Shown here: positions 1 to 64,000 of the stretch, piece by piece
How positions within the stretch are numbered: position 1 is the stretch's first letter
Layout: each line of letters opens with the position of its first letter
Assembly (NCBI GenBank): GCA_963785235.1
Contig: CAWAUM010000001.1
Coordinates: 512,001-576,000, forward strand
Reading direction: 5' to 3'
Length of the DNA: 64,000 nt
From: an uncultured delta proteobacterium
GTDB taxonomy: Bacteria > Desulfobacterota > Desulfomonilia > UBA1062
Position numbers and translations under genes: made by a program
The notes under the pieces: generated by a model
The model's input: the letters and a program-made list of their open reading frames with translations, nothing else
Databases searched by the model: none
Told to the model about the DNA's origin: nothing

Positions 1-663
1 ATCCCTGACTGGCCTGAGGCTGAAAGGCTGAAGATGGAGAAGGACGGGATGGGGTTCTACCTTACGGGGCATCCGCTGAACAAGTATGCGGACCTCATCG
101 ACAAGTATGCCACGGCTACAACCTTGACCCTCAAAGATGCACCCAACTCAGTGGTGCTCGCCGGCGTCCTGAGTGCGGTAAACGTGACAAGGACCAAGAA
201 AGGTGAGGCAATGGCACGGGGCGTGTTCGAAGACCTTGAGGGGTCAGCCGCGATCCTGTTTTTCCCCCAGTGTTACGGCAAGTATCAGGCATTAATCGCC
301 TCTGATGAACCGGTTATCATAAAGGCGAGGATCAACCGGGATGAGGAGAACGGTGCTGCAGAGGCGGACTCTTTGAGCCTCGACCTCATTGCCGAAGAGG
401 TCATGCCGCTCGATGGCGCAGACATGGTGCTGGCAAAGCGTTTAATCGTCCGGGTGCCCTTAACCTTGAAGGGTGAGGCCCTGGGTGCGCTCAAGATGGC
501 GATTGTGGGCAGCAAAGGGTCGTGTTCGCTTAGTTTTGAGGTGGAAACCGATGCCGCATTCGTCAATATTGACGCAGGCAAGGAATATATGGTCTCTCCG
601 GTGAGGGATTTCCTCTACAGACTCTCCGAAATCGTGGGGCCAAAGGGGGTTGAACTCCAGTGA
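1..663 (+). CDS. dnaE: DNA polymerase III alpha subunit, C-terminal part (gene starts before the window)
   Basis: Open frame from base 1 (IPDWPEAERLKMEKDGMGFYLTGHPL); EK..G.YLTGHPL motif and OB-fold segment TKKGEAMA..FEDLEG; directly upstream of accA as is typical. Confidence 0.93.
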   Translation: MPDWPEAERLKMEKDGMGFYLTGHPLNKYADLIDKYATATTLTLKDAPNSVVLAGVLSAVNVTRTKKGEAMARGVFEDLEGSAAILFFPQCYGKYQALIASDEPVIIKARINRDEENGAAEADSLSLDLIAEEVMPLDGADMVLAKRLIVRVPLTLKGEALGALKMAIVGSKGSCSLSFEVETDAAFVNIDAGKEYMVSPVRDFLYRLSEIVGPKGVELQ

Positions 664-1593
664 AATCCAAAGAGAAGTTCACCGATATCGATAATGCCTT
701 AAAAGGGCTGCAGGATACCATATCAAAGCTCGAGGGTGTCGATATCACCGAGATCGAACGCAAGGTGGATGTCTTCAGAAAAGAGCTCTATGAGGGCATT
801 TCCCGCTGGAGCAGTGTGGAGCTTTCGAGGCATTCGGACCGGCCCGGCATCGATGAGTTCATTCACCACCTCTTCACGGAATTCACCGAGATCAAGGGTG
901 ACCGTATTTATGAAGACGACCCTGCCGTTTTGGGCGGGCTGGCATTTCTGGACGACATCCCCGTGGTGGTTATCGGCCACAAGAAACGTTCCGAGGGGAA
1001 GAAGGATTACATCCGGTACCACTACGGCATGGCCAGCCCTTCCGGGCATTACAAGGCCATCAAGCTGTTCAAGCTCGCTGAAAAATTCAAAAGGCCCGTG
1101 ATCACCTTTGTGGACACGCCCGGTGCATACCCCGTCCCCGAGGCGGAAGACAGGGGCCAGGCCTTTTCCATTGCCCAGTGCATCCATATGGTTGCCTGCG
1201 TGAAGACCCCGGTAGTGGCATGCATAATCGGTGAGGCGGGATCAGGAGGCGCCCTGGCGCTGGGTTTTGGCGACAAGATCATCATGCTCGAGAACTCTTT
1301 CTACAGCGCCATCAGCCCCGAGGGGTTTTCCTCCATTATCTATGGCGATCCCTCCAAAAAGGAGAAGGCCGCAGAGACCCTGCGGGGCAGCGGCCGGGAC
1401 CTCTTCAGCTATGGTATTGTGGACTATCTCGTCAAGGAACCGACAGGCGGGGCGCACAATGACCCGGCATCGCGTCATCGAGGAGGTTTGTAAGGCAGTG
1501 CGCGGGTATGTGCACGAGCTTATCAAGATGCCCATGGATGAGGTCCTCAAGGCGCGCTCGGCATTCATCCAGAGGCTTCTCCCTCCTTCGTGA
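660..1593 (+). CDS. accA: Acetyl-CoA carboxylase carboxyltransferase alpha subunit (apparent frameshift near 1470)
   Basis: Motifs RH.DRP, GDR.YEDD.A, FVDTPGAYP, AEDRGQA, GSGGALA, ISPEG, EP.GGAH; C-terminal helix (VIEEVCKAV...ARSAFIQRLL) continues in another frame to the stop at 1593. Confidence 0.9.
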
Positions 1594-1678
1594 AGACATG
1601 GATTATTTTTCCTAACACCCTGGAATAAAGTTCCTGTTCAAGTTGCATCAACACTGTGACGACTGAGGAATTGTGAGA

Positions 1679-1694
1679 TGGCATCTTCCTTGCT
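1679..1694 (+). promoter_or_regulatory. sigma54 (-24/-12) promoter
   Basis: TGGCATCTTCCTTGCT fits TGGCAC-N5-TTGCW with exact spacing; followed by AGGAGG RBS and ATG at 1718. Confidence 0.7.
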
Positions 1695-1717
1695 TACAGA
1701 TACTGCAGGAGGCATGT

Positions 1718-2143
1718 ATGAAGATTAATCCTAATATGATCATCGGTTCTGTCGCAGGTGCCCAGATCAAACCGCATGGCGGTTCCAAAGGCGTATTTGA
1801 AGATGTCCTCAAGGGCCTTGAGAGCTCTACGGTGAATATGCAAGGCAAGATTGGGGCACAGTTTCAGATGAACCAGATCAGCCCTGTCAAGCTAAGTGCG
1901 GTCAGCGCCAGTGAAGAAGCCATCGAGCTCCTTGAGAGCTATTCAAAGGCAGTATCCGACCCGAATCTTAACCTCAAGGCCATCTCGCCCATGGTGGACC
2001 GGCTTGAGGCAACGAAGGCCAAGGTTGATAACGCCGCATCGTTCATAGCGGATAACGACCCGCTCAAGGGCATCATGAACGAGGTATCTTCAACCCTGTA
2101 CGGAGAGGTGCTCCGATTCAGGAGGGGTGAGCTCATAGGCTGA
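1718..2143 (+). CDS. Hypothetical protein, probably co-transcribed with pilD
   Basis: ORF MKINPNMIIG... with strong RBS; ends 1 nt before the pilD start. Confidence 0.8.
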   Translation: MKINPNMIIGSVAGAQIKPHGGSKGVFEDVLKGLESSTVNMQGKIGAQFQMNQISPVKLSAVSASEEAIELLESYSKAVSDPNLNLKAISPMVDRLEATKAKVDNAASFIADNDPLKGIMNEVSSTLYGEVLRFRRGELIG

Positions 2144-2144
2144 T

Positions 2145-2900
2145 ATGGTATTCATCGCAGCGCTCTTCGGGCTCTTTATCGGGAGCTTTCTCAATGTATG
2201 CATCTACCGGATAGCGCGCGATGAGTCCGTGGTGTGGCCGGCATCACACTGCCCGCAGTGCGGGAAGCCCATAAAACCCTGGGATAACATCCCGGTCATA
2301 AGCTATCTCATCTTAAAGGGTAAGTGCAGGAATTGTACCGAACCCATATCGGTTCGGTATCCCGTGGTGGAGCTCTTGAGCGGCCTGCTCGCGGTGAGCC
2401 TGCTCTACCGGTTCGGCCCGAGTGTCCCTTTCCTGATCTATTACCTCTGGGCCTGTGTCCTGCTCATTATCACCTTCATTGACCTTGATATCCAGATCAT
2501 CCCAGACAGGCTGTCGCTGGGCGGCATCGTGGCAGGACTCCTGGTTGTCTACTGGCTGCCCGTGACCTACAAGGACGCACTTTACGGGCTTGTCTTAGGC
2601 GGCGGGTTGCTCCTGGCCATCATCTATGGTTATTATTTTCTCACCAAGAAAGAGGGCATGGGAGGCGGCGATGTGAAACTGCTTGCCATGATCGGCGTTT
2701 TCACGGGCTGGCAGGGTGTTCTCTTCACGGTGTTTGCCGGCTCGCTCATGGGTACCATCGTGGGCATCCCCTACGGGCTCATCAAGAAAGGCACCCTCAA
2801 GGCCGCCATCCCCTTCGGGCCGTTCCTGGCCCTTGGCGCCCTGATCTATGTGTTCTGGGGCCAGCAGATTATTGACTGGTACTTCGGTTTTCTCGGCTGA
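2145..2900 (+). CDS. pilD: Prepilin peptidase/N-methyltransferase (A24)
   Basis: GSFLNVCIYR, CPQC and CRNC zinc ligands, FIDLD and GMGGGDVKL catalytic aspartate motifs, IPFGPFL. Confidence 0.95.
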   Translation: MVFIAALFGLFIGSFLNVCIYRIARDESVVWPASHCPQCGKPIKPWDNIPVISYLILKGKCRNCTEPISVRYPVVELLSGLLAVSLLYRFGPSVPFLIYYLWACVLLIITFIDLDIQIIPDRLSLGGIVAGLLVVYWLPVTYKDALYGLVLGGGLLLAIIYGYYFLTKKEGMGGGDVKLLAMIGVFTGWQGVLFTVFAGSLMGTIVGIPYGLIKKGTLKAAIPFGPFLALGALIYVFWGQQIIDWYFGFLG

Positions 2901-2981
2901 AGTATTCCTATTTCCCATAAAGAGATTATGTCACAACTCCTGTTGAATCCCTGAGTTCCTAGTGCAACTATTGTATCAGAG

Positions 2982-3020
2982 TCCCCGCCCCTTCAAGGGG
3001 AGGGACAGGGTGGGGATGGG
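2982..3020 (+). repeat. G/C-rich extragenic palindromic element (CCCCGCCCCTTCAAGGGGAGGG..GGGTGGGGATGGG type)
   Basis: CCCCGCCCC-TTCAA-GGGGAGGG hairpin followed by G-tract; resembles a recurrent intergenic repeat of deltaproteobacteria (from recall); single copy here. Confidence 0.45.
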
Positions 3021-3168
3021 TTTGACCCCTGAAGTCTCTTATGGCTGAGGACAGAGAGTGAGGGGTATAACATGGACCATCACTCGATCAGATGTATCCA
3101 TCTCCTGAATTGATCATCCAAAAATAGTGAGCAGAGATATGAATGACATGCTTAAGCGAGGTGTTGTT

Positions 3169-3357
3169 ATGAAAACGATAACTGAAAGGTATGAGAGAGA
3201 AGAAATAAAGAATGCCATAAAATGGATATCAGAGCAGATAGAGAATAACTCTGACCAGCCTGTTCAGAAGCTTCTGAACAAGGCTATTTTTGAATTCAAC
3301 CTTTCCCCGGCCGATGCGGAGTTCCTGATGCGCTTTTTCCATGACAGGGCAGCATGA
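3169..3357 (+). CDS. Small hypothetical protein (62 aa)
   Basis: GAGG RBS before ATG 3169; IKNAIKWISE...AIFEFNLSPADAEFL looks protein-like. Confidence 0.7.
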   Translation: MKTITERYEREEIKNAIKWISEQIENNSDQPVQKLLNKAIFEFNLSPADAEFLMRFFHDRAA

Positions 3358-3968
3358 CAGGAGCGGGGTGAGGCTTTGCATGATAGCTCATCATTGAGAG
3401 GCTGTTCATATTCAACTGGGGAAATATTCAGTCTCAGGATATCGTCAAGATGACCGGTTATACAGCACCCGAAGTTTCAATTCATAAATATTCATTCGAG
3501 GCAAAATGAATATGTGCACATCATCACTCTTTTACAAATGCCCAAGAAGATAAAGTATGTGCCAATAGTTTTACTTCTGAATGAAGCAGAAAAAGTATAG
3601 TTATCATCTGAGAACTTCTACTTTTAGACCGATACGAGAACATCTATCTATTATAGATATCTATATTCGCGAATATGCTTCAAGTGCGTATAGTTATCGT
3701 TACTTCTTCTGATTGATCGAGGAGTATAGATTATGTTCAGAAACATGCAATAACATCAAAGCACTGATTATCACGAAATCATCAGTCTATTACAACTCAA
3801 AATCATATCAAGAAATATCAATATGAACTGACCCAGAATCAGAGACTGAAGTTAGATGCTATTATATGGAAATATATTTCCATTATTTTCTAAAAGTCAT
3901 CCGTGCTTCAATCTAATCCATCCATGTAGAATAGTATAAATTGTTGTTATTACTTGACTATATACGTG

Positions 3969-3984
3969 TGGCATTTTAATTGCT
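3969..3984 (+). promoter_or_regulatory. sigma54 (-24/-12) promoter of the PEP-CTERM gene
   Basis: TGGCATTTTAATTGCT, exact spacing, 43 nt upstream of the ATG; PEP-CTERM genes are known to carry sigma54 promoters. Confidence 0.8.
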
Positions 3985-4027
3985 TGATTTATGAAGACAC
4001 CATTTGTGGATAAACAACGGAGGATAA

Positions 4028-4717
4028 ATGAAAAAGTTATTTTTGATTAATATTCTGGGGTTTGCTCTATTTGTATGTACATCATCAATAGCTATGGCTA
4101 CCAGTGTGACATTTAATAGTACGACATACACTACTCCAAGCAGCTCTACAACCTATGGTGGTTTTATAGCGCCCTCAAATACATCATGGGACAGTGGCTC
4201 AAACAAAATCAATATTGTAGACTGGCTGCTGACCTATGGTGGCAACCATAGCTACACATACGTAAACACTGGAACCTGGCTATCAGACGGGGCGTCAAGT
4301 GTCATTCTTGCAGAAATCGCTGGCAATGCAAATACGAATACATTCGGTTATTATACCGAATCGGGGAGAACTCAGCTTTTCAGCGGGAGTGCTTCTACAA
4401 ATGATATGACCGATTTTACTCTTAATCCAGCACAAATATTTGGTTTTTACCTTGGCGTATTGGGCGGAACCTACTATTATACAGATAACTCACACAATCA
4501 AAACATCCAAGCAGCTATCTTCCAACTCAATGATACCAATCAATTTATCATTGGGTTCGAAGACCTGCCATATGGTTCTAGCGACAAAGACTTTCAGGAC
4601 ATGATCGTGAAGGCCACCATCAACCAGACCGCACCGGTCCCCGAGCCAGCGACCATGCTTCTTTTAGGGTCAGGTTTACTTGGTCTTGCAGGATTCAGGA
4701 AGAAGTTAAAGAGATAA
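4028..4717 (+). CDS. PEP-CTERM sorting-domain exported protein (DUF4114-like GFEDL..D.DFQD domain)
   Basis: N-terminal signal peptide; C-terminus VPEPATMLLLGSGLLGLAGFRKKLKR = VPEP motif, TM helix, basic tail. Confidence 0.93.
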   Translation: MKKLFLINILGFALFVCTSSIAMATSVTFNSTTYTTPSSSTTYGGFIAPSNTSWDSGSNKINIVDWLLTYGGNHSYTYVNTGTWLSDGASSVILAEIAGNANTNTFGYYTESGRTQLFSGSASTNDMTDFTLNPAQIFGFYLGVLGGTYYYTDNSHNQNIQAAIFQLNDTNQFIIGFEDLPYGSSDKDFQDMIVKATINQTAPVPEPATMLLLGSGLLGLAGFRKKLKR

Positions 4718-4738
4718 CATCACATTTTATAGGATAGT

Positions 4739-4770
4739 AAAGGCAGGGTCGATTTCTGGCCCTGCTTTTT
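4739..4770 (+). terminator. Rho-independent terminator
   Basis: AAAGGCAGGGTC-loop-GGCCCTGCTTTTT just after the PEP-CTERM stop. Confidence 0.8.
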
Positions 4771-5081
4771 ATTTCAATACAAATCAAGAGGGTTGATCCT
4801 TGAGATATTTAATCAGTTTAGAGAAGACTAATAGATGATGATAAAGGTTTGAAACCTATTCAATATGGCACTCTATGTCAGAGCGTTGAACCTCGCACGT
4901 GATCTATACCGTGGATGATTTGTTACAGACAGACACATGTGGCCAGAAATCATCAAATTTGACCAATCATTATGTATTACATTATAACAGTCAGTTTGTA
5001 GAAAGCTGAAATTGATGATATTAGCTGGTTACAACATTATTAATTAAATATTTATCTGACTTTCAGTAATCATTAAGGATA

Positions 5082-5579
5082 GTGTGCTTGAGAATTTGGA
5101 TTGTAGTTCTTATCCTTGTGCTTCTCTATTACTCTACACCATCATACGCCAATGGTGTATTTCTTGAAAGTGGTCAGGGTATATATTACTCTACAGATTC
5201 CCGGACCATATTCCTCAGCTATCAAATAGACTCTCCACAACTATTTGGTCTTAACAGCAACTATAATGTGGCACTCGGTTCATGGAATGGACCAGATCAC
5301 AACAATGCACTTATACTTACTAAGGGTATATGGATGAACCTGCATGGAAAAACATATATTTCTTTTGAACCTGGAGGTGCTTACATTAGACGGACTACAA
5401 ACAACCTTGGTACACGACTTCAGTTTGCGTTCCGATCTGCGCTAGGTATAAGGACAGAAGAATATGACTTTTCGATTGGTTATAAACACTTCTCTAATGG
5501 GAAAGGGATATTCCATTGGACAGATACAGCAAACTTCGGTGAAAATTTCATCACACTCCAAATAGGCTACCTTTTATGA
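5082..5579 (+). CDS. PagL-like lipid A 3-O-deacylase / acyloxyacyl hydrolase outer-membrane beta-barrel
   Basis: Signal peptide; LGTRLQFAFRSALG, YKHFSNG catalytic H-x-S motif, N.GEN and terminal aromatic strand. Confidence 0.75.
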   Translation: MCLRIWIVVLILVLLYYSTPSYANGVFLESGQGIYYSTDSRTIFLSYQIDSPQLFGLNSNYNVALGSWNGPDHNNALILTKGIWMNLHGKTYISFEPGGAYIRRTTNNLGTRLQFAFRSALGIRTEEYDFSIGYKHFSNGKGIFHWTDTANFGENFITLQIGYLL

Positions 5580-5717
5580 TCGCTTTGTAAGGTCGGAAAA
5601 CAGATAATCTTGAAATATAAGCGATGGTGAACTATGTTTTTATTGACAGGGGCCTTACCATGTCCAGCTACGGATTACCCTTCTTACACTGATAAGAGCC
5701 AATCAAGTGCCATTATC

Positions 5718-6902
5718 TCATTGGGGCTTCCTTTCAAGTTCTTGCCATGACTTGTTGGTTTCCGCATTGGGGTTGTAACCCGGGCTGTCCGTGAGAATGT
5801 ATTCACCGCTCCCATTGGTCCACACATGTTTGTATCCCCCCGGCAACTCCACCTGGGATCCTTCGATGGGATTAAAATAGTGTTCAGTGCCCCTGATGGA
5901 CTCGCTCATCTTCTCTCCAATGCGGTCATAGATCTTCTGTCTTTCATTGTATGACTGCATCATGGAGTCACTTATCTCGCTGTTGGTCTGGCTGATGTAT
6001 CGGCTGAGTTCACCCATGGAACGAATGAACTTAAGCTGGTTCTGTACCAGGGTGTTGACCACCTGATTGTAGATGTTGAACCACTGAGGACTGATTCTGA
6101 TGGAATCCGTCATTGCCTTGAATGCCGTTGCCTTTGAAGCAATAGTGCCCTTTGCAGCCTTGTAGGAAAAGATGTAATTCACATACCAGCTGGTGTTGGT
6201 GACAACCCCCTGGAAGGTCTGTATCGGGTATGAGTATCCCTCTACTACGGTGAAGATGTCTTCCTCCATCGGCGTCTCGCCCTTCATGTATTCGATGCGC
6301 ATCTTGGCAGCCCCGCTGAAGGACTGCATCCCTGGTTGTCCCTCCCCTGCCGTCATTGACCTTGCCAGTTCGGGCAGTGGACATACGCTCACGACCTTGA
6401 GTCTGGCAGCCTTGCCCCGGAATCGTGGGATAATAATCCTGGTCAACGCATCTTCGGGGCTGACCACGGGCATCACCTCAGCACCAAAATACCTGGATCC
6501 GGGAGGAAACATGGACAGGAGCATCTGGTTGTTTGTCCAGAACATGGCAAGGCTTGGGAAGGCCTCGAATTCCTCGTGGCCGGTTGGATTTCTCACCGTG
6601 AAGCTGACATTGGCAGGCATGACTGGGTTGTCGAGCACCCAGTTGACCCCTCCGCTGAACTGCCAGCCTACCGGAATGAGAAGGCTGAAGGCTTCACCGC
6701 CTGTACCCTTCCTGTCCACATAGGTGCATTTCTGGAGGCGCAGGGCATCTCCTTGAGTCTGGGCAGACTCGCTGGAGGGCTTGGATTTCAGATCGGTCCC
6801 GCATTGGGGATTCTGTTGCGGATCAGATTTCTGGCAGGATACCAGGAAGAAGATACTCATGAGAAACAGGACAGCTATGGAAACGAAGACATGTCCCCGC
6901 AC
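5718..6902 (-). CDS. Hypothetical lipoprotein
   Basis: 394-aa ORF with lipobox-like FLVSC; no family recognised. Confidence 0.75.
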   Translation of the reverse strand: MRGHVFVSIAVLFLMSIFFLVSCQKSDPQQNPQCGTDLKSKPSSESAQTQGDALRLQKCTYVDRKGTGGEAFSLLIPVGWQFSGGVNWVLDNPVMPANVSFTVRNPTGHEEFEAFPSLAMFWTNNQMLLSMFPPGSRYFGAEVMPVVSPEDALTRIIIPRFRGKAARLKVVSVCPLPELARSMTAGEGQPGMQSFSGAAKMRIEYMKGETPMEEDIFTVVEGYSYPIQTFQGVVTNTSWYVNYIFSYKAAKGTIASKATAFKAMTDSIRISPQWFNIYNQVVNTLVQNQLKFIRSMGELSRYISQTNSEISDSMMQSYNERQKIYDRIGEKMSESIRGTEHYFNPIEGSQVELPGGYKHVWTNGSGEYILTDSPGYNPNAETNKSWQELERKPQ

Positions 6903-7135
6903 GTGACCTCTTTCCTGGCAAGAACTGGCAAAATCCCTTGCTTTTAAAGGGGATGAGCTTTGGTGCCGACTGTTTCATGAGATCGAAGACAATAGTATGC
7001 TTCTGTGTGTTATAAGCCTTGTCGCTTGATCCCCTTGAGTCTGGTTGGTTCCATTTTATCTGATTTTTCATGGTCAATCCTTTTCCCGGCCTGTCAGCTG
7101 ATTGCTTTACAAAAATATCTAAACAATGACGAGTC

Positions 7136-7198
7136 GTTCAACGATTGAACTCACCTGCCGCGGCGTAAGCCGTGGTCTGGTGCAGTGAATGGTTATCT
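7136..7198 (-). other. Integron attC recombination site (63 bp)
   Basis: Minus strand: R'' AGATAAC (contains toxin TAA), 5-nt spacer CATTC, L'' ACTGCACC with extrahelical G, central hairpin CGGC-TTAC-GCCG, L' GGTGAGT, 6-nt spacer TCAATC, R' GTTGAAC (GTTRRRY). Confidence 0.88.
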
Positions 7199-7531
7199 TC
7201 CAATAATTTCACTCAGACCATCAATTAGATGGTCGAGGACTTCAGGAGGTAGATTGGTGATCTTCTTCCCTATGCGCTGAACAGATAGTGTTCTTATTTG
7301 GCTGATTTTTACCCATGATCTTTTCGGAAGCTTGTCGGTCCCCAGTTCAAATGTGAGAGGGAATCCGGCTTTTTGGGGCTGGCTTGTTATTGCCATGGCA
7401 ATAACTGTTCCTGATCGTTCATTGAAAACATCATGGCTTAAGATGAGTACGGGTCTGATACCAATTTGTTCATTACCTTTTGAGGGATTCAAATCAGCCC
7501 AACGGACATCACCCCTTAATATTCTGGCCAT
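7193..7531 (-). CDS. PemK/MazF-family endoribonuclease toxin
   Basis: [41 protein letters not shown]. Confidence 0.93.
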
Positions 7532-7758
7532 TCATTCACATCCTCAGAAATTCCTTCATCAGCGAGTGCTTGCTCATATGAAGGGTCAAGCTTTGCACAT
7601 TCCCGGGCAAGCCTGGATTTTTCGAGACGTTTAATTTTATCCTGTACGGCCTCTTGTATTGCCTTACTTCTATTTGGGAAAACATGCTCCTTTACTAGCC
7701 GGTCAAGTCTATGAAGAGTGTCGTCATCGATAGTAATAGCTACTTTGGCTGATCCCAT
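7516..7758 (-). CDS. Ribbon-helix-helix (CopG-like) antitoxin
   Basis: KVAITID..L..LD.LV....[13 protein letters not shown] pattern; acidic WPEY tail; overlaps the toxin start. Confidence 0.9.
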
Positions 7759-7769
7759 TTTCCACCTCC

Positions 7770-7790
7770 GGTATGATAATTAATCATACC
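7770..7790. promoter_or_regulatory. Palindromic operator for TA autoregulation
   Basis: GGTATGAT-AATTA-ATCATACC perfect 8-bp inverted repeat immediately upstream of the antitoxin RBS (GGAGG). Confidence 0.65.
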
Positions 7791-7833
7791 ACTATGAAAG
7801 TCAAGCTGGGATTAGATGCTGGAAGATAATTAC

Positions 7834-7855
7834 TATACCGATTTTTATCGGTATA
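7834..7855. other. Inverted repeat at the cassette/recombinase junction (candidate attI-like recombinase binding site)
   Basis: TATACCGAT-TTTT-ATCGGTATA, 4 nt outside the cassette boundary. Confidence 0.5.
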
Positions 7856-7908
7856 TCAGAATCTGTAATAACTCAGACAGATATCTCGTTCTTATTAACA
7901 TTGATTAA

Positions 7909-8300
7909 ATGAATTACCTCCCAATCCTCATTTGTGAACACAGATCGAATTCCAGGGATAATACAATAAAAGCTTACGGGTTTGTTCTGGGAAAACTCTA
8001 TGATCATTTCGAAGGGAGGGATATGAGGTCTCTTTCCTCAGAGGAGATGCTCATGTTCCTCAATCAGTTGTGTGAAGGGGTAAAGCAAAGAACAAATAGA
8101 TCCAGATATTCAAACCTCAGAGCCTTTTTCAACTTCATCAGGGGCAATATAGATAATGATTTTATTAATCCTTGCGATACCGCGATGATCATGAGAATCT
8201 TCAGACATCCGGAATCCATACATTGGGATATCATCGAAAAAGAAGTGGTTGATGAAGTGATTTTCAGGACAATCAATCCAAGGAATCGTCTTGATCCTGG
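7909..8300 (+). pseudogene. Truncated tyrosine recombinase (core-binding/SAM-like domain only)
   Basis: NT.KAY..L..L, EMLMFL, RYSNLRAFFNF, NPC and RNRL, then the sequence diverges before the catalytic Arg (expected L...G.R..E); divergent from the cassette. Confidence 0.75.
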
Positions 8301-8371
8301 AAAAGATCTCTGGGATAAGCTGTGTTGGAGAATGTGTCGACTCATGACTTTTAAAGAAGGGTTATTAAGGT

Positions 8372-8899
8372 ATGTCAGGATTCCATGAGAAGATCATAAC
8401 AGCCTTGAAAGAGGCGGCCCTCATCTTTGTCCTGAGCCTTGTACTGGCCCTTGTGATCAATACCCTCAGGCCCGGCGGGCTTGTGGTCATACCTGCCCAT
8501 ACCCAGCCGAAAGAAGCTGGAGTGTCGATAATCAACCCCAGGATATATTCGGCGGATGATTGCTTGCGGCTCCTTCAAGCAGGCAAGGCAGTGTTTCTCG
8601 ATGCGCGGGAGGAAGCGCTGTATAAGATGGGTCACCTTCCGGGGGCCCTCCATGTGCCAAAGGAGAAGGCGGAGCAGTATCTGCCGCAGCTTAGAGGGCT
8701 GGAACGAGGCGGCAAGGTACTCATTGCATATTGCGACGGTCAGGGTTGTATGAAGGCAGAAGAGCTTATGAAGATCCTCCAGGGCAAGGGTATCAAGGCG
8801 CCCGGCCTGTTCTCGGACGGCTGGCAGGGATGGATGGATAAAGGGCTTCCCATTGATGAGGGGGCGGGTAATGGATCAGACAGCACCCAAAATAAGTAA
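8372..8899 (+). CDS. Membrane-anchored rhodanese-like domain protein
   Basis: N-terminal TM; FLDAR....Y..GHLPGA, YCDGQGC active-site loop, DGWQGW...GLP. Confidence 0.88.
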   Translation: MSGFHEKIITALKEAALIFVLSLVLALVINTLRPGGLVVIPAHTQPKEAGVSIINPRIYSADDCLRLLQAGKAVFLDAREEALYKMGHLPGALHVPKEKAEQYLPQLRGLERGGKVLIAYCDGQGCMKAEELMKILQGKGIKAPGLFSDGWQGWMDKGLPIDEGAGNGSDSTQNK

Positions 8900-9344
8900 C
8901 AGCTCCTTGGTTGCATGTGCCTTCCGTGCCTTGCTGGGGTGCATGTTCCTCTATACCGGGGTGATCCATGCCCTTGACCCCATGGGATTTGCCGAAGCAG
9001 TCGCCAACTACCGGATCCTGCCCGCAGTCCTGGTGAATCCTTTTGCCGTGGTGCTCCCCTTTGTTGAGATGATAACCGGAATAGCCCTCATCCTCGGCAT
9101 ACTCATACCCGGCAGCTCGCTGATCATTGCCGGGCTCCTCTTTGTGTTCGCACTTGCCCTGGGCATAGCCCTCTTCAAGGGCCTTGATATCTCATGCGGG
9201 TGCTTTACCACATCGAAAGAGGCCCAGAGCATATCCTGGATCTACCTCGTCCGGGATCTCGGACTGCTTGCCATGGCGGTCTTTGTTTTCAGCTTTGATA
9301 CGGGTGTGGCTTCGATCAGGAAAATACGGGGATTGAAAAGATAG
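8871..9344 (+). CDS. MauE/DoxX-family membrane protein
   Basis: P..FA..VANYRILP, LPFVE, GLDISCGCF, RDL; four TM segments. Confidence 0.88.
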   Translation: MDQTAPKISNSSLVACAFRALLGCMFLYTGVIHALDPMGFAEAVANYRILPAVLVNPFAVVLPFVEMITGIALILGILIPGSSLIIAGLLFVFALALGIALFKGLDISCGCFTTSKEAQSISWIYLVRDLGLLAMAVFVFSFDTGVASIRKIRGLKR

Positions 9345-9352
9345 GCAGTACA

Positions 9353-9378
9353 GGGCAGGCACCAGGCCTGCCCCCTGC
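9353..9378 (-). repeat. REP-like palindrome between convergent genes
   Basis: Minus strand GCAGG-GGGCAGGC-CTGGT-GCCTGCCC; similar to the GTAG REP at 30395. Confidence 0.5.
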
Positions 9379-9389
9379 AATCATGCCGA

Positions 9390-9782
9390 TCATTCTTTAC
9401 ATGCAATACACCCGATCTCTACGAGGGCATCCTTTGGCAGCCTTGATACCTCCACCGTGACGCGGGCCGGTTTGATATCTCCAGGAAAGAAGGTGGCATA
9501 AACCTCGTTCATGGCTGCGAACTCATTGAAGTCCTTGAGATAGACCTCGGTCTTCACGATCCGGTTAAGTGACAGCCCTGCCTCTTTCAGGATCGCTTCA
9601 ATATTTTTCAGCACCTGGAGAGTCTGATCCTTGATGCCTCCTTCAATGATGGAGCCTGTTGACGGATTCAGGGCTATCTGGCCCGAGACAAACACGAAGC
9701 CGCCTGCCACAACAGCCTGGCAATAGGGCCCTATGGCCTTCGGGGCGCCTTCAGTTTGAATTGCAGTGATGGATTGCGGCAT
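9390..9782 (-). CDS. ridA: RidA/YjgF/UK114 family reactive-intermediate deaminase
   Basis: [40 protein letters not shown]. Confidence 0.9.
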
Positions 9783-9977
9783 CTTCAGTGACCTCCTTTT
9801 TGTCTTATCAAGGCTGTATCATACATGTACGGGAGTCATCCATGGATTTCACATAACCAGCCCTTATATGAGAAAAATATTGATTTTTAAGACTTCCTCG
9901 ACCCTTGAACTTCTGCTAAACTGATATGGTATCCCCCTTTCGGGATAGACCGGTTGCTGTGAAAAGGAGTCGCCCGG

Positions 9978-11111
9978 ATGAAATCTGTTTTTGTATATAC
10001 CTCTGCATTCGATACCTACAGCCTTGGGAGCGATCATCCCTTCAAGCCCTACAAGGCCACCATGGTCTATGAACTCTGCTATCGCTACGGCCTGTTTGAC
10101 CACCCATGGATAAAGGTGTACGAGCCTAAACCGGCAACCACCGAAGTCATGGCCGAGTACCACTCACTGGAATATATCGATGCGCTCAAAGGGTGTAATG
10201 GCGGCAACTTTGATTTCACCATGCTGCAATATGGGCTGGGCACGAGTGACAACCCCATTTTCAAAGGTGTCTTCGATTTCTCTCTCCTTGTGCTTGGCGC
10301 CACCGTAGCCTCTGCCGAATTCATTGCATCAGGTGAGGCTGACACCACGTTCAGTGCTGTGGGGGGGCTTCACCATGGCGGCTTGGGACACGCCGAGGGG
10401 TTCTGCTATGTGAACGACATCGTGATAGCCATCAAGCGACTTTTGGCAAGGGGTTTCAAGCGGGTCCTCTACATCGACATCGACGCCCACCACGGTAATG
10501 GGGTTCAGGACGCCTTTTATGACTCTGACCAGGTGCTGTTCATATCATTGCATCAGAATGGCGAGAGCATCTATCCGGGCACTGGCTTCGAGAACGAGAT
10601 GGGCCAGGGCAAGGGCCTTGGCTTCACGGTTAATCTGCCGCTCCCGGAATACACGGATGACGAGACGTATGTCAGGGCATTCAAGGAGATCTACCCCCCC
10701 CTTGTCAAGGCCTTTGAGCCCGAGTGCGTTGTGGCCCAGATAGGGCTCGATACCCTCAAGAAGGACCCGCTTACGAACCTGCGTCTTACCAATAACGGTT
10801 TCTGCGCGGTCATGGAAATGATCCGTAAGAGCTGCCCCAAGGTGCTGGCGCTGGGCGGTGGAGGCTACAGCGTGCCGGATGTTGTGAGGGGCTGGACGCT
10901 CGCCTGGTCCATATTAAACGGGATACATCCCGTGGATCACCATGGAGGATGTATAGGAAGCGCGGTATATGGTCCTGGGCAGGGCATCGATGAGCTCAGG
11001 GACCATGCGTACAGAATATCGGATGCGCTAAAAAAGTCAGTGGACAGCTACGTGGACGATAAGATAGCCTATATCAAGTCCAATGTGTTTCCCATCCTCG
11101 GGATCAGATAA
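9978..11111 (+). CDS. Histone deacetylase family / acetoin utilization protein AcuC-like
   Basis: HPFKP, GGLHH, GFCYVND, YIDIDAHHGNGVQ, DPL, GGGGY motifs. Confidence 0.92.
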   Translation: MKSVFVYTSAFDTYSLGSDHPFKPYKATMVYELCYRYGLFDHPWIKVYEPKPATTEVMAEYHSLEYIDALKGCNGGNFDFTMLQYGLGTSDNPIFKGVFDFSLLVLGATVASAEFIASGEADTTFSAVGGLHHGGLGHAEGFCYVNDIVIAIKRLLARGFKRVLYIDIDAHHGNGVQDAFYDSDQVLFISLHQNGESIYPGTGFENEMGQGKGLGFTVNLPLPEYTDDETYVRAFKEIYPPLVKAFEPECVVAQIGLDTLKKDPLTNLRLTNNGFCAVMEMIRKSCPKVLALGGGGYSVPDVVRGWTLAWSILNGIHPVDHHGGCIGSAVYGPGQGIDELRDHAYRISDALKKSVDSYVDDKIAYIKSNVFPILGIR

Positions 11112-11182
11112 TGATGGGGCATTAGGTTCCTTTCCAGGAGAGGGCCGGGTAGTTATCTTAAATTTATGGGGTGAACTGATCT

Positions 11183-11565
11183 ATGGATGAAGAAAAGAAA
11201 GAGGAAATAAAAAGCTATACCTTTACGGATAAAAGAGGGGTTGAAACGGAAGAAACAAAAGAAACCAAAGAATTTAATCCTCAACCTCCGGAAGAGAAAG
11301 ATCAGCCGGGTTCTGCCCATACCATTGATTTTACAACATTGATCATGAGCCTTGCCAGTTCCGCCCTGGTCAGCATGGGGAGAGTGCCTGACCCTGAAAC
11401 AGGCACAGTCCAGAAAAATTTAGGTTTTGCCCAACAGAATATCGATATCATTCATCTCTTGCAGGAAAAGACCAGGGGGAACCTCTCGGCCGATGAGGAA
11501 CGCCTGATAGAACAAATACTCTACGAATTACGGATGAGCTATATCAGCGTGTTGAAGGATGAGAA

Positions 11566-11569
<4 letters not shown>
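11183..11569 (+). CDS. DUF1844 domain protein
   Basis: IDFTTLIMSLASSAL..MG..PDP, A.QNID.I.LL.EKT.GNL..DE..L....LYELRM. Confidence 0.85.
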
Positions 11570-13061
<1,492 letters not shown>

Positions 13062-13065
<4 letters not shown>

Positions 13066-13946
13066 AGATCTTAGCCCCGGCCAAGATCAACATCTACCTC
13101 GAGGTGGTTGGGAAGAGGCCGGACGGTTACCATGAATTGCGCACCATCATGGTGCCGCTTGGATTCGGGGATGAGATCTTTATTGAGGTCGCCCCTTCAA
13201 AAATTACCCTTGATGCGCCTGGATGCGCTTGCCCTGATCAGGACAACCTAGCCTACCGGGCAGCACGGCTTTTTCTTGACAGAACCGGTATACCAAAAGG
13301 TGTCAGTATCAGGGTCGTTAAGCGAATCCCTGTTGGTGCCGGTCTGGGTGGAGGCAGCAGTGATGCATCAAGTGTATTGCTTGGTATGAACGGGCTCTTT
13401 GGGACAGGGCTTGGTGTGCAGGAACTCGCGGGTCTTGCAGGCGACTTAGGCGCTGATTGTCCCTTTTTCCTCTATCAAAAACCCATGCTCATGGGCTCGC
13501 GTGGTGATGTACCCATATCAGAGGTAGTACTTGCGGACCGCGCATATCTTATTGTTATTCCTCCATTGCACATCTCTACTGCCGCTATTTTTTCAAAATT
13601 TACCTTGCCATTGACTCGATACGAGGATAGAATTAAAATAGTCAAGACTAAGGACCATTGTATTGTGCCTGAGGTTTGGGTCAGAAATGACCTTGAATCT
13701 GTGGCCTGTAATATTTATCCCGAGCTTACGAGAATAAAAGAAGAGCTTATCAGTTCAGGGGCACTGAAAGCCGGCATGTCAGGTAGCGGATCGGCTGTTT
13801 TTGGTGTTTACGAATCACAAGCTCATCTGTGCAGTGCATTGAGCCGTCTTGCACGGCATGAGGGGTATAATTATATACCCACAACAAGATTGACGGGGGA
13901 TATATATGGAGATTACAGAGGTAAAGGTGTTTCCGGTCAAGGATAA
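13062..13946 (+). CDS. ispE: 4-diphosphocytidyl-2C-methyl-D-erythritol kinase
   Basis: APAKINIYL, RPDGYHEL, KRIPVGAGLGGGSSDA, LGADCPFF, MSGSGSAVF. Confidence 0.95.
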
Positions 13947-14178
13947 TGACAAGCTTAAGGCGTATGCCTCAATTGTCTTTGATGATTGTTTTGTTATCCG
14001 CGATTTGAGGGTTATCAGTGGGACGATGGGCTTATTCGTAGCAATGCCTTCCAGGAAGCGCAAAGACGGCTCCTTTAGGGACACTGCACATCCCCTGAAT
14101 ATGGAGACGAGGGATAAGATCGAAAAGTCCATACTCGAGTCCTACAAAGTAAGGATTGCCAACGAAGTACAATTCTAA
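13906..14178 (+). CDS. spoVG: Septation regulator SpoVG family nucleic-acid-binding protein
   Basis: MEITEVKV, LKAYASIVFDDCFVI, GLFVAMPSRK..DG.FRDTAHP. Confidence 0.93.
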   Translation: MEITEVKVFPVKDNDKLKAYASIVFDDCFVIRDLRVISGTMGLFVAMPSRKRKDGSFRDTAHPLNMETRDKIEKSILESYKVRIANEVQF

Positions 14179-14214
14179 TATAGTCCCGTCCCGGTAACCG
14201 GATGTATTGAGTAC

Positions 14215-14288
14215 TGGGATGTCGTCTAATGGCAGGACACGAGATTTTGGATCTCGTTATGGAGGTTCGAATCCTCCCGTCCCAACCA
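14215..14288 (+). tRNA. tRNA-Gln (anticodon TTG)
   Basis: Acceptor TGGGATG/CGTCCCA, anticodon arm CGAGA-TTTTGGA-TCTCG, T-loop GGTTCGAATCC, encoded CCA; conserved position between ispE and prs. Confidence 0.95.
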
Positions 14289-14372
14289 TATTCTGCAGTG
14301 TGAGACTCCCTTGGTGAAGTCGCTCGTAAAGAACATTCCGGGTGCCGTGATACTCCAGGAGGGAAATGAATT

Positions 14373-15314
14373 ATGAACTCTAGCATCTGTATCCTGACGG
14401 GGAACTCCAACCGGCCGTTGACCGAAAGCATCTGCAGTATCCTTGGCCTTGAGCTCGGCCGCGGAGATGTAAAGCGATTTTCCGATGGAGAGACATCGGT
14501 GGATATCCATGAGAGTATTCGCGGAAAGGACATCTTCATCGTTCAGTCCACCTGCTCACCCACGAACGAGCATCTCATGGAGCTCCTGGTTATGCTTGAT
14601 GCCACCAAGCGTGCATCAGCCAAAAGGGTCACGGCCGTAATCCCTTACTTCGGATATGCCAGGCAGGACCGGAAGGCATCGCCCAGGGCCCCCATCACTG
14701 CAAAGCTTGTTGCCAACCTGCTGACCGAGGCAGGGGCCGACAGGGTGCTCACCTTGGATCTCCATGCAGGCCAGATCCAGGGGTTTTTCGATATCCCTGT
14801 TGATAACCTCTATGCCAAGCCCGTCATGCTGGGCCATATCCGTGACAAGTATCCCAATGACCTGTGTATCGTGGCGCCTGATGCAGGGGGTGTGGAAAGG
14901 GCCAGGGCCTACGCCAAACCCCTGAAAGGCGAACTTGCCATCATCGACAAAAGGCGGGAGCGGGCCAACGAATCCAATGTGATGCACATCATCGGTGATG
15001 TAACGGGCAAGATATGCCTCATTGTGGACGATATGGTGGACACCGCAGGTACGTTGACCAGTGGCGCAACAGCCCTCATGGATGCCGGGGCCAGGAAGGT
15101 GGTGGCATGTTGCACTCATGCCGTACTTTCAGGCCCTGCTATCAGTCGTCTCAGCAATTCCGCCATAGAAAACCTCATTGTCACCGACACCATCATGTTG
15201 AAAGATGATGCTGTAGCATGCGGCAAGATCACGGTGCTCACCGTGGCGCCGCTCCTCGCCGAGGCCATCAAGCGCACCTATACGGGCTCATCGGTGAGCG
15301 AACTGTTCCTGTAA
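14373..15314 (+). CDS. prs: Ribose-phosphate pyrophosphokinase
   Basis: RFSDGE, PYFGYARQDRK, DLHAGQIQGFF, PDAGGVERA, VDDMVDTAGT. Confidence 0.97.
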   Translation: MNSSICILTGNSNRPLTESICSILGLELGRGDVKRFSDGETSVDIHESIRGKDIFIVQSTCSPTNEHLMELLVMLDATKRASAKRVTAVIPYFGYARQDRKASPRAPITAKLVANLLTEAGADRVLTLDLHAGQIQGFFDIPVDNLYAKPVMLGHIRDKYPNDLCIVAPDAGGVERARAYAKPLKGELAIIDKRRERANESNVMHIIGDVTGKICLIVDDMVDTAGTLTSGATALMDAGARKVVACCTHAVLSGPAISRLSNSAIENLIVTDTIMLKDDAVACGKITVLTVAPLLAEAIKRTYTGSSVSELFL

Positions 15315-15316
15315 AG

Positions 15317-15442
15317 CGGGATTTTGCGTTTAGGATGTGTAAAAACTTAATCCGTTCAAATCAGTCACCTTGCAGCCTTTAAGGACCGGGGAATTTAGCA
15401 TTCTCCTAAGGCTGCAAGATGACTGATTTGAACGGACCTATT
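15317..15442 (+). repeat. Long-hairpin repeat element, copy 1
   Basis: 29-bp arms 15351-15379 / 15408-15436 (one mismatch), loop starting AGGACCG; left flank GGATTTTGCGTTTAGGATGTGTAAAA shared with copies at 17350 and 36904. Confidence 0.85.
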
Positions 15443-15464
15443 AAAAATATTTCTTTGGCGTTCC

Positions 15465-16967
15465 CTACATGCCCTGTCCCATTTCAGGCCTGAACTGAAG
15501 CGCCTCTGCGATGTGCTCACCCCGGATGTCAGGGCACCTTTCAAGGTCGGCGATGGTCCTGGCTACCTTGATGACCCGGGTGAATCCCCTCATACTCAGG
15601 TTATATCTCTTCATGGCAGCTATGAGGAGCGCTTTTGACGTCTGGTCGATTTTGCAGTTCTCTTCGAGATGGTTATCAGGTGTCTTTGCATTCAGAACGC
15701 CTCTGCTTATCTGAGTAGAACGTGCCGCCACAACCCGCTCACGCACGAGCCCGGACGATGGCTTTCCCCTGGGGGCCAGCACGTTTTCGGCATCCACCGG
15801 GTCCACCCAGACATGGAGGTCGATGCGGTCCATGAGAGGCCCTGATAGGCGTGAGCGGTATTTGTTTACCAAGAGAGGCGGGCATCTGCATTCCCGTGCC
15901 GGGTGCCCGAGATATCCGCACGGGCAGGGGTTCAAGGCAGTCACGAGCTGGAAACTCGTCTTAAAGGTGCAGGAGAAGTTCGCTCGCGAGACAGTCACCT
16001 GTCCATCCTCCAAAGGCTGGCGCATGGACTCCAGGGCGCTTCGTCTGAATTCAAGGAGTTCGTCAAGAAAGAGGACCCCATTGTGGGCAAGGCTCACCTC
16101 TCCCGGTGTCGGTATGTTTCCTCCACCGATGAGCCCGGCGTCCGAAATGGTATGGTGTGGTGCTCTGAAGGGTCGGATGCTTACGATGGTGTTTTTCTTA
16201 AGCTTGCCGGCAGCGGAATAGATAGAGGTACACTCGAGGATCTCCTCTTTGGTCAGGGGAGGCATGATGGTTGGCAGCCGTTTTGCCAGCATGGATTTGC
16301 CTGCGCCGGGAGGGCCGACCATGAGGAGATTATGACCTCCTGCCGCGGCAATCTCCAGGGCACGTTTGGCAAGGGCCTGTCCCCTGACCTCTGAAAGGTC
16401 CAGTGGCCCGGAGTCTTGTGGTCCACGTTCCGTCTGTGGTGCCTTCCACGGGGCTATCTCTTCGCCCCTGAGGATTGCAAAGGCATCTTTGAGGTTTTTC
16501 ACCGGCAGGACTTCAACCTCTGCAAGTTGTGCCTCATGGGCGTTGGCGGCCGGGCAGATGATGCCTTTGAGCCCCATGCGCCTGGTGAGAAAAGCCGCTA
16601 GGATCACACCGCGCACGGGTCGGACACTGCCGTCAAGACCAAGCTCACCCATGATGAGATAAGTGCTCAGAATTTCCCTGGGTATCAGGCCCAAGGCAGA
16701 CAGGATGGCCACGGCAACGGGGAGGTCGAAGGTCCCCCCTTCTTTTCTCACATCCGCAGGGGCAAGGTTCACCGTGACGCGCCTGGGTGGAAAGTCTAGG
16801 CCTGAATTGAGAATGGCCGATCTGACCCGTTCTCTGCTTTCCTTGACCGAGCTGTCGGGCAGACCTACGATGGATATGCTCGGCAGACCTCCCTGAATGT
16901 CAGCTTCCACAACAACACCAAGCGCCTCAGTCCCCCACAGGGTGGCTGATTGTACGCTCGCCATCAT
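15465..16967 (-). CDS. comM: YifB/ComM family Mg-chelatase-like AAA+ ATPase
   Basis: IVGLPD.SVKESRERVR, VNLAPAD.RKEG..FDLP, GPPGAGKSML, RAPHHT, GEVSLAH.GVLFLDE, NPCPCGY, SGPLMDRID. Confidence 0.92.
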   Translation of the reverse strand: MMASVQSATLWGTEALGVVVEADIQGGLPSISIVGLPDSSVKESRERVRSAILNSGLDFPPRRVTVNLAPADVRKEGGTFDLPVAVAILSALGLIPREILSTYLIMGELGLDGSVRPVRGVILAAFLTRRMGLKGIICPAANAHEAQLAEVEVLPVKNLKDAFAILRGEEIAPWKAPQTERGPQDSGPLDLSEVRGQALAKRALEIAAAGGHNLLMVGPPGAGKSMLAKRLPTIMPPLTKEEILECTSIYSAAGKLKKNTIVSIRPFRAPHHTISDAGLIGGGNIPTPGEVSLAHNGVLFLDELLEFRRSALESMRQPLEDGQVTVSRANFSCTFKTSFQLVTALNPCPCGYLGHPARECRCPPLLVNKYRSRLSGPLMDRIDLHVWVDPVDAENVLAPRGKPSSGLVRERVVAARSTQISRGVLNAKTPDNHLEENCKIDQTSKALLIAAMKRYNLSMRGFTRVIKVARTIADLERCPDIRGEHIAEALQFRPEMGQGM

Positions 16968-17097
16968 GATGATGCCATTTTAACAGAAGCATAAGGGAGA
17001 AGTCCAGATCATGAATACGCTTGTTTGAAGCTTCAGTTTGTATTTTGTTGCATATATTACTAAAAATACAAAGGAAAAAAAATGTCTACACTGGCTA

Positions 17098-17125
17098 TTG
17101 ACAATGACTTTGTCAGAACTACTAT
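17098..17125 (+). promoter_or_regulatory. sigma70-type promoter with overlapping palindrome
   Basis: TTGACA-16 nt-TACTAT preceded by A-rich UP-like tract; TGACA-N7-TGTCA inverted repeat overlaps the -35. Confidence 0.55.
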
Positions 17126-17131
17126 ACAGGG

Positions 17132-17341
17132 TACGAATGCGTAAAGGCCGTGGTTTGGTCTGGCGCGTTAAGGCTGGGCGAGACAAGTCGTGGCGTGGTG
17201 AGGCACGACAAAACAAGGCGTGGTAGGGCCGCGCAGGGCAAAATTAATGACCCTGTTTGACTGAATGACCTTTACACCCCAGTCAGCCGACCAAAACTTT
17301 GCGCATTCACAAAGGGCGGGCTATCATGGCTCGCCCTTTTT
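17132..17341 (+). ncRNA. Candidate ~200-nt structured non-coding RNA with 5-nt periodic 5' half
   Basis: Promoter upstream; closing stem GAATGCGTAAAG (17135-46) / CTTTGCGCATTC (17297-308); further pairings TTTGGTC/GACCAAA and GGCTGGG/CCCAGTC; internal hairpins; ends in terminator. Confidence 0.5.
17311..17341 (+). terminator. Rho-independent terminator
   Basis: AAAGGGCGGGCTA-TCA-TGGCTCGCCCTTTTT. Confidence 0.75.
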
Positions 17342-17349
17342 CGTTAAAA

Positions 17350-17478
17350 CCGGATTTTTTCATTTGAGAAGAGTAAAAAAACCTGATCCGTTCAAAACCT
17401 TCATCTTGCAGCCTCCAGGACCGAGAAAATTAACGTTCCACATAGGCTGCAAGATGAAGGTTTTGAACGGATCTATTT
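17350..17478 (+). repeat. Long-hairpin repeat element, copy 2
   Basis: Perfect 30-bp arms 17385-17414 / 17444-17473; loop CCAGGACCGAGAAAATTAACGTTCCACAT. Confidence 0.85.
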
Positions 17479-17658
17479 AAAAAAACCATGATCACTATGA
17501 GGGTTATGCTTAAGCTCATCAGAAATGCATGAAGTAATTATGGGGACATCCAAACGTAAAATTTCGGATAAACTAGCACATGCGTATCGCTTCTTGAAAA
17601 CCAGGCCCATTAGTGTAATACTTTAATTCTACATGTCCTAAAAACGAGAGGAATTGCC

Positions 17659-19319
17659 ATGCGAAGCGATCAGACGAAAAAATCCATTGAAAAGGCGCCG
17701 CACCGTTCATTGCTTAAGGCCTGCGGCCTGACGGATGAGGAGATAAGCCGTCCCTTTGTGGGCATCGTGAATTCAGCCAATGAAATCATCCCCGGCCACA
17801 TCCATCTGCGCCAGATCGCTGATGCCGTAAAGGCGGGCGTTCGAATGGCAGGAGGCACGCCCATGGAGTTTCCGGTTATCGGCATCTGTGACGGCATTGC
17901 CATGAACCATGCCGGCATGAAGTACTCTTTGCCCTCCCGGGAGATCATTGCCGATTCCATCGAGCTTGTGGCCATGGCCCATGCCTTTGATGCATTAGTG
18001 TTCATCCCAAACTGCGACAAGGTAGTGCCCGGCATGCTCATGGCGGCCTTAAGGCTCAATGTCCCGTGTGTGGTGGTCTCCGGCGGTCCCATGCTGGCAG
18101 GCATGCATCGCGGCAAGAGCGTTGACCTCATCAGCGTGTTCGAGGGTGTGGGAAGGGTCAAGGCAGGCACCATGAGCCCCTCCGAGCTCGTAGAGCTGGA
18201 AGGGTGCGCCTGCCCTGGTGCCGGGTCATGTGCGGGCATGTTCACGGCGAACTCCATGAACTGCCTCACCGAGGCCCTGGGCTTGGGCCTGCCGGGTAAT
18301 GGCACCATCCCTGCGGTGTTATCAGAGCGTATCCGACTGGCCAAGCATGCAGGCATGAAGGTTATGGAGCTGCTGGAAAAGGGGATAAGCCCGAGAGATA
18401 TTGCAACCCCTTCTGCCTTCAAGAACGCCATCGCCGTAGACATGGCGCTCGGCTGTTCCACCAACACCGTGCTTCACGTGCCTGCGGTTGCACATGAGGC
18501 GGGCATCGCGCTGAGCCTTGAGGATTTTAACATCATGAGCTCCAAGGTGCCGCATCTGTGCTCGCTCTCTCCTGCAGGGCCTCACCACCTTGAGGACCTG
18601 TACCGCGCAGGCGGTGTCCAGGCCGTTATGAAACGCCTTGCCGAAATAAAGGTGCTGAACACCAAGGTGATGACCGCAACAGGCAAGACCCTTGGCACTA
18701 ATCTTAAAGCCGCGTGTATACTGGACGACGATGTCATCCGGCCCATTGCAAAGGCCTATCATAAAGAGGGTGGCATCGCCATTTTGCGGGGAACACTGGC
18801 CCCTGACGGTGCCGTGGTGAAGCAGTCCGGCGTGCTGCCCGAGATGATGAAGCGTAAAGGCAAGGCCCGGGTGTTCGATTCGGAAGAAAAGGCCACCAAG
18901 GTGATCCTGGCAGGCGGAATAAAAAAGGGCGATATCGTTATCATCAGGTATGAAGGCCCCAAGGGCGGCCCGGGCATGCGGGAGATGCTCACCCCCACCT
19001 CGGCCATAGCCGGCATGGGTCTCGACAAGGACGTGGCGCTGATCACCGACGGCAGGTTCTCGGGCGGCACCAGGGGCGCAGCCATCGGCCACTGCTCGCC
19101 TGAGGCGGCCGCAAGGTGGGCCAATAGCACTGGTAAAAGAAGGCGACAGCATCCATATAGATATACCGGGGCGCAGGCTCGACCTGATGGTTGATGATGC
19201 CGAGCTCGCGCGCAGGAAGAAGGCATGGAAACCACCCAAACAGGAGGCTCAAAGGCGTGCTAAAACGCTACGCCCGCATGAGCCTGTCTGCTGACAAGGG
19301 CGCACGGTACGAGGACTGA
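17659..19319 (+). CDS. ilvD: Dihydroxy-acid dehydratase (apparent frameshifts near 19115 and 19250)
   Basis: [67 protein letters not shown]; C-terminus [11 protein letters not shown]...KGVLKRYA....SADKGA recovered in shifted frames. Confidence 0.93.
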
Positions 19320-20333
19320 TGAAGCAGGCCCGTTTCTGGGTAAAGGCGGATGAGGACAAGGTGCGATGTTTTCTGTGCGCACACCGGTGCCTCATTGCCC
19401 ATGGAAAGACCGGTGTCTGCGGGGTCAGGAAAAACGAGGCAGGTGTGCTTTACAGCCTTGTGTGGGGAAAGAGCATCTCGGCCAATGTTGATCCCATTGA
19501 AAAGAAGCCCCTGTTCCATTTTCTTCCGGGCTCAAGGTCTTTTTCCATTGCTACCGTGGGGTGCAACTTCAAGTGCGCCTTCTGCCAGAACAGTGATATC
19601 TCCCAGTTCCCTGGCGAAACGGGCCATATTACCGGAGAAGACTTTTTGCCTGAAGCAGTGGTTGCAGTCGGCCGTGAGAAACGGTTGCAGGAGTATCTCG
19701 TATACCTATACCGAACCAACCATCTACCTGGAGTATGCCCTCGATACGGCGGTGGCGGCCAAAGAACAGGGCCTGTTCAATGTCATGGTCACCAATGGCT
19801 ACACCACAACCGAGGTGATTGGAAACAGCCTGAAGGGCACCATCCATGCCGCCAACATCGACCTCAAGGCCTTCACCGAGGGTTTCTACAAGAAGCTGTG
19901 CTCGGCTAGGCTGGCCCCGGTTCTTGATGCCATAAAGGCCTATCATGATGCAGGCATCTGGATCGAGATCACCACGCTCATCATTCCCGGAGAAAACGAT
20001 TCTGATGAAGAACTGCGTGACATCGCCTCCTTCATCTACTCAATCAGCCCTGATATTCCCTGGCACATCAGCAGGTACTACCCCCGCTACAAATACGACC
20101 AAGCACCGCCCACACCGATAAATACAATCGAGAAGGCGCGGGAAATCGGATTGAGCGAAGGGCTGCATTTCGTGTATAGTGGAAATGTTATGGGGCATGA
20201 CGGGGAAAACACCTACTGCCCGGACTGCAAGAAGCTGATCATTGCACGCAAGGGTTTCGTCATTGAGCACCTCCATATGAGGGGCCATGCGTGCGGATAC
20301 TGCAAACATACCATACCGGGGAGATTCCACTAA
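19319..20333 (+). CDS. amrS: AmmeMemoRadiSam system radical SAM enzyme (apparent frameshift near 19670)
   Basis: C.LC.H.C, DPIEKKPLFHF.PG, GCNFKCAFCQN (CxxxCxxC), YTYTEPTI, ANIDLKAF, EITTLIIPG.ND, TYCP.C. Confidence 0.9.
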
Positions 20334-20348
20334 GACCCAGGTAAATTC

Positions 20349-21731
20349 ATGCAACAGGCAAGGAAGAAGATGCCAAGAAAAAAGCAAGCTCACAAAGATG
20401 TACTGGCCAACAAACTCAAATCAGGATGGGAGATCCTCCAGGGAAAAGAGGGAAAGATAGATTCATACTGCCTCGGGTATCTCTCGTTTCTTTCCCAGGT
20501 GAAGACCGAACGGGAGGCTGTCAGCTACATCATGGAAAAGGCGGCCCGGGACAAGGGACTCATTGTTTTTGAGAACCGCGGTAAGGCCCTTGCCCTCTGC
20601 CGGGTCGGCACGAGGCCGCTGGCTGATGGGGTTAGGATCGTGGTGGCCCATCTCGACAGCCCCCGAATCGATCTGAAGGCAAACCCGCTGTACGAGGACA
20701 CCGAACTTGCCATGCTCAAGACACACTACTACGGCGGGATCAAGAAATACCAGTGGCTTGCCAGGCCTCTCGCCCTGCACGGCGTTGTGGTCAAGGCCGA
20801 TGGCAAACCGGTAAGGATCGTTTTCGGCGAGGATGAGAACGAGCCCTGCCTGATCATCGAGGACCTGCTGCCCCATCTCGCAGGCAAGGCACAGTACGGC
20901 AAGAAGCTGGAAGACGCCTTTGTGGGCGAGAAGCTCAACCTTATCTGTGGCTCCAGGCCGGACCTTAAGGCCAAGGAGGATAAGGTCAAAGGCCAGATCC
21001 TTACGCTGCTGAATAAGAAATACGGGATCATGGAGCAGGACTTCGTCTCTGCCGACCTTGAAATTGTCCCTGCAGGCCCTGCCCGGGAGGTGGGTCTTGA
21101 TGCCTCGATGATCGGGGCGTATGGACACGATGACCGCGTCTGTTCCTGGGCGGCCTTTGCAGCAGTACTCGATGTAAGGAAGGTGCCCGTTACCACCATA
21201 GTGCTGCTGGTTGACAAGGAAGAGATCGGCAGCGACGGCAATACGGGCGCCAAGAGCATGTTCATCGAGGAGGTCCTGTGGGCGCTGGGAGAAAAGCTCA
21301 AGCAGGACATCAATCCTGCGCGTGTCCTGTTCAGGAGCAAGGCGATCTCGGGCGATGCCAACGGCGCGCTTGACCCGGACTATCCCGAGGTGCACGAGAA
21401 GGCCAATGCAGCACGTATGGGCTATGGCATATGTGTGACCAAGTTCACCGGGGCACGTGGAAAAGTTGGTTCCAGCGAGGCACACGCGGAGTATATCGGC
21501 TGGCTCAGGTCTGTCCTGAACAGAAAAGGCGTCCCCTGGCAGACCGGCGAGCTTGGCAAGGTGGATGAGGGGGGAGGGGGGACAGTGGCGAAATTCCTCG
21601 CAGAGTACGGCATGGACATCGTTGATGCAGGACCGCCGCTGCTTTGTATGCATGCACCCTTCGAGCTTGCTTCCAAGGTGGATTGTTACTCCACCTACCT
21701 GGCCTACCGGGCATTCATGGAGGAGTCATGA
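20349..21731 (+). CDS. M18 family aminopeptidase
   Basis: KTERE, AHLDSPRIDLK, THYYGGIKKYQW, YGHDDRVC, DKEEIGS, GKVDEGGGGT, MHAPFE; start may be 20370. Confidence 0.92.
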   Translation: MQQARKKMPRKKQAHKDVLANKLKSGWEILQGKEGKIDSYCLGYLSFLSQVKTEREAVSYIMEKAARDKGLIVFENRGKALALCRVGTRPLADGVRIVVAHLDSPRIDLKANPLYEDTELAMLKTHYYGGIKKYQWLARPLALHGVVVKADGKPVRIVFGEDENEPCLIIEDLLPHLAGKAQYGKKLEDAFVGEKLNLICGSRPDLKAKEDKVKGQILTLLNKKYGIMEQDFVSADLEIVPAGPAREVGLDASMIGAYGHDDRVCSWAAFAAVLDVRKVPVTTIVLLVDKEEIGSDGNTGAKSMFIEEVLWALGEKLKQDINPARVLFRSKAISGDANGALDPDYPEVHEKANAARMGYGICVTKFTGARGKVGSSEAHAEYIGWLRSVLNRKGVPWQTGELGKVDEGGGGTVAKFLAEYGMDIVDAGPPLLCMHAPFELASKVDCYSTYLAYRAFMEES

Positions 21732-22372
21732 AGGAAAGGAATCTTGCCCATATGGGATCGTTGCTGGGCGGCGTTGTCCATAACCTCAATACGCCCCTGA
21801 TGTGGGTCATGGGAAGGGCACAGCTCCTCCAGTCAAGAAATGAAAACTTCGAAACAATGAAAAACCTCTCTGAAGAGGAACTCGCCAAAACCAAGCAGAA
21901 GAACGACAAGGACATCACATCCATCCTTGAAGGGGCTGATAAGATCGACTTCATCCTCAAGGGCCTCGGTTATAAGATCCAGATGGTCAATGAGGGATAT
22001 ACCTCAGTGGAACTCCGGGAATACCTGGAGATGGAAGTGAACTTCCTCATGGCCGATATGCGTTTCAAGCACGACACCAAGCGCGATATTGCGTATGGTC
22101 CGCGCTCCTACTATGCCAAAGTGGATTACAATGCGCTGTCCGGGGCCGTGTCGGGAACCATCAATACCATGATGGATTACACGGAAAAAGGCCGTTCCAT
22201 CAAAATTTCTCTCGACAACGGGATCATACATATCAGCTGCGCTGAGCTGAAGATGGATGACAAGGTCCGCAGCGAGATCGATGAGGCCTGCAGTGGCCTT
22301 TCGCCTGTGGCGGATGTACTTTTGGATGATACGAACGGCCTGAAGGTTACTATTGCCCTGAAGGACCTCTAA
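21728..22372 (+). CDS. Histidine-kinase-like protein (HisKA H-box, no sensor, degenerate ATPase domain)
   Basis: [17 protein letters not shown]-box at the very N-terminus; no DxGxG or GxGLG boxes in the C-terminal domain. Confidence 0.65.
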
Positions 22373-22842
22373 TGCCTTCTTTTCAGGTGATCAGCTGCCC
22401 GAACTGCGGTCACAGCATAAAGACCTTCCGTAATCCGGTACCCACGGTGGATGTGATTATTGAGTATGAAGGCGGTGTCGTGCTTATACTCAGGAAGAAT
22501 CCACCTCCGGGATGGGCCTTGCCTGGCGGGTTTGTAGACTATGATGAGACCGTGGATGCAGCCGTAATGAGAGAGGCCAAAGAAGAGACAAACCTCGACC
22601 TGGCAGGGCTCACAATGTTTTCCGTATACTCCGATCCCGCACGCGACCCTAGGCAGCATACCATTACCACGGTGTTTGTTGCACAGGGCCGTGGACAGTT
22701 GAAAGGGGGAGATGACGCATCGCAAGCACAGGTGTTCATGCTTGAACACCTTCCTGAGCTCGCATTTGATCACAACAAGATCCTAAAGGATTATCAGGCA
22801 TGGAAACATGGCCGGGACATGGGGCTTACCTATAAAAAATGA
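22372..22842 (+). CDS. NUDIX hydrolase (ADP-ribose pyrophosphatase-like) with N-terminal CPNCG
   Basis: [12 protein letters not shown]....A..REAKEET Nudix box, RDPRQH, LAFDH. Confidence 0.9.
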
Positions 22843-25407
22843 CAAACAGAAAAGAGATCTTTCTCATCGACGGCAGCTCGTACATCTACCGGGCGTTTTA
22901 TGCCATGAAGAGCCTCTCCACATCCAAGGGCATGCCCACCAATGCCATCTACATCTTTTCCAGGATGCTCCTGAAGCTCATCAAGGATAAAAAACCCGAG
23001 TTCATGTGCTTCGTGCGTGACTCCAAAGGCCCCACACAGCGGCACCTGATGTATGAAGAATACAAGGCAACACGGCAGAGAATGCCTGAGTCCCTTCAGA
23101 TCCAGATCCCCTATATCCTCCGGATCGTTGAGGCCCTTGGCATCCCCATCCTGGTCAAAGAGGGGCAGGAGGCGGACGACATCATCGCGGAGGCGGCGCG
23201 GAGGTTCAAGGGGGATGCCCGTATCACCATCATATCCGGCGACAAAGACCTCATGCAGCTCATAGATGAAGCAGTAACGGTGTGGGATACTCTCAAGGAA
23301 AAGGTCTATGACGCTGAGGCAGTGAAAGAGAAATACGGGGTCTACCCGGAATATATCGCTGACCTGCTGGCCATCATGGGCGACAGCTCGGACAACATAC
23401 CCGGTGTGCCCGGCATTGGTGAAAAGGGCGCCCTGGATCTCATCAACAAATATGGGCATGTATCCGACATCATCGAGCATGCACAGGCAATCGAGGGCAA
23501 AAAGGCCAGGGAGGCTATCTTGAACCATACGGATAAGGCCCTTTTAAGCCATGAACTCGCCCGGCTCGACAGAGAAGTGGCAATGGACTTCGATTTGAAC
23601 AACATGCGCATGAAGGAAATGGACGTGGAGAAGCTCTCGCAGCTTTTCACGGAGCTCGAATTCAGGGCGCTGCAGGCCGGGCTTGCCGGTGAGGTGCCAA
23701 AGGCCCCTGACGGTCTTTGAGGGCACAATCGAATACGCCTGCAACCCATCCATATCGACAGAGGCAGGGATGTACGTGATGCAGGGATCCTGTTCGGCAG
23801 TATCCCAAGGGGAGCTCACCTATGTCTGCAAGGAAAAGGATGCCTGCCTCGATCCCTTGAAGCGGCGCCATATCAGGCTCGTCATGCACAATGCAAAGGA
23901 AGCCCTGGTGCAGGCCAAGCTCAGGGGCATTGATCCCGACCCTGAGATCTTTGATACCATGCTTGCCGCCTACTGCTGTGATGCCGCAACCGGCGAGACC
24001 ACTGTAGAGGACCTTGCCAAGTCCTGCCTTGACAGGGACATACCCCGGACCAAGGAGCTGCTCGGTTCAGGCAGGAATGCCAGGGTCCTTAGCGACCTGG
24101 GTCATGATGAGCTTGACCACTACCTTGCAACCCATGCCCACTTCCTTATGCCGCTCAAAGAGATTCTTTCAGGACGCATGGCGGAACTCGGGGTGGACAA
24201 GCTCTTTTACGAGATAGAAACGCCCTTGCTGGATGTGCTCTCAACCATGGAGGCCATCGGTGTGCTTGTGGACCCGGATATCCTCCTTGCTATATCTAAG
24301 GAAATCGATATCCAGATGAAGGGTATGGAGGAACGGATATATACCCATGCGGGCAGGCCGTTCAACATCAATTCCCCCAAGCAGCTGGGTGAAATCCTTT
24401 TTGTAGACCTCAATCTGCCCATGGTGAAGAAGACCAAGACCGGGTTTTCCACGGACAGCGCAGTGCTGGAGGCACTTGCGCCCAGACACGAGCTGCCGGC
24501 CATAATCCTTGACTGGCGCATGCTCACCAAGCTCAAGAACACCTATGTGGACACGCTGCCCACCATGATCGACCCTCTGACAGGGCGCGTCCATACACGG
24601 TTCAACCAGGCCGTCACAGCAACGGGAAGGATATCGTCTTCCGAACCCAATCTCCAGAACATCCCCATACGCTCGGACATGGGCAGGCGCATCCGATCTG
24701 CCTTCACGGCCCCCAAGGGCTTTTCCATCCTGAGCGCTGACTACTCCCAGATCGAGCTGAGGATACTCGCCCATATAACCAAGGATGCCACCCTCATGGA
24801 GTCCTTTGAAAAGGACATGGACATCCATACCCGCACCGCCTCCGAGGTCTTCGGTGTGCCGCTGGCCGAGGTCACCGAGAACCTCCGCCGCCAGGCCAAG
24901 ACCATCAACTTCGGCATCATCTACGGCATGGGCCCGCACAAGCTCTCTGGAGAGCTCGGGATAAAGCGCGATGTGGCAAAACGCTACATCGACAACTACC
25001 TTGCCAAGTACCCCGGTGTGAAGGGGTACATGGAGGGTATCGCGCGTTCTGCCGAACAGGAAGGCTTTGTAACGACCATCATGGGCAGGCGCAGGAGCAT
25101 CCCCGAGATCGCCTCGAACAATTTCAACGAGCGCGAGTCAGCCAGGAGGATCGCCATAAACACCCCTATCCAGGGGAGTGCAGCAGACATCATCAAGATG
25201 GCCATGGTGAAGATCCATGAACACATGAAGAAAATGGAGAGCTCGATGATCATCCAGGTCCACGATGAGCTGGTCTTCGAGGTCGCCGACCATGAGATGG
25301 AGCAAGTCCGGGAAATGGTGAAATCCGAGATGGAAAACGCCTATCCTTTACTGGTGCCGGTAAGGGTAGATATCGGGGTGGGGGAGAACTGGGCGAAGGC
25401 GCATTAG
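22839..25407 (+). CDS. polA: DNA polymerase I (apparent frameshift near 23710)
   Basis: 5'-3' exonuclease [33 protein letters not shown]; polymerase [42 protein letters not shown]. Confidence 0.95.
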
Positions 25408-25459
25408 GATTGTCAGAAAAAGGATCATCCTGATCAAGCATATTTTTCAGGCATATGTT

Positions 25460-26794
25460 TCAATCCAAGATCCTTTTCCCTATGGTGTCGTCTCCGGGCG
25501 TTGCATTCGAGACCAGGATCTTATCAATCCGGTTGCCATCCATATCCATGATCTCAAAGCGCAGGCCGTCCGCCTCGAACGTATCACCTGCTGTGGGGAT
25601 GCGCCCCATCTTTGTCAGCACGTAACCGCTCAGGGTGAGGTACCTTCCCGGTTCCTCATCCGAGAGCCGCCCAAGCCCGAAGATTTCCTTGAACTCATCC
25701 ATTGGCAGCATCCCATCGAGCAGCCATGAGCCATCCTCACGCTGCACTGCATACGGTTCATCGGTCTCGTCCAGGGACGGCATGTCTCCGACAATGGCCT
25801 CCAGGATGTCGTTGAGTGTCACCAGGCCCTTCACGGTCCCGTACTCATCCACCACAAGGATGATGTGGGTGCGACTCTCCTTCATCTTCTCAAGCAGTTT
25901 CAGTGCAGGTAGAGTTTCGGGTACGAACATGGGCTCCTGCAAGACGTCTTTGATGTCGGGAATTCCGCAGACCAGGCATTGGTTCAACAGGTCCTTGGCA
26001 CGAAGTATCCCCTCAACATTGTCCAGGTCTCCCCTGCATACCGGTACTCGTGAATAGACGTTGGAAGTCAGTATTTTCAGATTCTCATCCAGGGAATCGT
26101 CCATGTCCATCCACACTATATCCTGTCTGACGGTCATGAGCGAGCCTACGGTTCGGTCGCCCAGGCGGAACACACGTTTGACCATGGTGTGCTCGGCAGG
26201 TTCAAAAACCCCGGCCTGGGTGCCCTGCTCTATCATGACGTTTATCTCCTGCTCAGTGACAGGGGGCTCTTTCGAAGCCCGCAGCCCGATAAGGTGTGTC
26301 ACCACATCCGTGGAGAGGGTGAGAAAGGAGACAAGGGGTGAAACCAATGCGGAAAGCCACTGCATGGGAAGGGCTACCAGGGATGCGATGCGTTCTGGGC
26401 TGTGCAGCGCGATACGCTTGGGTACAAGTTCCCCGATGACGAGAGACAGATACGTGATAACGAGCACCACGAGGCCCAGGGCTATGGAATCGGCATGGGG
26501 GGACAGAGAAGGAAAGGCTTTAAGATATGCGGCGATCTCTTTGGCGATGGTAGCACCGCCGAAGGCCCCTGCCAGGACCCCTATTAATGTAATCCCGATC
26601 TGAACAGTGGACAAGAAACGGTTGGGTGATTCGGCCAGTTCGAGGGCGGCCTTGGCTTTATGGCCACCTTCTTTGGCCAGCTGCTGCAGCCTTGCCTTGC
26701 GGGAGGCCAATACGGCCACCTCGGCCAGAGCGAAGACGCCGTTGACCACGATGAGCAGGAGAATTATGAGGACTTCTTGGGCCATGTCATGCAT
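25460..26794 (-). CDS. HlyC/CorC family (DUF21/CNNM + CBS + CorC_HlyC) membrane protein
   Basis: NGVFALAE.A, FLSTVQIGIT, GELVPKRIAL, YSRVPV, VVDEYG...GLVT..DILE.IVGD, DGSWLLDG, DMDGNRIDK. Confidence 0.93.
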   Translation of the reverse strand: MHDMAQEVLIILLLIVVNGVFALAEVAVLASRKARLQQLAKEGGHKAKAALELAESPNRFLSTVQIGITLIGVLAGAFGGATIAKEIAAYLKAFPSLSPHADSIALGLVVLVITYLSLVIGELVPKRIALHSPERIASLVALPMQWLSALVSPLVSFLTLSTDVVTHLIGLRASKEPPVTEQEINVMIEQGTQAGVFEPAEHTMVKRVFRLGDRTVGSLMTVRQDIVWMDMDDSLDENLKILTSNVYSRVPVCRGDLDNVEGILRAKDLLNQCLVCGIPDIKDVLQEPMFVPETLPALKLLEKMKESRTHIILVVDEYGTVKGLVTLNDILEAIVGDMPSLDETDEPYAVQREDGSWLLDGMLPMDEFKEIFGLGRLSDEEPGRYLTLSGYVLTKMGRIPTAGDTFEADGLRFEIMDMDGNRIDKILVSNATPGDDTIGKRILD

Positions 26795-26902
26795 GAGCGA
26801 ATTATCATCTTAGCATGGTTGACTCTTTGGGTAAAGTGCGTTCAACCTGAACTAATATTGACTATTAGAAAGATGTTGAGGTATTTTGATAACCAAGAAT
26901 AA

Positions 26903-26961
26903 GGGTGTAGTGACCTGACGACAGGTCGCCGCAGGACAAAAGGATGGTCGGGCCGCCATCC
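26903..26961 (+). promoter_or_regulatory. nhaA-I-like (Li+/Na+-sensing) riboswitch aptamer, copy A
   Basis: GGGTG, stem GTGACCTG/CAGGTCGC, CAGG, A-rich linker, GGATGG-TCGGGCCG-CCATCC; matches my recall of the nhaA-I consensus (GGGUG...CAGG...UGGUCGGGCCGCC); 5' UTR position. Confidence 0.75.
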
Positions 26962-27039
26962 AGAGATGCGACAGGATTTGTAGCCTATCGCAAGCCCCAT
27001 CGATTCATCATGTCGAAGGGGAAACCTCTGGAGGCACTT

Positions 27040-27378
27040 ATGGATAAGGAACCGCATCAGAATAACCCTCAAACAGAGCAGACTGGCTGTCTCGCAGTCA
27101 TAGTGCGTATCACCTGGATGGCTCTCGGCAACATGTTACTGGTCATCGTAGCCTTTTCCATTGTCCAGCAGAGGGCGGGTATTGTGCTTGACGTCATATT
27201 CTGGGCTGTGGTGACAGGCCTCATACTTATTCGGTATATAGATATCAACATCCTTGGCGGCCAGACAACGGACTTTAAACCGGCAACCCTTCAACACTGG
27301 CGTCGATATTCTCTGCTGCTTCTTCTCGCTTCCGCGGTGCTTTGGCTCCTTGCTCATGGAGCAGTCCACGTACTCTAA
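27040..27378 (+). CDS. Small hypothetical membrane protein (3 TM) downstream of the riboswitch
   Basis: GGAGG RBS before ATG 27040; three hydrophobic segments. Confidence 0.75.
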   Translation: MDKEPHQNNPQTEQTGCLAVIVRITWMALGNMLLVIVAFSIVQQRAGIVLDVIFWAVVTGLILIRYIDINILGGQTTDFKPATLQHWRRYSLLLLLASAVLWLLAHGAVHVL

Positions 27379-27484
27379 GCTGGAATACCGTACAAGACAA
27401 GATGAGGGAAGTGACCATACAAAGAGAACGGCCGATACACAGAGATCACAGGTACCGGCTCTATAGGTTTATTATAAAAACCAT

Positions 27485-28252
27485 ATGAAAAATGAAGCAT
27501 ATAAAAACGAGCCGTGGCGGCTCATTATTTTCACTGACCTGGACGGGTCGTTGCTGAACCACGGCGACTACTCCTGGGAGGCCGCCCGGCCAGCTTTGAA
27601 CAGGATACGGGAGCTGGACATACCTTTAGTGATCTGCACGAGCAAGACCAGGCAGGAGGTGAAGGTCATCCAGTATGAGATCGGTATCCAAGGGCCATTT
27701 ATCGTGGAGAACGGCGGAGGTATTATCTTTCCGCAGGAATTCAGAGCTATCCAGATAGGCAGCGCTATCATCACTGACAACTACCGGTGCATACCCTTGG
27801 GTCTCTCCTATGCCAGGATAAGATCGTTCATTAAAGAAGTGTCCAAGGACTTCTCCATCAGGGGATTCGGGGATATGAGCGCGGAAGAGGTCTCGCAACG
27901 CACCGGTCTCCCCATCGAGAAAGCCACCCTGGCAAAGGAACGGGAATTCACCGAACCTTTTATTCTGGAGCATGAGGAAGAACTGAAATCCCTGAGCAAA
28001 ACTGCCAACCTCAAGGGATTTGCGATCACCAGAGGCAGCAGGTTTTTCCACTGCATGGGTTACGGTAACGACAAGGGCGGCGCGGTCAGGAGGGTGAGCG
28101 AGGCGTTTTCACCGCACTGCGGGACTATGCACGGGAAAAGATCGAACGCCTCGGCAGCGCAGGGTCATACCAGATGGTTATCTGGGCTTCACATCTCCAA
28201 GCTTCTCGACCAGCTTGATCTCGAAAGGCTTGCTTGCCTCACCGAAATATAG
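27485..28252 (+). pseudogene. Mannosyl/glucosyl-3-phosphoglycerate phosphatase (HAD-IIB, YedP/MpgP-like), C-terminally truncated
   Basis: FTDLDGSLL, CTSKTR.E, PFIVENGG, REFTEPF, RGSRFFH, DKG.AV; HAD motif IV (GDS.ND) absent in all frames I checked; the tail overlaps the convergent gene. Confidence 0.75.
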
Positions 28253-29098
28253 TGACTGGTGGGGAAACGGTATCTCGATTTTGTTTGTATCAAAGGCATA
28301 TTTGATGCGCCGGAGGAATTCGCGCCCCACCACCCACTGCTGGATCGGCTTGGTTTTAATGCGGCCCTTGATTACCACGGCCGAATCGCCGAACTTGTCC
28401 ACGCCGAAGATCTCCGGCACATCGAGCATCAGGTCTGCAAATGCAGGGTCCTGCTTCATTCCGCTGCCCACCTCTTCGATGATCTTCACTACCGAATCCG
28501 TGTCCTGTTTGTAGGCCACCCCGATGTCGAAGACATAGGCGGACCAGTCTTTGGTCATGTTGCTCAGAGAAGTGATAATCCCGTTGGGGAACACGTGGAC
28601 GACCCCTGCAAGGTCACGCAGTACGATGGTGCGGAAGTTTATGCTTTCCACCAGGCCCGAGGTGCCGTTGATGATGGCCACATCGCCCACCCTGATCTGG
28701 TTCTCCAGTATAAAAAAGAACCCGGAGATGACATCCCTGACAAGATTCTGGCCGCCGAATCCGATAGCCAGGCCTGCTATCCCTGCTCCGGCAAGGATCG
28801 GGCCTATCTCGATGCCCAACTCCTTGAGCAGGATAAGCGCAACGATGACCCACAATGAAATGAGCACGGCCTGCCTGATAAGGCGTGTGATGGTCTCGAT
28901 ACGCTTAATGGATTCAGTTACAGACTCTTTTGCTGCCTCACTTCTGAATATAAGGTGCTGCCTGAATCTTTTGAGCATCTTCCTCAGGACAACAGAGGCC
29001 AGCCATGCTAGGAACAGGATCATTACGATGCGGAAAGTGCCTGCGATGAGCATGTTCCAGTTGACTCCCCGGATATAGCTGATGAATGTATCGATCAT
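28178..29098 (-). CDS. Small-conductance mechanosensitive channel (MscS family, YbiO-like)
   Basis: ILAGAGIAGLAIGFGGQNLVRDVISGFF, ENQIRVGD, G.VE.INFR, PNG.I..LSN, IEIPFP. Confidence 0.93.
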   Translation of the reverse strand: MIDTFISYIRGVNWNMLIAGTFRIVMILFLAWLASVVLRKMLKRFRQHLIFRSEAAKESVTESIKRIETITRLIRQAVLISLWVIVALILLKELGIEIGPILAGAGIAGLAIGFGGQNLVRDVISGFFFILENQIRVGDVAIINGTSGLVESINFRTIVLRDLAGVVHVFPNGIITSLSNMTKDWSAYVFDIGVAYKQDTDSVVKIIEEVGSGMKQDPAFADLMLDVPEIFGVDKFGDSAVVIKGRIKTKPIQQWVVGREFLRRIKYAFDTNKIEIPFPHQSLYFGEASKPFEIKLVEKLGDVKPR

Positions 29099-29261
29099 GT
29101 GTTGTCATCCTCCAAGTTTATTGGCCTTCCTCATTATCAGGGAATTACCCCGGCTTCTGTTCGCTTTTCAAGCGACAAGGCCTCTTGTTTGAGCATCGTA
29201 TACGTACATGGTTGGTAATGGGAATAGATATCCTTGATAATATGTCCTGGGTATTTTGAAA

Positions 29262-30107
29262 TCAATGATCAATCAGACTCGAATCCGACTCTTCAACCAG
29301 TGTTACTCCCGAGTTACCCAGGTTATGCACCAGCTCGGCACCCAGGAGGAAGATGCACGCGGCGAAGAAGATCCACAGGAGGAAGATGACGAATGCAGAA
29401 AGCGGTCCGTACACATTGCCGAACTCGGTGATCTTCATCACGATGTAATAGGTGAATACATGCTTCGCAGCCTCGAAGAGCACGGCCGTAAACAGGGCGC
29501 CGGTAAGGGCATGGCGCGTCCTCACCCTGGTGTGGGGCAACACCATGTAGAGACCCGAAGCGATTATGAACACGAGGAAGGCAGGCAAAACGATCCCTAC
29601 GGGTACGCTCATCATATCCCAATCCCTGAGTCCGGGGAAAAACCTGGCCAGTGGACCGATGAGCGAGATGAGCGAGGTCGCGCCGAAGGAGATCATGATA
29701 AAGACGATGAGCACGTTGATGACGAGCAGGGAGAGCATAAGCGACGTGAGCAGCGGACGCTTCCCGTGAGTGCCGAATATGGTGTTGACCGCGCTCTCCA
29801 GGGAATAAAAGAGCTGGTAGGAAAAATAGGCGTACACGGCCAGGGTGAACAGGCCGATCCTCTTGTAGGCAATGATCTTGCCAAGTTCTTCGTTGATCTC
29901 GCTGGTGGCGTCCGGAAAGAACCCCGAGAGCCGTACTGACAGAAAATCATAGAAGGCCAGGTGCTCACCGAGGATATAGCCGAAGACCGACACGAGCAGG
30001 AGGAAAAACGGGACCAGTGCCATGAGGGAAAAACAGGCGATGGCGCCGGCCAGCATGAGGCCGTTGTGCCTGAAAAAATCAGCAATGCTCTTCCAGAATA
30101 TTTTCAC
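29262..30107 (-). CDS. YihY/virulence factor BrkB family membrane protein
   Basis: AGAIA.FSL.ALVP, LE.AVN.IF, LY..LP, GALF..V.FE..K..F..Y, VYGPL, LLW.F, LLGAE. Confidence 0.9.
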   Translation of the reverse strand: MKIFWKSIADFFRHNGLMLAGAIACFSLMALVPFFLLLVSVFGYILGEHLAFYDFLSVRLSGFFPDATSEINEELGKIIAYKRIGLFTLAVYAYFSYQLFYSLESAVNTIFGTHGKRPLLTSLMLSLLVINVLIVFIMISFGATSLISLIGPLARFFPGLRDWDMMSVPVGIVLPAFLVFIIASGLYMVLPHTRVRTRHALTGALFTAVLFEAAKHVFTYYIVMKITEFGNVYGPLSAFVIFLLWIFFAACIFLLGAELVHNLGNSGVTLVEESDSSLIDH

Positions 30108-30172
30108 TGAATCCTTTCTTCACACAGAGCTAACCAACCCAGTTTCGTAGAGGCATTCTACTAGAACAATGC

Positions 30173-30204
30173 GAAAGCCGCCATCCGATTCAACGGAAGG
30201 CGGC
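30173..30204 (-). terminator. Putative riboswitch-controlled terminator overlapping the aptamer 3' strand
   Basis: Minus strand GCCGCCTTCCG-TTGAAT-CGGATGGCGGC-TTTC; the left arm is part of the aptamer; U-tract is short. Confidence 0.55.
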
Positions 30205-30240
30205 CCGACCATCTAAATCCTCCGGCATTAAACCGGACCC
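30196..30240 (-). promoter_or_regulatory. nhaA-I-like (Li+/Na+-sensing) riboswitch aptamer, copy B
   Basis: Minus strand GGGT-CCGG-TTTAATG-CCGG-AGG-ATTTA-GATGGTCGGGCCGCC-TTC; shares GATGGTCGGGCCGCC (15 nt) with copy A; TATAAT 12 nt upstream. Confidence 0.72.
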
Positions 30241-30394
30241 AATCATTTATTTATTATAGTTTTTTTAACTTAGTTGTGATGGTTAGTCAAATAGAGAAAA
30301 ACATGTGCCGAAGTAGGAAACAGGGGGAGACGTTCGTCTGTGATCAAGTCGTTGTTAAATTGGCACAAATCATAGAAGTACTAGGAATGAGACT

Positions 30395-30419
30395 GTAGGG
30401 GCGGGCCTTGTGCCCGCCC
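30395..30419 (+). repeat. GTAG-type REP element
   Basis: GTAG-GGGCGGGC-CTTGT-GCCCGCCC; GTAG tetranucleotide plus GC-rich palindrome just after the acyl-CoA dehydrogenase stop. Confidence 0.65.
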
Positions 30420-30435
30420 CATGTCTTTATGAATG

Positions 30436-31584
30436 CTATCTCTTGCCCAGGATGTTCCTTGCAACGACCACCCTCATGATCTCGTTGGTGCCTTCATATA
30501 TCTGGGTGATCTTGGCGTCACGCATGAGGCGTTCCATGGGGTATTCGGACACATAGCCGTAGCCGCCCAGGATCTGAACGCCCTCGACCGTTGCCCACAT
30601 GGCCACGTCGGACGCATACATCTTGGCCATTGCAGCCTCTTTTTCAAAGTGCATGTGGTTGCTCTCCAGGTATGCAGCCCGCAGGATCAGCAGTTCGGCT
30701 GCATCAATGCGCGTAGCCATGTCGGCCATCTTGAACTGGATAGCCTGGAATTCACTGATGGGCTTGCCGAACTGAACGCGCTCCTTGGAGTATTTGATGG
30801 ATTCTTCAAGGCAGCTTTTCGCGATGCCCAATGCCTGCGATGCGATTCCGATGCGGCCTGAATCCAGCGTGGTGAGCATCTGCCTGAATCCCGAGCCCGG
30901 GTCCCCCAGGATGGCATCCTTTGGGATGCGGGCGTCCTGGAACACGAGCTCGGATGTACCTGAGCCCCTGATGCCCATCTTGTCTTCAACCTTGCCCACC
31001 GAGAAGCCCTCGGTCTCCTCCAGGTCCATAACGAACTGGGTGATGCCCTTATATCCTTTGGTCTTGTCGGTGACGGCCGCGATGACCGCATACTTGGCTA
31101 TGTTGCCGTTGGTGATGAACTTCTTCTCGCCGTTGATGATCCATTGGTTGCCGTCAAGCACTGCGGTTGTCTTCATGCCTGCCGGGTCTGAACCCGCATT
31201 GGCCTCGGTGAGCCCATAGCAGCCATGTGCAGCCCCTGAGGCCACGGGGGTGTTGAACTTCTTGCGCTGTTCCTCGGTGCCGAAGGTATAGACCGGGAAG
31301 CCATAGAGCGAGTTGTTCACTGACATGATCACGCCTGTGCTGGCGCAGCCCCTGGATATCTCGGTGAGGATGAGGGCATAGGCCATATAATCCATGCCCG
31401 CTCCGCCATATTCGCCCGGGATGGCGACGCCCATGAAACCGTTTTCGGCCATTTTTTTGAGCACGTTGTCGTTATGCTTGTGGTCCTGGTCGATCTGGGC
31501 GGCTATGGGCTTAAGCTCCTGATCTGAGAACCTCCTGGCCATGTCCTGTACCATTTTTTGCTCTTCGCTCAGTGAAAAATCCAT
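30436..31584 (-). CDS. Acyl-CoA dehydrogenase (short/branched-chain type)
   Basis: MDFSLSEEQ start with AGGAGG RBS; YGGAG.D, LTEANAGSD, NGEKKFITN, KMGIRGS.T, GRIGIA, RVQFGKPI..FQ, GGYGY..EYP.ER..RDAKITQIYEGTNEI. Confidence 0.95.
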   Translation of the reverse strand: MDFSLSEEQKMVQDMARRFSDQELKPIAAQIDQDHKHNDNVLKKMAENGFMGVAIPGEYGGAGMDYMAYALILTEISRGCASTGVIMSVNNSLYGFPVYTFGTEEQRKKFNTPVASGAAHGCYGLTEANAGSDPAGMKTTAVLDGNQWIINGEKKFITNGNIAKYAVIAAVTDKTKGYKGITQFVMDLEETEGFSVGKVEDKMGIRGSGTSELVFQDARIPKDAILGDPGSGFRQMLTTLDSGRIGIASQALGIAKSCLEESIKYSKERVQFGKPISEFQAIQFKMADMATRIDAAELLILRAAYLESNHMHFEKEAAMAKMYASDVAMWATVEGVQILGGYGYVSEYPMERLMRDAKITQIYEGTNEIMRVVVARNILGKR

Positions 31585-31666
31585 ATGGCTCCTCCTAATG
31601 TGGGTGTCTCGCTCTTGAGCATCCTTGTGTTCCTGTAAATATTCATGATGACGATTTTCTATAAAG

Positions 31667-31712
31667 ATGAATGAGCATTCATTTATATACCCTTGATAAT
31701 ACTTTCTGTCAA
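31667..31712 (-). promoter_or_regulatory. sigma70 promoter plus palindromic (TetR-like) operator for the acyl-CoA dehydrogenase
   Basis: Minus strand TTGACA-17 nt-TATATA immediately followed by ATGAATG-CT-CATTCAT. Confidence 0.6.
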
Positions 31713-31828
31713 TGAGCGCCCGGGGAGATCTGTCTTGGTTTTTTCTGGAGAACAATAGCCTTTACTGAAGGTGTCATTCACTGGTATATAGAACCCTCTA
31801 TCAACCAAGGTAAGGGGGATTTTCTGCT

Positions 31829-32911
31829 ATGAGGAATGTGTTTATATTCAACGCAGGACCTTCGGTTCTGCCCGAACCCGTACTGGAGAGCACGAGCAAG
31901 GCGATCTTGAATTTTGCCGGAACCGGCATGTCAATAATGGAAGTATCTCACCGTTCAAAGCAGTTCGATGCACTGCTCATTGAGACAGTGGATCTTCTTA
32001 AAAAGGTTATGCATATCCCTGACAACTACAAGGTCCTTTTCCTGCAGGGCGGCGCGACCATGCAGTTTGCCATGATACCCATCAATCTGCTGCCTCCTGA
32101 TAAGGTTGCCGATTACATCGACACCGGCTACTTCGCCTCCCGGGCCATCAAGGAAGCCAAGTGCATCGGCAAGGTGAATGTCGCTGGATCCACCAAGGAC
32201 CTGAGCTATACGAGGCTGCCCAACGTGGACGAGATCAAGCTCACCAAGGACGCAGCATACTGCCACATTACGTCGAACAACACCATCTACGGCACCCAGT
32301 GGCAGACTTTCCCGGATACGGGCAATGTGCCGCTGGTTGCGGATATGTCTTCCGACATCATGTCCCGGAAGATCGATGTGTCGAAATTCGGACTTATCTA
32401 TGCGGGCGCACAGAAGAACATGGGGCCTGCCGGCGTCACCTGTGTCATCATCCGGGAAGACCTCGTGGGCAAGGCGCCAGCCAACACATCTGCCATGCTT
32501 GACTATAAACTCCATGTTGATAACAACTCCTGCTTCAACACGTGCCCCGTCACCGCCATCTTTGTGGTGCACGAGGTATTGAAGTGGCTTGATGACATGG
32601 GTGGAGTTGAGGAGATGGAGAAACTCAACAACAAGAAGGCGGCCTTGATCTATGATATTCTCGATAAAAGCACCTTCTATAAGGGCAGTGTGGAGAAGGG
32701 ATCACGCTCCAAGATGAACATCCCCTTCAAGCTTCCCACTGAAGAGCTCGATAATGAATTCATCTCTCTGGGCTCCAAGAAAGGCTTCATCGGCCTTAAG
32801 GGCCACCGGGCCGTGGGAGGTATCAGGGTGTCCACATACAATGCCATGCCGCTCGAAGGTGTAGAAAAACTGACTGACTTCATGAAGGAGTTCGAGAAGA
32901 GCAAGGTATAA
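31829..32911 (+). CDS. serC: 3-phosphoserine/phosphohydroxythreonine aminotransferase
   Basis: FNAGPS.LP, MEVSHRS, LFLQGGA..QF, SNNTIYGTQ, DMSS, YAGAQKNMGPAG, GHRAVGGIR.S.YNA. Confidence 0.96.
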   Translation: MRNVFIFNAGPSVLPEPVLESTSKAILNFAGTGMSIMEVSHRSKQFDALLIETVDLLKKVMHIPDNYKVLFLQGGATMQFAMIPINLLPPDKVADYIDTGYFASRAIKEAKCIGKVNVAGSTKDLSYTRLPNVDEIKLTKDAAYCHITSNNTIYGTQWQTFPDTGNVPLVADMSSDIMSRKIDVSKFGLIYAGAQKNMGPAGVTCVIIREDLVGKAPANTSAMLDYKLHVDNNSCFNTCPVTAIFVVHEVLKWLDDMGGVEEMEKLNNKKAALIYDILDKSTFYKGSVEKGSRSKMNIPFKLPTEELDNEFISLGSKKGFIGLKGHRAVGGIRVSTYNAMPLEGVEKLTDFMKEFEKSKV

Positions 32912-32931
32912 TTATTTTAAGAAGTGATTCC

Positions 32932-32962
32932 GGTGCAGGCACTGAAAGGGCCTGCACCTTTT
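32932..32962 (+). terminator. Rho-independent terminator after serC
   Basis: GGTGCAGGC-loop-GCCTGCACC-TTTT. Confidence 0.75.
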
Positions 32963-33050
32963 CCATTTAATTTGAAATTAATTCAATGAGCATATCATGC
33001 TCCATGGTCCTATAGAGGCACTTGTGCTGATTTTTTTCAAAGGAGAGTTT

Positions 33051-33923
33051 ATGGCATTGAGGATGTCACACCCATCGGCAATACTCGTGGTTTGTCTCCT
33101 GCTCACAGCCGGATGTAACCAGAAGGCCTTTATGGTCAAGTCCATGGACCCCATCATGGATGATATGAAAATAGCCGTGAACAGGAACACGGATGTCGAT
33201 CTGATGAAAGAGGCAATACCGGCAAGCCTCATCCAGCTTGATGGATTCATTGTAGCAGCACCGAATGAAAAGCTGATTCTGCGTGGGGCAGAGGCCTACT
33301 TCGGTTATGCAAATGCCTTTGTGGAGGATACGGATAAGAAGCGTGCAAGTCTCCTCTACCTCAAGGCCAGAGAATATGGGCTGAGGGTCCTGAAGGAAAA
33401 TGGTGATTTCGCCAAGGCCCTCGACGGACCTGAACCGGCCTTCAAGGAGGTGCTGAAAGATTTCGGGGCAGGCGACGTGCCTGCACTTTTCTGGACCGCC
33501 AACAGCTGGCTCGCCTGGATCGGGATCAATCCGGCCGACCCGCAGGCCCTGATGGATCTTCCTAAAGCTGTCGACATGCTGGACAGGGTCATCGAACTGG
33601 ACGAAAGGTTCTACTTCGGGAGCGCCCACGCAGCGCTTGGTGCTTACTATGCCTCTTTGCCCAAGATGATGGGAGATAAGACGCCAATAGCAAAGCAGCA
33701 TTTTGATAAGGCCTTTGAAATATCAGGCGGCAAGTTTCTGTTCATGTATTACCTGTATGCCAAGTTTTATGCATACCAGACCCAGGACCGTGACCTGTTC
33801 GTCAAGACCCTGGAGATGATCATGGCTACGCCGAGCGATAAATATCCGGAAATGGCCTTTGCCAATGAGGTGGCCAAGAGGAAGGCGAAGTTCCTCCTGG
33901 ACAATATAGATACCTATTTCTAA
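33051..33923 (+). CDS. TatT-family lipoprotein (T component of a TPR-associated TRAP transporter)
   Basis: Lipobox LTAGC; D.DL.KEAIPA.L..LDG, Y.KA..YG, LFW.A..W, LDE.F..G.AH, N..AK.KA..LL; precedes dctPQM. Confidence 0.85.
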   Translation: MALRMSHPSAILVVCLLLTAGCNQKAFMVKSMDPIMDDMKIAVNRNTDVDLMKEAIPASLIQLDGFIVAAPNEKLILRGAEAYFGYANAFVEDTDKKRASLLYLKAREYGLRVLKENGDFAKALDGPEPAFKEVLKDFGAGDVPALFWTANSWLAWIGINPADPQALMDLPKAVDMLDRVIELDERFYFGSAHAALGAYYASLPKMMGDKTPIAKQHFDKAFEISGGKFLFMYYLYAKFYAYQTQDRDLFVKTLEMIMATPSDKYPEMAFANEVAKRKAKFLLDNIDTYF

Positions 33924-33951
33924 GCAGGTGTATCAAAGGGGAGGGGCATCA

Positions 33952-35008
33952 ATGATGAAGCATTGTGGAGTAGTTCTTGCAACTGTCGCGATTTTCTTTG
34001 TATCTGCGGGGCTTAGGTCTTGCTGCAGCGCCAGAGCCGAAGGTGATCATCAAGATGGCATCCATTGCACCCAAGGGCAGCAATCTTGCAAATTTCTTTG
34101 ACGACATCGGTAAACAAATCAGAGAAAAAACGAACAATGAAGTCGGCTTCAAGATGTACTGGGGCGGCGTTCAGGGTGATGAGAAGGACATGCTCCGGAA
34201 GATTAAGCTCGGCCAGCTTCACGGCGGTGGATTTATGGGTCCTGGTCTGGGCCTTGTTGTCTCCGAGGTGAGGATAACGGAGATCCCCTATATGTTCAGG
34301 AATTTTGAAGAGGTAGGTTATGTAAGGTCCAAACTGCAGCCCTACATGGAGAAACAATTCGAAGAAAAAGGGTTCAAGGTCCTCGGGTGGATGGATCTCG
34401 GGTTCATACACACCTTTTCAAAAGAGCCGCTGGTTTCACTGGAGGTTGCCCGGAGACAGAAATGGTGGACCATGGAGGGTGAGCCCATCGGACAGGCCAT
34501 GTTCCAGGCCCTGAACATATCACCCGTATCCCTTTCCATATCCGATGTGGCGACCTCGTTATCCACGAACATGATCGACTGCGCAAGCTCCACACCGTTC
34601 GGTGCCGTGGCCTTCCAGTGGTCTTCACGTTTCAAGTACATGTCGGGCTATCCGACCGGAAGCATCCTTGGTGCTACGATCATCAGCAAGACTGTGTGGG
34701 ACAAGATATCGCCTGCCAGCCAGAAGATCATGATGGATATCGCCCTGAAGGAGCACGACAGGCTTTTCAGGCTCACCAGGCAGGATAATGTCAGGTCTTT
34801 AGCCCTCCTGAAGAAGGCAGGGATCATCATCGTCCCTTATGATCCAAAGAACAAGGACATGCAGTTCGTCTTTGAGACCTCAAAAAAAGTCAGGGAGACA
34901 CTGGTGGGCAAGCTCTATTCAAGGGAGTTACTGAACAAGACCCTGGGGCTTATTGATGAATACCGCCGCACCCATCCCAATGACACATATGTTATGCAGG
35001 TGGAATAA
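33952..35008 (+). CDS. dctP: TRAP transporter substrate-binding protein DctP/TatP (apparent frameshift near 34013 separates the signal peptide)
   Basis: IKMASIAPKGS, YWGGVQGDEKDMLRKI..GQL; signal peptide MMKHCGVVLATVAIFF in another frame behind a GGAGG RBS. Confidence 0.88.
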
Positions 35009-35016
35009 GAACTCCC

Positions 35017-35580
35017 ATGCGTTGCCCATTGTGCGGATTTGAACTGGCAGGTGATGCTGTTGAAAAATGCCCGGAATGCGGGTGGTGTAGCAAGGCGCCA
35101 TCCCGGCTGTTCAATGCCATTGCCCGGGTGGAAGACGCGGTTATCTCGGTTGTGCTCCTGAGCATGATTCTGCTTGTGCTTGTGCAGATCGGGCTGCGAA
35201 ACTTTTGTTCTACAGGGATGTCGGGCGGTGCCGAGATCGTGAGGCATATGCTGCTCTGGGTTGCATTCTTAGGCGCCGCCATAGCAGCCCGTGAGGGAAA
35301 ACATATCAGGATAGACCTGGCCCAGCGCATCCTTACGCAGGGACCAAAAAATGTTGTAGAGGTCATCACAAGCCTTTTCACCGCCATTGTCTGCGTGTTG
35401 CTCTTCTATGCTTCCATCCAGTTCATCCGCAACGAGTATGAGATGGGAACGATTATCCCCTTTTTCAACTTGAAGGTCTGGGTGCTCGAACTGGTTATCC
35501 CGCTGGGTTACTGCGCGGTCACACTGCGCTATCTGGCGCGGTGCGCACAATCTTTTATGCAGCTTGTGAAGGGGATATAA
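35017..35580 (+). CDS. dctQ: TRAP transporter small permease DctQ with N-terminal CxxC-CxxC extension
   Basis: QI.LRN, EI.RH..LWV.FLGA.IA.REG.HIRID; four TM; N-terminus MRCPLCG...KCPECG. Confidence 0.9.
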   Translation: MRCPLCGFELAGDAVEKCPECGWCSKAPSRLFNAIARVEDAVISVVLLSMILLVLVQIGLRNFCSTGMSGGAEIVRHMLLWVAFLGAAIAAREGKHIRIDLAQRILTQGPKNVVEVITSLFTAIVCVLLFYASIQFIRNEYEMGTIIPFFNLKVWVLELVIPLGYCAVTLRYLARCAQSFMQLVKGI

Positions 35581-35584
35581 GGCA

Positions 35585-36862
35585 ATGACCACAATGCTCA
35601 TTATCCTCATTACAGTCATGGTATTCTTAGGCGCCCCCATGTTTGCCGTCCTGGCGGCCTTCGGGATGCTCGGATTCTATCTTTCCGATATCCAGATCGC
35701 TGCCCTGATCGTCGATATATACAGCCACTTCTCAAACAATCCGGTGCTCTACACCATACCCATTTTCACCTTTGCCGGGTTTGTCCTGGCAGAGAGCAAG
35801 GCATCAGTGCGTATTGTCAATTTTTCACAGGCAATCCTGGGCTGGCTCCCGGGCGGCCTGGCAATCGTATCGCTCGTCGCATGCGCCTTCTTCACCACCT
35901 TTACCGGCGCCTCGGGTGTCACCATTATCGCGCTAGGCGGATTGCTCTATCCGGCCCTCATGAAAGGGAACTATTCCGATAATTTCAGTCTCGGACTGCT
36001 CACCACCTCCGGCAGCCTCGGGCTCCTGTTTTTCCCGAGCCTTCCCATCATCATTTACGGGGTCGTGGCCGGCACCAGCATTACCCAGCTCTTTGCAGCG
36101 GGCATCATCCCCGGGATCTTTCTGATGATCGTCCTGTCGCTCTACAGCATTTTATTCGCCGTGCGGTCAAAGGCAGGCAGGCACAAGACATCCCTCAAAG
36201 AGATCATCGAGACGACCCGGGCAGCCAAGTGGGAGCTCTTCATCCCCATAATCCTCATGGTGGGTATTTTCGGCGGATATGTGACACTGGGAGAGATCGC
36301 CTCCATTATGGTGGCATATGTGTTTATCGTGGAGGTGCTCATCCATAAGGACATCCGTATCACGTTGTTTCCCGCCATCATCAGGGAGAGTATGGTCCTG
36401 GTCGGCGCAATTTTCATCATATTGGGCTCAGCGCTGGCGCTGACCACCTACATGGTTGATGCCGAGATCCCCATGAAGATCCTGGAAGTGATCCAGGCGC
36501 ATATAACCTCCAAGGTGGTATTCCTGATTGCGCTCAATATTTTTCTGCTCTTTGCGGGCAGCCTCATGGAGATCTATGGCGCACTTATCGTGGTGGTGCC
36601 GCTCATTGTTCCCATTGCCAAGGAGTATGGTATCAGCCCTGTACACCTGGGCATCATCTTCCTGGCAAACCTTGAAATCGGCTACTCCATGCCGCCCGTG
36701 GGCCTGAATCTCATCATCTCCTGCATCAGGTTCGAAAAGCCTGTGATACAGCTCTACCGGGCGTGTTTTCCCTTTATCATCATTATGATCCTTGCCCTGA
36801 TGGTGATAACATATTGTCCGTGGATGAGCCTGGCGCTCATAGAGCGCTTCGGGATAAAATGA
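35585..36862 (+). CDS. dctM: TRAP transporter large permease DctM
   Basis: IPIFTFAG, PGGLA, FTGASG, SGSLGLLFFPSLP, LF.AG.IPG, GISPVHLGII...LEIG...PPVG.NL. Confidence 0.94.
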   Translation: MTTMLIILITVMVFLGAPMFAVLAAFGMLGFYLSDIQIAALIVDIYSHFSNNPVLYTIPIFTFAGFVLAESKASVRIVNFSQAILGWLPGGLAIVSLVACAFFTTFTGASGVTIIALGGLLYPALMKGNYSDNFSLGLLTTSGSLGLLFFPSLPIIIYGVVAGTSITQLFAAGIIPGIFLMIVLSLYSILFAVRSKAGRHKTSLKEIIETTRAAKWELFIPIILMVGIFGGYVTLGEIASIMVAYVFIVEVLIHKDIRITLFPAIIRESMVLVGAIFIILGSALALTTYMVDAEIPMKILEVIQAHITSKVVFLIALNIFLLFAGSLMEIYGALIVVVPLIVPIAKEYGISPVHLGIIFLANLEIGYSMPPVGLNLIISCIRFEKPVIQLYRACFPFIIIMILALMVITYCPWMSLALIERFGIK

Positions 36863-36903
36863 GGGAGAGACCGATAGCCGTCTCGGTGGTGTTTTTTATA
36901 ACC

Positions 36904-37030
36904 CCGGACTGTGCGTTTAAGATGAGTAAAAGCCTGATCCGTTAAAAGCCTCCATCTTGCAGCCTTTGTGGAACGTTGATTATATCGGTCCTTCCAGGCT
37001 GCAAGATGGAGGCTTTTAACGGACCTATTT
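36904..37030 (+). repeat. Long-hairpin repeat element, copy 3 (loop inverted)
   Basis: Perfect 28-bp arms 36938-36965 / 36996-37023; reverse complement of the loop is GGAAGGACCGATATAATCAACGTTCCACAA, matching the copy-2 loop; left flank in the same orientation as copies 1 and 2. Confidence 0.85.
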
Positions 37031-37072
37031 TTTTAAAAGCAATTCCATAGTCACTATGAATGCCCTGCCCTG

Positions 37073-37510
37073 TCAGCTGATATCCAGGACCTCGATATCA
37101 AAGGTAAGCTCCTTGCCTGCAAGGGGGTGGTTGGCGTCCAGGGTGACGGTTTCTTCATTCACCGAGGCAACCACGACAGGGATCTCGTCTCCATTTTCAT
37201 CAACCAGCTTGAGCGTCATTCCCGCCTCCGGGATAATGTCTTCGGGAAAAGAATCAACGGGCATGTCCACAACGAGATCGTCCTTGTACGGTCCGTAGCC
37301 CTGCTCGGGCGCTATGGTGAAGGTCTTGAGCTCGCCCACGGCCATTCCTGTGGCAGCCTCTTCGAACCCCTGGATTACCTCGCCTGAACCGATCATAAAG
37401 ACAAGAGGCTCCCCTCCGACAGAGGTATCAAACTCAAAGCCGTCTTCCAGTCTACCCCGGTAATGTACCTTTACCGTGTCGCCCTGCTGGGCGGTTTTGT
37501 TGATTATCAT
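37073..37510 (-). CDS. FKBP-type peptidyl-prolyl cis-trans isomerase (SlyD/FkpB-like)
   Basis: GDTVKVHY.G.LEDG..FD, GFEEA..GM.VGE, PEQGYG, LDANHPLAGK.L.FDI. Confidence 0.93.
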   Translation of the reverse strand: MIINKTAQQGDTVKVHYRGRLEDGFEFDTSVGGEPLVFMIGSGEVIQGFEEAATGMAVGELKTFTIAPEQGYGPYKDDLVVDMPVDSFPEDIIPEAGMTLKLVDENGDEIPVVVASVNEETVTLDANHPLAGKELTFDIEVLDIS

Positions 37511-37677
37511 TGTCCGACCCCTTTCGTTATGAATACAGATCACGTCAAGCTACCAGATTCCATCTTGCGGGGCAAAATAAAAAACAGCATATTGACGGCC
37601 CCATGTTCTCCTTGGCCTTCAGGGTGCAGGCATGTATAATGAACCCTGCTTCATTAGAACAGTGGAGGTATGGTGTA

Positions 37678-38391
37678 ATGCCATTAATGGAATATGTCCT
37701 TGAAGATCGTGTTGCCGTCCTTACCATGAACAACGGTGAGAACCGGTTCAACATGACGTTCATCCATGAGTTTCTCAGGGTGCTCGATGAGATTGAGTTA
37801 AATACCCATGCGGACGCATTGGTGGTGAGGTCTGCCCATGACAAGATTTTCTGCAACGGAATAGACCTCGACTGGCTTATGCCTGTTGCCCAGGCAGGAG
37901 ATAAACAGGGTATAAAGGATTTCTGCTACACCCTGAACAGGCTGCTTCGGAGGATACTCCTGTATCCCATGCCCACCATTGCGGCCATCACCGGGCACGC
38001 ATTTGCAGGAGGGGCCATCATGACCTGCTGTTTCGATTTCCGTTTTATGCGCTCTGACAGGGGCTTTTTCTGCTTTCCTGAAGTGGACCTCGGTATCCCT
38101 TTCTGGCCCGGCATGGTGGCCATGGTCAAAAAGGCCATACCCGCCTACAAGCTCGACGAGATGTTTTACCTGGGGACGAGGCTCACCGGCAGCCAGTGCG
38201 AGGAGCATCGGATTGTGGTCAAGTCATATCCCATGGAGGAACTCATGCCAGCCGTGATAAGCTTTGCAAAGTCGCTCAAGAAAGACCGCCGGTATTACCT
38301 GGCCCAGAAGGAGCGGATGAATGCCTCAATCATCAGGATCATCGATGAAGAGGACCCGGTAGTACTCGATGAGGGGCGGATACAGGTATGA
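37678..38391 (+). CDS. Enoyl-CoA hydratase/isomerase family protein (delta3-delta2 isomerase-like)
   Basis: ENRFN, FCNGIDL, PMPTIAAITGHAFAGG, DFRFM..DRGF.C.PEVDLG. Confidence 0.9.
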   Translation: MPLMEYVLEDRVAVLTMNNGENRFNMTFIHEFLRVLDEIELNTHADALVVRSAHDKIFCNGIDLDWLMPVAQAGDKQGIKDFCYTLNRLLRRILLYPMPTIAAITGHAFAGGAIMTCCFDFRFMRSDRGFFCFPEVDLGIPFWPGMVAMVKKAIPAYKLDEMFYLGTRLTGSQCEEHRIVVKSYPMEELMPAVISFAKSLKKDRRYYLAQKERMNASIIRIIDEEDPVVLDEGRIQV

Positions 38392-39452
38392 AATATCTTT
38401 CCATGTATGCAGGACCCAGGGCAATAAAGCTCATAAGGGAGCAGGGACTCAAGCCCGATATGGTGGATGTAGTGGCCGGGGCTGCCGGCGGCCCCAAATG
38501 GCTCGTGCTGTGCGGGCTCGACAAGGCCATCTTCTCCTCGTGGCTGATGGATCGCACACGACCGGTCCACCTCATGGGATCATCGGTGGGCTCATGGCGG
38601 TTTGCCGCCCTGGCACAGGGCATGGAAGCCTACGGCCGCTTTATTGAGGCTTACTTCTCACAGCAATACAAAACCGTACCGACTGCCCGGATGGTCAGCG
38701 CTGAGATAGGTAAGATCCTGGATGCATACCTCGATGAAGAAGGCATCAAAAGGCTCCTTGCGAACCCTTTTGCAAGACTCAATTGCCTGGCAACCAGGTG
38801 CTCATGGCCGGGCTCTGTGGACGTGAAATTCATGGTGATGCTCTCAATGGTACTGGCAGGGCTCCTGAACCTTGTGAGCCGGAGGCTCTTAAGGCTCTTC
38901 TTCTCCCGCACCCTGTACTACGATGGAAGAGACCTTCCTCCATTTTTTCATATGGAGGGGTTTCCCTTGCAGCAGGTCAAGCTCACAAAGGCCAATGTTC
39001 ACGATGCCGTCCTGGCCTCGGGTTCCATGCCCGTGATCATGGAGGGCATCAAGGACATCCCCGGTTCGGCGCCGGGCATGTACCGGGATGCAGGGATCAT
39101 CGACTATCACCTGGATATACCCTTCAAAAGCGATTCAATTGTTCTTTTTCCCCATTATATGGAACGCATTATCACCGGATGGTTTGACAAGCTGCTCTCC
39201 TGGAGAAGGCCCGCAGCAAAGAACATGGAAAATGTCGTCCTGCTCTGTCCGGGCAAGGCCTTTGTTGATATGCTCCCCGGAAGGAAGATCCCTTCGAGGG
39301 AAGACTTCAGGGAGTACTGGAACCGGGACACCGAGCGTATCGCGTTCTGGGACAAGGTGGTCAAGGCGAGCACAGTGTTGGGGGAGGAGTTTTTAGAGGC
39401 GGTTCACAAAGGCACCTTGGTAAATTACCTCAGGCCGATTGAAGAGCTTTAA
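38388..39452 (+). CDS. Patatin-like phospholipase / alpha-beta hydrolase family protein
   Basis: GAAGGPKW glycine loop, GSSVG nucleophile-like motif, LASGSMP, YRDAG (DGG-like). Confidence 0.8.
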   Translation: MKYLSMYAGPRAIKLIREQGLKPDMVDVVAGAAGGPKWLVLCGLDKAIFSSWLMDRTRPVHLMGSSVGSWRFAALAQGMEAYGRFIEAYFSQQYKTVPTARMVSAEIGKILDAYLDEEGIKRLLANPFARLNCLATRCSWPGSVDVKFMVMLSMVLAGLLNLVSRRLLRLFFSRTLYYDGRDLPPFFHMEGFPLQQVKLTKANVHDAVLASGSMPVIMEGIKDIPGSAPGMYRDAGIIDYHLDIPFKSDSIVLFPHYMERIITGWFDKLLSWRRPAAKNMENVVLLCPGKAFVDMLPGRKIPSREDFREYWNRDTERIAFWDKVVKASTVLGEEFLEAVHKGTLVNYLRPIEEL

Positions 39453-39496
39453 TGGGTGAAGCCTAACCGACTTCAGGGGAAAGGCTTGCCTCTCCC

Positions 39497-41393
39497 TTAA
39501 CCGCGAGTGCCTTTATAAAAGGACTGGATATACTCAAGGTATGCTTTTTCTTTCTGCAGCTTCTGCGCGTCTCTGCCTTCATAGAGGTGTATCAGTTTCA
39601 TGATTACTTTGATCTGCCCCGAATTGATCCGCAGGGATTTTTCATAAGCCAAGATGGCCTGATCGAACTTTCCCTGCTTGCTCAATGCCTCTCCCAAGAG
39701 TTCATATTTTCTGGCAGAGGCTAATGAATCATCGGGGATCTGTTCAAGGTATAAGTTACCATTGATATAATCGTTTCGCTGGTAATATTTCGCTGCCAAG
39801 GACAAGTTTGCATAGGCCGAATAGGGCCTTTTCATGGCGGAAGATTCTTTCCAGTATTTGATGGCTTCTCTCTTGAACCCTTTGGAGTCAAGGTTTATGG
39901 CGTGGGTATTGTAATGGGACGTCATGTCACCCGTCCCGGTTATGGGCAAAAATTCGATTACGGTCAATATGGCGAACACGATCAAATAGCGATATCCCTG
40001 TGCCATGGGAGTCTGATTTTTCAAGATTTTGAAAAACATGTCAAATCCCATGGCTGCATAGGGGATCAGGATGACAAGAAGGGGAGCCCGGATCCGCATG
40101 TTGGTGAAAAAGGCAATGAGTGTGAGGGCATAGATCAGGAAAACAATACTCAAGCCCAAGGTCTTCTCTGATTTTCGGATAGACAGGATCATCCAGGCCA
40201 TGCCGAGGGGAAAGATAAACCAGAAGGCGAAAAAGGGCAGGCGGAAGAAGGGGACGAATTGGCTTATAAAGCTGAGATCATAGTTGTCCTCTGCTTCAAA
40301 CTGGTTGAAGAAAACCAGGGTTTTCTGCCAAAGCTTCCAGGCCAGGGCACCGGGGTGATCCCAGGCGATTTGGATTACTTCCCTGGTCCAGAAAGATGAG
40401 GCCTCTTTGGTGGACAGTTTCTTTCCTGCCCTGCGGCTTGCCTCGATAATGAATTGAGTTGCCTGCTGTGCAGGAACGGATGTGGCAAAGGAGACCGGCC
40501 GGTAATAGGGGTAGGGATTTTCAAGGTTGTTCGCGAGATAGAGATTGAAACCCCCGGCCGGCGAGGCCCTGAATTCACCGGTTGCGTAATAGTTCCGAAT
40601 CAGAAAGGGGGCCAGGGACAGGAAGAGTCCTACCAGAAAAACAGTTACTGTCAGGGCCGCCCTTTGAAGGGAAAAGACCTTTTTATACATCATCCAGAGA
40701 AGCAAGATGGGAAAAACCGGCAGGAGGACGACACAGTTCTGGCGGACGTTAATCAATAATCCGGCGGTTATGCCCAGGAAAAGAATTTTTCCAGCATACC
40801 GCGCCCTTAGTATTTTTTCTTGCCTTTCTTCTTGATTCCCCAGTGCAACCGGCGGAGGTTCACTATCTTTCATGAGGGATATGAAAAGGTAAATCGTGGC
40901 GGAAAAGAGGAAAAGCCCCAGCGATTCCTTGAGAATAGTGATGCTGAAAAAAATAAAGGGCTTGTACAGGGCGGAAATCAGGCATGCGATAAGGCCGATG
41001 GTCCTGTTGGCAAGGTCCCTGCCGATAAAATAGATGAAAAGGCAGGTGAAGATCCCGAGACATGATATTCACCATGCGGACATAATCCGGATCAATGCCG
41101 AGCAACCGGTAAACCCCTGCCATGACATAGGCGGGCAGGGGGCTGAAATCATGTACCACAAAAGGTTTCCCATCCAGAATATGCTGTGCCCAGTTCTGGT
41201 ATACCCGCTCATCCCATATGAGAAAGTCGCCATACATGCTCTGCGAAAAGTTTGAGAAGGCAAGGATGCGAACCAGAAGCGCTCCAAGGAGAATGGCCGG
41301 CAGAAGAAAATGAACATTCCCATCCACAAAGGACAGAATAGGGGCTGCTGCCTGGTGCTTTACCGACACCTCCTTTTTCTTACTTTTCTTCAT
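39497..41393 (-). CDS. GT-C/PMT-like (GT39/GT83-type) membrane glycosyltransferase with C-terminal TPR (frameshifts near 41060 and ~40850)
   Basis: DE..Y motif after the first TM, PL..Y..A, P...RN, GG.N.Y..N, R.R.P, TPR-like tail; split over 40863-41393 and 39497-40873. Confidence 0.75.
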
Positions 41394-42141
41394 GAGAGGA
41401 CCATCTGTGGGGTTTTTTCATCCTGAGGGAGATAAGCACCTTGAAGGTGGCCATGACCTCTTGCAGGGAAAATTTCGTTGCCCCTGATGCACGGTTCTGA
41501 AATTGAATGGGCATCTCGGTGACGCGCCGGGACAGGCAAACCGTCTGGTAGAGGAGATCGATCTTGAAGGCAAAACGGTTAAGCTCCATCAGTTTGTCCA
41601 GCGCGATCTGATCGAGAATCCCTTTCACCCTGGTGAGGCGGAACCCCGTGGTCAGATCGTGGATGGTTCGTGTTTTAAGGAAGAACCGGGCCACCTTGTT
41701 TCCCAGGGAGCTGAAGAGTTTCCGGTGCCATGGCCATGTGGAAGGAACACCGCCCCCATCCGTGTAGCGTGACCCTATGACATAGTCAAAGCCGGCCTGG
41801 AACAGTCGGACCATTTCAGGGACATACATCGGATCATGCTGGAAATCAGCGTCCATTTCAATCACGGCATCTGCATGCAATTCCTTCATGGCATGGCTGA
41901 GCCCCCGGGCATAGGCCCATCCGAGGCCTTCTTTCTTCCCTGTCAGGAGGTGGAGATGGGGATAGATGATCATTTTATCTCTGACTATCTGCCCGGTCCC
42001 GTCGGGTGAAGAGTCGTCCACGATCAGGAGGTGCATATCCTCCTGCAAACCGGGGAATGTTGACTTCATGAGGGTCTCGATCATATCCGAGATACATGAG
42101 GCCTCGTTGTAAGTGGGCATGACAATGACGATTGTAGCCAT
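41380..42141 (-). CDS. Polyprenol monophosphomannose synthase-like GT2 glycosyltransferase
   Basis: MPTYNE, VDDSSPDGTG, GLG.AY..G, MDADFQHDP, VIGSRY..GG, D.T.GFR. Confidence 0.9.
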   Translation of the reverse strand: MATIVIVMPTYNEASCISDMIETLMKSTFPGLQEDMHLLIVDDSSPDGTGQIVRDKMIIYPHLHLLTGKKEGLGWAYARGLSHAMKELHADAVIEMDADFQHDPMYVPEMVRLFQAGFDYVIGSRYTDGGGVPSTWPWHRKLFSSLGNKVARFFLKTRTIHDLTTGFRLTRVKGILDQIALDKLMELNRFAFKIDLLYQTVCLSRRVTEMPIQFQNRASGATKFSLQEVMATFKVLISLRMKKPHRWSSHEEK

Positions 42142-42398
42142 TTAGGGAATCCTTATAGAGTGAGATAACAAGTATGTATAGACCACTCCAAACTCATAAA
42201 CTATTTCATACATCATGTTTATTCCTGAAATAATACAATAAAAGCGGCTCTTCATAATAGGGCATACTTTATTTATCATATGTGTGTCCGTTTCCCTATA
42301 ACCATTCCTGCTTTTGATGTGAGTGTTTGTATGATAAACAGATAATGAGCTGACAGGGTGCACGTGTACCCTGATGTCATGAGGTAAGAGGAGGGACT

Positions 42399-43958
42399 AT
42401 GTCCGACAAGCGCTATGTCATTGCCATTGATTCCGGCACCCAGAGCATCAGGGCCGTACTTTTTGATAAAGAGGGTAACGAGCTTGCCATCGAGCAGAGG
42501 GTATTTGATCCCTACTTCTCCCTGCAGCCGGGCTGGGCGGAGCAGAGTACGGACGATTACTGGGACAAGCTCTGCATTGTGACGAACGGCCTCATGGCCA
42601 AGATCACCATCGACAAGTCCCTCATCGCAGGCGTAGGGATCACCACCCAGCGCGGCACCGTCATTCCCATGGACAGCCAAGGAAATGCCCTGCGGCCGGC
42701 CATCATATGGCTCGACCAGAGGGCGGTAACCGATCCTCCTCCGCTCGGAATGATGGGCACCATGCTCTTCAGCGCCGCAGGGTTGAAGGGCGCCATTAAA
42801 TATGCCCAGAAGCATTCCATTTTCCTGTGGATCATGCGCAATGAACCTGAGCTTTATAAGAAGACCCATAAGTTCGTACAGGCCTCCGGCTTCTTTGTGC
42901 GCAAACTCACCGGGGAGTTCCACGATTCATCAGGCATGGTCACGGGCATCTGGCCCTTTGAGTATAATAAGCTCAGATGGCACTCCCTTGGCCTGGCCTA
43001 TACGCCGCTCGGTATAGAAAAGGGACACTGCGTGAAGCTTTTCAGGCCCGATGAAGTCCTTGGAAAAATTACCAAGAAGGCCTCGGAAGCCACGGGCATT
43101 CCCGAGGGTCTGCCCGTGGTGGTGGGCGCGGGAGACAAGCAGAGCGAACTCCTGGGTGCGGGCGCCATTGAGCCCACCATAGCAGAGATCAGCTTCGGCA
43201 CGGCCACTGCCATGCATGTGCTTACAAAAAAATACATCAACGACAAGGCAATGAGGTTCTTCACCTGGCCTGCTGCGATTCCGAACGCCTGGGATATCGA
43301 GATGTTCATCCATCGGGGATTCTGGATGGTGACCTGGTTCAAGCAGGAGTTCGGGGCCAGGGAGGCCTTGGAGGCCCAGAAAAGGGGCGTTGCGCCCGAG
43401 GTTATCTTCGACGAGGTCATCCGCACCATTCCGCCCGGCTCCATGGGCCTGGTCCTCCAGCCCTACTGGTCGCCCATGGTGTACAACAAGTTTGCCAAGG
43501 GCTCCATGATAGGCTTCGGCGCCGTACACACAAGGGCGCATATCTACCGGGCCATCCTCGAAGGGATCGGCTTTGAGCTCCGCAGGCTCTCAGAGGTCGT
43601 CCAGGCCAGGACCGGGGTGAAGTTCCGGGAGATCAGGGTAGGAGGAGGCGGCTCCAAGAGCGACACGGCCGTGCAGATCGCTGCCGACATGTTCGGCCTT
43701 CCGGTGAGCCGCATGGCCACCTCCGAGATATCGGCCCTTGGCGCTGCCATTGACACAGCCGTTGCCACGGGCATGCACACCAACTTTGAGGATGCCGTGA
43801 AGGCCATGGTGAGGAAGGGCAAAACCTTTGAACCCAATCCGGAAAGCCAGAAGATCTACAATGATCTTTATAACGACGTGTATAAAAAACTCTACACGGT
43901 CATGGAGCCCGTGAATATGAGGATCGCCCAGATAACCGGTTATCCGGCAGAGGACTAG
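42399..43958 (+). CDS. FGGY-family carbohydrate kinase
   Basis: AIDSGTQSIRA, PGWAEQ, TTQR, IIWLDQR, GAGDKQ, SFGT, RAILEG, GGGSKS, ALGAAI. Confidence 0.92.
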   Translation: MSDKRYVIAIDSGTQSIRAVLFDKEGNELAIEQRVFDPYFSLQPGWAEQSTDDYWDKLCIVTNGLMAKITIDKSLIAGVGITTQRGTVIPMDSQGNALRPAIIWLDQRAVTDPPPLGMMGTMLFSAAGLKGAIKYAQKHSIFLWIMRNEPELYKKTHKFVQASGFFVRKLTGEFHDSSGMVTGIWPFEYNKLRWHSLGLAYTPLGIEKGHCVKLFRPDEVLGKITKKASEATGIPEGLPVVVGAGDKQSELLGAGAIEPTIAEISFGTATAMHVLTKKYINDKAMRFFTWPAAIPNAWDIEMFIHRGFWMVTWFKQEFGAREALEAQKRGVAPEVIFDEVIRTIPPGSMGLVLQPYWSPMVYNKFAKGSMIGFGAVHTRAHIYRAILEGIGFELRRLSEVVQARTGVKFREIRVGGGGSKSDTAVQIAADMFGLPVSRMATSEISALGAAIDTAVATGMHTNFEDAVKAMVRKGKTFEPNPESQKIYNDLYNDVYKKLYTVMEPVNMRIAQITGYPAED

Positions 43959-44137
43959 TGATACACAGGTTCCCCTTCTTGAGTGAGGGTGTTGCATAAC
44001 GAATCTGTAGATTCATTTTGTTAGTGAATTTGAGTGGCTCTACGCCACAGCTGCCAGGGAGCGAAGAGAAGGCAAGGCGGAATGCCTAAGGACACGGATA
44101 AAGGGGCATTTTATGGTTGTTTTCAACCAAATGAACC

Positions 44138-44166
44138 TTGACATGAAAGGTGATTACTCTTATGTT
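44138..44166 (+). promoter_or_regulatory. sigma70-type promoter
   Basis: TTGACA-17 nt-TATGTT, upstream of strong RBS AGGAGG and ATG 44215. Confidence 0.65.
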
Positions 44167-44214
44167 CATACTATCAAAGTTTATGGTTTATATTAGGGAG
44201 AGGAGGAGTTATCT

Positions 44215-45212
44215 ATGAACAGGATCTTAACAGCAATTCTGCTGGTTTTATGCATGCTCTGTCTTACACCCGGCATATCAATGGCTGCCACTGGCGGGCC
44301 GGATGACATTCGGCTATCAGTTCATTGACAGCACTGAGGACGGTGGGCCTTCGTTTTACTGGGTAGACATCCATGCGACAGGTTCGAGTGCTGGTCTTCA
44401 TGGTCAGGATGATACATCATCCGGAGCACTCAGCAGCGATTTAAATTTCCCCTTTTATGGCAGCACATACTCCACTTTTTATGTGAATTCAAATGGGCTC
44501 ATCACATTCGGCAGTGGAATCAGTGACTTGGACTAACGTATGCCTCCCGAGCGAGCAGATTATCCCCCTTGCCATGATAGCCGCTTACTGGGATGATCTC
44601 GTAACCTACGCAGCAGGCAGCGATGTTTACTACCAATATTTTGACAGACAGCCCTCACCCCGATTTTTCAGGGCCATGCCTGGTGGTCATGTGGTATGGC
44701 GTCCAGCATTATTCAGGGGGCGGCCCTCAGTTCAGTATTGAAGCACTTCTCTTCGAGAACGGTAACATCCTGATGCAGTATGGACCGAACAACCCCGAGC
44801 AGGGTACCGGTTCCACGGTAGGCATCCAGAACGTGGATGGAACTGATTGGTCTTGCGTATTTCTGTGAGGGTGGAGGATATGGAGGAACTCCTGACTTTG
44901 AAGGGATGACTACGAAATCTAAGTCAGATGATACTGCTTTAGTTCCATTGAATGGAGGCCCAATACCCGACAACCTGGCCATACTTTTCGGCCCACCTGT
45001 AAATGTTGTAGACAGTGAACCGATTGAACAGGCTGAACCAGAGGATGTATATACAAAATATGGCAAGTACACCAAAAATCAGAAAGACAAGAAATTTCTC
45101 GAAAACTGTTTCATCACCACTGCGGCCGGAGAAGTGAGCGGGCTCTTCCCCATGCTCATGGCTTTAGCCTGTGCAGTGGCGAGGATTCCTCAGCAGGAAG
45201 AGGATAAGCTAG
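44215..45212 (+). CDS. Secreted protein with GGPD.FGY (nidogen-like) domain and C-terminal CFI-box sorting signal; about five frameshifts (errors or pseudogene)
   Basis: Signal peptide MNRILTAILL...; GGPD-FGYQFIDS, FPFYG..Y....V.SNG.I.F, IAAYWDDL, F...L..NG.I..QY, S.TVGIQN pieces in successive frames; ends CFITTAAG-TM-(GFLSRKRIS* after shift). Confidence 0.7.
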
Positions 45213-45245
45213 CAAGTATTCTTCAAGAATACCTTACAGAGTAAA

Positions 45246-45279
45246 GAAAGGGGCAGGCCGGTATGGCCTGCCCCCTTTT
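45246..45279. terminator. Bidirectional terminator between convergent genes
   Basis: GAAAGGGGCAGGCC-GGTAT-GGCCTGCCCCCTTTT. Confidence 0.75.
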
Positions 45280-45358
45280 CTGTATATGCCTCCGGAAAAG
45301 GTTTAAAAACCCAGGTGTGTTTCCAGGCAGGGTCTCGGGAACAGGATGAAACCCCCTT

Positions 45359-47382
45359 TTACCACTTTACCTGTACCGGGGTGGTCCTCATATCCAAGGT
45401 CTTGTCTCCAAGCTGGCCGGACGCATTGTATCCCCACGTCCACAAGCGTGCCGCCCGTCTTGATGGCGCCTGTGTGATAAAATCCGGTTGCCACCAAGGC
45501 CCAGGTGCTGCCGGATCCCACCTGAACAGGGGCTATCTTATCTGTCGTGGTCCCGTCTCCGAGCTGACCGTAATTGTTCCGCCCCCACGCCCAGAGGCTC
45601 CCATCGTTCTTGATGGCAAGGCTGTGTTTATTCGTTGCAGCAACCGCTGTGAAGGGATTGTCAAAATAGCCTATCCTTCCAGGGGTATTGCGATCATCGG
45701 TCGTCCCGTCACCAAGCTGGCCATAAGAATTATCTCCCCATGCCCAAAGAGTGCCGTTATTCCTGAGGGCAAGGGTATGGGCATATCCTGCTGCCATGGC
45801 GACCCAGTTGTTCTCAGAACCCATGGGTGCCGGGACATTGCTGGTAACAAAGGTTCCATCACCCAGCTGGCCATGATTATTGAGCCCCCAGGTCCATAGC
45901 GTGCTGTCTTTCTTGATGGCAACGCTGTGGCCATAGCCTGCGGCAATGAGAGACCAGTCGCTCGCAGCGCCGACCTTGACAGGGCTGTTCTTGTCTATAA
46001 ACGTCCCATCACCGAGCTGGCCGGATGTGTTGAGCCCCCATGCCCACAAGGTGTTGTCATCCTTGACTGCAAGGCTGTGGACGTAGCCGGCGGCAACCTT
46101 TTGCCAGGTGTTTTCCGTGCCCACCTGGACTGGGGTAGTCCTGTCGATATTCGTACCGTCACCCAGCTGTCCGGAGTTGTTCCTGCCCCAGGCCCAGAGT
46201 GTTCCATCGAGCTTGATGCCGAGGTTGTAATCAGCTCCGGCACACACTGAGGCCCAGCCGACTCCTGAGCCGATCTGCACGGGGAAGGATCTGTTGATAC
46301 GTGAACCGTTTCCCAATTGGCCATAAGTATTGTCACCCCAGGCCCAGAGCGTGTTGTCGGATTTAAGGCCCAATGTATGCCCGATGCCCGCAGAAACCTG
46401 GGTCCAATCCCCTTCGTTCGTAGAATAGACGTTCACGGTCCGCATGGCATAACTTACATGTCCACTCGCATCAAAAACCCTTAAGACCACATTATAGGTG
46501 CCGTGGGTAGTGAAGATTATACTGCCCGGGATTTTTTTCTTCTGATGAGGGTATATCTCCTGAGAAGTTCCATTTGTAGGTATAAGGCGCCTTGCCACCG
46601 GTGACAGAGCCCTGGAAATTAATCGATTCACCCTCTTGAATCGTGACATTTGTCGAGGGTGTAACAATAGCGGCGCTCAACGTGTACCCTATGGTGCTGA
46701 AGGTCCAGGTATAATCAGAAGGGAAGAGAGCATTGCCGATAACGTCCTTTATCCCGGTAGTGAGCGTGGCAGTGTACAGGGTGCTTTCCTGTAATCCGGA
46801 GATCGGGGTAAAGGTGGCCACTGGGTCTGAACAGGTTATCGTACCGGGTATTGCAGTACTTCCGATAGATATCTTGAAGGTGGAATCGGTGACTGTTGAA
46901 AAATCAACGCCTGTGGTGAAGATCACCTGGACAGAGGCATTGATGGGGACATTGGTTGCGCCGTATGCAGGAATGGTATATCGTAAGCCCGGTGGGGTGT
47001 CGGAAGCCTCCTCCTGGACCGTTACCACTACTGTTGCGCTGGCAGAGGCACCCGTGCTGTCCTTCACCGTGAGCTTTATTGTATAGTCGCCGGGTGTGTT
47101 AAATGTAACCTGACCAGGGTCCTCTACATACTTGTTGTCTGCACCGCCATCAAAATCCCACTCATAGGTATACGGGCTTACGCCCCCGGTTACCTCTTTC
47201 TCAAATTCTATTGACTGACCCTGCTCGATGGTCACATTCCAGGAAGGAGAGGTAATAATTACCAGGAGGGCTTCAGGGGCATGGTTATGAGAGCTGCCGT
47301 GGCTGCTGCATCCGGCTAAGGACATGGCAATACAGAAAATCACGAACGAGAACACGCGTATCATGAGCCGGCAGGTACCCAT
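45359..47382 (-). CDS. Surface lipoprotein: PKD + Ig-like (Big_5) + PKD + seven RCC1/BLIP-II repeats (frameshifts near 46535 and 45440)
   Basis: Lipobox LAGC; YEWDFDG/PG.Y...LTV.D PKD; P..GAT.VP.N Ig domain; seven LWAWG.N..GQLGDGT repeats ending TPVQVKW*. Confidence 0.82.
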
Positions 47383-47532
47383 GTGAAAACCCCCTCACCA
47401 TAATAATGATGGATGCTATCATAAAGGCTCTTTATCCTTGATGCAAAGGGTTTTAAGCATTTGTGCACGTGGGTTTCAGAATAGCATGGCACAACAGCAG
47501 GAGGGTTAGGGGATTTTATGTGATAAAAAAAG

Positions 47533-47568
47533 AAAAAGGGGGATGCCTTAAAAGGCATCCCCCTTTTT
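47533..47568 (-). terminator. Strong Rho-independent terminator
   Basis: AAAAAGGGGGATGCCTT/AAGGCATCCCCCTTTTT perfect inverted repeat with U-tract on the minus strand after the 47594 stop. Confidence 0.85.
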
Positions 47569-47593
47569 GTGGTATCTGGATCAAAGATAATAC

Positions 47594-49049
47594 TTATTCA
47601 CCGACCGTAAACTCCATTACGGCATGATCATCGCCACCAAAGATGAAGTAATCCTGGTAGGCTTCGCCAAAGGCGTGCAGGTAACCGGCGTCATCAATTT
47701 CACCAGGCATAATGAGGTCGCCAGGTGTACCGAGGCTCCACGGGACAAGGTTCGCATCTGTCAGGTGCGGGGTTCCAAATGCATGGAAGTCGACAGTGTA
47801 AATAGCTGGGGATTCATACGTAAAGGTTGCTGTAGAACCGTAACCTGCCATCGCAGCCCAGTCAGCGGCTGTTCCAAAGGTTGGGGTGATGATCATGATG
47901 CCTGCGCTGGTCATGGTGACCGTGTAGTCAGTGATGAGAGACGTGCCAACAGGATAGACTGTTTCAAGCGTTGCACCAACTCCGCCAGATGTCACGGTTA
48001 CGGCGCCTGTTACGGTGAGGTCTAGTGCATTGCCTTTAAGAGAACGGCTGGCCTGCATGCCCTCGGAGAAGGTGAAAACTAATCTGGTGATGCCATCCTG
48101 TGCGATGTCCGGGAACACATCGCCGGTGATGACATCTGTCTCACCGCCTGCTGCGACTGACACGATGTAGGGAACGGTCTTGTCCTTAGCCGGGTTTGCA
48201 ATCATGTTGACATTGACGCCGGCCTTTACCTGACCGCAGCCAATGGAGCATGCAACATCAACGATACCGCAGCTTGCCGGGACTGATACGGTATTTGTTG
48301 CCTGAAGCGCTGCATACTGGTAACCGGCCTTGGTGACCATGAGTTTATAGCTGCTATACGGCAGGATGTTTGCAAAGCTGTATGTGCCGTCTGTGGATGT
48401 AACTGATGAAAGGATACTTGCTCCCATAGTACAGGGAAACGGTAGCGCCTGATACTGCCCTGCCTGTGCTCACATCATAGATCGTGCCTGAGATGCCGGA
48501 GGTCAGAGGACCAGGTGTGAAATTAAGGTTAGCAGCAAGGTTGTTCACCGGGGTGCTGGCGCCGCTGCCGGCTTCGGCAACAGCATTCATATCATCTGCA
48601 CCATAGCCGTAATCATAATCATTACCACCATCGAGCAGATCATAATTGTAGCCGTCTTCCAGGTCTGAGTAGTAAACATAGACATCATTAACCATGGCAA
48701 AGCCATAACCTGTTACCTTGGTGAGGTCGCAAGATACTGTGTAACCACCATACCCATCATCACCAGACATGTAACTCCACCTCTGTGCAGGCACGTTGTT
48801 GAACGAATATGCGCCGTTTGACGAGGTTGTTACCTGGTGAACTCTCCCTGCGTATGCCACTGACACGACGGCGCCTTTGACAGGCACGCTTGTGCAGGCG
48901 TCATACACCACGCCTGAAATTGAGCCAACCGGAGAGAACTGATCGGGATTCGGGTTCACTGTCGATGCGCTCTTGTCACCATCCGCACAGCCAGCTACGA
49001 AGAACCCAAGCATAAGCAATGCGATTAACACTAGAAACCTCTTTGACAT
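47594..49049 (-). CDS. Large surface lipoprotein with carboxypeptidase-regulatory-like (transthyretin-fold) repeats (frameshift near 48430)
   Basis: GAGGAGG RBS, MSKRFLVLIALLMLGFFVAGC lipobox; two GSISG.VYD...PV.GA.V...TT...G.YSF.N repeats; Gly/Thr/Asp/Tyr rich. Confidence 0.8.
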
Positions 49050-49301
49050 ATCTTCCTCCTCTAAATTATTCTTTTTTTTATTCTTTGTTATCCTAAACAC
49101 CCAGCACTTACAACACATCGTAATATGACTGTTTCTATTATAGAGCGACACATCCTTTTGTCAACAGGGAAAACAAGGATTTTGTATGGTTTTTTGAAGA
49201 TGCAACGCTCGGTCTTGTCCGCACTGACAATTTTGTCCCCACAAACACCTGTGTATGATGTCCTCTCAAAACAACCCTATTCATAGAATGAGCGATGTAA
49301 G

Positions 49302-49317
49302 AGCAACATGTGTGCCA
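49302..49317 (-). promoter_or_regulatory. sigma54 (-24/-12) promoter
   Basis: Minus strand TGGCACACATGTTGCT, perfect consensus, AT-rich tract upstream; points at the 49049 lipoprotein. Confidence 0.8.
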
Positions 49318-49570
49318 ATAAAAAAACATATAAAAACAGCAATATAAAAAAATAGGATCCGTTCTTGTTGGATCTTAGCCACAATAATATGGAATTGTGC
49401 ACACACTTGAGACTATTGCATAAGTCCAAGATTGTCGCTCCTGCAAAATTAATTGTTTCATGCCTCGGGGCGAAAGACTTTGGTTGCGGTCTCTGGTCAT
49501 GTGTCGGCGCGGTTGAGGCCACCGGAGTGCTTGCAAAGATACAGGAGCTCTGATATTACACCTTCCACGT

Positions 49571-49658
49571 GCCGGAGTGGTGGAACTGGTAGACGCGTCG
49601 GACTCAAAATCCGAAGAGCCTTGCGCTTGTGGGGGTTCGAGTCCCCCCTCCGGCACCA
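49571..49658 (+). tRNA. tRNA-Leu (anticodon CAA)
   Basis: GCCGGAG/CTCCGGC acceptor, TGGTAGACGC D-arm, TCGGA-CTCAAAA-TCCGA anticodon arm, long variable arm, GGTTCGAGTCC, encoded CCA. Confidence 0.96.
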
Positions 49659-49762
49659 TGAAATCAAGAACTTGCGAATCTGCAGATGACGAGTGTTCCA
49701 TAGGATTTTTCTGATTGTGATAAATATGATAAACAGCTTCTTAATACCGTTTCATAGATTCT

Positions 49763-50473
49763 TTGCCAGGGGAGATGATGAAGCTGATGACTCACGTCAT
49801 TCCATATAGGATATATTCAGGATTCCGAATAGGGATTCTCTGTATCGTGGTGTCCCTCTTGCCGGCCAGGGTATTCTCATGGGAGCCAACCCCTTTTGAA
49901 ATTCAGGATACTGCGAAGCATGGCTTGCCCGGGTTTATCAGGTCCCTGCCTGAAGACCAAGTCAAATCATACGGATTTTCGACCAAGAGTGAAGCCGCAC
50001 GCACAACATTAAATGGAGGCATAAGGGTTTACACGATCAAACCCCATGTCCTGTTCAGTTATAAGAAGGGCATGGATGTCACCAGGATGATAACCCCGAC
50101 AAGCATGTGGATCTTCCCTGTTCTGGAAGGGGGAAGATCGAAGTCTTTGCTCACGGTTGATCGAATGCACGGAAAATGGGAGGCAGTTGCCTTTGGGGGT
50201 TCCGGGTTGGCAAGCCAACTGGAGGAAGTAGAGTTGAGATGGCCTTCTTCGAAGGGGTATGACCTTACCTTCGTGAGGGTTTTTCAGGCTAAATCCGACT
50301 TAGTATTCATCGCAAAAGGCAAAACAGTCATGATTGCACCCCTGGAATCGGCAGTCGTTGGTTTACAGTTGCACGCCAATGCAGGCCGTTATGGGGATAA
50401 GGTGTATGCTCCTTATGAAATATTGCCCAAGATGATACCTGTTGTCCGCCAGAACCTCCAGGCTCAAGAGTGA
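49763..50473 (+). CDS. Hypothetical exported protein upstream of the cysteine protease
   Basis: 236-aa ORF with hydrophobic signal-like segment; start uncertain (49775-49787 likely). Confidence 0.7.
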   Translation: MPGEMMKLMTHVIPYRIYSGFRIGILCIVVSLLPARVFSWEPTPFEIQDTAKHGLPGFIRSLPEDQVKSYGFSTKSEAARTTLNGGIRVYTIKPHVLFSYKKGMDVTRMITPTSMWIFPVLEGGRSKSLLTVDRMHGKWEAVAFGGSGLASQLEEVELRWPSSKGYDLTFVRVFQAKSDLVFIAKGKTVMIAPLESAVVGLQLHANAGRYGDKVYAPYEILPKMIPVVRQNLQAQE

Positions 50474-53400
50474 TTCTTTTGTGAGCGTAAGTCATAGTTC
50501 AACAGTAGCAATGGGATTTCTTATGATTAGGATACACGGGATGCTGCGAGGATTTCTTCACATAATCATAGCGTTTTTCTTGCTCTCCCAGAGCGCCATA
50601 TGCAATGCAGCCATCCTGCCTGTCCCGCTCGTTTCACAGGAGAAGACACACTGGTGCTGGGATGCGGGTAGTCAGGCCATACTTGCCTATTACGGGGTCA
50701 GCGTTTCCCAGTGCGAGATCGCCGATTTTGCGCGGATCCAGAATAACTGGGGATATAGCGACTGCTGTCTTTACCCGGATAGTTATGGCTGCAACAATGA
50801 GAATAGTATTTCCGGCAGCCGGGGCAGTACCTGCGGAGTATTGTCACATTGGGGTCTGAGAAACGCCTGGAGGGACTATCCATTATCTCAATCCACGGTA
50901 TCATCCGAGATAAGTTCGAGAAGACCTTTCGGGATTGCCTGGCGATGGAATAGCGGTGGGGGCCATTTTCTCGTGGGTCGCGGCATTGAAGGCAACAAGG
51001 TGCATTATCTGGATCCCTGGCCGGGAAATGGTTTTCAATCAGCCTCCTATGAGTGGGTGGCAGGGAGTGAAGATCATACGTGGATTGAGAGCATCCAGCT
51101 GATAACCCCTGGCCCTGAATGGGTCCCGCTGAACCCGTTGCCTCAGGGAACAGCGATCAGTCTCAGGGCCGTGTGGGGCGCTTCCGGCAGCAATATCTTC
51201 GTGGTTGGAGACAACGGCACGATCCTGCGCTACAACGGCAGCGTGTGGGTCCGCATGACCAGCGGCACTGCCAATGACCTCAATGGCGTATGGGGAAGTG
51301 CGGGCAATGATGTCTATGCTGTCGGTACGAATGGCACGATCCTGCACTACAACGGCAGCACGTGGAACACCATGACCAGCAATACCCCTCACTATCTGAA
51401 GGGGGTATGGGGCACAACGGGTGCAGACGTTTTTGTTGTGGGAGATAACGGCACGATCCTGCACTATAACGGAAGCTCATGGAGCCCCATGAACAGCACC
51501 ACCAGCCTCGAATTATCAGGAATATGGGGCAGTGCGGCCGATGATGTCTATGTTGCCGGAGATCAAGGTCTGATAATGCGCTACAACGGCAGCACGTGGA
51601 ACATCGTGACAGGGGGCAGTTCAGCAGGATTCCTTGAGAGCATATGGGGAAGCTCGGCCGGAGATATCTTTGCTGTGGGAGAGGCCGGAACGATCCTTCA
51701 CTTTAACGGCAGTGCGTGGAGCAGTGTGCCGAACCCGCTCACCGGGAGTCTGACAGGGCTCCGGGGGATATGGGGCAGCTCCGGCAGCTTTGTATTTGCC
51801 GTGGGAGATGAAGGTACAATCCTTCACTACAACGGCAGTTCCTGGGTTAGCATGACGAGTGGAACCGATAAAATGCTGTGGGGTGTGTGGGGCAGTCCGG
51901 CACTTGATGTCTTTGCCGCAGGGGATGAAGGAACGGTCCGGCGTTATTCAGGTCCCCTCGTTTCTGATTTCACCGCTGAACCGAGAAGTGGTTCGCTGCC
52001 TCTGGTTGTGAGTTTCTCCGACAGGTCCACAGGGGCCATCACATCCTGGTTATGGAACTTCGGAGACGGCACGACGAGCACATCCATGAATCCGACTCAT
52101 ACCTACACCAGGGCAGGGACATACACGCCCAGCCTCACCATTGCCGGACCGGACGGAACGAATACCAACACAAAGACGGCCTACATTTCCGTGTTGAATA
52201 CGGCAATATCATGTTCCCCTGTGACCCTTGCTTTAACCTGTCTTCCAGGATACAACGCACCGGGCCAAACCGTACAGGTCTGGAACTCAGGGGATGGAAC
52301 GATCAATTACACACTATCAGCTGATCAGTCCTGGATCTCCTTCTCAAGTCCAGGTGGGTCTTCAGCCGGGGCATCAGATAAAAAGTCTGTTACAGTTCAT
52401 TTTACCACATCGGCCCTTGCCCAGGGAAGCTATTCGGCCACCATCACCATCAGTGCGCCGGAGGCTGCAAATGCCCCCGTACAGATCCCGGTGCGCCTCA
52501 CGGTTCTTTCTCCGACTATAGCTTTCATTCCGGGGTCGCTTACCAATTCCTGCTGGCAAGGGTACAATGCACCCACCCAGACTTTTCAGGTCTGGAACTC
52601 AGGAGGAGGGACAATCAATTATTCCCTATCCGCCGATCAGACATGGCTCACCTGTCAACCTTCGAACGCAAGCTCCACTTCGACAGGAGGCGGCAGCGGG
52701 CATAGCACCATCAGGGTTAATTATGCAGCCTCAGGTCTTGTTCCCGGTAGTTACCCGGCCAACATCACTATCAGTGCGCCCGGCGCCATGAATACCCCAC
52801 GCATCATACCCGTAAGCTTAAAGGTGAATGCCCCTGTGTCCCCTTCATCCCCGGTTATTTCACAGAGCATACCAGCAAGTATTTCGGTAACCTGCGCAAA
52901 GGGTGCAAATGCATCAAGCCAGTCTTTTGATATCTGGAACTCAGGCGGCGGGTCGCTGGACTTTACTCTCTATGGGGATGTGCCATGGCTCTCACTCACT
53001 CCATCACATGGGACCTCTACGGGGGGGCATAATACAATAATTGTCGGTTTTACAAACTCAAGTCTTCCAGCAGGGACTTATTCCGCAACCATTACCGTCA
53101 GTGCCCCAATGGCTTCTAACAGCCCTCAGGTCATTCCTGTAAACCTGAAGGTGAGCGATCAAGAGGTACTTGGAAAGCCGACCCTTTTCATCGAACCCGG
53201 ATCAATCGCGATCACCTGTAAACGAGGTACGGATGCCAACGATCAAACCTTCCAGGTATGGAATTCGGGGAATGGAATAGTAAACTATTCCGTTTCCGAT
53301 ACTGCTGATTGGCTCTCCTGTACACCACAAGGGAGTACTATTTCAGGTTATCGCAGCACTATTACGGTCATCTTCAAGACATCCAATCTCTCCCCAGGGG

Positions 53401-53648
53401 AATATGACGAGATCATTACCATTGCTTCAACAGATTCAGCTGTGATGAATAGTCCCCAAAAAATCCCTGTTCATCTATCCGTGAAAGGGGGCGGAGGAGG
53501 CGGCAGCGGCTGCTTTATCTCTTCTACGACAGCTGCTGTTCCTGGGGCTCGAGTACTATCATTCATTGTTATGTTTGTGATGGTTATCGGAACCAGTATT
53601 TATCGTTCTTGCAGGGTTTCCCATGAGCACCCTATGACCCGGCGCTAA
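50442..53648 (+). CDS. Multidomain surface protein: papain-like (C39/C70-like) cysteine protease + 7-blade VWGS beta-propeller + PKD + four BACON-like domains + CFI-box C-terminal anchor
   Basis: Q....WCW.A (Cys), GGHF (His), YLDPWP (Asp); seven L.GVWGS...VFAVG..GTILHYNG repeats; WNFGDG PKD; four F.VWNSG.G...WL repeats; GGGGGGSGCFIS-TM-basic tail; true start probably 50511-50541. Confidence 0.85.
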   Translation: MSARTSRLKSDSFVSVSHSSTVAMGFLMIRIHGMLRGFLHIIIAFFLLSQSAICNAAILPVPLVSQEKTHWCWDAGSQAILAYYGVSVSQCEIADFARIQNNWGYSDCCLYPDSYGCNNENSISGSRGSTCGVLSHWGLRNAWRDYPLSQSTVSSEISSRRPFGIAWRWNSGGGHFLVGRGIEGNKVHYLDPWPGNGFQSASYEWVAGSEDHTWIESIQLITPGPEWVPLNPLPQGTAISLRAVWGASGSNIFVVGDNGTILRYNGSVWVRMTSGTANDLNGVWGSAGNDVYAVGTNGTILHYNGSTWNTMTSNTPHYLKGVWGTTGADVFVVGDNGTILHYNGSSWSPMNSTTSLELSGIWGSAADDVYVAGDQGLIMRYNGSTWNIVTGGSSAGFLESIWGSSAGDIFAVGEAGTILHFNGSAWSSVPNPLTGSLTGLRGIWGSSGSFVFAVGDEGTILHYNGSSWVSMTSGTDKMLWGVWGSPALDVFAAGDEGTVRRYSGPLVSDFTAEPRSGSLPLVVSFSDRSTGAITSWLWNFGDGTTSTSMNPTHTYTRAGTYTPSLTIAGPDGTNTNTKTAYISVLNTAISCSPVTLALTCLPGYNAPGQTVQVWNSGDGTINYTLSADQSWISFSSPGGSSAGASDKKSVTVHFTTSALAQGSYSATITISAPEAANAPVQIPVRLTVLSPTIAFIPGSLTNSCWQGYNAPTQTFQVWNSGGGTINYSLSADQTWLTCQPSNASSTSTGGGSGHSTIRVNYAASGLVPGSYPANITISAPGAMNTPRIIPVSLKVNAPVSPSSPVISQSIPASISVTCAKGANASSQSFDIWNSGGGSLDFTLYGDVPWLSLTPSHGTSTGGHNTIIVGFTNSSLPAGTYSATITVSAPMASNSPQVIPVNLKVSDQEVLGKPTLFIEPGSIAITCKRGTDANDQTFQVWNSGNGIVNYSVSDTADWLSCTPQGSTISGYRSTITVIFKTSNLSPGEYDEIITIASTDSAVMNSPQKIPVHLSVKGGGGGGSGCFISSTTAAVPGARVLSFIVMFVMVIGTSIYRSCRVSHEHPMTRR

Positions 53649-53717
53649 GCAGCGATCATAGAATTGTTACCGGAATGTCCCATGGACATCACCAGGTACT
53701 ATAAGAGCCCAATGAAT

Positions 53718-54284
53718 CTACAGGGGATAGTTGTCTTCGAGTATCTCGATCTTTTTTACAAGGAACTGCCTTCCAATCTCCCCGGTGAGAAACACCTTTG
53801 AATTTTTAAAAGAGAGCTCTGATATGGTGAGTTCGGTCATGGAGAGCTTTGTAACAGGGAAAAATTTACGTGAGTTTAAATCAATAAGCTTCTTGATCTG
53901 TTTCTGAACCGTTCCATCAGCAGCAATCAGCTTGTAACGCTTGGATAAACCCCTGGCTATTGTATAACCTTTGTTCTCCGGATCTACGTAGTTACCGAAT
54001 TTAGTCTTAAGTTCGTCGGCATCTTTTTTTGTCATGACAATGATGCGGGCATCGAGGTATTTTATGGATTCAGGGAAAACAACCGGGTTTATCGTGAACA
54101 GGACAAAGGTATCTTCCACCGGCGCCATCTTGACGGCCTTTACGGAATGATCTTTTGTCGTAAGCGCTATCTCCTTACCCGTATCCTTAATATCCCCCCC
54201 CGACCTTGTTGACGAAGATGAGCATGCAGGAAGCACCAAGAGTAATACAAGGATAAAGAACAGAAAGCCCCGGATAGTCTTCAT
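53718..54284 (-). CDS. Hypothetical lipoprotein
   Basis: GAGGAGG RBS; lipobox LPAC followed by Ser-rich linker. Confidence 0.8.
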   Translation of the reverse strand: MKTIRGFLFFILVLLLVLPACSSSSTRSGGDIKDTGKEIALTTKDHSVKAVKMAPVEDTFVLFTINPVVFPESIKYLDARIIVMTKKDADELKTKFGNYVDPENKGYTIARGLSKRYKLIAADGTVQKQIKKLIDLNSRKFFPVTKLSMTELTISELSFKNSKVFLTGEIGRQFLVKKIEILEDNYPL

Positions 54285-54614
54285 TACCAGTCCTCCTCAA
54301 TAACGGTGTGGTGATTCTTTCCAAGAAGATTATACCTTGATAGTACAAGCTCATAATAAGCCCCATATCTTTAAGATACGACCAAGTTAATCCCCTTGAG
54401 TTTTCCGGCACAAGATATAGTGGGGGGTTTAAAAATTGTCAAGATAGTACTCAGGTGATCCAGGTGTATCCAGTTCCATCGACCGGTAAACAACCATGAA
54501 CGCCTAATCTGATGTATGGTGAAATATTCTTGTATGTTGTATAGATTTAGTGGCTATTACCACGGGACGACAGTTGAGAAAAACCACTGCCAGGGGGCTG
54601 ACGCATGAAGAAAC

Positions 54615-55304
54615 ATGATGTCCGTAATACTCCAGGAAAGGGTGTCCTGCCTCGGTGCTTGCATTATTCTGATTCTCTGTGTCTTCATCGGTTGTTCTTC
54701 GAGCGATTCAAACCAGAGGTATGGTACCTTTGTGGATAGCGCAGTTGAAGGCATTACGTTCAAGACCGAAACCATGAGTGGTGAGACTGGTGTATATGGA
54801 AGATTCCCTTTTGTTCCTGGAGAAACCGTGACCTTTTCCATCGGGGGCATCATTATCGGGGCCACGAAGGTAAAGCTTGTCATCACGCCGGTGGACCTTG
54901 TTACAGGGGCACTTGATGAGAAAGATCCCGCGGTGACCAACATCACCCGGTTCCTCATCACCCTCGATGAAGACAATAATCCTGATAACGGCATAACCAT
55001 AAGCCCTGCAGTCAGGACTGCTTTGGCCGGCTACTCAGTCAATTTTGCCCAGGACACTGCTCAGTTCGCTCAAGATGCCGAGGCGCTGGATGTGATGGAA
55101 ACCCTGAACGTTCTCTATAAAGGCGATACAGGGGAACGCATACTCTGTTCCGTGATGGACGCCCAGGAACACCTCGGAAATACTATAGAAGAGCTTGCAA
55201 AGAGTGGATACAATAAATCCGGCGGATCAAGCGGCAATATCGATTTCGGTGGAGGAGGCGGGTCAGGCGGAGGCGGAGGCGGATGCGGTGGGTGAGGCGA
55301 ATAG
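54615..55304 (+). CDS. Lipoprotein with Gly-rich C-terminal arm; candidate selenoprotein (CGG-UGA-GE-stop). Ends at 55295 if UGA is a stop
   Basis: Lipobox FIGC; G.FVDSAVEG..F, G.T...G.F....GE.VTF.IG, N..RFL.TLD.D.NPDNGI.I domain; GGGGGSGGGGGGCGG then TGA, two codons and TAG. Confidence 0.8.
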
Positions 55305-55308
55305 CCTA

Positions 55309-55326
55309 CATCATCGGTCGATGATG
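55309..55326 (+). promoter_or_regulatory. Candidate bacterial SECIS element
   Basis: CATCATC-GGTC-GATGATG hairpin starting 13 nt after the in-frame TGA; GGUC apical loop as in the E. coli fdhF SECIS; no U-tract follows it on either strand. Confidence 0.6.
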
Positions 55327-55347
55327 AAAAAACCTCCAATAAAAGCT

Positions 55348-55953
55348 TCACATGAACGGGTGAATGTGCGGAATAATCCAGATGCCTAGGTTTGCGAGCG
55401 CATGCACGATAAATGGTGCCCAGATATTCCTTCTCCATTCGTAAATAGAAGCAAACAGGATGCCGCCTGTGAGTTGGATTACTGAGATGTTGCCGTGCAG
55501 ACAGGAAAAGAGCAGAGATGTGAGGATAATGCACACGGATGCTCCCAGGCTTTCCCTCATCCATGCATAGAGCAGCCCCCTGAAAAAGAGCTCTTCCACA
55601 AAAGGCCCGATGAGACAGCCGATAAAGAAAAAGGCTACCCAGTGGTCAAGAGGCTGCTCTGAGAGAAGCTGACTCAGCAGCCCTTTTTCCATGAAGATCC
55701 GCGAAACAAGGTCTATGGCAAGAACACAAGCGCCAAAGACAGCAGCAATCCCGAGTCCAATGGCAAGCTCCTTGGAAATTGAGGCTGTCATCACGCCGCA
55801 GAGCCTGTATGAAAAAACAAGGATGACAGTCATCTCCACGAGCCTGGCCATAAGTGTGTAGATCAGCCCGTCAACAAGGATGTATCCCGACAACAGCCTG
55901 AACCCGGCTTCTACGAGACAAACCGCAAGAATGACTGCCAGACGCCTATCCAT
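55348..55953 (-). CDS. CPBP (CAAX/Abi) family intramembrane glutamic endopeptidase
   Basis: GPFVEELFFRG, FSCLH, HALAN motifs; multiple TM. Confidence 0.9.
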   Translation of the reverse strand: MDRRLAVILAVCLVEAGFRLLSGYILVDGLIYTLMARLVEMTVILVFSYRLCGVMTASISKELAIGLGIAAVFGACVLAIDLVSRIFMEKGLLSQLLSEQPLDHWVAFFFIGCLIGPFVEELFFRGLLYAWMRESLGASVCIILTSLLFSCLHGNISVIQLTGGILFASIYEWRRNIWAPFIVHALANLGIWIIPHIHPFM

Positions 55954-56082
55954 GGATATGTATATATAAGGGAAAATGGGAAGGCACAATGAAAGAAACT
56001 TGGCAACAGTCTAATAAAGGCATATCCGATATACAAACTTGTAAAATTGACGAGCATGGACAAGTGCGTCTATACTGGCACC

Positions 56083-57954
56083 ATGAAAAGGGTAGTCATC
56101 GGCACGGCAGGACATGTGGACCATGGCAAGACATCGCTTATCAAGGCGCTCACCGGTGTTGACTGTGACCGCCTCAAGGAAGAGAAAGAGCGTGGGCTTA
56201 CTATCGAGCTCGGCTTTGCCTCGCTCGTTCTCCCTTCAGGGGAGCGCGTAGGGGTGGTGGATGTGCCGGGGCATGTGCGTTTTATTAAGCACATGCTCTC
56301 AGGGGCCTCAGGCATTGATCTGGTGCTGCTGGTGATCGCCGCGGATGAGGGAGTGATGCCCCAGACAAAAGAGCATGTGCAGATCTGCGAGCTTCTGGGC
56401 ATCAAGCGCGGGGTCGTTGCCCTGACCAAAAAAGACATGGTGGATGAAGACCTGCTGGAGCTTGCCGTCTCTGATGTGCGGGATTATATCCAGGGCACCT
56501 TCCTTAAAGATGCACCAATTATCCCGGTAAGCTCCACGACGAAAGAAGGTCTGGATGAGCTCACCGCTGAGCTCGATGCCCAGGTAGCGCTGGTGCATGA
56601 GCGGCAATCAACAGGGATACCGGTGCTTCCTGTTGACCGCGTTTTCACCATCAAGGGGTTCGGCACCGTGGTGACCGGCACACTGAGCCGCGGTACATTC
56701 TCTCATGAACAGGAAGTCGAGGTTTTGCCCAGCCGCAAGGCTGCCAGGATCCGCAATCTTCAGGTCCATGATGAAGATGTTGATATTGCATTTGCCGGCA
56801 TGCGCACCGCAGTCAACCTCCAGGGCATGGGCAACGAGGAGATAGCCCGGGGTGAATGGGTCGTTCCGGCAGGGGTCTTTGATGCCACCCGTTTGCTTGA
56901 TGCGAAGCTCAACCTTCTGAGGAAGCCGGGCAGGGGCGGAGTCAGGCTCTATATCGGTACGGCAGAGGTTATGGGGGACATGAGCCTGCACAAGGTAGAC
57001 GGCCAGGACATTGGAAGGATAAGGCTCCAGCAACCGATTGTTGCCTCGCACGGCGACAGGTTCATCCTGCGTGCCATATCCCCTGCGGCCACCATTGGTG
57101 GAGGTATGGTGCTCAATCCTCATCCGGCCAGGCGGTTTTCAGAAGAGGTGATCCGCGATCTCTTAAGCGATGACCCTTCAAGGCTCATCATCGGTCTTGC
57201 AAAGGATGCCGGAATGCAGGGCATCTCACGAAGGGTTATCCTCTCTGTGTTCCCCGAAGGGGCGTCCAAGTGGGATAAGCTCATACAAAGCCTGCTCTCA
57301 GCCGGCGAGATCATCAAGTTCGATACAACAGGAGAGCTCTTTGTTCATGCCTTTTACCAGGCCAGGCTCAGGCAGGTTCTTGTATCGCGCGTCCAGGAAT
57401 ATCATGCGGCAAACCCATCATCGCCAGGTGTATCAAAGGAACATCTAAGGATGTCTGTTCAGGGCGGCGTAGAGCAGAAACTGTTCCACAAGGTCTTGCA
57501 GGATCTTGTGAAAAGAGGTGATCTGGAAGAGTCGGGGCCTACGATATCAGCCGCCGGGTTTTCTGCAACCATGGCTGCCGACCGGACCGAGCTTGGTGAA
57601 AAAATAACCAAGATTCTTGAGCAGGCCGGATTCGAGCCGCCAAAGATATCCGAGCTTTCTGAAAGGCTCCATGTCACCAGTAAAAATATCACGGAAATTC
57701 TCGGTTTTCTCAGTCGTGACCACAAGGTCGTCAAGATAAAAGACGATATGTATCTGTCCAGCCAACATGAAGAGACTCTCAAGAAACACGTAGGCGAGTT
57801 CATCCTCAAGAATCAGTCCATGGGGCCTGCTGACATGAAGACCGTCATGGGCTTGTCTCGGAAATATGCAATTCCCTATTTTGAGTACCTGGATCGTATT
57901 CGGTTCACCATGCGTGTGGGGGATGTGCGTAAGCTGGTAATTACATCGAAGTAA
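56083..57954 (+). CDS. selB: Selenocysteine-specific translation elongation factor
   Basis: [63 protein letters not shown]-terminal winged helix SRKYAIP..EYLD...T.R.GD.R. Confidence 0.97.
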
Positions 57955-58033
57955 ATATCTGTTTATCTTAGTCTTTTTATCCTGGATCTTGCGTTTAATC
58001 CGGATTCATACAAAGTGAAATCCTTCAGGAGAA

Positions 58034-58174
58034 CTACTTTCTCGGTATCATTTTACGGACCAGAATAGCCCGGTCTTTAAGCTTGAGCCTCCAGTAGAGA
58101 GGGCTCAGAATGAGGGTTTTTATAAGCTCCTTCTTCTTATTATTAACATGCTCGTCTTTATTTACATCTTGCAT
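58034..58174 (-). CDS. Small unannotated protein (46 aa) MQDVNKDEHVNNKKKELIKTLILSPLYWRLKLKDRAILVRKMIPRK
   Basis: Uninterrupted ATG-TAG frame below the ORF-track length cutoff; amphipathic L..SPLY..L.LKDR pattern; preceded by sigma54-like site. Confidence 0.6.
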   Translation of the reverse strand: MQDVNKDEHVNNKKKELIKTLILSPLYWRLKLKDRAILVRKMIPRK

Positions 58175-58185
58175 ATCATTGAATA

Positions 58186-58332
58186 TGCTTAAACCATGCC
58201 AGTAAATAGAAAACTGTGGTTTATCAATAAGTTATGCTGTATGGGGATGAAATAGTATCCGGGAGAGAGGAAAAGTGATGGAATTATGACACTCTTTCAC
58301 TGGGTGAGCATATAATTAAGGTGAGCATATAA
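58186..58332 (-). promoter_or_regulatory. sigma54-type control region: -24/-12 site, IHF site and 13-bp direct repeats
   Basis: Minus TGGCATGGTTTAAGCA (58201-58186; GG and GC correctly spaced); TATCAATAAGTTA (58222-34) = WATCAANNNNTTR; GGTGAGCATATAA at 58303 and 58320. Confidence 0.55.
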
Positions 58333-58345
58333 CAAGATGAGAGGG

Positions 58346-59002
58346 TTACTTTGGCGCGGGTACCGAGGAGGTACATGATGTTGAGATCAGACTGTCAATA
58401 TCTTCACCAAGATCTGTATCGGGATAGAGCTTCTTGATGGACTGAAAGCGGGTGCATGCTGCCTTTGAGTTGCCCTTTTTCAGGTAGAATTTGCCGATAT
58501 ACACATAATGTTTGGCGAGGAGTGTCTTTGCCTCTTTAAGGCTGTCCGTGGCATCTTTAATATAGGGAGATCCCGGATAAGTCTTCATGAATCCCTCAAA
58601 GCTCGCAATAGCCTTCATGGTCTCATTCTGGTCCCGGTCAAGGGTGCCCATCTGTTTATAATGGCACATCCCGATCCGGAAGAGACAATAGCCGGCATCG
58701 ATATCAGTGGGATAGAGAAGGCGGAATTCCTCATAGTTCTTTAGTGCCAGTTCATAATCTTCCTGGTCATAATAGAGATCAGCAGTACTGAGAATGGCTT
58801 TCCGTGCAAGCTCATGGCCCGGGTAATAGGTCCGTACCTGCATGAATGCCTCGGCAGCCTTTTCAGCATCGCCTTTCTTTGCAAGCTCGGCGGCTTCATC
58901 ATAGAGCTCTTGAGCGGGTTTAATCTTGTCGGTGTCGTGGGCGCAGCTGAAAATGAGAGATAAAATAAATACGTAGATGATAAGAGAGAGTGCTTTTCTC
59001 AT
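58346..59002 (-). CDS. bamD: Outer membrane protein assembly factor BamD
   Basis: Lipobox IFSC; TPRs, YEEF..LYP, DRDQ..T..A...F......YP.S.Y, LA.H...IG.FY.K. Confidence 0.88.
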   Translation of the reverse strand: MRKALSLIIYVFILSLIFSCAHDTDKIKPAQELYDEAAELAKKGDAEKAAEAFMQVRTYYPGHELARKAILSTADLYYDQEDYELALKNYEEFRLLYPTDIDAGYCLFRIGMCHYKQMGTLDRDQNETMKAIASFEGFMKTYPGSPYIKDATDSLKEAKTLLAKHYVYIGKFYLKKGNSKAACTRFQSIKKLYPDTDLGEDIDSLISTSCTSSVPAPK

Positions 59003-59036
59003 GCGTTAGGCACCTTAAGCCAAATCGTTATGGGAA

Positions 59037-60259
59037 TCAAGGACGGATTTCATAGATTGAACCGTCTTTAATAGTAAGGATATAGGTGGACTTATCTAAT
59101 GCGCCATCTGAAGAGAATGACGTAGTGCCGCTGACCCCGGGGTAATTTTTCAGGGAGGCCAGATAGTCCTTCAGAGCCTCACGAGATGGCCTCTTGAGAT
59201 TGGGTGTAAGCCTGGAGGATCTGTGCAGCATCAAAGGCGCAGGCCTCCCAAACCGAGGGTGTATAGTGGAATGTGTTCGTGAATGAGCGGTTAAAATCCT
59301 GGGCAGCACTAAGGATGGTTCCATGATAGTATCCACTTAAGAACACTGCATTCTCGATATTTCTTCCCCCTGCCTTGAGCAGATCAGGGGTGTCCCACAG
59401 CGTTGGTCCGAAGAGGCGAATATTTTTAATGTTAAGGTAGCTTATGTATGATGATATCATGGCTGCATTCGCTGCATTATCCGGTATGAGGACTGCCTCA
59501 ATATCTGCTCCCTTACCCAAGGACATATCCCCTGGTCGGCCTTTTGCAGGCGTTTTTTTCCCTCCTGAGAAAAGGGTTTTCAGCTGCTGTTTGAAGTCAA
59601 CACTCTGCGGGGAATAGGTGATGGACTTCAAAATAGTTATGCCGAATGAGGGAGACAATCTTTGAAATCTTTCGGCAAAGGTCTTTCCGAAGCGATCATC
59701 GGGAATCATGACGGCAAACCTTGTAATGCCCATGGACCTTGCTGCGTTAAGGAGGGCCTTGGCCTGTAAATCAATAGTGAGGAAGTTCCTGTAGCAGTAT
59801 GTCCCGATCTTTGGAGGTATCTCAGCCTGGGTGAATATTATTGCCGGCAAATGCCTTGCCTGAGCCTCCTTGCAGGCGATATCACCTGCATGTTCCCCCA
59901 CCGGGCCTATGATTGCAACAACCTTTTGGGTGCGGTCAAGTTCATCAATGATAGAAGGGATGGAGTCCTCGTTATTGCCATAGTCCCTGATGATGTATTC
60001 TATATTTTGGGTAGCGGCCGTTGGAAAAGACCCCGCCTGCGATCTCTATCCCCTTGAGTATCTTGTGGCCTACTGATTCCCATTTTCCGCTTAAGGGGAG
60101 GATAACACCAATGGCATTTCGGGGGTTTGATATAAAGATATTTTTCAATGTGTCCGGTTGAGTTACATCAGAGTCAGATGCCGCCATCGCAGAGGGGCCT
60201 GAAAGCAGCAGGAATACTTCAAACAACACGGGCAGTACTCTTAAGAATCGTGTTTTCAT
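59037..60259 (-). CDS. LppC/LpoA-like periplasmic binding-protein-fold protein (frameshifts near 60015, 59890 and 59190)
   Basis: IGVILPLSG......G..I.KG, IIRD, IIARWG/GP region, FG..F...F, L.GP..W, A.AFDA, YPGVSG.TSF pieces in successive frames; upstream of bamD. Confidence 0.72.
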
Positions 60260-60419
60260 AATAATTTTGAATACTATATGAAGATATTGCGCCAAGTCAA
60301 TGAGATGCAATTCCTTTACCGCGGCAATGCTTTCCCCAAGTTATATTTTACTTGACAACTTCTCAGACACTCCATGAGAATAGCGTGTCAAAATACTAAA
60401 AAATTCAAAGGAGACCCCT

Positions 60420-60704
60420 GTGGCCGATCTAGGGACACGGTATAAATGCTATAAGTGCGGCACGAAGTTTTATGACTTAGGTAAACCACAGCCCATTTGT
60501 CCTGCCTGTGGTGAGGACCAGAATAACGAAGAGACGAAGCGGATGCTCAAACGAAAGAGGAAGCGTTCGCTTGCAAAGGTGAAATCCGACGTCAGGGCCA
60601 TACCGGAAGAGACTGATATCCCTGTAGAAACCGATGAAAACGTAGAAGACTATGTCCTCGATATGGAAGACATCGTCCTTGAGGAAAACGCGGATTCAGA
60701 GTAA
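60420..60704 (+). CDS. FYDLN acid domain protein (TIGR02300-like zinc ribbon with acidic tail)
   Basis: LGTRYKCYKCGTKFYDL.K...CP.CG, acidic C-terminus. Confidence 0.88.
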   Translation: MADLGTRYKCYKCGTKFYDLGKPQPICPACGEDQNNEETKRMLKRKRKRSLAKVKSDVRAIPEETDIPVETDENVEDYVLDMEDIVLEENADSE

Positions 60705-60747
60705 TTAGACAGTAGAGGCCTAGTCTTGTACCCGCCCTTGAGATTAC

Positions 60748-61269
60748 TCACTTCTTTTGCAGTTCTTTTGTCACTGTTTTGGTGGTGTTCTGGATATATG
60801 GCTGCATCTGTTCAGGAATGAATCCCCTGATGCTGCTCATGGCCTTCTTGGAATAAGGCAGTACCTTCGAATTCACGAAGATAGCCGAGTTTTGTGGCAG
60901 TATCACCTGCAGCATGGTTATGGTCAGGAGTACGATGAGAAGACCCTTTGCAAGCCCGAGTGCACCACCCAGGGCCGTGTCGACAGCAGCCAGTACAGAG
61001 GCATTGAGTATCTTCTGAACAAAATGCATGAGGATCTTTATTATTATAAAGAAGAAAAAAAAGACCACAATAAAGCCCAGGACACCCCGGACATCTTCCA
61101 CATGGAGAATGGAAAGGAAATGAGTGATGCCAGGCGAGAATCTCTTTGCAAGATAGAGACCCCCGAAAATGGATACAAGGGATGATATACCCTTGATCAG
61201 GCCGTGGTATACCCCCAGTCCTGTGAAAACAACAATTACGATGATGGTGAAGATGTCCAGTGCATTCAC
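60748..61269 (-). CDS. cvpA: CvpA family membrane protein
   Basis: N.LD......G...G.IKG..SL, D..LG..LG..KG, S...P; GTG start at 61269. Confidence 0.85.
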   Translation of the reverse strand: MNALDIFTIIVIVVFTGLGVYHGLIKGISSLVSIFGGLYLAKRFSPGITHFLSILHVEDVRGVLGFIVVFFFFFIIIKILMHFVQKILNASVLAAVDTALGGALGLAKGLLIVLLTITMLQVILPQNSAIFVNSKVLPYSKKAMSSIRGFIPEQMQPYIQNTTKTVTKELQKK

Positions 61270-61682
61270 TGTTTGGCCTTTGTCAATTCGATCCACAGCA
61301 CATCTTTTAGGGCTATCTGGTATGCACCGTAAGGCAATTTACCATAGATTTTTGAGATGCCGTTTGTCTTGAGATTGCACATGGTGCCGGTATCCTTTAT
61401 GGTTGCACATGCAGAACCTTCCTTCATCTCGATGCGGGAGATGGTATCAAAAGGTATCTCAATCCGGCCCTTACCCATGTATACGTTGAATGAGGTTTTA
61501 CCGTCAAAAGTAACTGAAGTGATGGTTACCTCATTGTTTAAGGTGTCCTTGATCTTCGCATTAAAAGGTGATGAGACGGTGCTTTGGCCGGGAGATCCGG
61601 CGTTGCCCATTCCCATAAGAAAAACACTAAGGACCATAAGTAATGCTGCCCGATAAAGATAACCTTTATGTTCATAGCTCAT
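61266..61682 (-). CDS. Hypothetical exported protein
   Basis: GGAGG RBS; hydrophobic N-terminus ending LMGMG; overlaps both neighbours. Confidence 0.75.
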   Translation of the reverse strand: MSYEHKGYLYRAALLMVLSVFLMGMGNAGSPGQSTVSSPFNAKIKDTLNNEVTITSVTFDGKTSFNVYMGKGRIEIPFDTISRIEMKEGSACATIKDTGTMCNLKTNGISKIYGKLPYGAYQIALKDVLWIELTKAKQ

Positions 61683-61893
61683 GTACCTCCTTAACAACCC
61701 CTTCTATTTGAAGCGCCTTAATGAGATCAAGTATCGTTGCCTTGCAGTCTTCGTGATAATTCATAATGAGAAGGCCCTGAACAGGGTCTTTTGTGCTGAC
61801 AGTAGCCAAGCCGTCATAGCCTTGGACGACATAGTTCACATAAAAGATATCCTTCCGATCAACCGTCAGCGAGACCGTTTGGAAATCAACCAT
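61672..61893 (-). CDS. DUF4911 domain small protein
   Basis: VDRKDI.Y...V.GYDGLA.VST.DP..G. Confidence 0.75.
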   Translation of the reverse strand: MVDFQTVSLTVDRKDIFYVNYVVQGYDGLATVSTKDPVQGLLIMNYHEDCKATILDLIKALQIEGVVKEVHEL

Positions 61894-62263
61894 GATTTTC
61901 GAGATACCATAAGAGATACGCTGCTGCAAGCTCAGTACGAATAAACTGTTTACACACACGATAATATTCCGGAGGGAGGATGATCAATAAAGGCAGTTCA
62001 GTGCCGGTTTGAAACAATTATCATAGGCTAATGGTTCAATAGAGTGCCTTTGCCTTTCAATAAAATCCTTGACATCATCGAGTTTGAAATGATAGGAAAA
62101 ATTGATCTGAATGAGTGAACAGCCATTCAGTCAAGGGCTGTATAGTAACAACCATTGCAGAGGCCATTTGGGAATTTGATGGATATAATATTCCCAAAAG
62201 ATTGACGTTCGAGCAAGATAACAGGAGTGCTTTCTCAATGACCAACGTCTATGGAGGCAGGCT

Positions 62264-62692
62264 TTGATAGAGATTAATTTTACTATTATCATACAGGCAT
62301 TCAATTTTTTTCTTCTTCTCGTAATTCTGAATAAGGTCCTTTACAAGCCGATCCTGAAGATCCTTGAAGAGAGGGAGCAAAGGATCGACGGTCAGCAGCA
62401 GCAGGCCAAGAAGATCCTCGAGGATGGCCAGGTGCTTCAGGGCGATTATGATAAAAAGCTTTACAATGCAAAGATAGAGGCAATGAATACGAAGAATGCA
62501 GCGCGAAGCGCAGCTTCTGAGCAGGCCAACAGTATCATAGATGATTCCCGGAAGAAGGCGGAAGAGATCATCAACCAGATGCAGCAGCAGATGGTCTTGG
62601 AACTGGCACAGGCAAAAAAGGAACTTGAGCCGGAACTGAGTGTCATGTCGGCAACCATTGCTCAGCAGATCTTGGGGAGGAAGGTGGCATGA
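62264..62692 (+). CDS. atpF: ATP synthase F0 subunit b'
   Basis: IQ..NF..L..ILN..LYKPI...L.ER, long coiled coil; first of two b-type subunits before atpH. Confidence 0.88.
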   Translation: MIEINFTIIIQAFNFFLLLVILNKVLYKPILKILEEREQRIDGQQQQAKKILEDGQVLQGDYDKKLYNAKIEAMNTKNAARSAASEQANSIIDDSRKKAEEIINQMQQQMVLELAQAKKELEPELSVMSATIAQQILGRKVA

Positions 62693-63270
62693 TGCAGCGA
62701 ATAAGAAAGGTTCTCCCCCTTGTAATAACTCTAGCCTTTGTTGCCTTCACGGTTGCTTTCGCATCCGAGGGAGGTGGTGGTGAAGAGGGCCATAAGGCAA
62801 TCTGGCTTATGGTATGGCGTATCGTCAACTTCCTGATTCTGATGGCGCTGCTGTGGAAGCTCCTTGCCGATACAATCAGGAAGTATTTTGTGAGACCGCA
62901 AGGAAGAGATCGCCCAGATGATTGAAGAGGCTGACAAGGCAAAGTCTGATGCTGATATTCAGTATGCCGACATCCAGCAGAAGCTTAAGAACGTAGAGAA
63001 AGATATCCATGATATCAAGAATGCCATCATGGGCGAGCTTGAAGGTGAAAAGGCCCGCATCATCGAAGAAGGCAAGGTATCGGCGGAGCGTATTATCCAG
63101 CAGGCCAAGTGGACTGCTGATCAGGAAGTGGCCAAGGTTAAGAACGAACTTAAGGAGCACGTGGTGGAAATGGCCGGAGACATGGCTTCAGGCATGATTA
63201 CCAACAGCATGACCCCGAAGATGACCAGAAACGTATCCTTGAGGAATATTTAAATAAGGTAGTGAGGTAA
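62689..63270 (+). CDS. atpF: ATP synthase F0 subunit b (apparent frameshifts near 62893 and 63215)
   Basis: AFASEGGG..H, WRIVNFLIL..LL, R.EEI, coiled coil, ends DDQKRILEEYLNKVVR* in shifted frame. Confidence 0.88.
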
Positions 63271-63272
63271 CC

Positions 63273-64000
<728 letters not shown>

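Follow-up and report, generated by a model that had tools for sequence, protein, structure and literature searches.

A candidate selenoprotein family of exported bacterial lipoproteins with a glycine-rich C-terminal arm and a SECIS-like hairpin beyond the second stop codon

Closest described systems

Several described systems share part of the architecture of the gene considered here, which lies in a stretch of 64,000 nucleotides from an uncultured delta proteobacterium (the window, to which all coordinates refer unless another contig is named). The UXX-star proteins (NF041114, NF041211) have selenocysteine (Sec) followed by two residues and a stop codon, with the SECIS located behind that stop, as proposed for the candidate, and the member encoded in the same genome ends GGS-U-G-V-stop. 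UXX-star proteins are glutaredoxin-like and about 70 residues long, whereas the candidate lipoprotein has 229 residues, a body unrelated to theirs and a long Gly arm that is disordered, and neither model matched the read-through protein even at E-values up to 10. Searched against the genome, the two models matched C12:86380-86580 and C1:52981-53184, both outside the window. The glutaredoxin-like gene (NF041114, 96.9 bits) ends GGS-UGA-GGG-GUG-UAG and has a hairpin behind its stop with a loop G-U at positions 26-27, a layout identical to that of the candidate.

SaoC (NF040734) is presented, in the accessible part of its description, as a small exported protein, mostly of lipoprotein type, with CC at the extreme C-terminus (10.1101/2022.07.06.499078), and its motif is given as CU in the table of a 2026 review (PMC13188914). 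Like the candidate, SaoC places a thiol or selenol at the very end of an exported protein; the candidate differs from SaoC and from KCU-star (NF033934) by its motif, which follows a Gly-rich arm and reads C-G-U-G-x or U-G-C, and by its surroundings, since the lipoprotein genes that we compared had no SAO gene neighbourhood. No sequence relationship between the candidate and these two families was found by an NCBIfam scan. An earlier, sequence-only reading of the window had not recognised the architecture of the protein; the family indeed appears to be new, but UXX-star and SaoC, with its CC/CU-COOH end, provide partial precedents.

Animal thioredoxin reductase possesses a C-terminal Gly-Cys-Sec-Gly arm, which is comparable to the candidate tail as a flexible extension in which Cys and Sec are neighbours and Gly comes next. 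Unlike it, the candidate is bacterial and exported, has no flavoprotein domain, would use a bacterial-type SECIS, and has its Cys separated from Sec by Gly, placed on either side or absent. SslE/AcfD metalloproteases are lipoproteins too, and residues 35-88 of the candidate are related to an N-terminal repeat of SslE/AcfD (aligned with residues 275-331 of 23px_A, E-value 1.8e-7); this beta-sandwich module of about 55 residues is the sole common part, the candidate being without a peptidase domain and scoring 17.3 bits with NF037974 (SslE) against a cut-off of 800. At the RNA level, the SECIS of formate dehydrogenase (E. coli fdhF type) is likewise a hairpin soon after the UGA with a GGUC(U) loop, whereas the candidate hairpin lies wholly in the 3' untranslated region and has a shorter, A/U-rich stem of 7 bp with no bulge.

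Nothing like the candidate appears among the 119 prokaryotic selenoprotein families in the available part of the review table (PMC13188914), and the family is not described in the accessible portions of that review, of BSepDB (PMC13326102) or of the wider literature searched, the supplements of which, including that of the cited groundwater-MAG study, could list it. From its sequence features, the candidate looks like a real and previously uncatalogued family of bacterial selenoproteins, in which case the prokaryotic selenoproteome would gain a family missed by homology-based pipelines.

The lipoprotein gene, its UGA codon and the hairpin

An open reading frame at 54615..55295 (+ strand) encodes 226 amino acids up to a UGA codon. 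Its ATG start at 54615 takes the window sequence at face value: the contig of run X1 is one base short at 54632 relative to the window, a difference which, if true, would bring an upstream ATG (54605) in frame, and the 5' end of the gene as given in the window may thus contain a 1-nt indel. A signal peptide is present with either start. The signal peptide and lipobox ...VFIG-C27 (54615..54695, +; Cys codon 54693-54695) lie in the context ...CVFIG-C27-SSS, which fits the lipobox consensus for lipoproteins as judged by eye, and C27 is invariant in 65/65 aligned homologues, in agreement with the earlier proposal of an exported lipoprotein.

The globular body (about residues 35-200; 54717..55214, +) consists of a beta-sandwich (35-85) and a helical domain (92-196), and the AlphaFold2 model of the lipoprotein has a mean pLDDT of 83.3, with residues 204-226 below 50. 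The body residue C178 is conserved in at least 90% of alignment A1. The lipoprotein matched no Pfam family, an NCBIfam scan yielded nothing beyond weak SslE matches, and Foldseek with the predicted model against the PDB returned no match at an E-value of 0.001 or better (best E-value 0.05 or worse). The wide VIA-align search reached a best Z of 4.1 with generic transthyretin-like sandwiches, and the ESM Atlas search retrieved only clusters of "hypothetical protein". Since these fold searches gave nothing specific, we assigned no function from the fold; neither they nor Pfam placed a thioredoxin-like or flavoprotein fold in the body.

Behind the body, a flexible Gly/Ser-rich arm (residues 202-223; 55218..55283, +) leads to the C-terminal tail of the 226-aa product, ...GGGGGSGGGGGGCGG. 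The 3' end of the frame reads GGGGGGCGG-TGA-GGC-GAA-TAG, comprising the TGC codon of Cys224, the putative Sec partner in the window orthologue (55284..55286, +), the UGA predicted to encode selenocysteine U227 (55293..55295, +) and the predicted true stop codon TAG (55302..55304, +). With the UGA read through, the gene would span 54615..55304 (+) and have 229 codons, the 226 being extended by U227-G228-E229 before the TAG.

The candidate SECIS hairpin (55309..55326, +; 7-bp stem CAUCAUC/GAUGAUG, loop GGUC) lies wholly 3' of the TAG. The sequence-only reading had described a frame ending in C-G-G-U, two residues and a second stop, followed by a hairpin that starts 13 nt past the UGA and has its loop G and U at positions 25 and 26 from the U; all of these proved exact. 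It had also held that the hairpin is not a terminator, and we likewise rejected an intrinsic terminator at 55309-55326: there is no U-tract and a terminator scan calls nothing on either strand. An A6 run follows the hairpin on the + strand, and a T6 run precedes the stem on the - strand.

The bases at this site, which the same reading had wanted verified, agree with public data, as contigs of runs X2 and X3 span the TGA and hairpin with zero differences listed at 55293-55326. The chance that the TGA is an assembly or sequencing artefact is therefore minute: the possible 1-nt indel in the 5' part of the gene would speak for such an error, but these contigs speak against it, as does the recurrence of the TGA and hairpin in many independent assemblies (19 distinct gene ends).

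To place the hairpin in its genomic context, we scanned 5847 long-frame ends of the genome for hairpins of this type (stem of at least 7 bp, loop of 3-5 nt, G-U at positions 22-28), which yielded 9 in 3072 ends after TGA versus 2 in 2775 after TAA or TAG. Four of the 9 TGA-linked hairpins belong to formate dehydrogenase-like Sec codons and one is the candidate site; the hairpin after the candidate TGA is more than chance. Six formate dehydrogenase-like Sec sites were listed in total, including four with a GGUCU loop and G-U at 23-24, a fifth that duplicates the sequence of one of these four, and a sixth (mopB7) without such a loop. The genome's formate dehydrogenase-like hairpins read GCC-GGUCU-GGC. 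A further in-frame TGA occurs in mopB6, a short formate dehydrogenase-like match. The candidate has G-U at 25-26 versus 23-24 in the formate dehydrogenase-like genes, a spacing 1-3 nt longer, and in the GUU loop of the selD hairpin the G-U occupies positions 24-25.

The genome encodes tRNA-Sec (77.3 bits), selA (520.7 bits), selB, and a selD with an in-frame TGA; the presence of selA, selC and selD, which the sequence-only reading had left to be confirmed, is thereby established. Among 10 other tail-bearing genomes, selA was found in 9, with no selA match in G033 (96% complete), though selB and tRNA-Sec are present there.

Co-occurrence of tail, UGA and hairpin among homologues

We performed a tblastn search with the body domain and obtained 151 distinct gene ends, of which 19 have a Gly-rich tail, the more distant tail forms being gathered by genome searches around G122. 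A search for related loci with P0036 as sole query found no relative. The first stop is TGA in 19/19 Gly-tail ends, and each of the 19 is followed by a hairpin of at least 7 bp with the loop G-U 24-27 nt from the U, these ends not being independent, as eleven come from one close clade with almost identical hairpins. No such hairpin was found in the 132 homologue gene ends without a Gly-rich tail, where the first stop is TAA in 55, TAG in 39 and TGA in 38 (previously 39/133, before the TGA-ending L206 was assigned by hand to the tail group).

Stem sequences among the orthologues run from CAUCAUC to GCUAUUG. Both partners vary in 6 of the 7 base pairs and pairing holds in 97.6% of cells, values reached in 0/500 shuffles, with the covariation carried by about 7 diverged sequences. 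Rfam at the gathering threshold gave no match at the hairpin site. A covariance model built from 18 tails (R1) had the candidate site as its sole match in the genome (68.6 bits; next best 17.5), so that the element is single-copy, and picked up no other SECIS in the genome.

Codons around the UGA vary in an informative manner. A Cys codon lies upstream of the TGA in 12/19 Gly-tail forms (C-G-U, C-G-G-U) and downstream in 4/19 (U-G-C in L021 and L207, U-G-G-C in L022, U-G-C-G in L048), the downstream codon occurring exactly in forms that lack the upstream one; in three (L205, L206, L209) there is no Cys near the Sec position. GGN directly follows the UGA in 18/18 aligned sequences, and a second stop (TAG, TAA or TGA) comes one to three codons past it. 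An in-frame Cys codon after the TGA makes sense only with readthrough, which argues that the TGA is read through. As the extension comprises only 1-3 residues, coding conservation past the UGA appears in the invariant Gly codon and in the Cys codons of 4/19 forms, a thin body of evidence. One candidate Cys-for-Sec homologue, P0054 (...VVCGC), was found among 120 + 143 representatives, known as a protein only and with a tail that is not Gly-rich. At the protein level, 32 + 12 tail forms were seen.

Could the UGA simply be a stop, the protein ending ...CGG and the hairpin being a 3'-UTR element unrelated to Sec, such as an mRNA stabiliser, an atypical terminator or a protein-binding site? The extension is very short, some termination at the UGA surely happens, and in the near clade the hairpin sits between convergent genes, all of which would suit this explanation. 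We nevertheless consider it improbable, because it leaves unexplained why TGA comes first in 19/19 tail ends versus 38/132 others, why an in-frame Cys follows the TGA exactly where the upstream Cys is missing, and why the spacing from the TGA and the loop G-U match the genome's own type of SECIS; a terminator, moreover, would lack both a U-tract and a terminator call.

A TGA that does not vary, a hairpin that covaries and keeps its distance from it, the Cys codons found downstream in some orthologues and the complete Sec machinery support a selenoprotein with a SECIS. We thus infer with high confidence that Sec is inserted at the UGA, and very probably the product of the gene at 54615..55304 (+) is both an exported lipoprotein and a selenoprotein, as the sequence-only reading had suggested. 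A conserved UGA with hairpin, one of the signs that it had proposed to look for among homologues, is present in the Gly-tail ends, and its prediction that standard annotation stops at the UGA is borne out: 27/27 close metagenomic homologue proteins end ...CG or ...CGG, cut at the same point, and the entry P0036 (DENIS_0519) from Desulfonema ishimotonii, a cultured carrier of the U-G-C form, is named hypothetical protein and ends at the UGA; the L207 product agrees with P0036 over the portion compared. This cultured carrier permits direct tests. Two other parts of that reading stood in part. The CxxU motif is present in the window protein but peculiar to it, most orthologues having C-G-U, and the proposed Cys/Sec pair occurs in 16/19 forms, of which four have the reversed order, the remaining three being without Cys.

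Under the selenoprotein interpretation, SelB-GTP-Sec-tRNA(Sec) would decode the UGA at 55293-55295 as selenocysteine, and SelB would be brought to the message by the hairpin at 55309-55326 (7 bp, GGUC loop), beyond the true stop TAG. The mature protein would be lipid-anchored via Cys27 and would consist of the beta-sandwich and helical body followed by a disordered, Gly-rich arm, about 25 residues long, with the tip C-G-G-U-G-E. Ribosomes stopping at the UGA would release a product three residues shorter and without selenium, and the ratio of the two forms would be set by selenium supply. If this holds, the element would show cleanly, in a natural gene, that a bacterial SECIS can act wholly from the 3' untranslated region, a property relevant to selenoprotein engineering.

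Downstream of the hairpin, a convergent CPBP gene (55348..55989, - strand) ends 22 nt past it and is followed by selB (56047..57954, +), which lies about 750 nt downstream. The selB gene, noted as close by in the sequence-only reading, has all its Pfam domains, namely GTP_EFTU, SelB-wing_2, SelB-wing_3 and Beta-barrel_SelB; SelB is the elongation factor expected to bind the hairpin, acting in trans. A SECIS-like element controls the selAB operon of E. coli, and the hairpin might by analogy be a decoy or regulatory site binding SelB for the nearby selB rather than a decoding signal, given the short distance and the lipoprotein-CPBP-selB order kept in the near clade. This is highly improbable: the convergent gene in between means that hairpin and selB share no transcript, gene and hairpin persist at L021, L022, L023, L048 and L205-L209, where the DNA compared contains no selB match, and the hairpin tracks the UGA, not selB. 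The order of the three genes is kept in the near clade only and is lost at the loci just named, so that the closeness of selB and CPBP is not evidence for a selenoprotein, and the support that the sequence-only reading drew from selB proximity falls away.

We also rejected processing of the tail by the CPBP protease (CAAX-like or sortase-type), as the lipoprotein gene is paired with the CPBP gene only in the near clade and the tail contains no transmembrane segment. Cys-type C-terminal sorting signals of myxosortase/CPBP substrates have a Cys motif, then a transmembrane helix and a basic cluster; in the three frames after the tail there is no hydrophobic stretch. The upstream 1068-aa protein does carry such a signal.

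Possible roles of the proposed Sec-tipped arm and the wider body-domain family

By analogy with related tails, we tentatively favour, at somewhat less than even probability, a role of the arm in presenting, on a tether in the cell envelope, a highly nucleophilic Se ligand (alone or together with S) that would capture a soft metal or metalloid, or sulfane sulfur. This is suggested by sister subfamilies in which the same body bears Met/His-rich or CxC tails, or fusions to MopE-type Cu-binding repeats. Sec would sit at the tip of a disordered arm on an exported lipoprotein, outside a thioredoxin-like active site, with a Cys partner that may be moved or absent.

The same selenoprotein could instead use Cys and Sec as a redox-active selenenylsulfide on a swinging arm, shuttling electrons from a partner to a substrate in the envelope. 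The Cys lies one or two Gly from Sec, on either side, in 16/19 forms, C178 of the body could be a further partner, and CxxU/UxxC redox motifs are found in most known bacterial selenoproteins according to the available part of the review (PMC13188914). We regard this role as possible but rather unlikely. L205, L206 and L209 carry Sec with no nearby Cys, so that a Cys/Sec pair is not obligatory, a situation that an obligate selenenylsulfide redox pair would not permit; the body shows neither a thioredoxin-like nor a flavoprotein fold; and the neighbourhoods compared do not share a redox partner gene beside the lipoprotein gene.

A ligand role would also be in keeping with a broader, more speculative picture in which the body domain defines a very large family of lipoproteins whose tails are interchangeable "fishing lines": rich in Met/His, rich in Trp, CxC, or Gly-rich with a Sec tip. 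In the Sec branch, a selenol would for the first time be found alone on an extracytoplasmic disordered tether, catching soft metal, metalloid or sulfane sulfur for envelope machinery, and selenium would switch between armed and unarmed isoforms three residues apart. We consider this picture doubtful as a whole, though the data do point to a large domain family, so far unannotated, whose modular tails probably bind ligands. The body-domain family, for which there is no Pfam model, comprises 8281 cluster representatives at E-values up to 0.001. Counted by eye, 45 short representatives included 12 with Gly/Asp/Ser tails ending GG(G) or CG and 9 with Met-rich tails; P0037 and P0052 carry MopE repeats (PF11617), and P0054 ends C-G-C.

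Gene end and hairpin

The ORF at 54615..55295 (+) encodes 226 residues, comprising a signal peptide that ends in the lipobox …CVFIG-C27-SSSDS, a body of ~165 residues and a Gly/Ser-rich tail ending in GGGGGGCGG. The Cys224 codon (TGC, 55284-55286, +) is followed by GGT and GGG, the TGA (55293-55295, +) by GGC and GAA, and a second stop, TAG, is located at 55302-55304 (+). A perfect 7-bp SECIS-like hairpin, CATCATC-GGTC-GATGATG (55309-55326, +), begins 13 nt after the TGA; counted from the U of UGA, the G and U of its loop are nucleotides 25 and 26. The 61-nt stretch around it has a folding energy of -18.3 kcal/mol (z = -2.76). The sequence-only reading had proposed a selenoprotein here, with a C-G-G-U tail and an fdhF-like SECIS near selB, and its description of the ORF end, codons, hairpin and neighbours was accurate in all details. 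It had also held that the hairpin is not a terminator; a terminator scan of both strands called none there, A6 directly follows on the 3' side, and Rfam gave no family at the hairpin.

The bases, flagged for verification, were compared with contigs of public sequencing runs. In two independent runs (X2 and X3), contigs cover both the TGA and the hairpin, with no difference listed at 55293-55326, and differences near the TGA (e.g. 55307 T>G) agree with the bases of relatives. In a contig of a third run, X1, one base is missing at 54632; this brings an upstream ATG (54605) in frame and gives the N-terminus MKKHDVRN…, like that of the homologous protein P0001. In the window, the first ten residues of the frame from this ATG match the P0001 N-terminus before the frame shifts (54605-54640). 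The 5' part of the gene may thus contain a 1-nt insertion in this window, or the strains may truly differ there; the signal peptide is retained with either start.

Conservation of tail, stop codon and hairpin

The closest record names pointed to the class Desulfomonilia, and all 27 close metagenomic protein homologues fetched ended in …GGCG or …GCGG, that is, were cut at the same point. We collected DNA homologues from same-class genomes, one genome per species, metagenome contigs and, via locus L048, a second order, and a tblastn search with the body domain over these loci yielded 151 distinct gene ends. A Gly-rich tail was present in 19, including locus L206, whose Asp/Gly-rich tail led us to assign it here manually. 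TGA was the first stop in 19/19, and all 19 kept a hairpin with a stem of 7 bp or more and the loop G-U 24-27 nt from the U of TGA, the outcome sought when homologue alignment was first suggested. The same hairpin type occurred in none of the 132 ends without a Gly-rich tail, whose stops were TAA (55), TAG (39) and TGA (38). In the tail forms, the second stop (TAG, TAA or TGA) lies 1-3 codons past the UGA.

We then aligned 18 sequences with MAFFT, anchored on the TGA. The 7-bp helix was paired in 97.6% of cells and two-sided changes occurred in 6 of its 7 pairs, values reached by 0/500 shuffles, and sliding the partner columns abolished the signal; since 11 of the 19 tail forms belong to one close clade in which the hairpin hardly varies, this covariation rests on ~7 diverged sequences. 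Stems read CAUCAUC, CGUCAUC, CAUCGUC, GAUCAUC, CUCAUCA, AUCAUCG or GCUAUUG, and loops GGUC, GGGU(C), GUU, GUA or GUC. Judged from this alignment, the hairpin is conserved as a structure and not as a sequence.

GGN follows the UGA in 18/18 aligned sequences. The C-x-x-U motif of the sequence-only reading holds in the window but is not constant: Cys lies upstream in 12 tail forms (C-G-U-G-x or C-G-G-U-G-E), after the UGA in four (U-G-C in L021 and L207, U-G-G-C in L022, U-G-C-G in L048) and is absent from three, which read U-G or U-G-G (L205, L206, L209). Because the in-frame Cys past the stop occurs in exactly the genes that lack an upstream Cys, translation of the UGA is the only sensible reading, and this movement of Cys across the UGA is, on sequence grounds, the strongest single argument for it. 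The three forms without Cys suggest that the constant feature would be the selenol and not a Cys/Sec pair.

Selenocysteine machinery and other Sec sites

The genome carrying the window encodes selA (520.7 bits), tRNA-Sec (77.3 bits) and selD, the set that the sequence-only reading had named for confirmation, and selB (56047..57954) has all SelB domains. An in-frame TGA is present in selD (G-A-G-U-A-C-K site) and in several formate dehydrogenase-like genes. Among ten other tail-form carriers, nine have selA; in the tenth, G033, selB and tRNA-Sec were found. The gene anatomy, its conservation, the helix covariation and the presence of this machinery are shown directly; from them we hold with high confidence that Sec is inserted at U227 in a SelB-dependent way. 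SelB would be guided by the hairpin, all of which lies in the 3' untranslated region, and insertion would compete with termination, which would leave a product three residues shorter.

Six formate dehydrogenase-like Sec sites were listed in this genome: four carry UGA…GCC-GGUCU-GGC with G-U at 23-24, a fifth duplicates the sequence of one of these four, and the sixth, mopB7, has no GGUCU-type loop. In selD, the hairpin loop is GUU and its G-U falls at 24-25. NCBIfam model NF041114 detected, outside the window, a glutaredoxin-like UXX-star member with two in-frame TGAs (C12:86380-86580, -, 96.9 bits). Its second Sec site reads GGS-UGA-GGG-GUG-UAG (G-V-stop), followed by the 3' untranslated hairpin CCCAU-CGGGU-AUGGG with G-U at 26-27, the same layout as the candidate: U-x-x-stop with the SECIS behind the stop.

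Across the long open frames of this genome, a candidate-type hairpin followed 9/3072 TGA ends versus 2/2775 TAA/TAG ends, and the nine included four formate dehydrogenase-like Sec codons and the candidate. Four further long frames that end at a TGA, outside the window at C1:769379 (-), C2:172583 (-), C5:616848 (-) and C7:177571 (+), have SECIS-like hairpins of at least 7 bp with the loop G-U at 23-27; they are possibly further selenoprotein genes, or chance.

Protein body, tail function and neighbourhood

An AlphaFold2 model built with 65 homologues (mean pLDDT 83.3) predicted a beta-sandwich (35-85), a helical domain (92-196) and a disordered tail (204-226, pLDDT <50). No Pfam family matched the protein, and NCBIfam matched it only weakly, to SslE/AcfD over residues 42-88, a relation confirmed by a profile search of PDB sequences (23px_A, E 1.8e-7); fold searches with the model returned only generic transthyretin-like sandwiches. 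The body domain (54717-55214), for which there is no Pfam model, retrieves 8281 cluster representatives with E ≤ 0.001 and 1747 at 1e-30. It mostly serves as N-terminal module in larger lipoproteins, and is often repeated or N-terminal in very large proteins of up to 6968 aa (P0122-P0264). The best 120 representatives comprised 32 with a Gly run and C-G(G), 2 with a Gly run only, 1 C-G-C, 2 Met-rich, 41 Trp-rich, 36 long forms and 6 others. Among 45 short forms from the profile search, counted by eye, 12 had Gly/Asp/Ser tails ending in GG(G) or CG and 9 had Met-rich tails. The Trp-rich tails of short forms read WGSLQWGS..., and MopE-type Cu-binding repeats (PF11617) occur as fusions in some relatives.

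With low confidence, we read the arm as one that would present a tethered selenol, alone or alongside a thiol, to capture a soft metal, a metalloid or sulfane sulfur within the envelope. In favour are sister proteins with Met/His-rich or CxC tails or with MopE fusions, together with the forms that lack Cys. In the rival reading, the arm would be a selenenylsulfide redox shuttle like the C-terminus of animal thioredoxin reductase.

In Pfam and NCBIfam scans, the candidate matched none of the models given for the 119 prokaryotic selenoprotein families of PMC13188914, and a term search of BSepDB text (PMC13326102) returned no occurrence of "lipoprotein"; we found no published description of the family, which supplementary candidate lists might already include. 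The architecture, unrecognised by the sequence-only reading, has partial precedents in the UXX-star families, in KCU-star and in SaoC, a CC/CU-COOH lipoprotein (preprint 10.1101/2022.07.06.499078). We file the candidate as a putative new selenoprotein family of unusual architecture, with precedents in part.

A CPBP/Rce1-like gene (55348..55989; PF02517, E 8.3e-18) is convergent with the candidate. The nearness of selB holds in the window, but only near-clade loci retain the arrangement 188-aa lipoprotein, selenoprotein, CPBP, selB, so shared descent alone links selB and the CPBP protease to the gene. Elsewhere the tail-selenoprotein gene adjoins GspH-type pseudopilin genes (L021, 2575-3183; L023, 319-1352) or a response regulator (L207), or is flanked by DotU and TssG, both type VI secretion genes (L209, 415-3326). 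The divergent 188-aa lipoprotein-like gene (53718-54284, -), without Pfam or NCBIfam family, keeps its place beside the selenoprotein gene across the near clade, at 56-76% identity.

Two genes upstream of the candidate, a 1068-aa protein (50442-53648, +) with C39/C70-like peptidase, PKD and BACON domains ends in GGGGGGSGC-FISS, a hydrophobic helix and a basic cluster, an ending that resembles a Cys-type C-terminal sorting signal. A G-run with GC[FL]I[ES]T ends three further proteins of this genome (C2:7413-8774, C8:32034-33002, C12:265388-269632); helix and basic cluster follow in two, and the scanned C12 frame stops after the motif. The CPBP protease, with weak MrtJ/MrtS matches (35 bits, below cut-offs), could be the sortase of the 1068-aa protein. 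The window also holds nhaA-I RNA (RF03057, gathering score 37) matches at 26903-26961 (+, 50.8 bits) and 30195-30240 (-, 37.0 bits).
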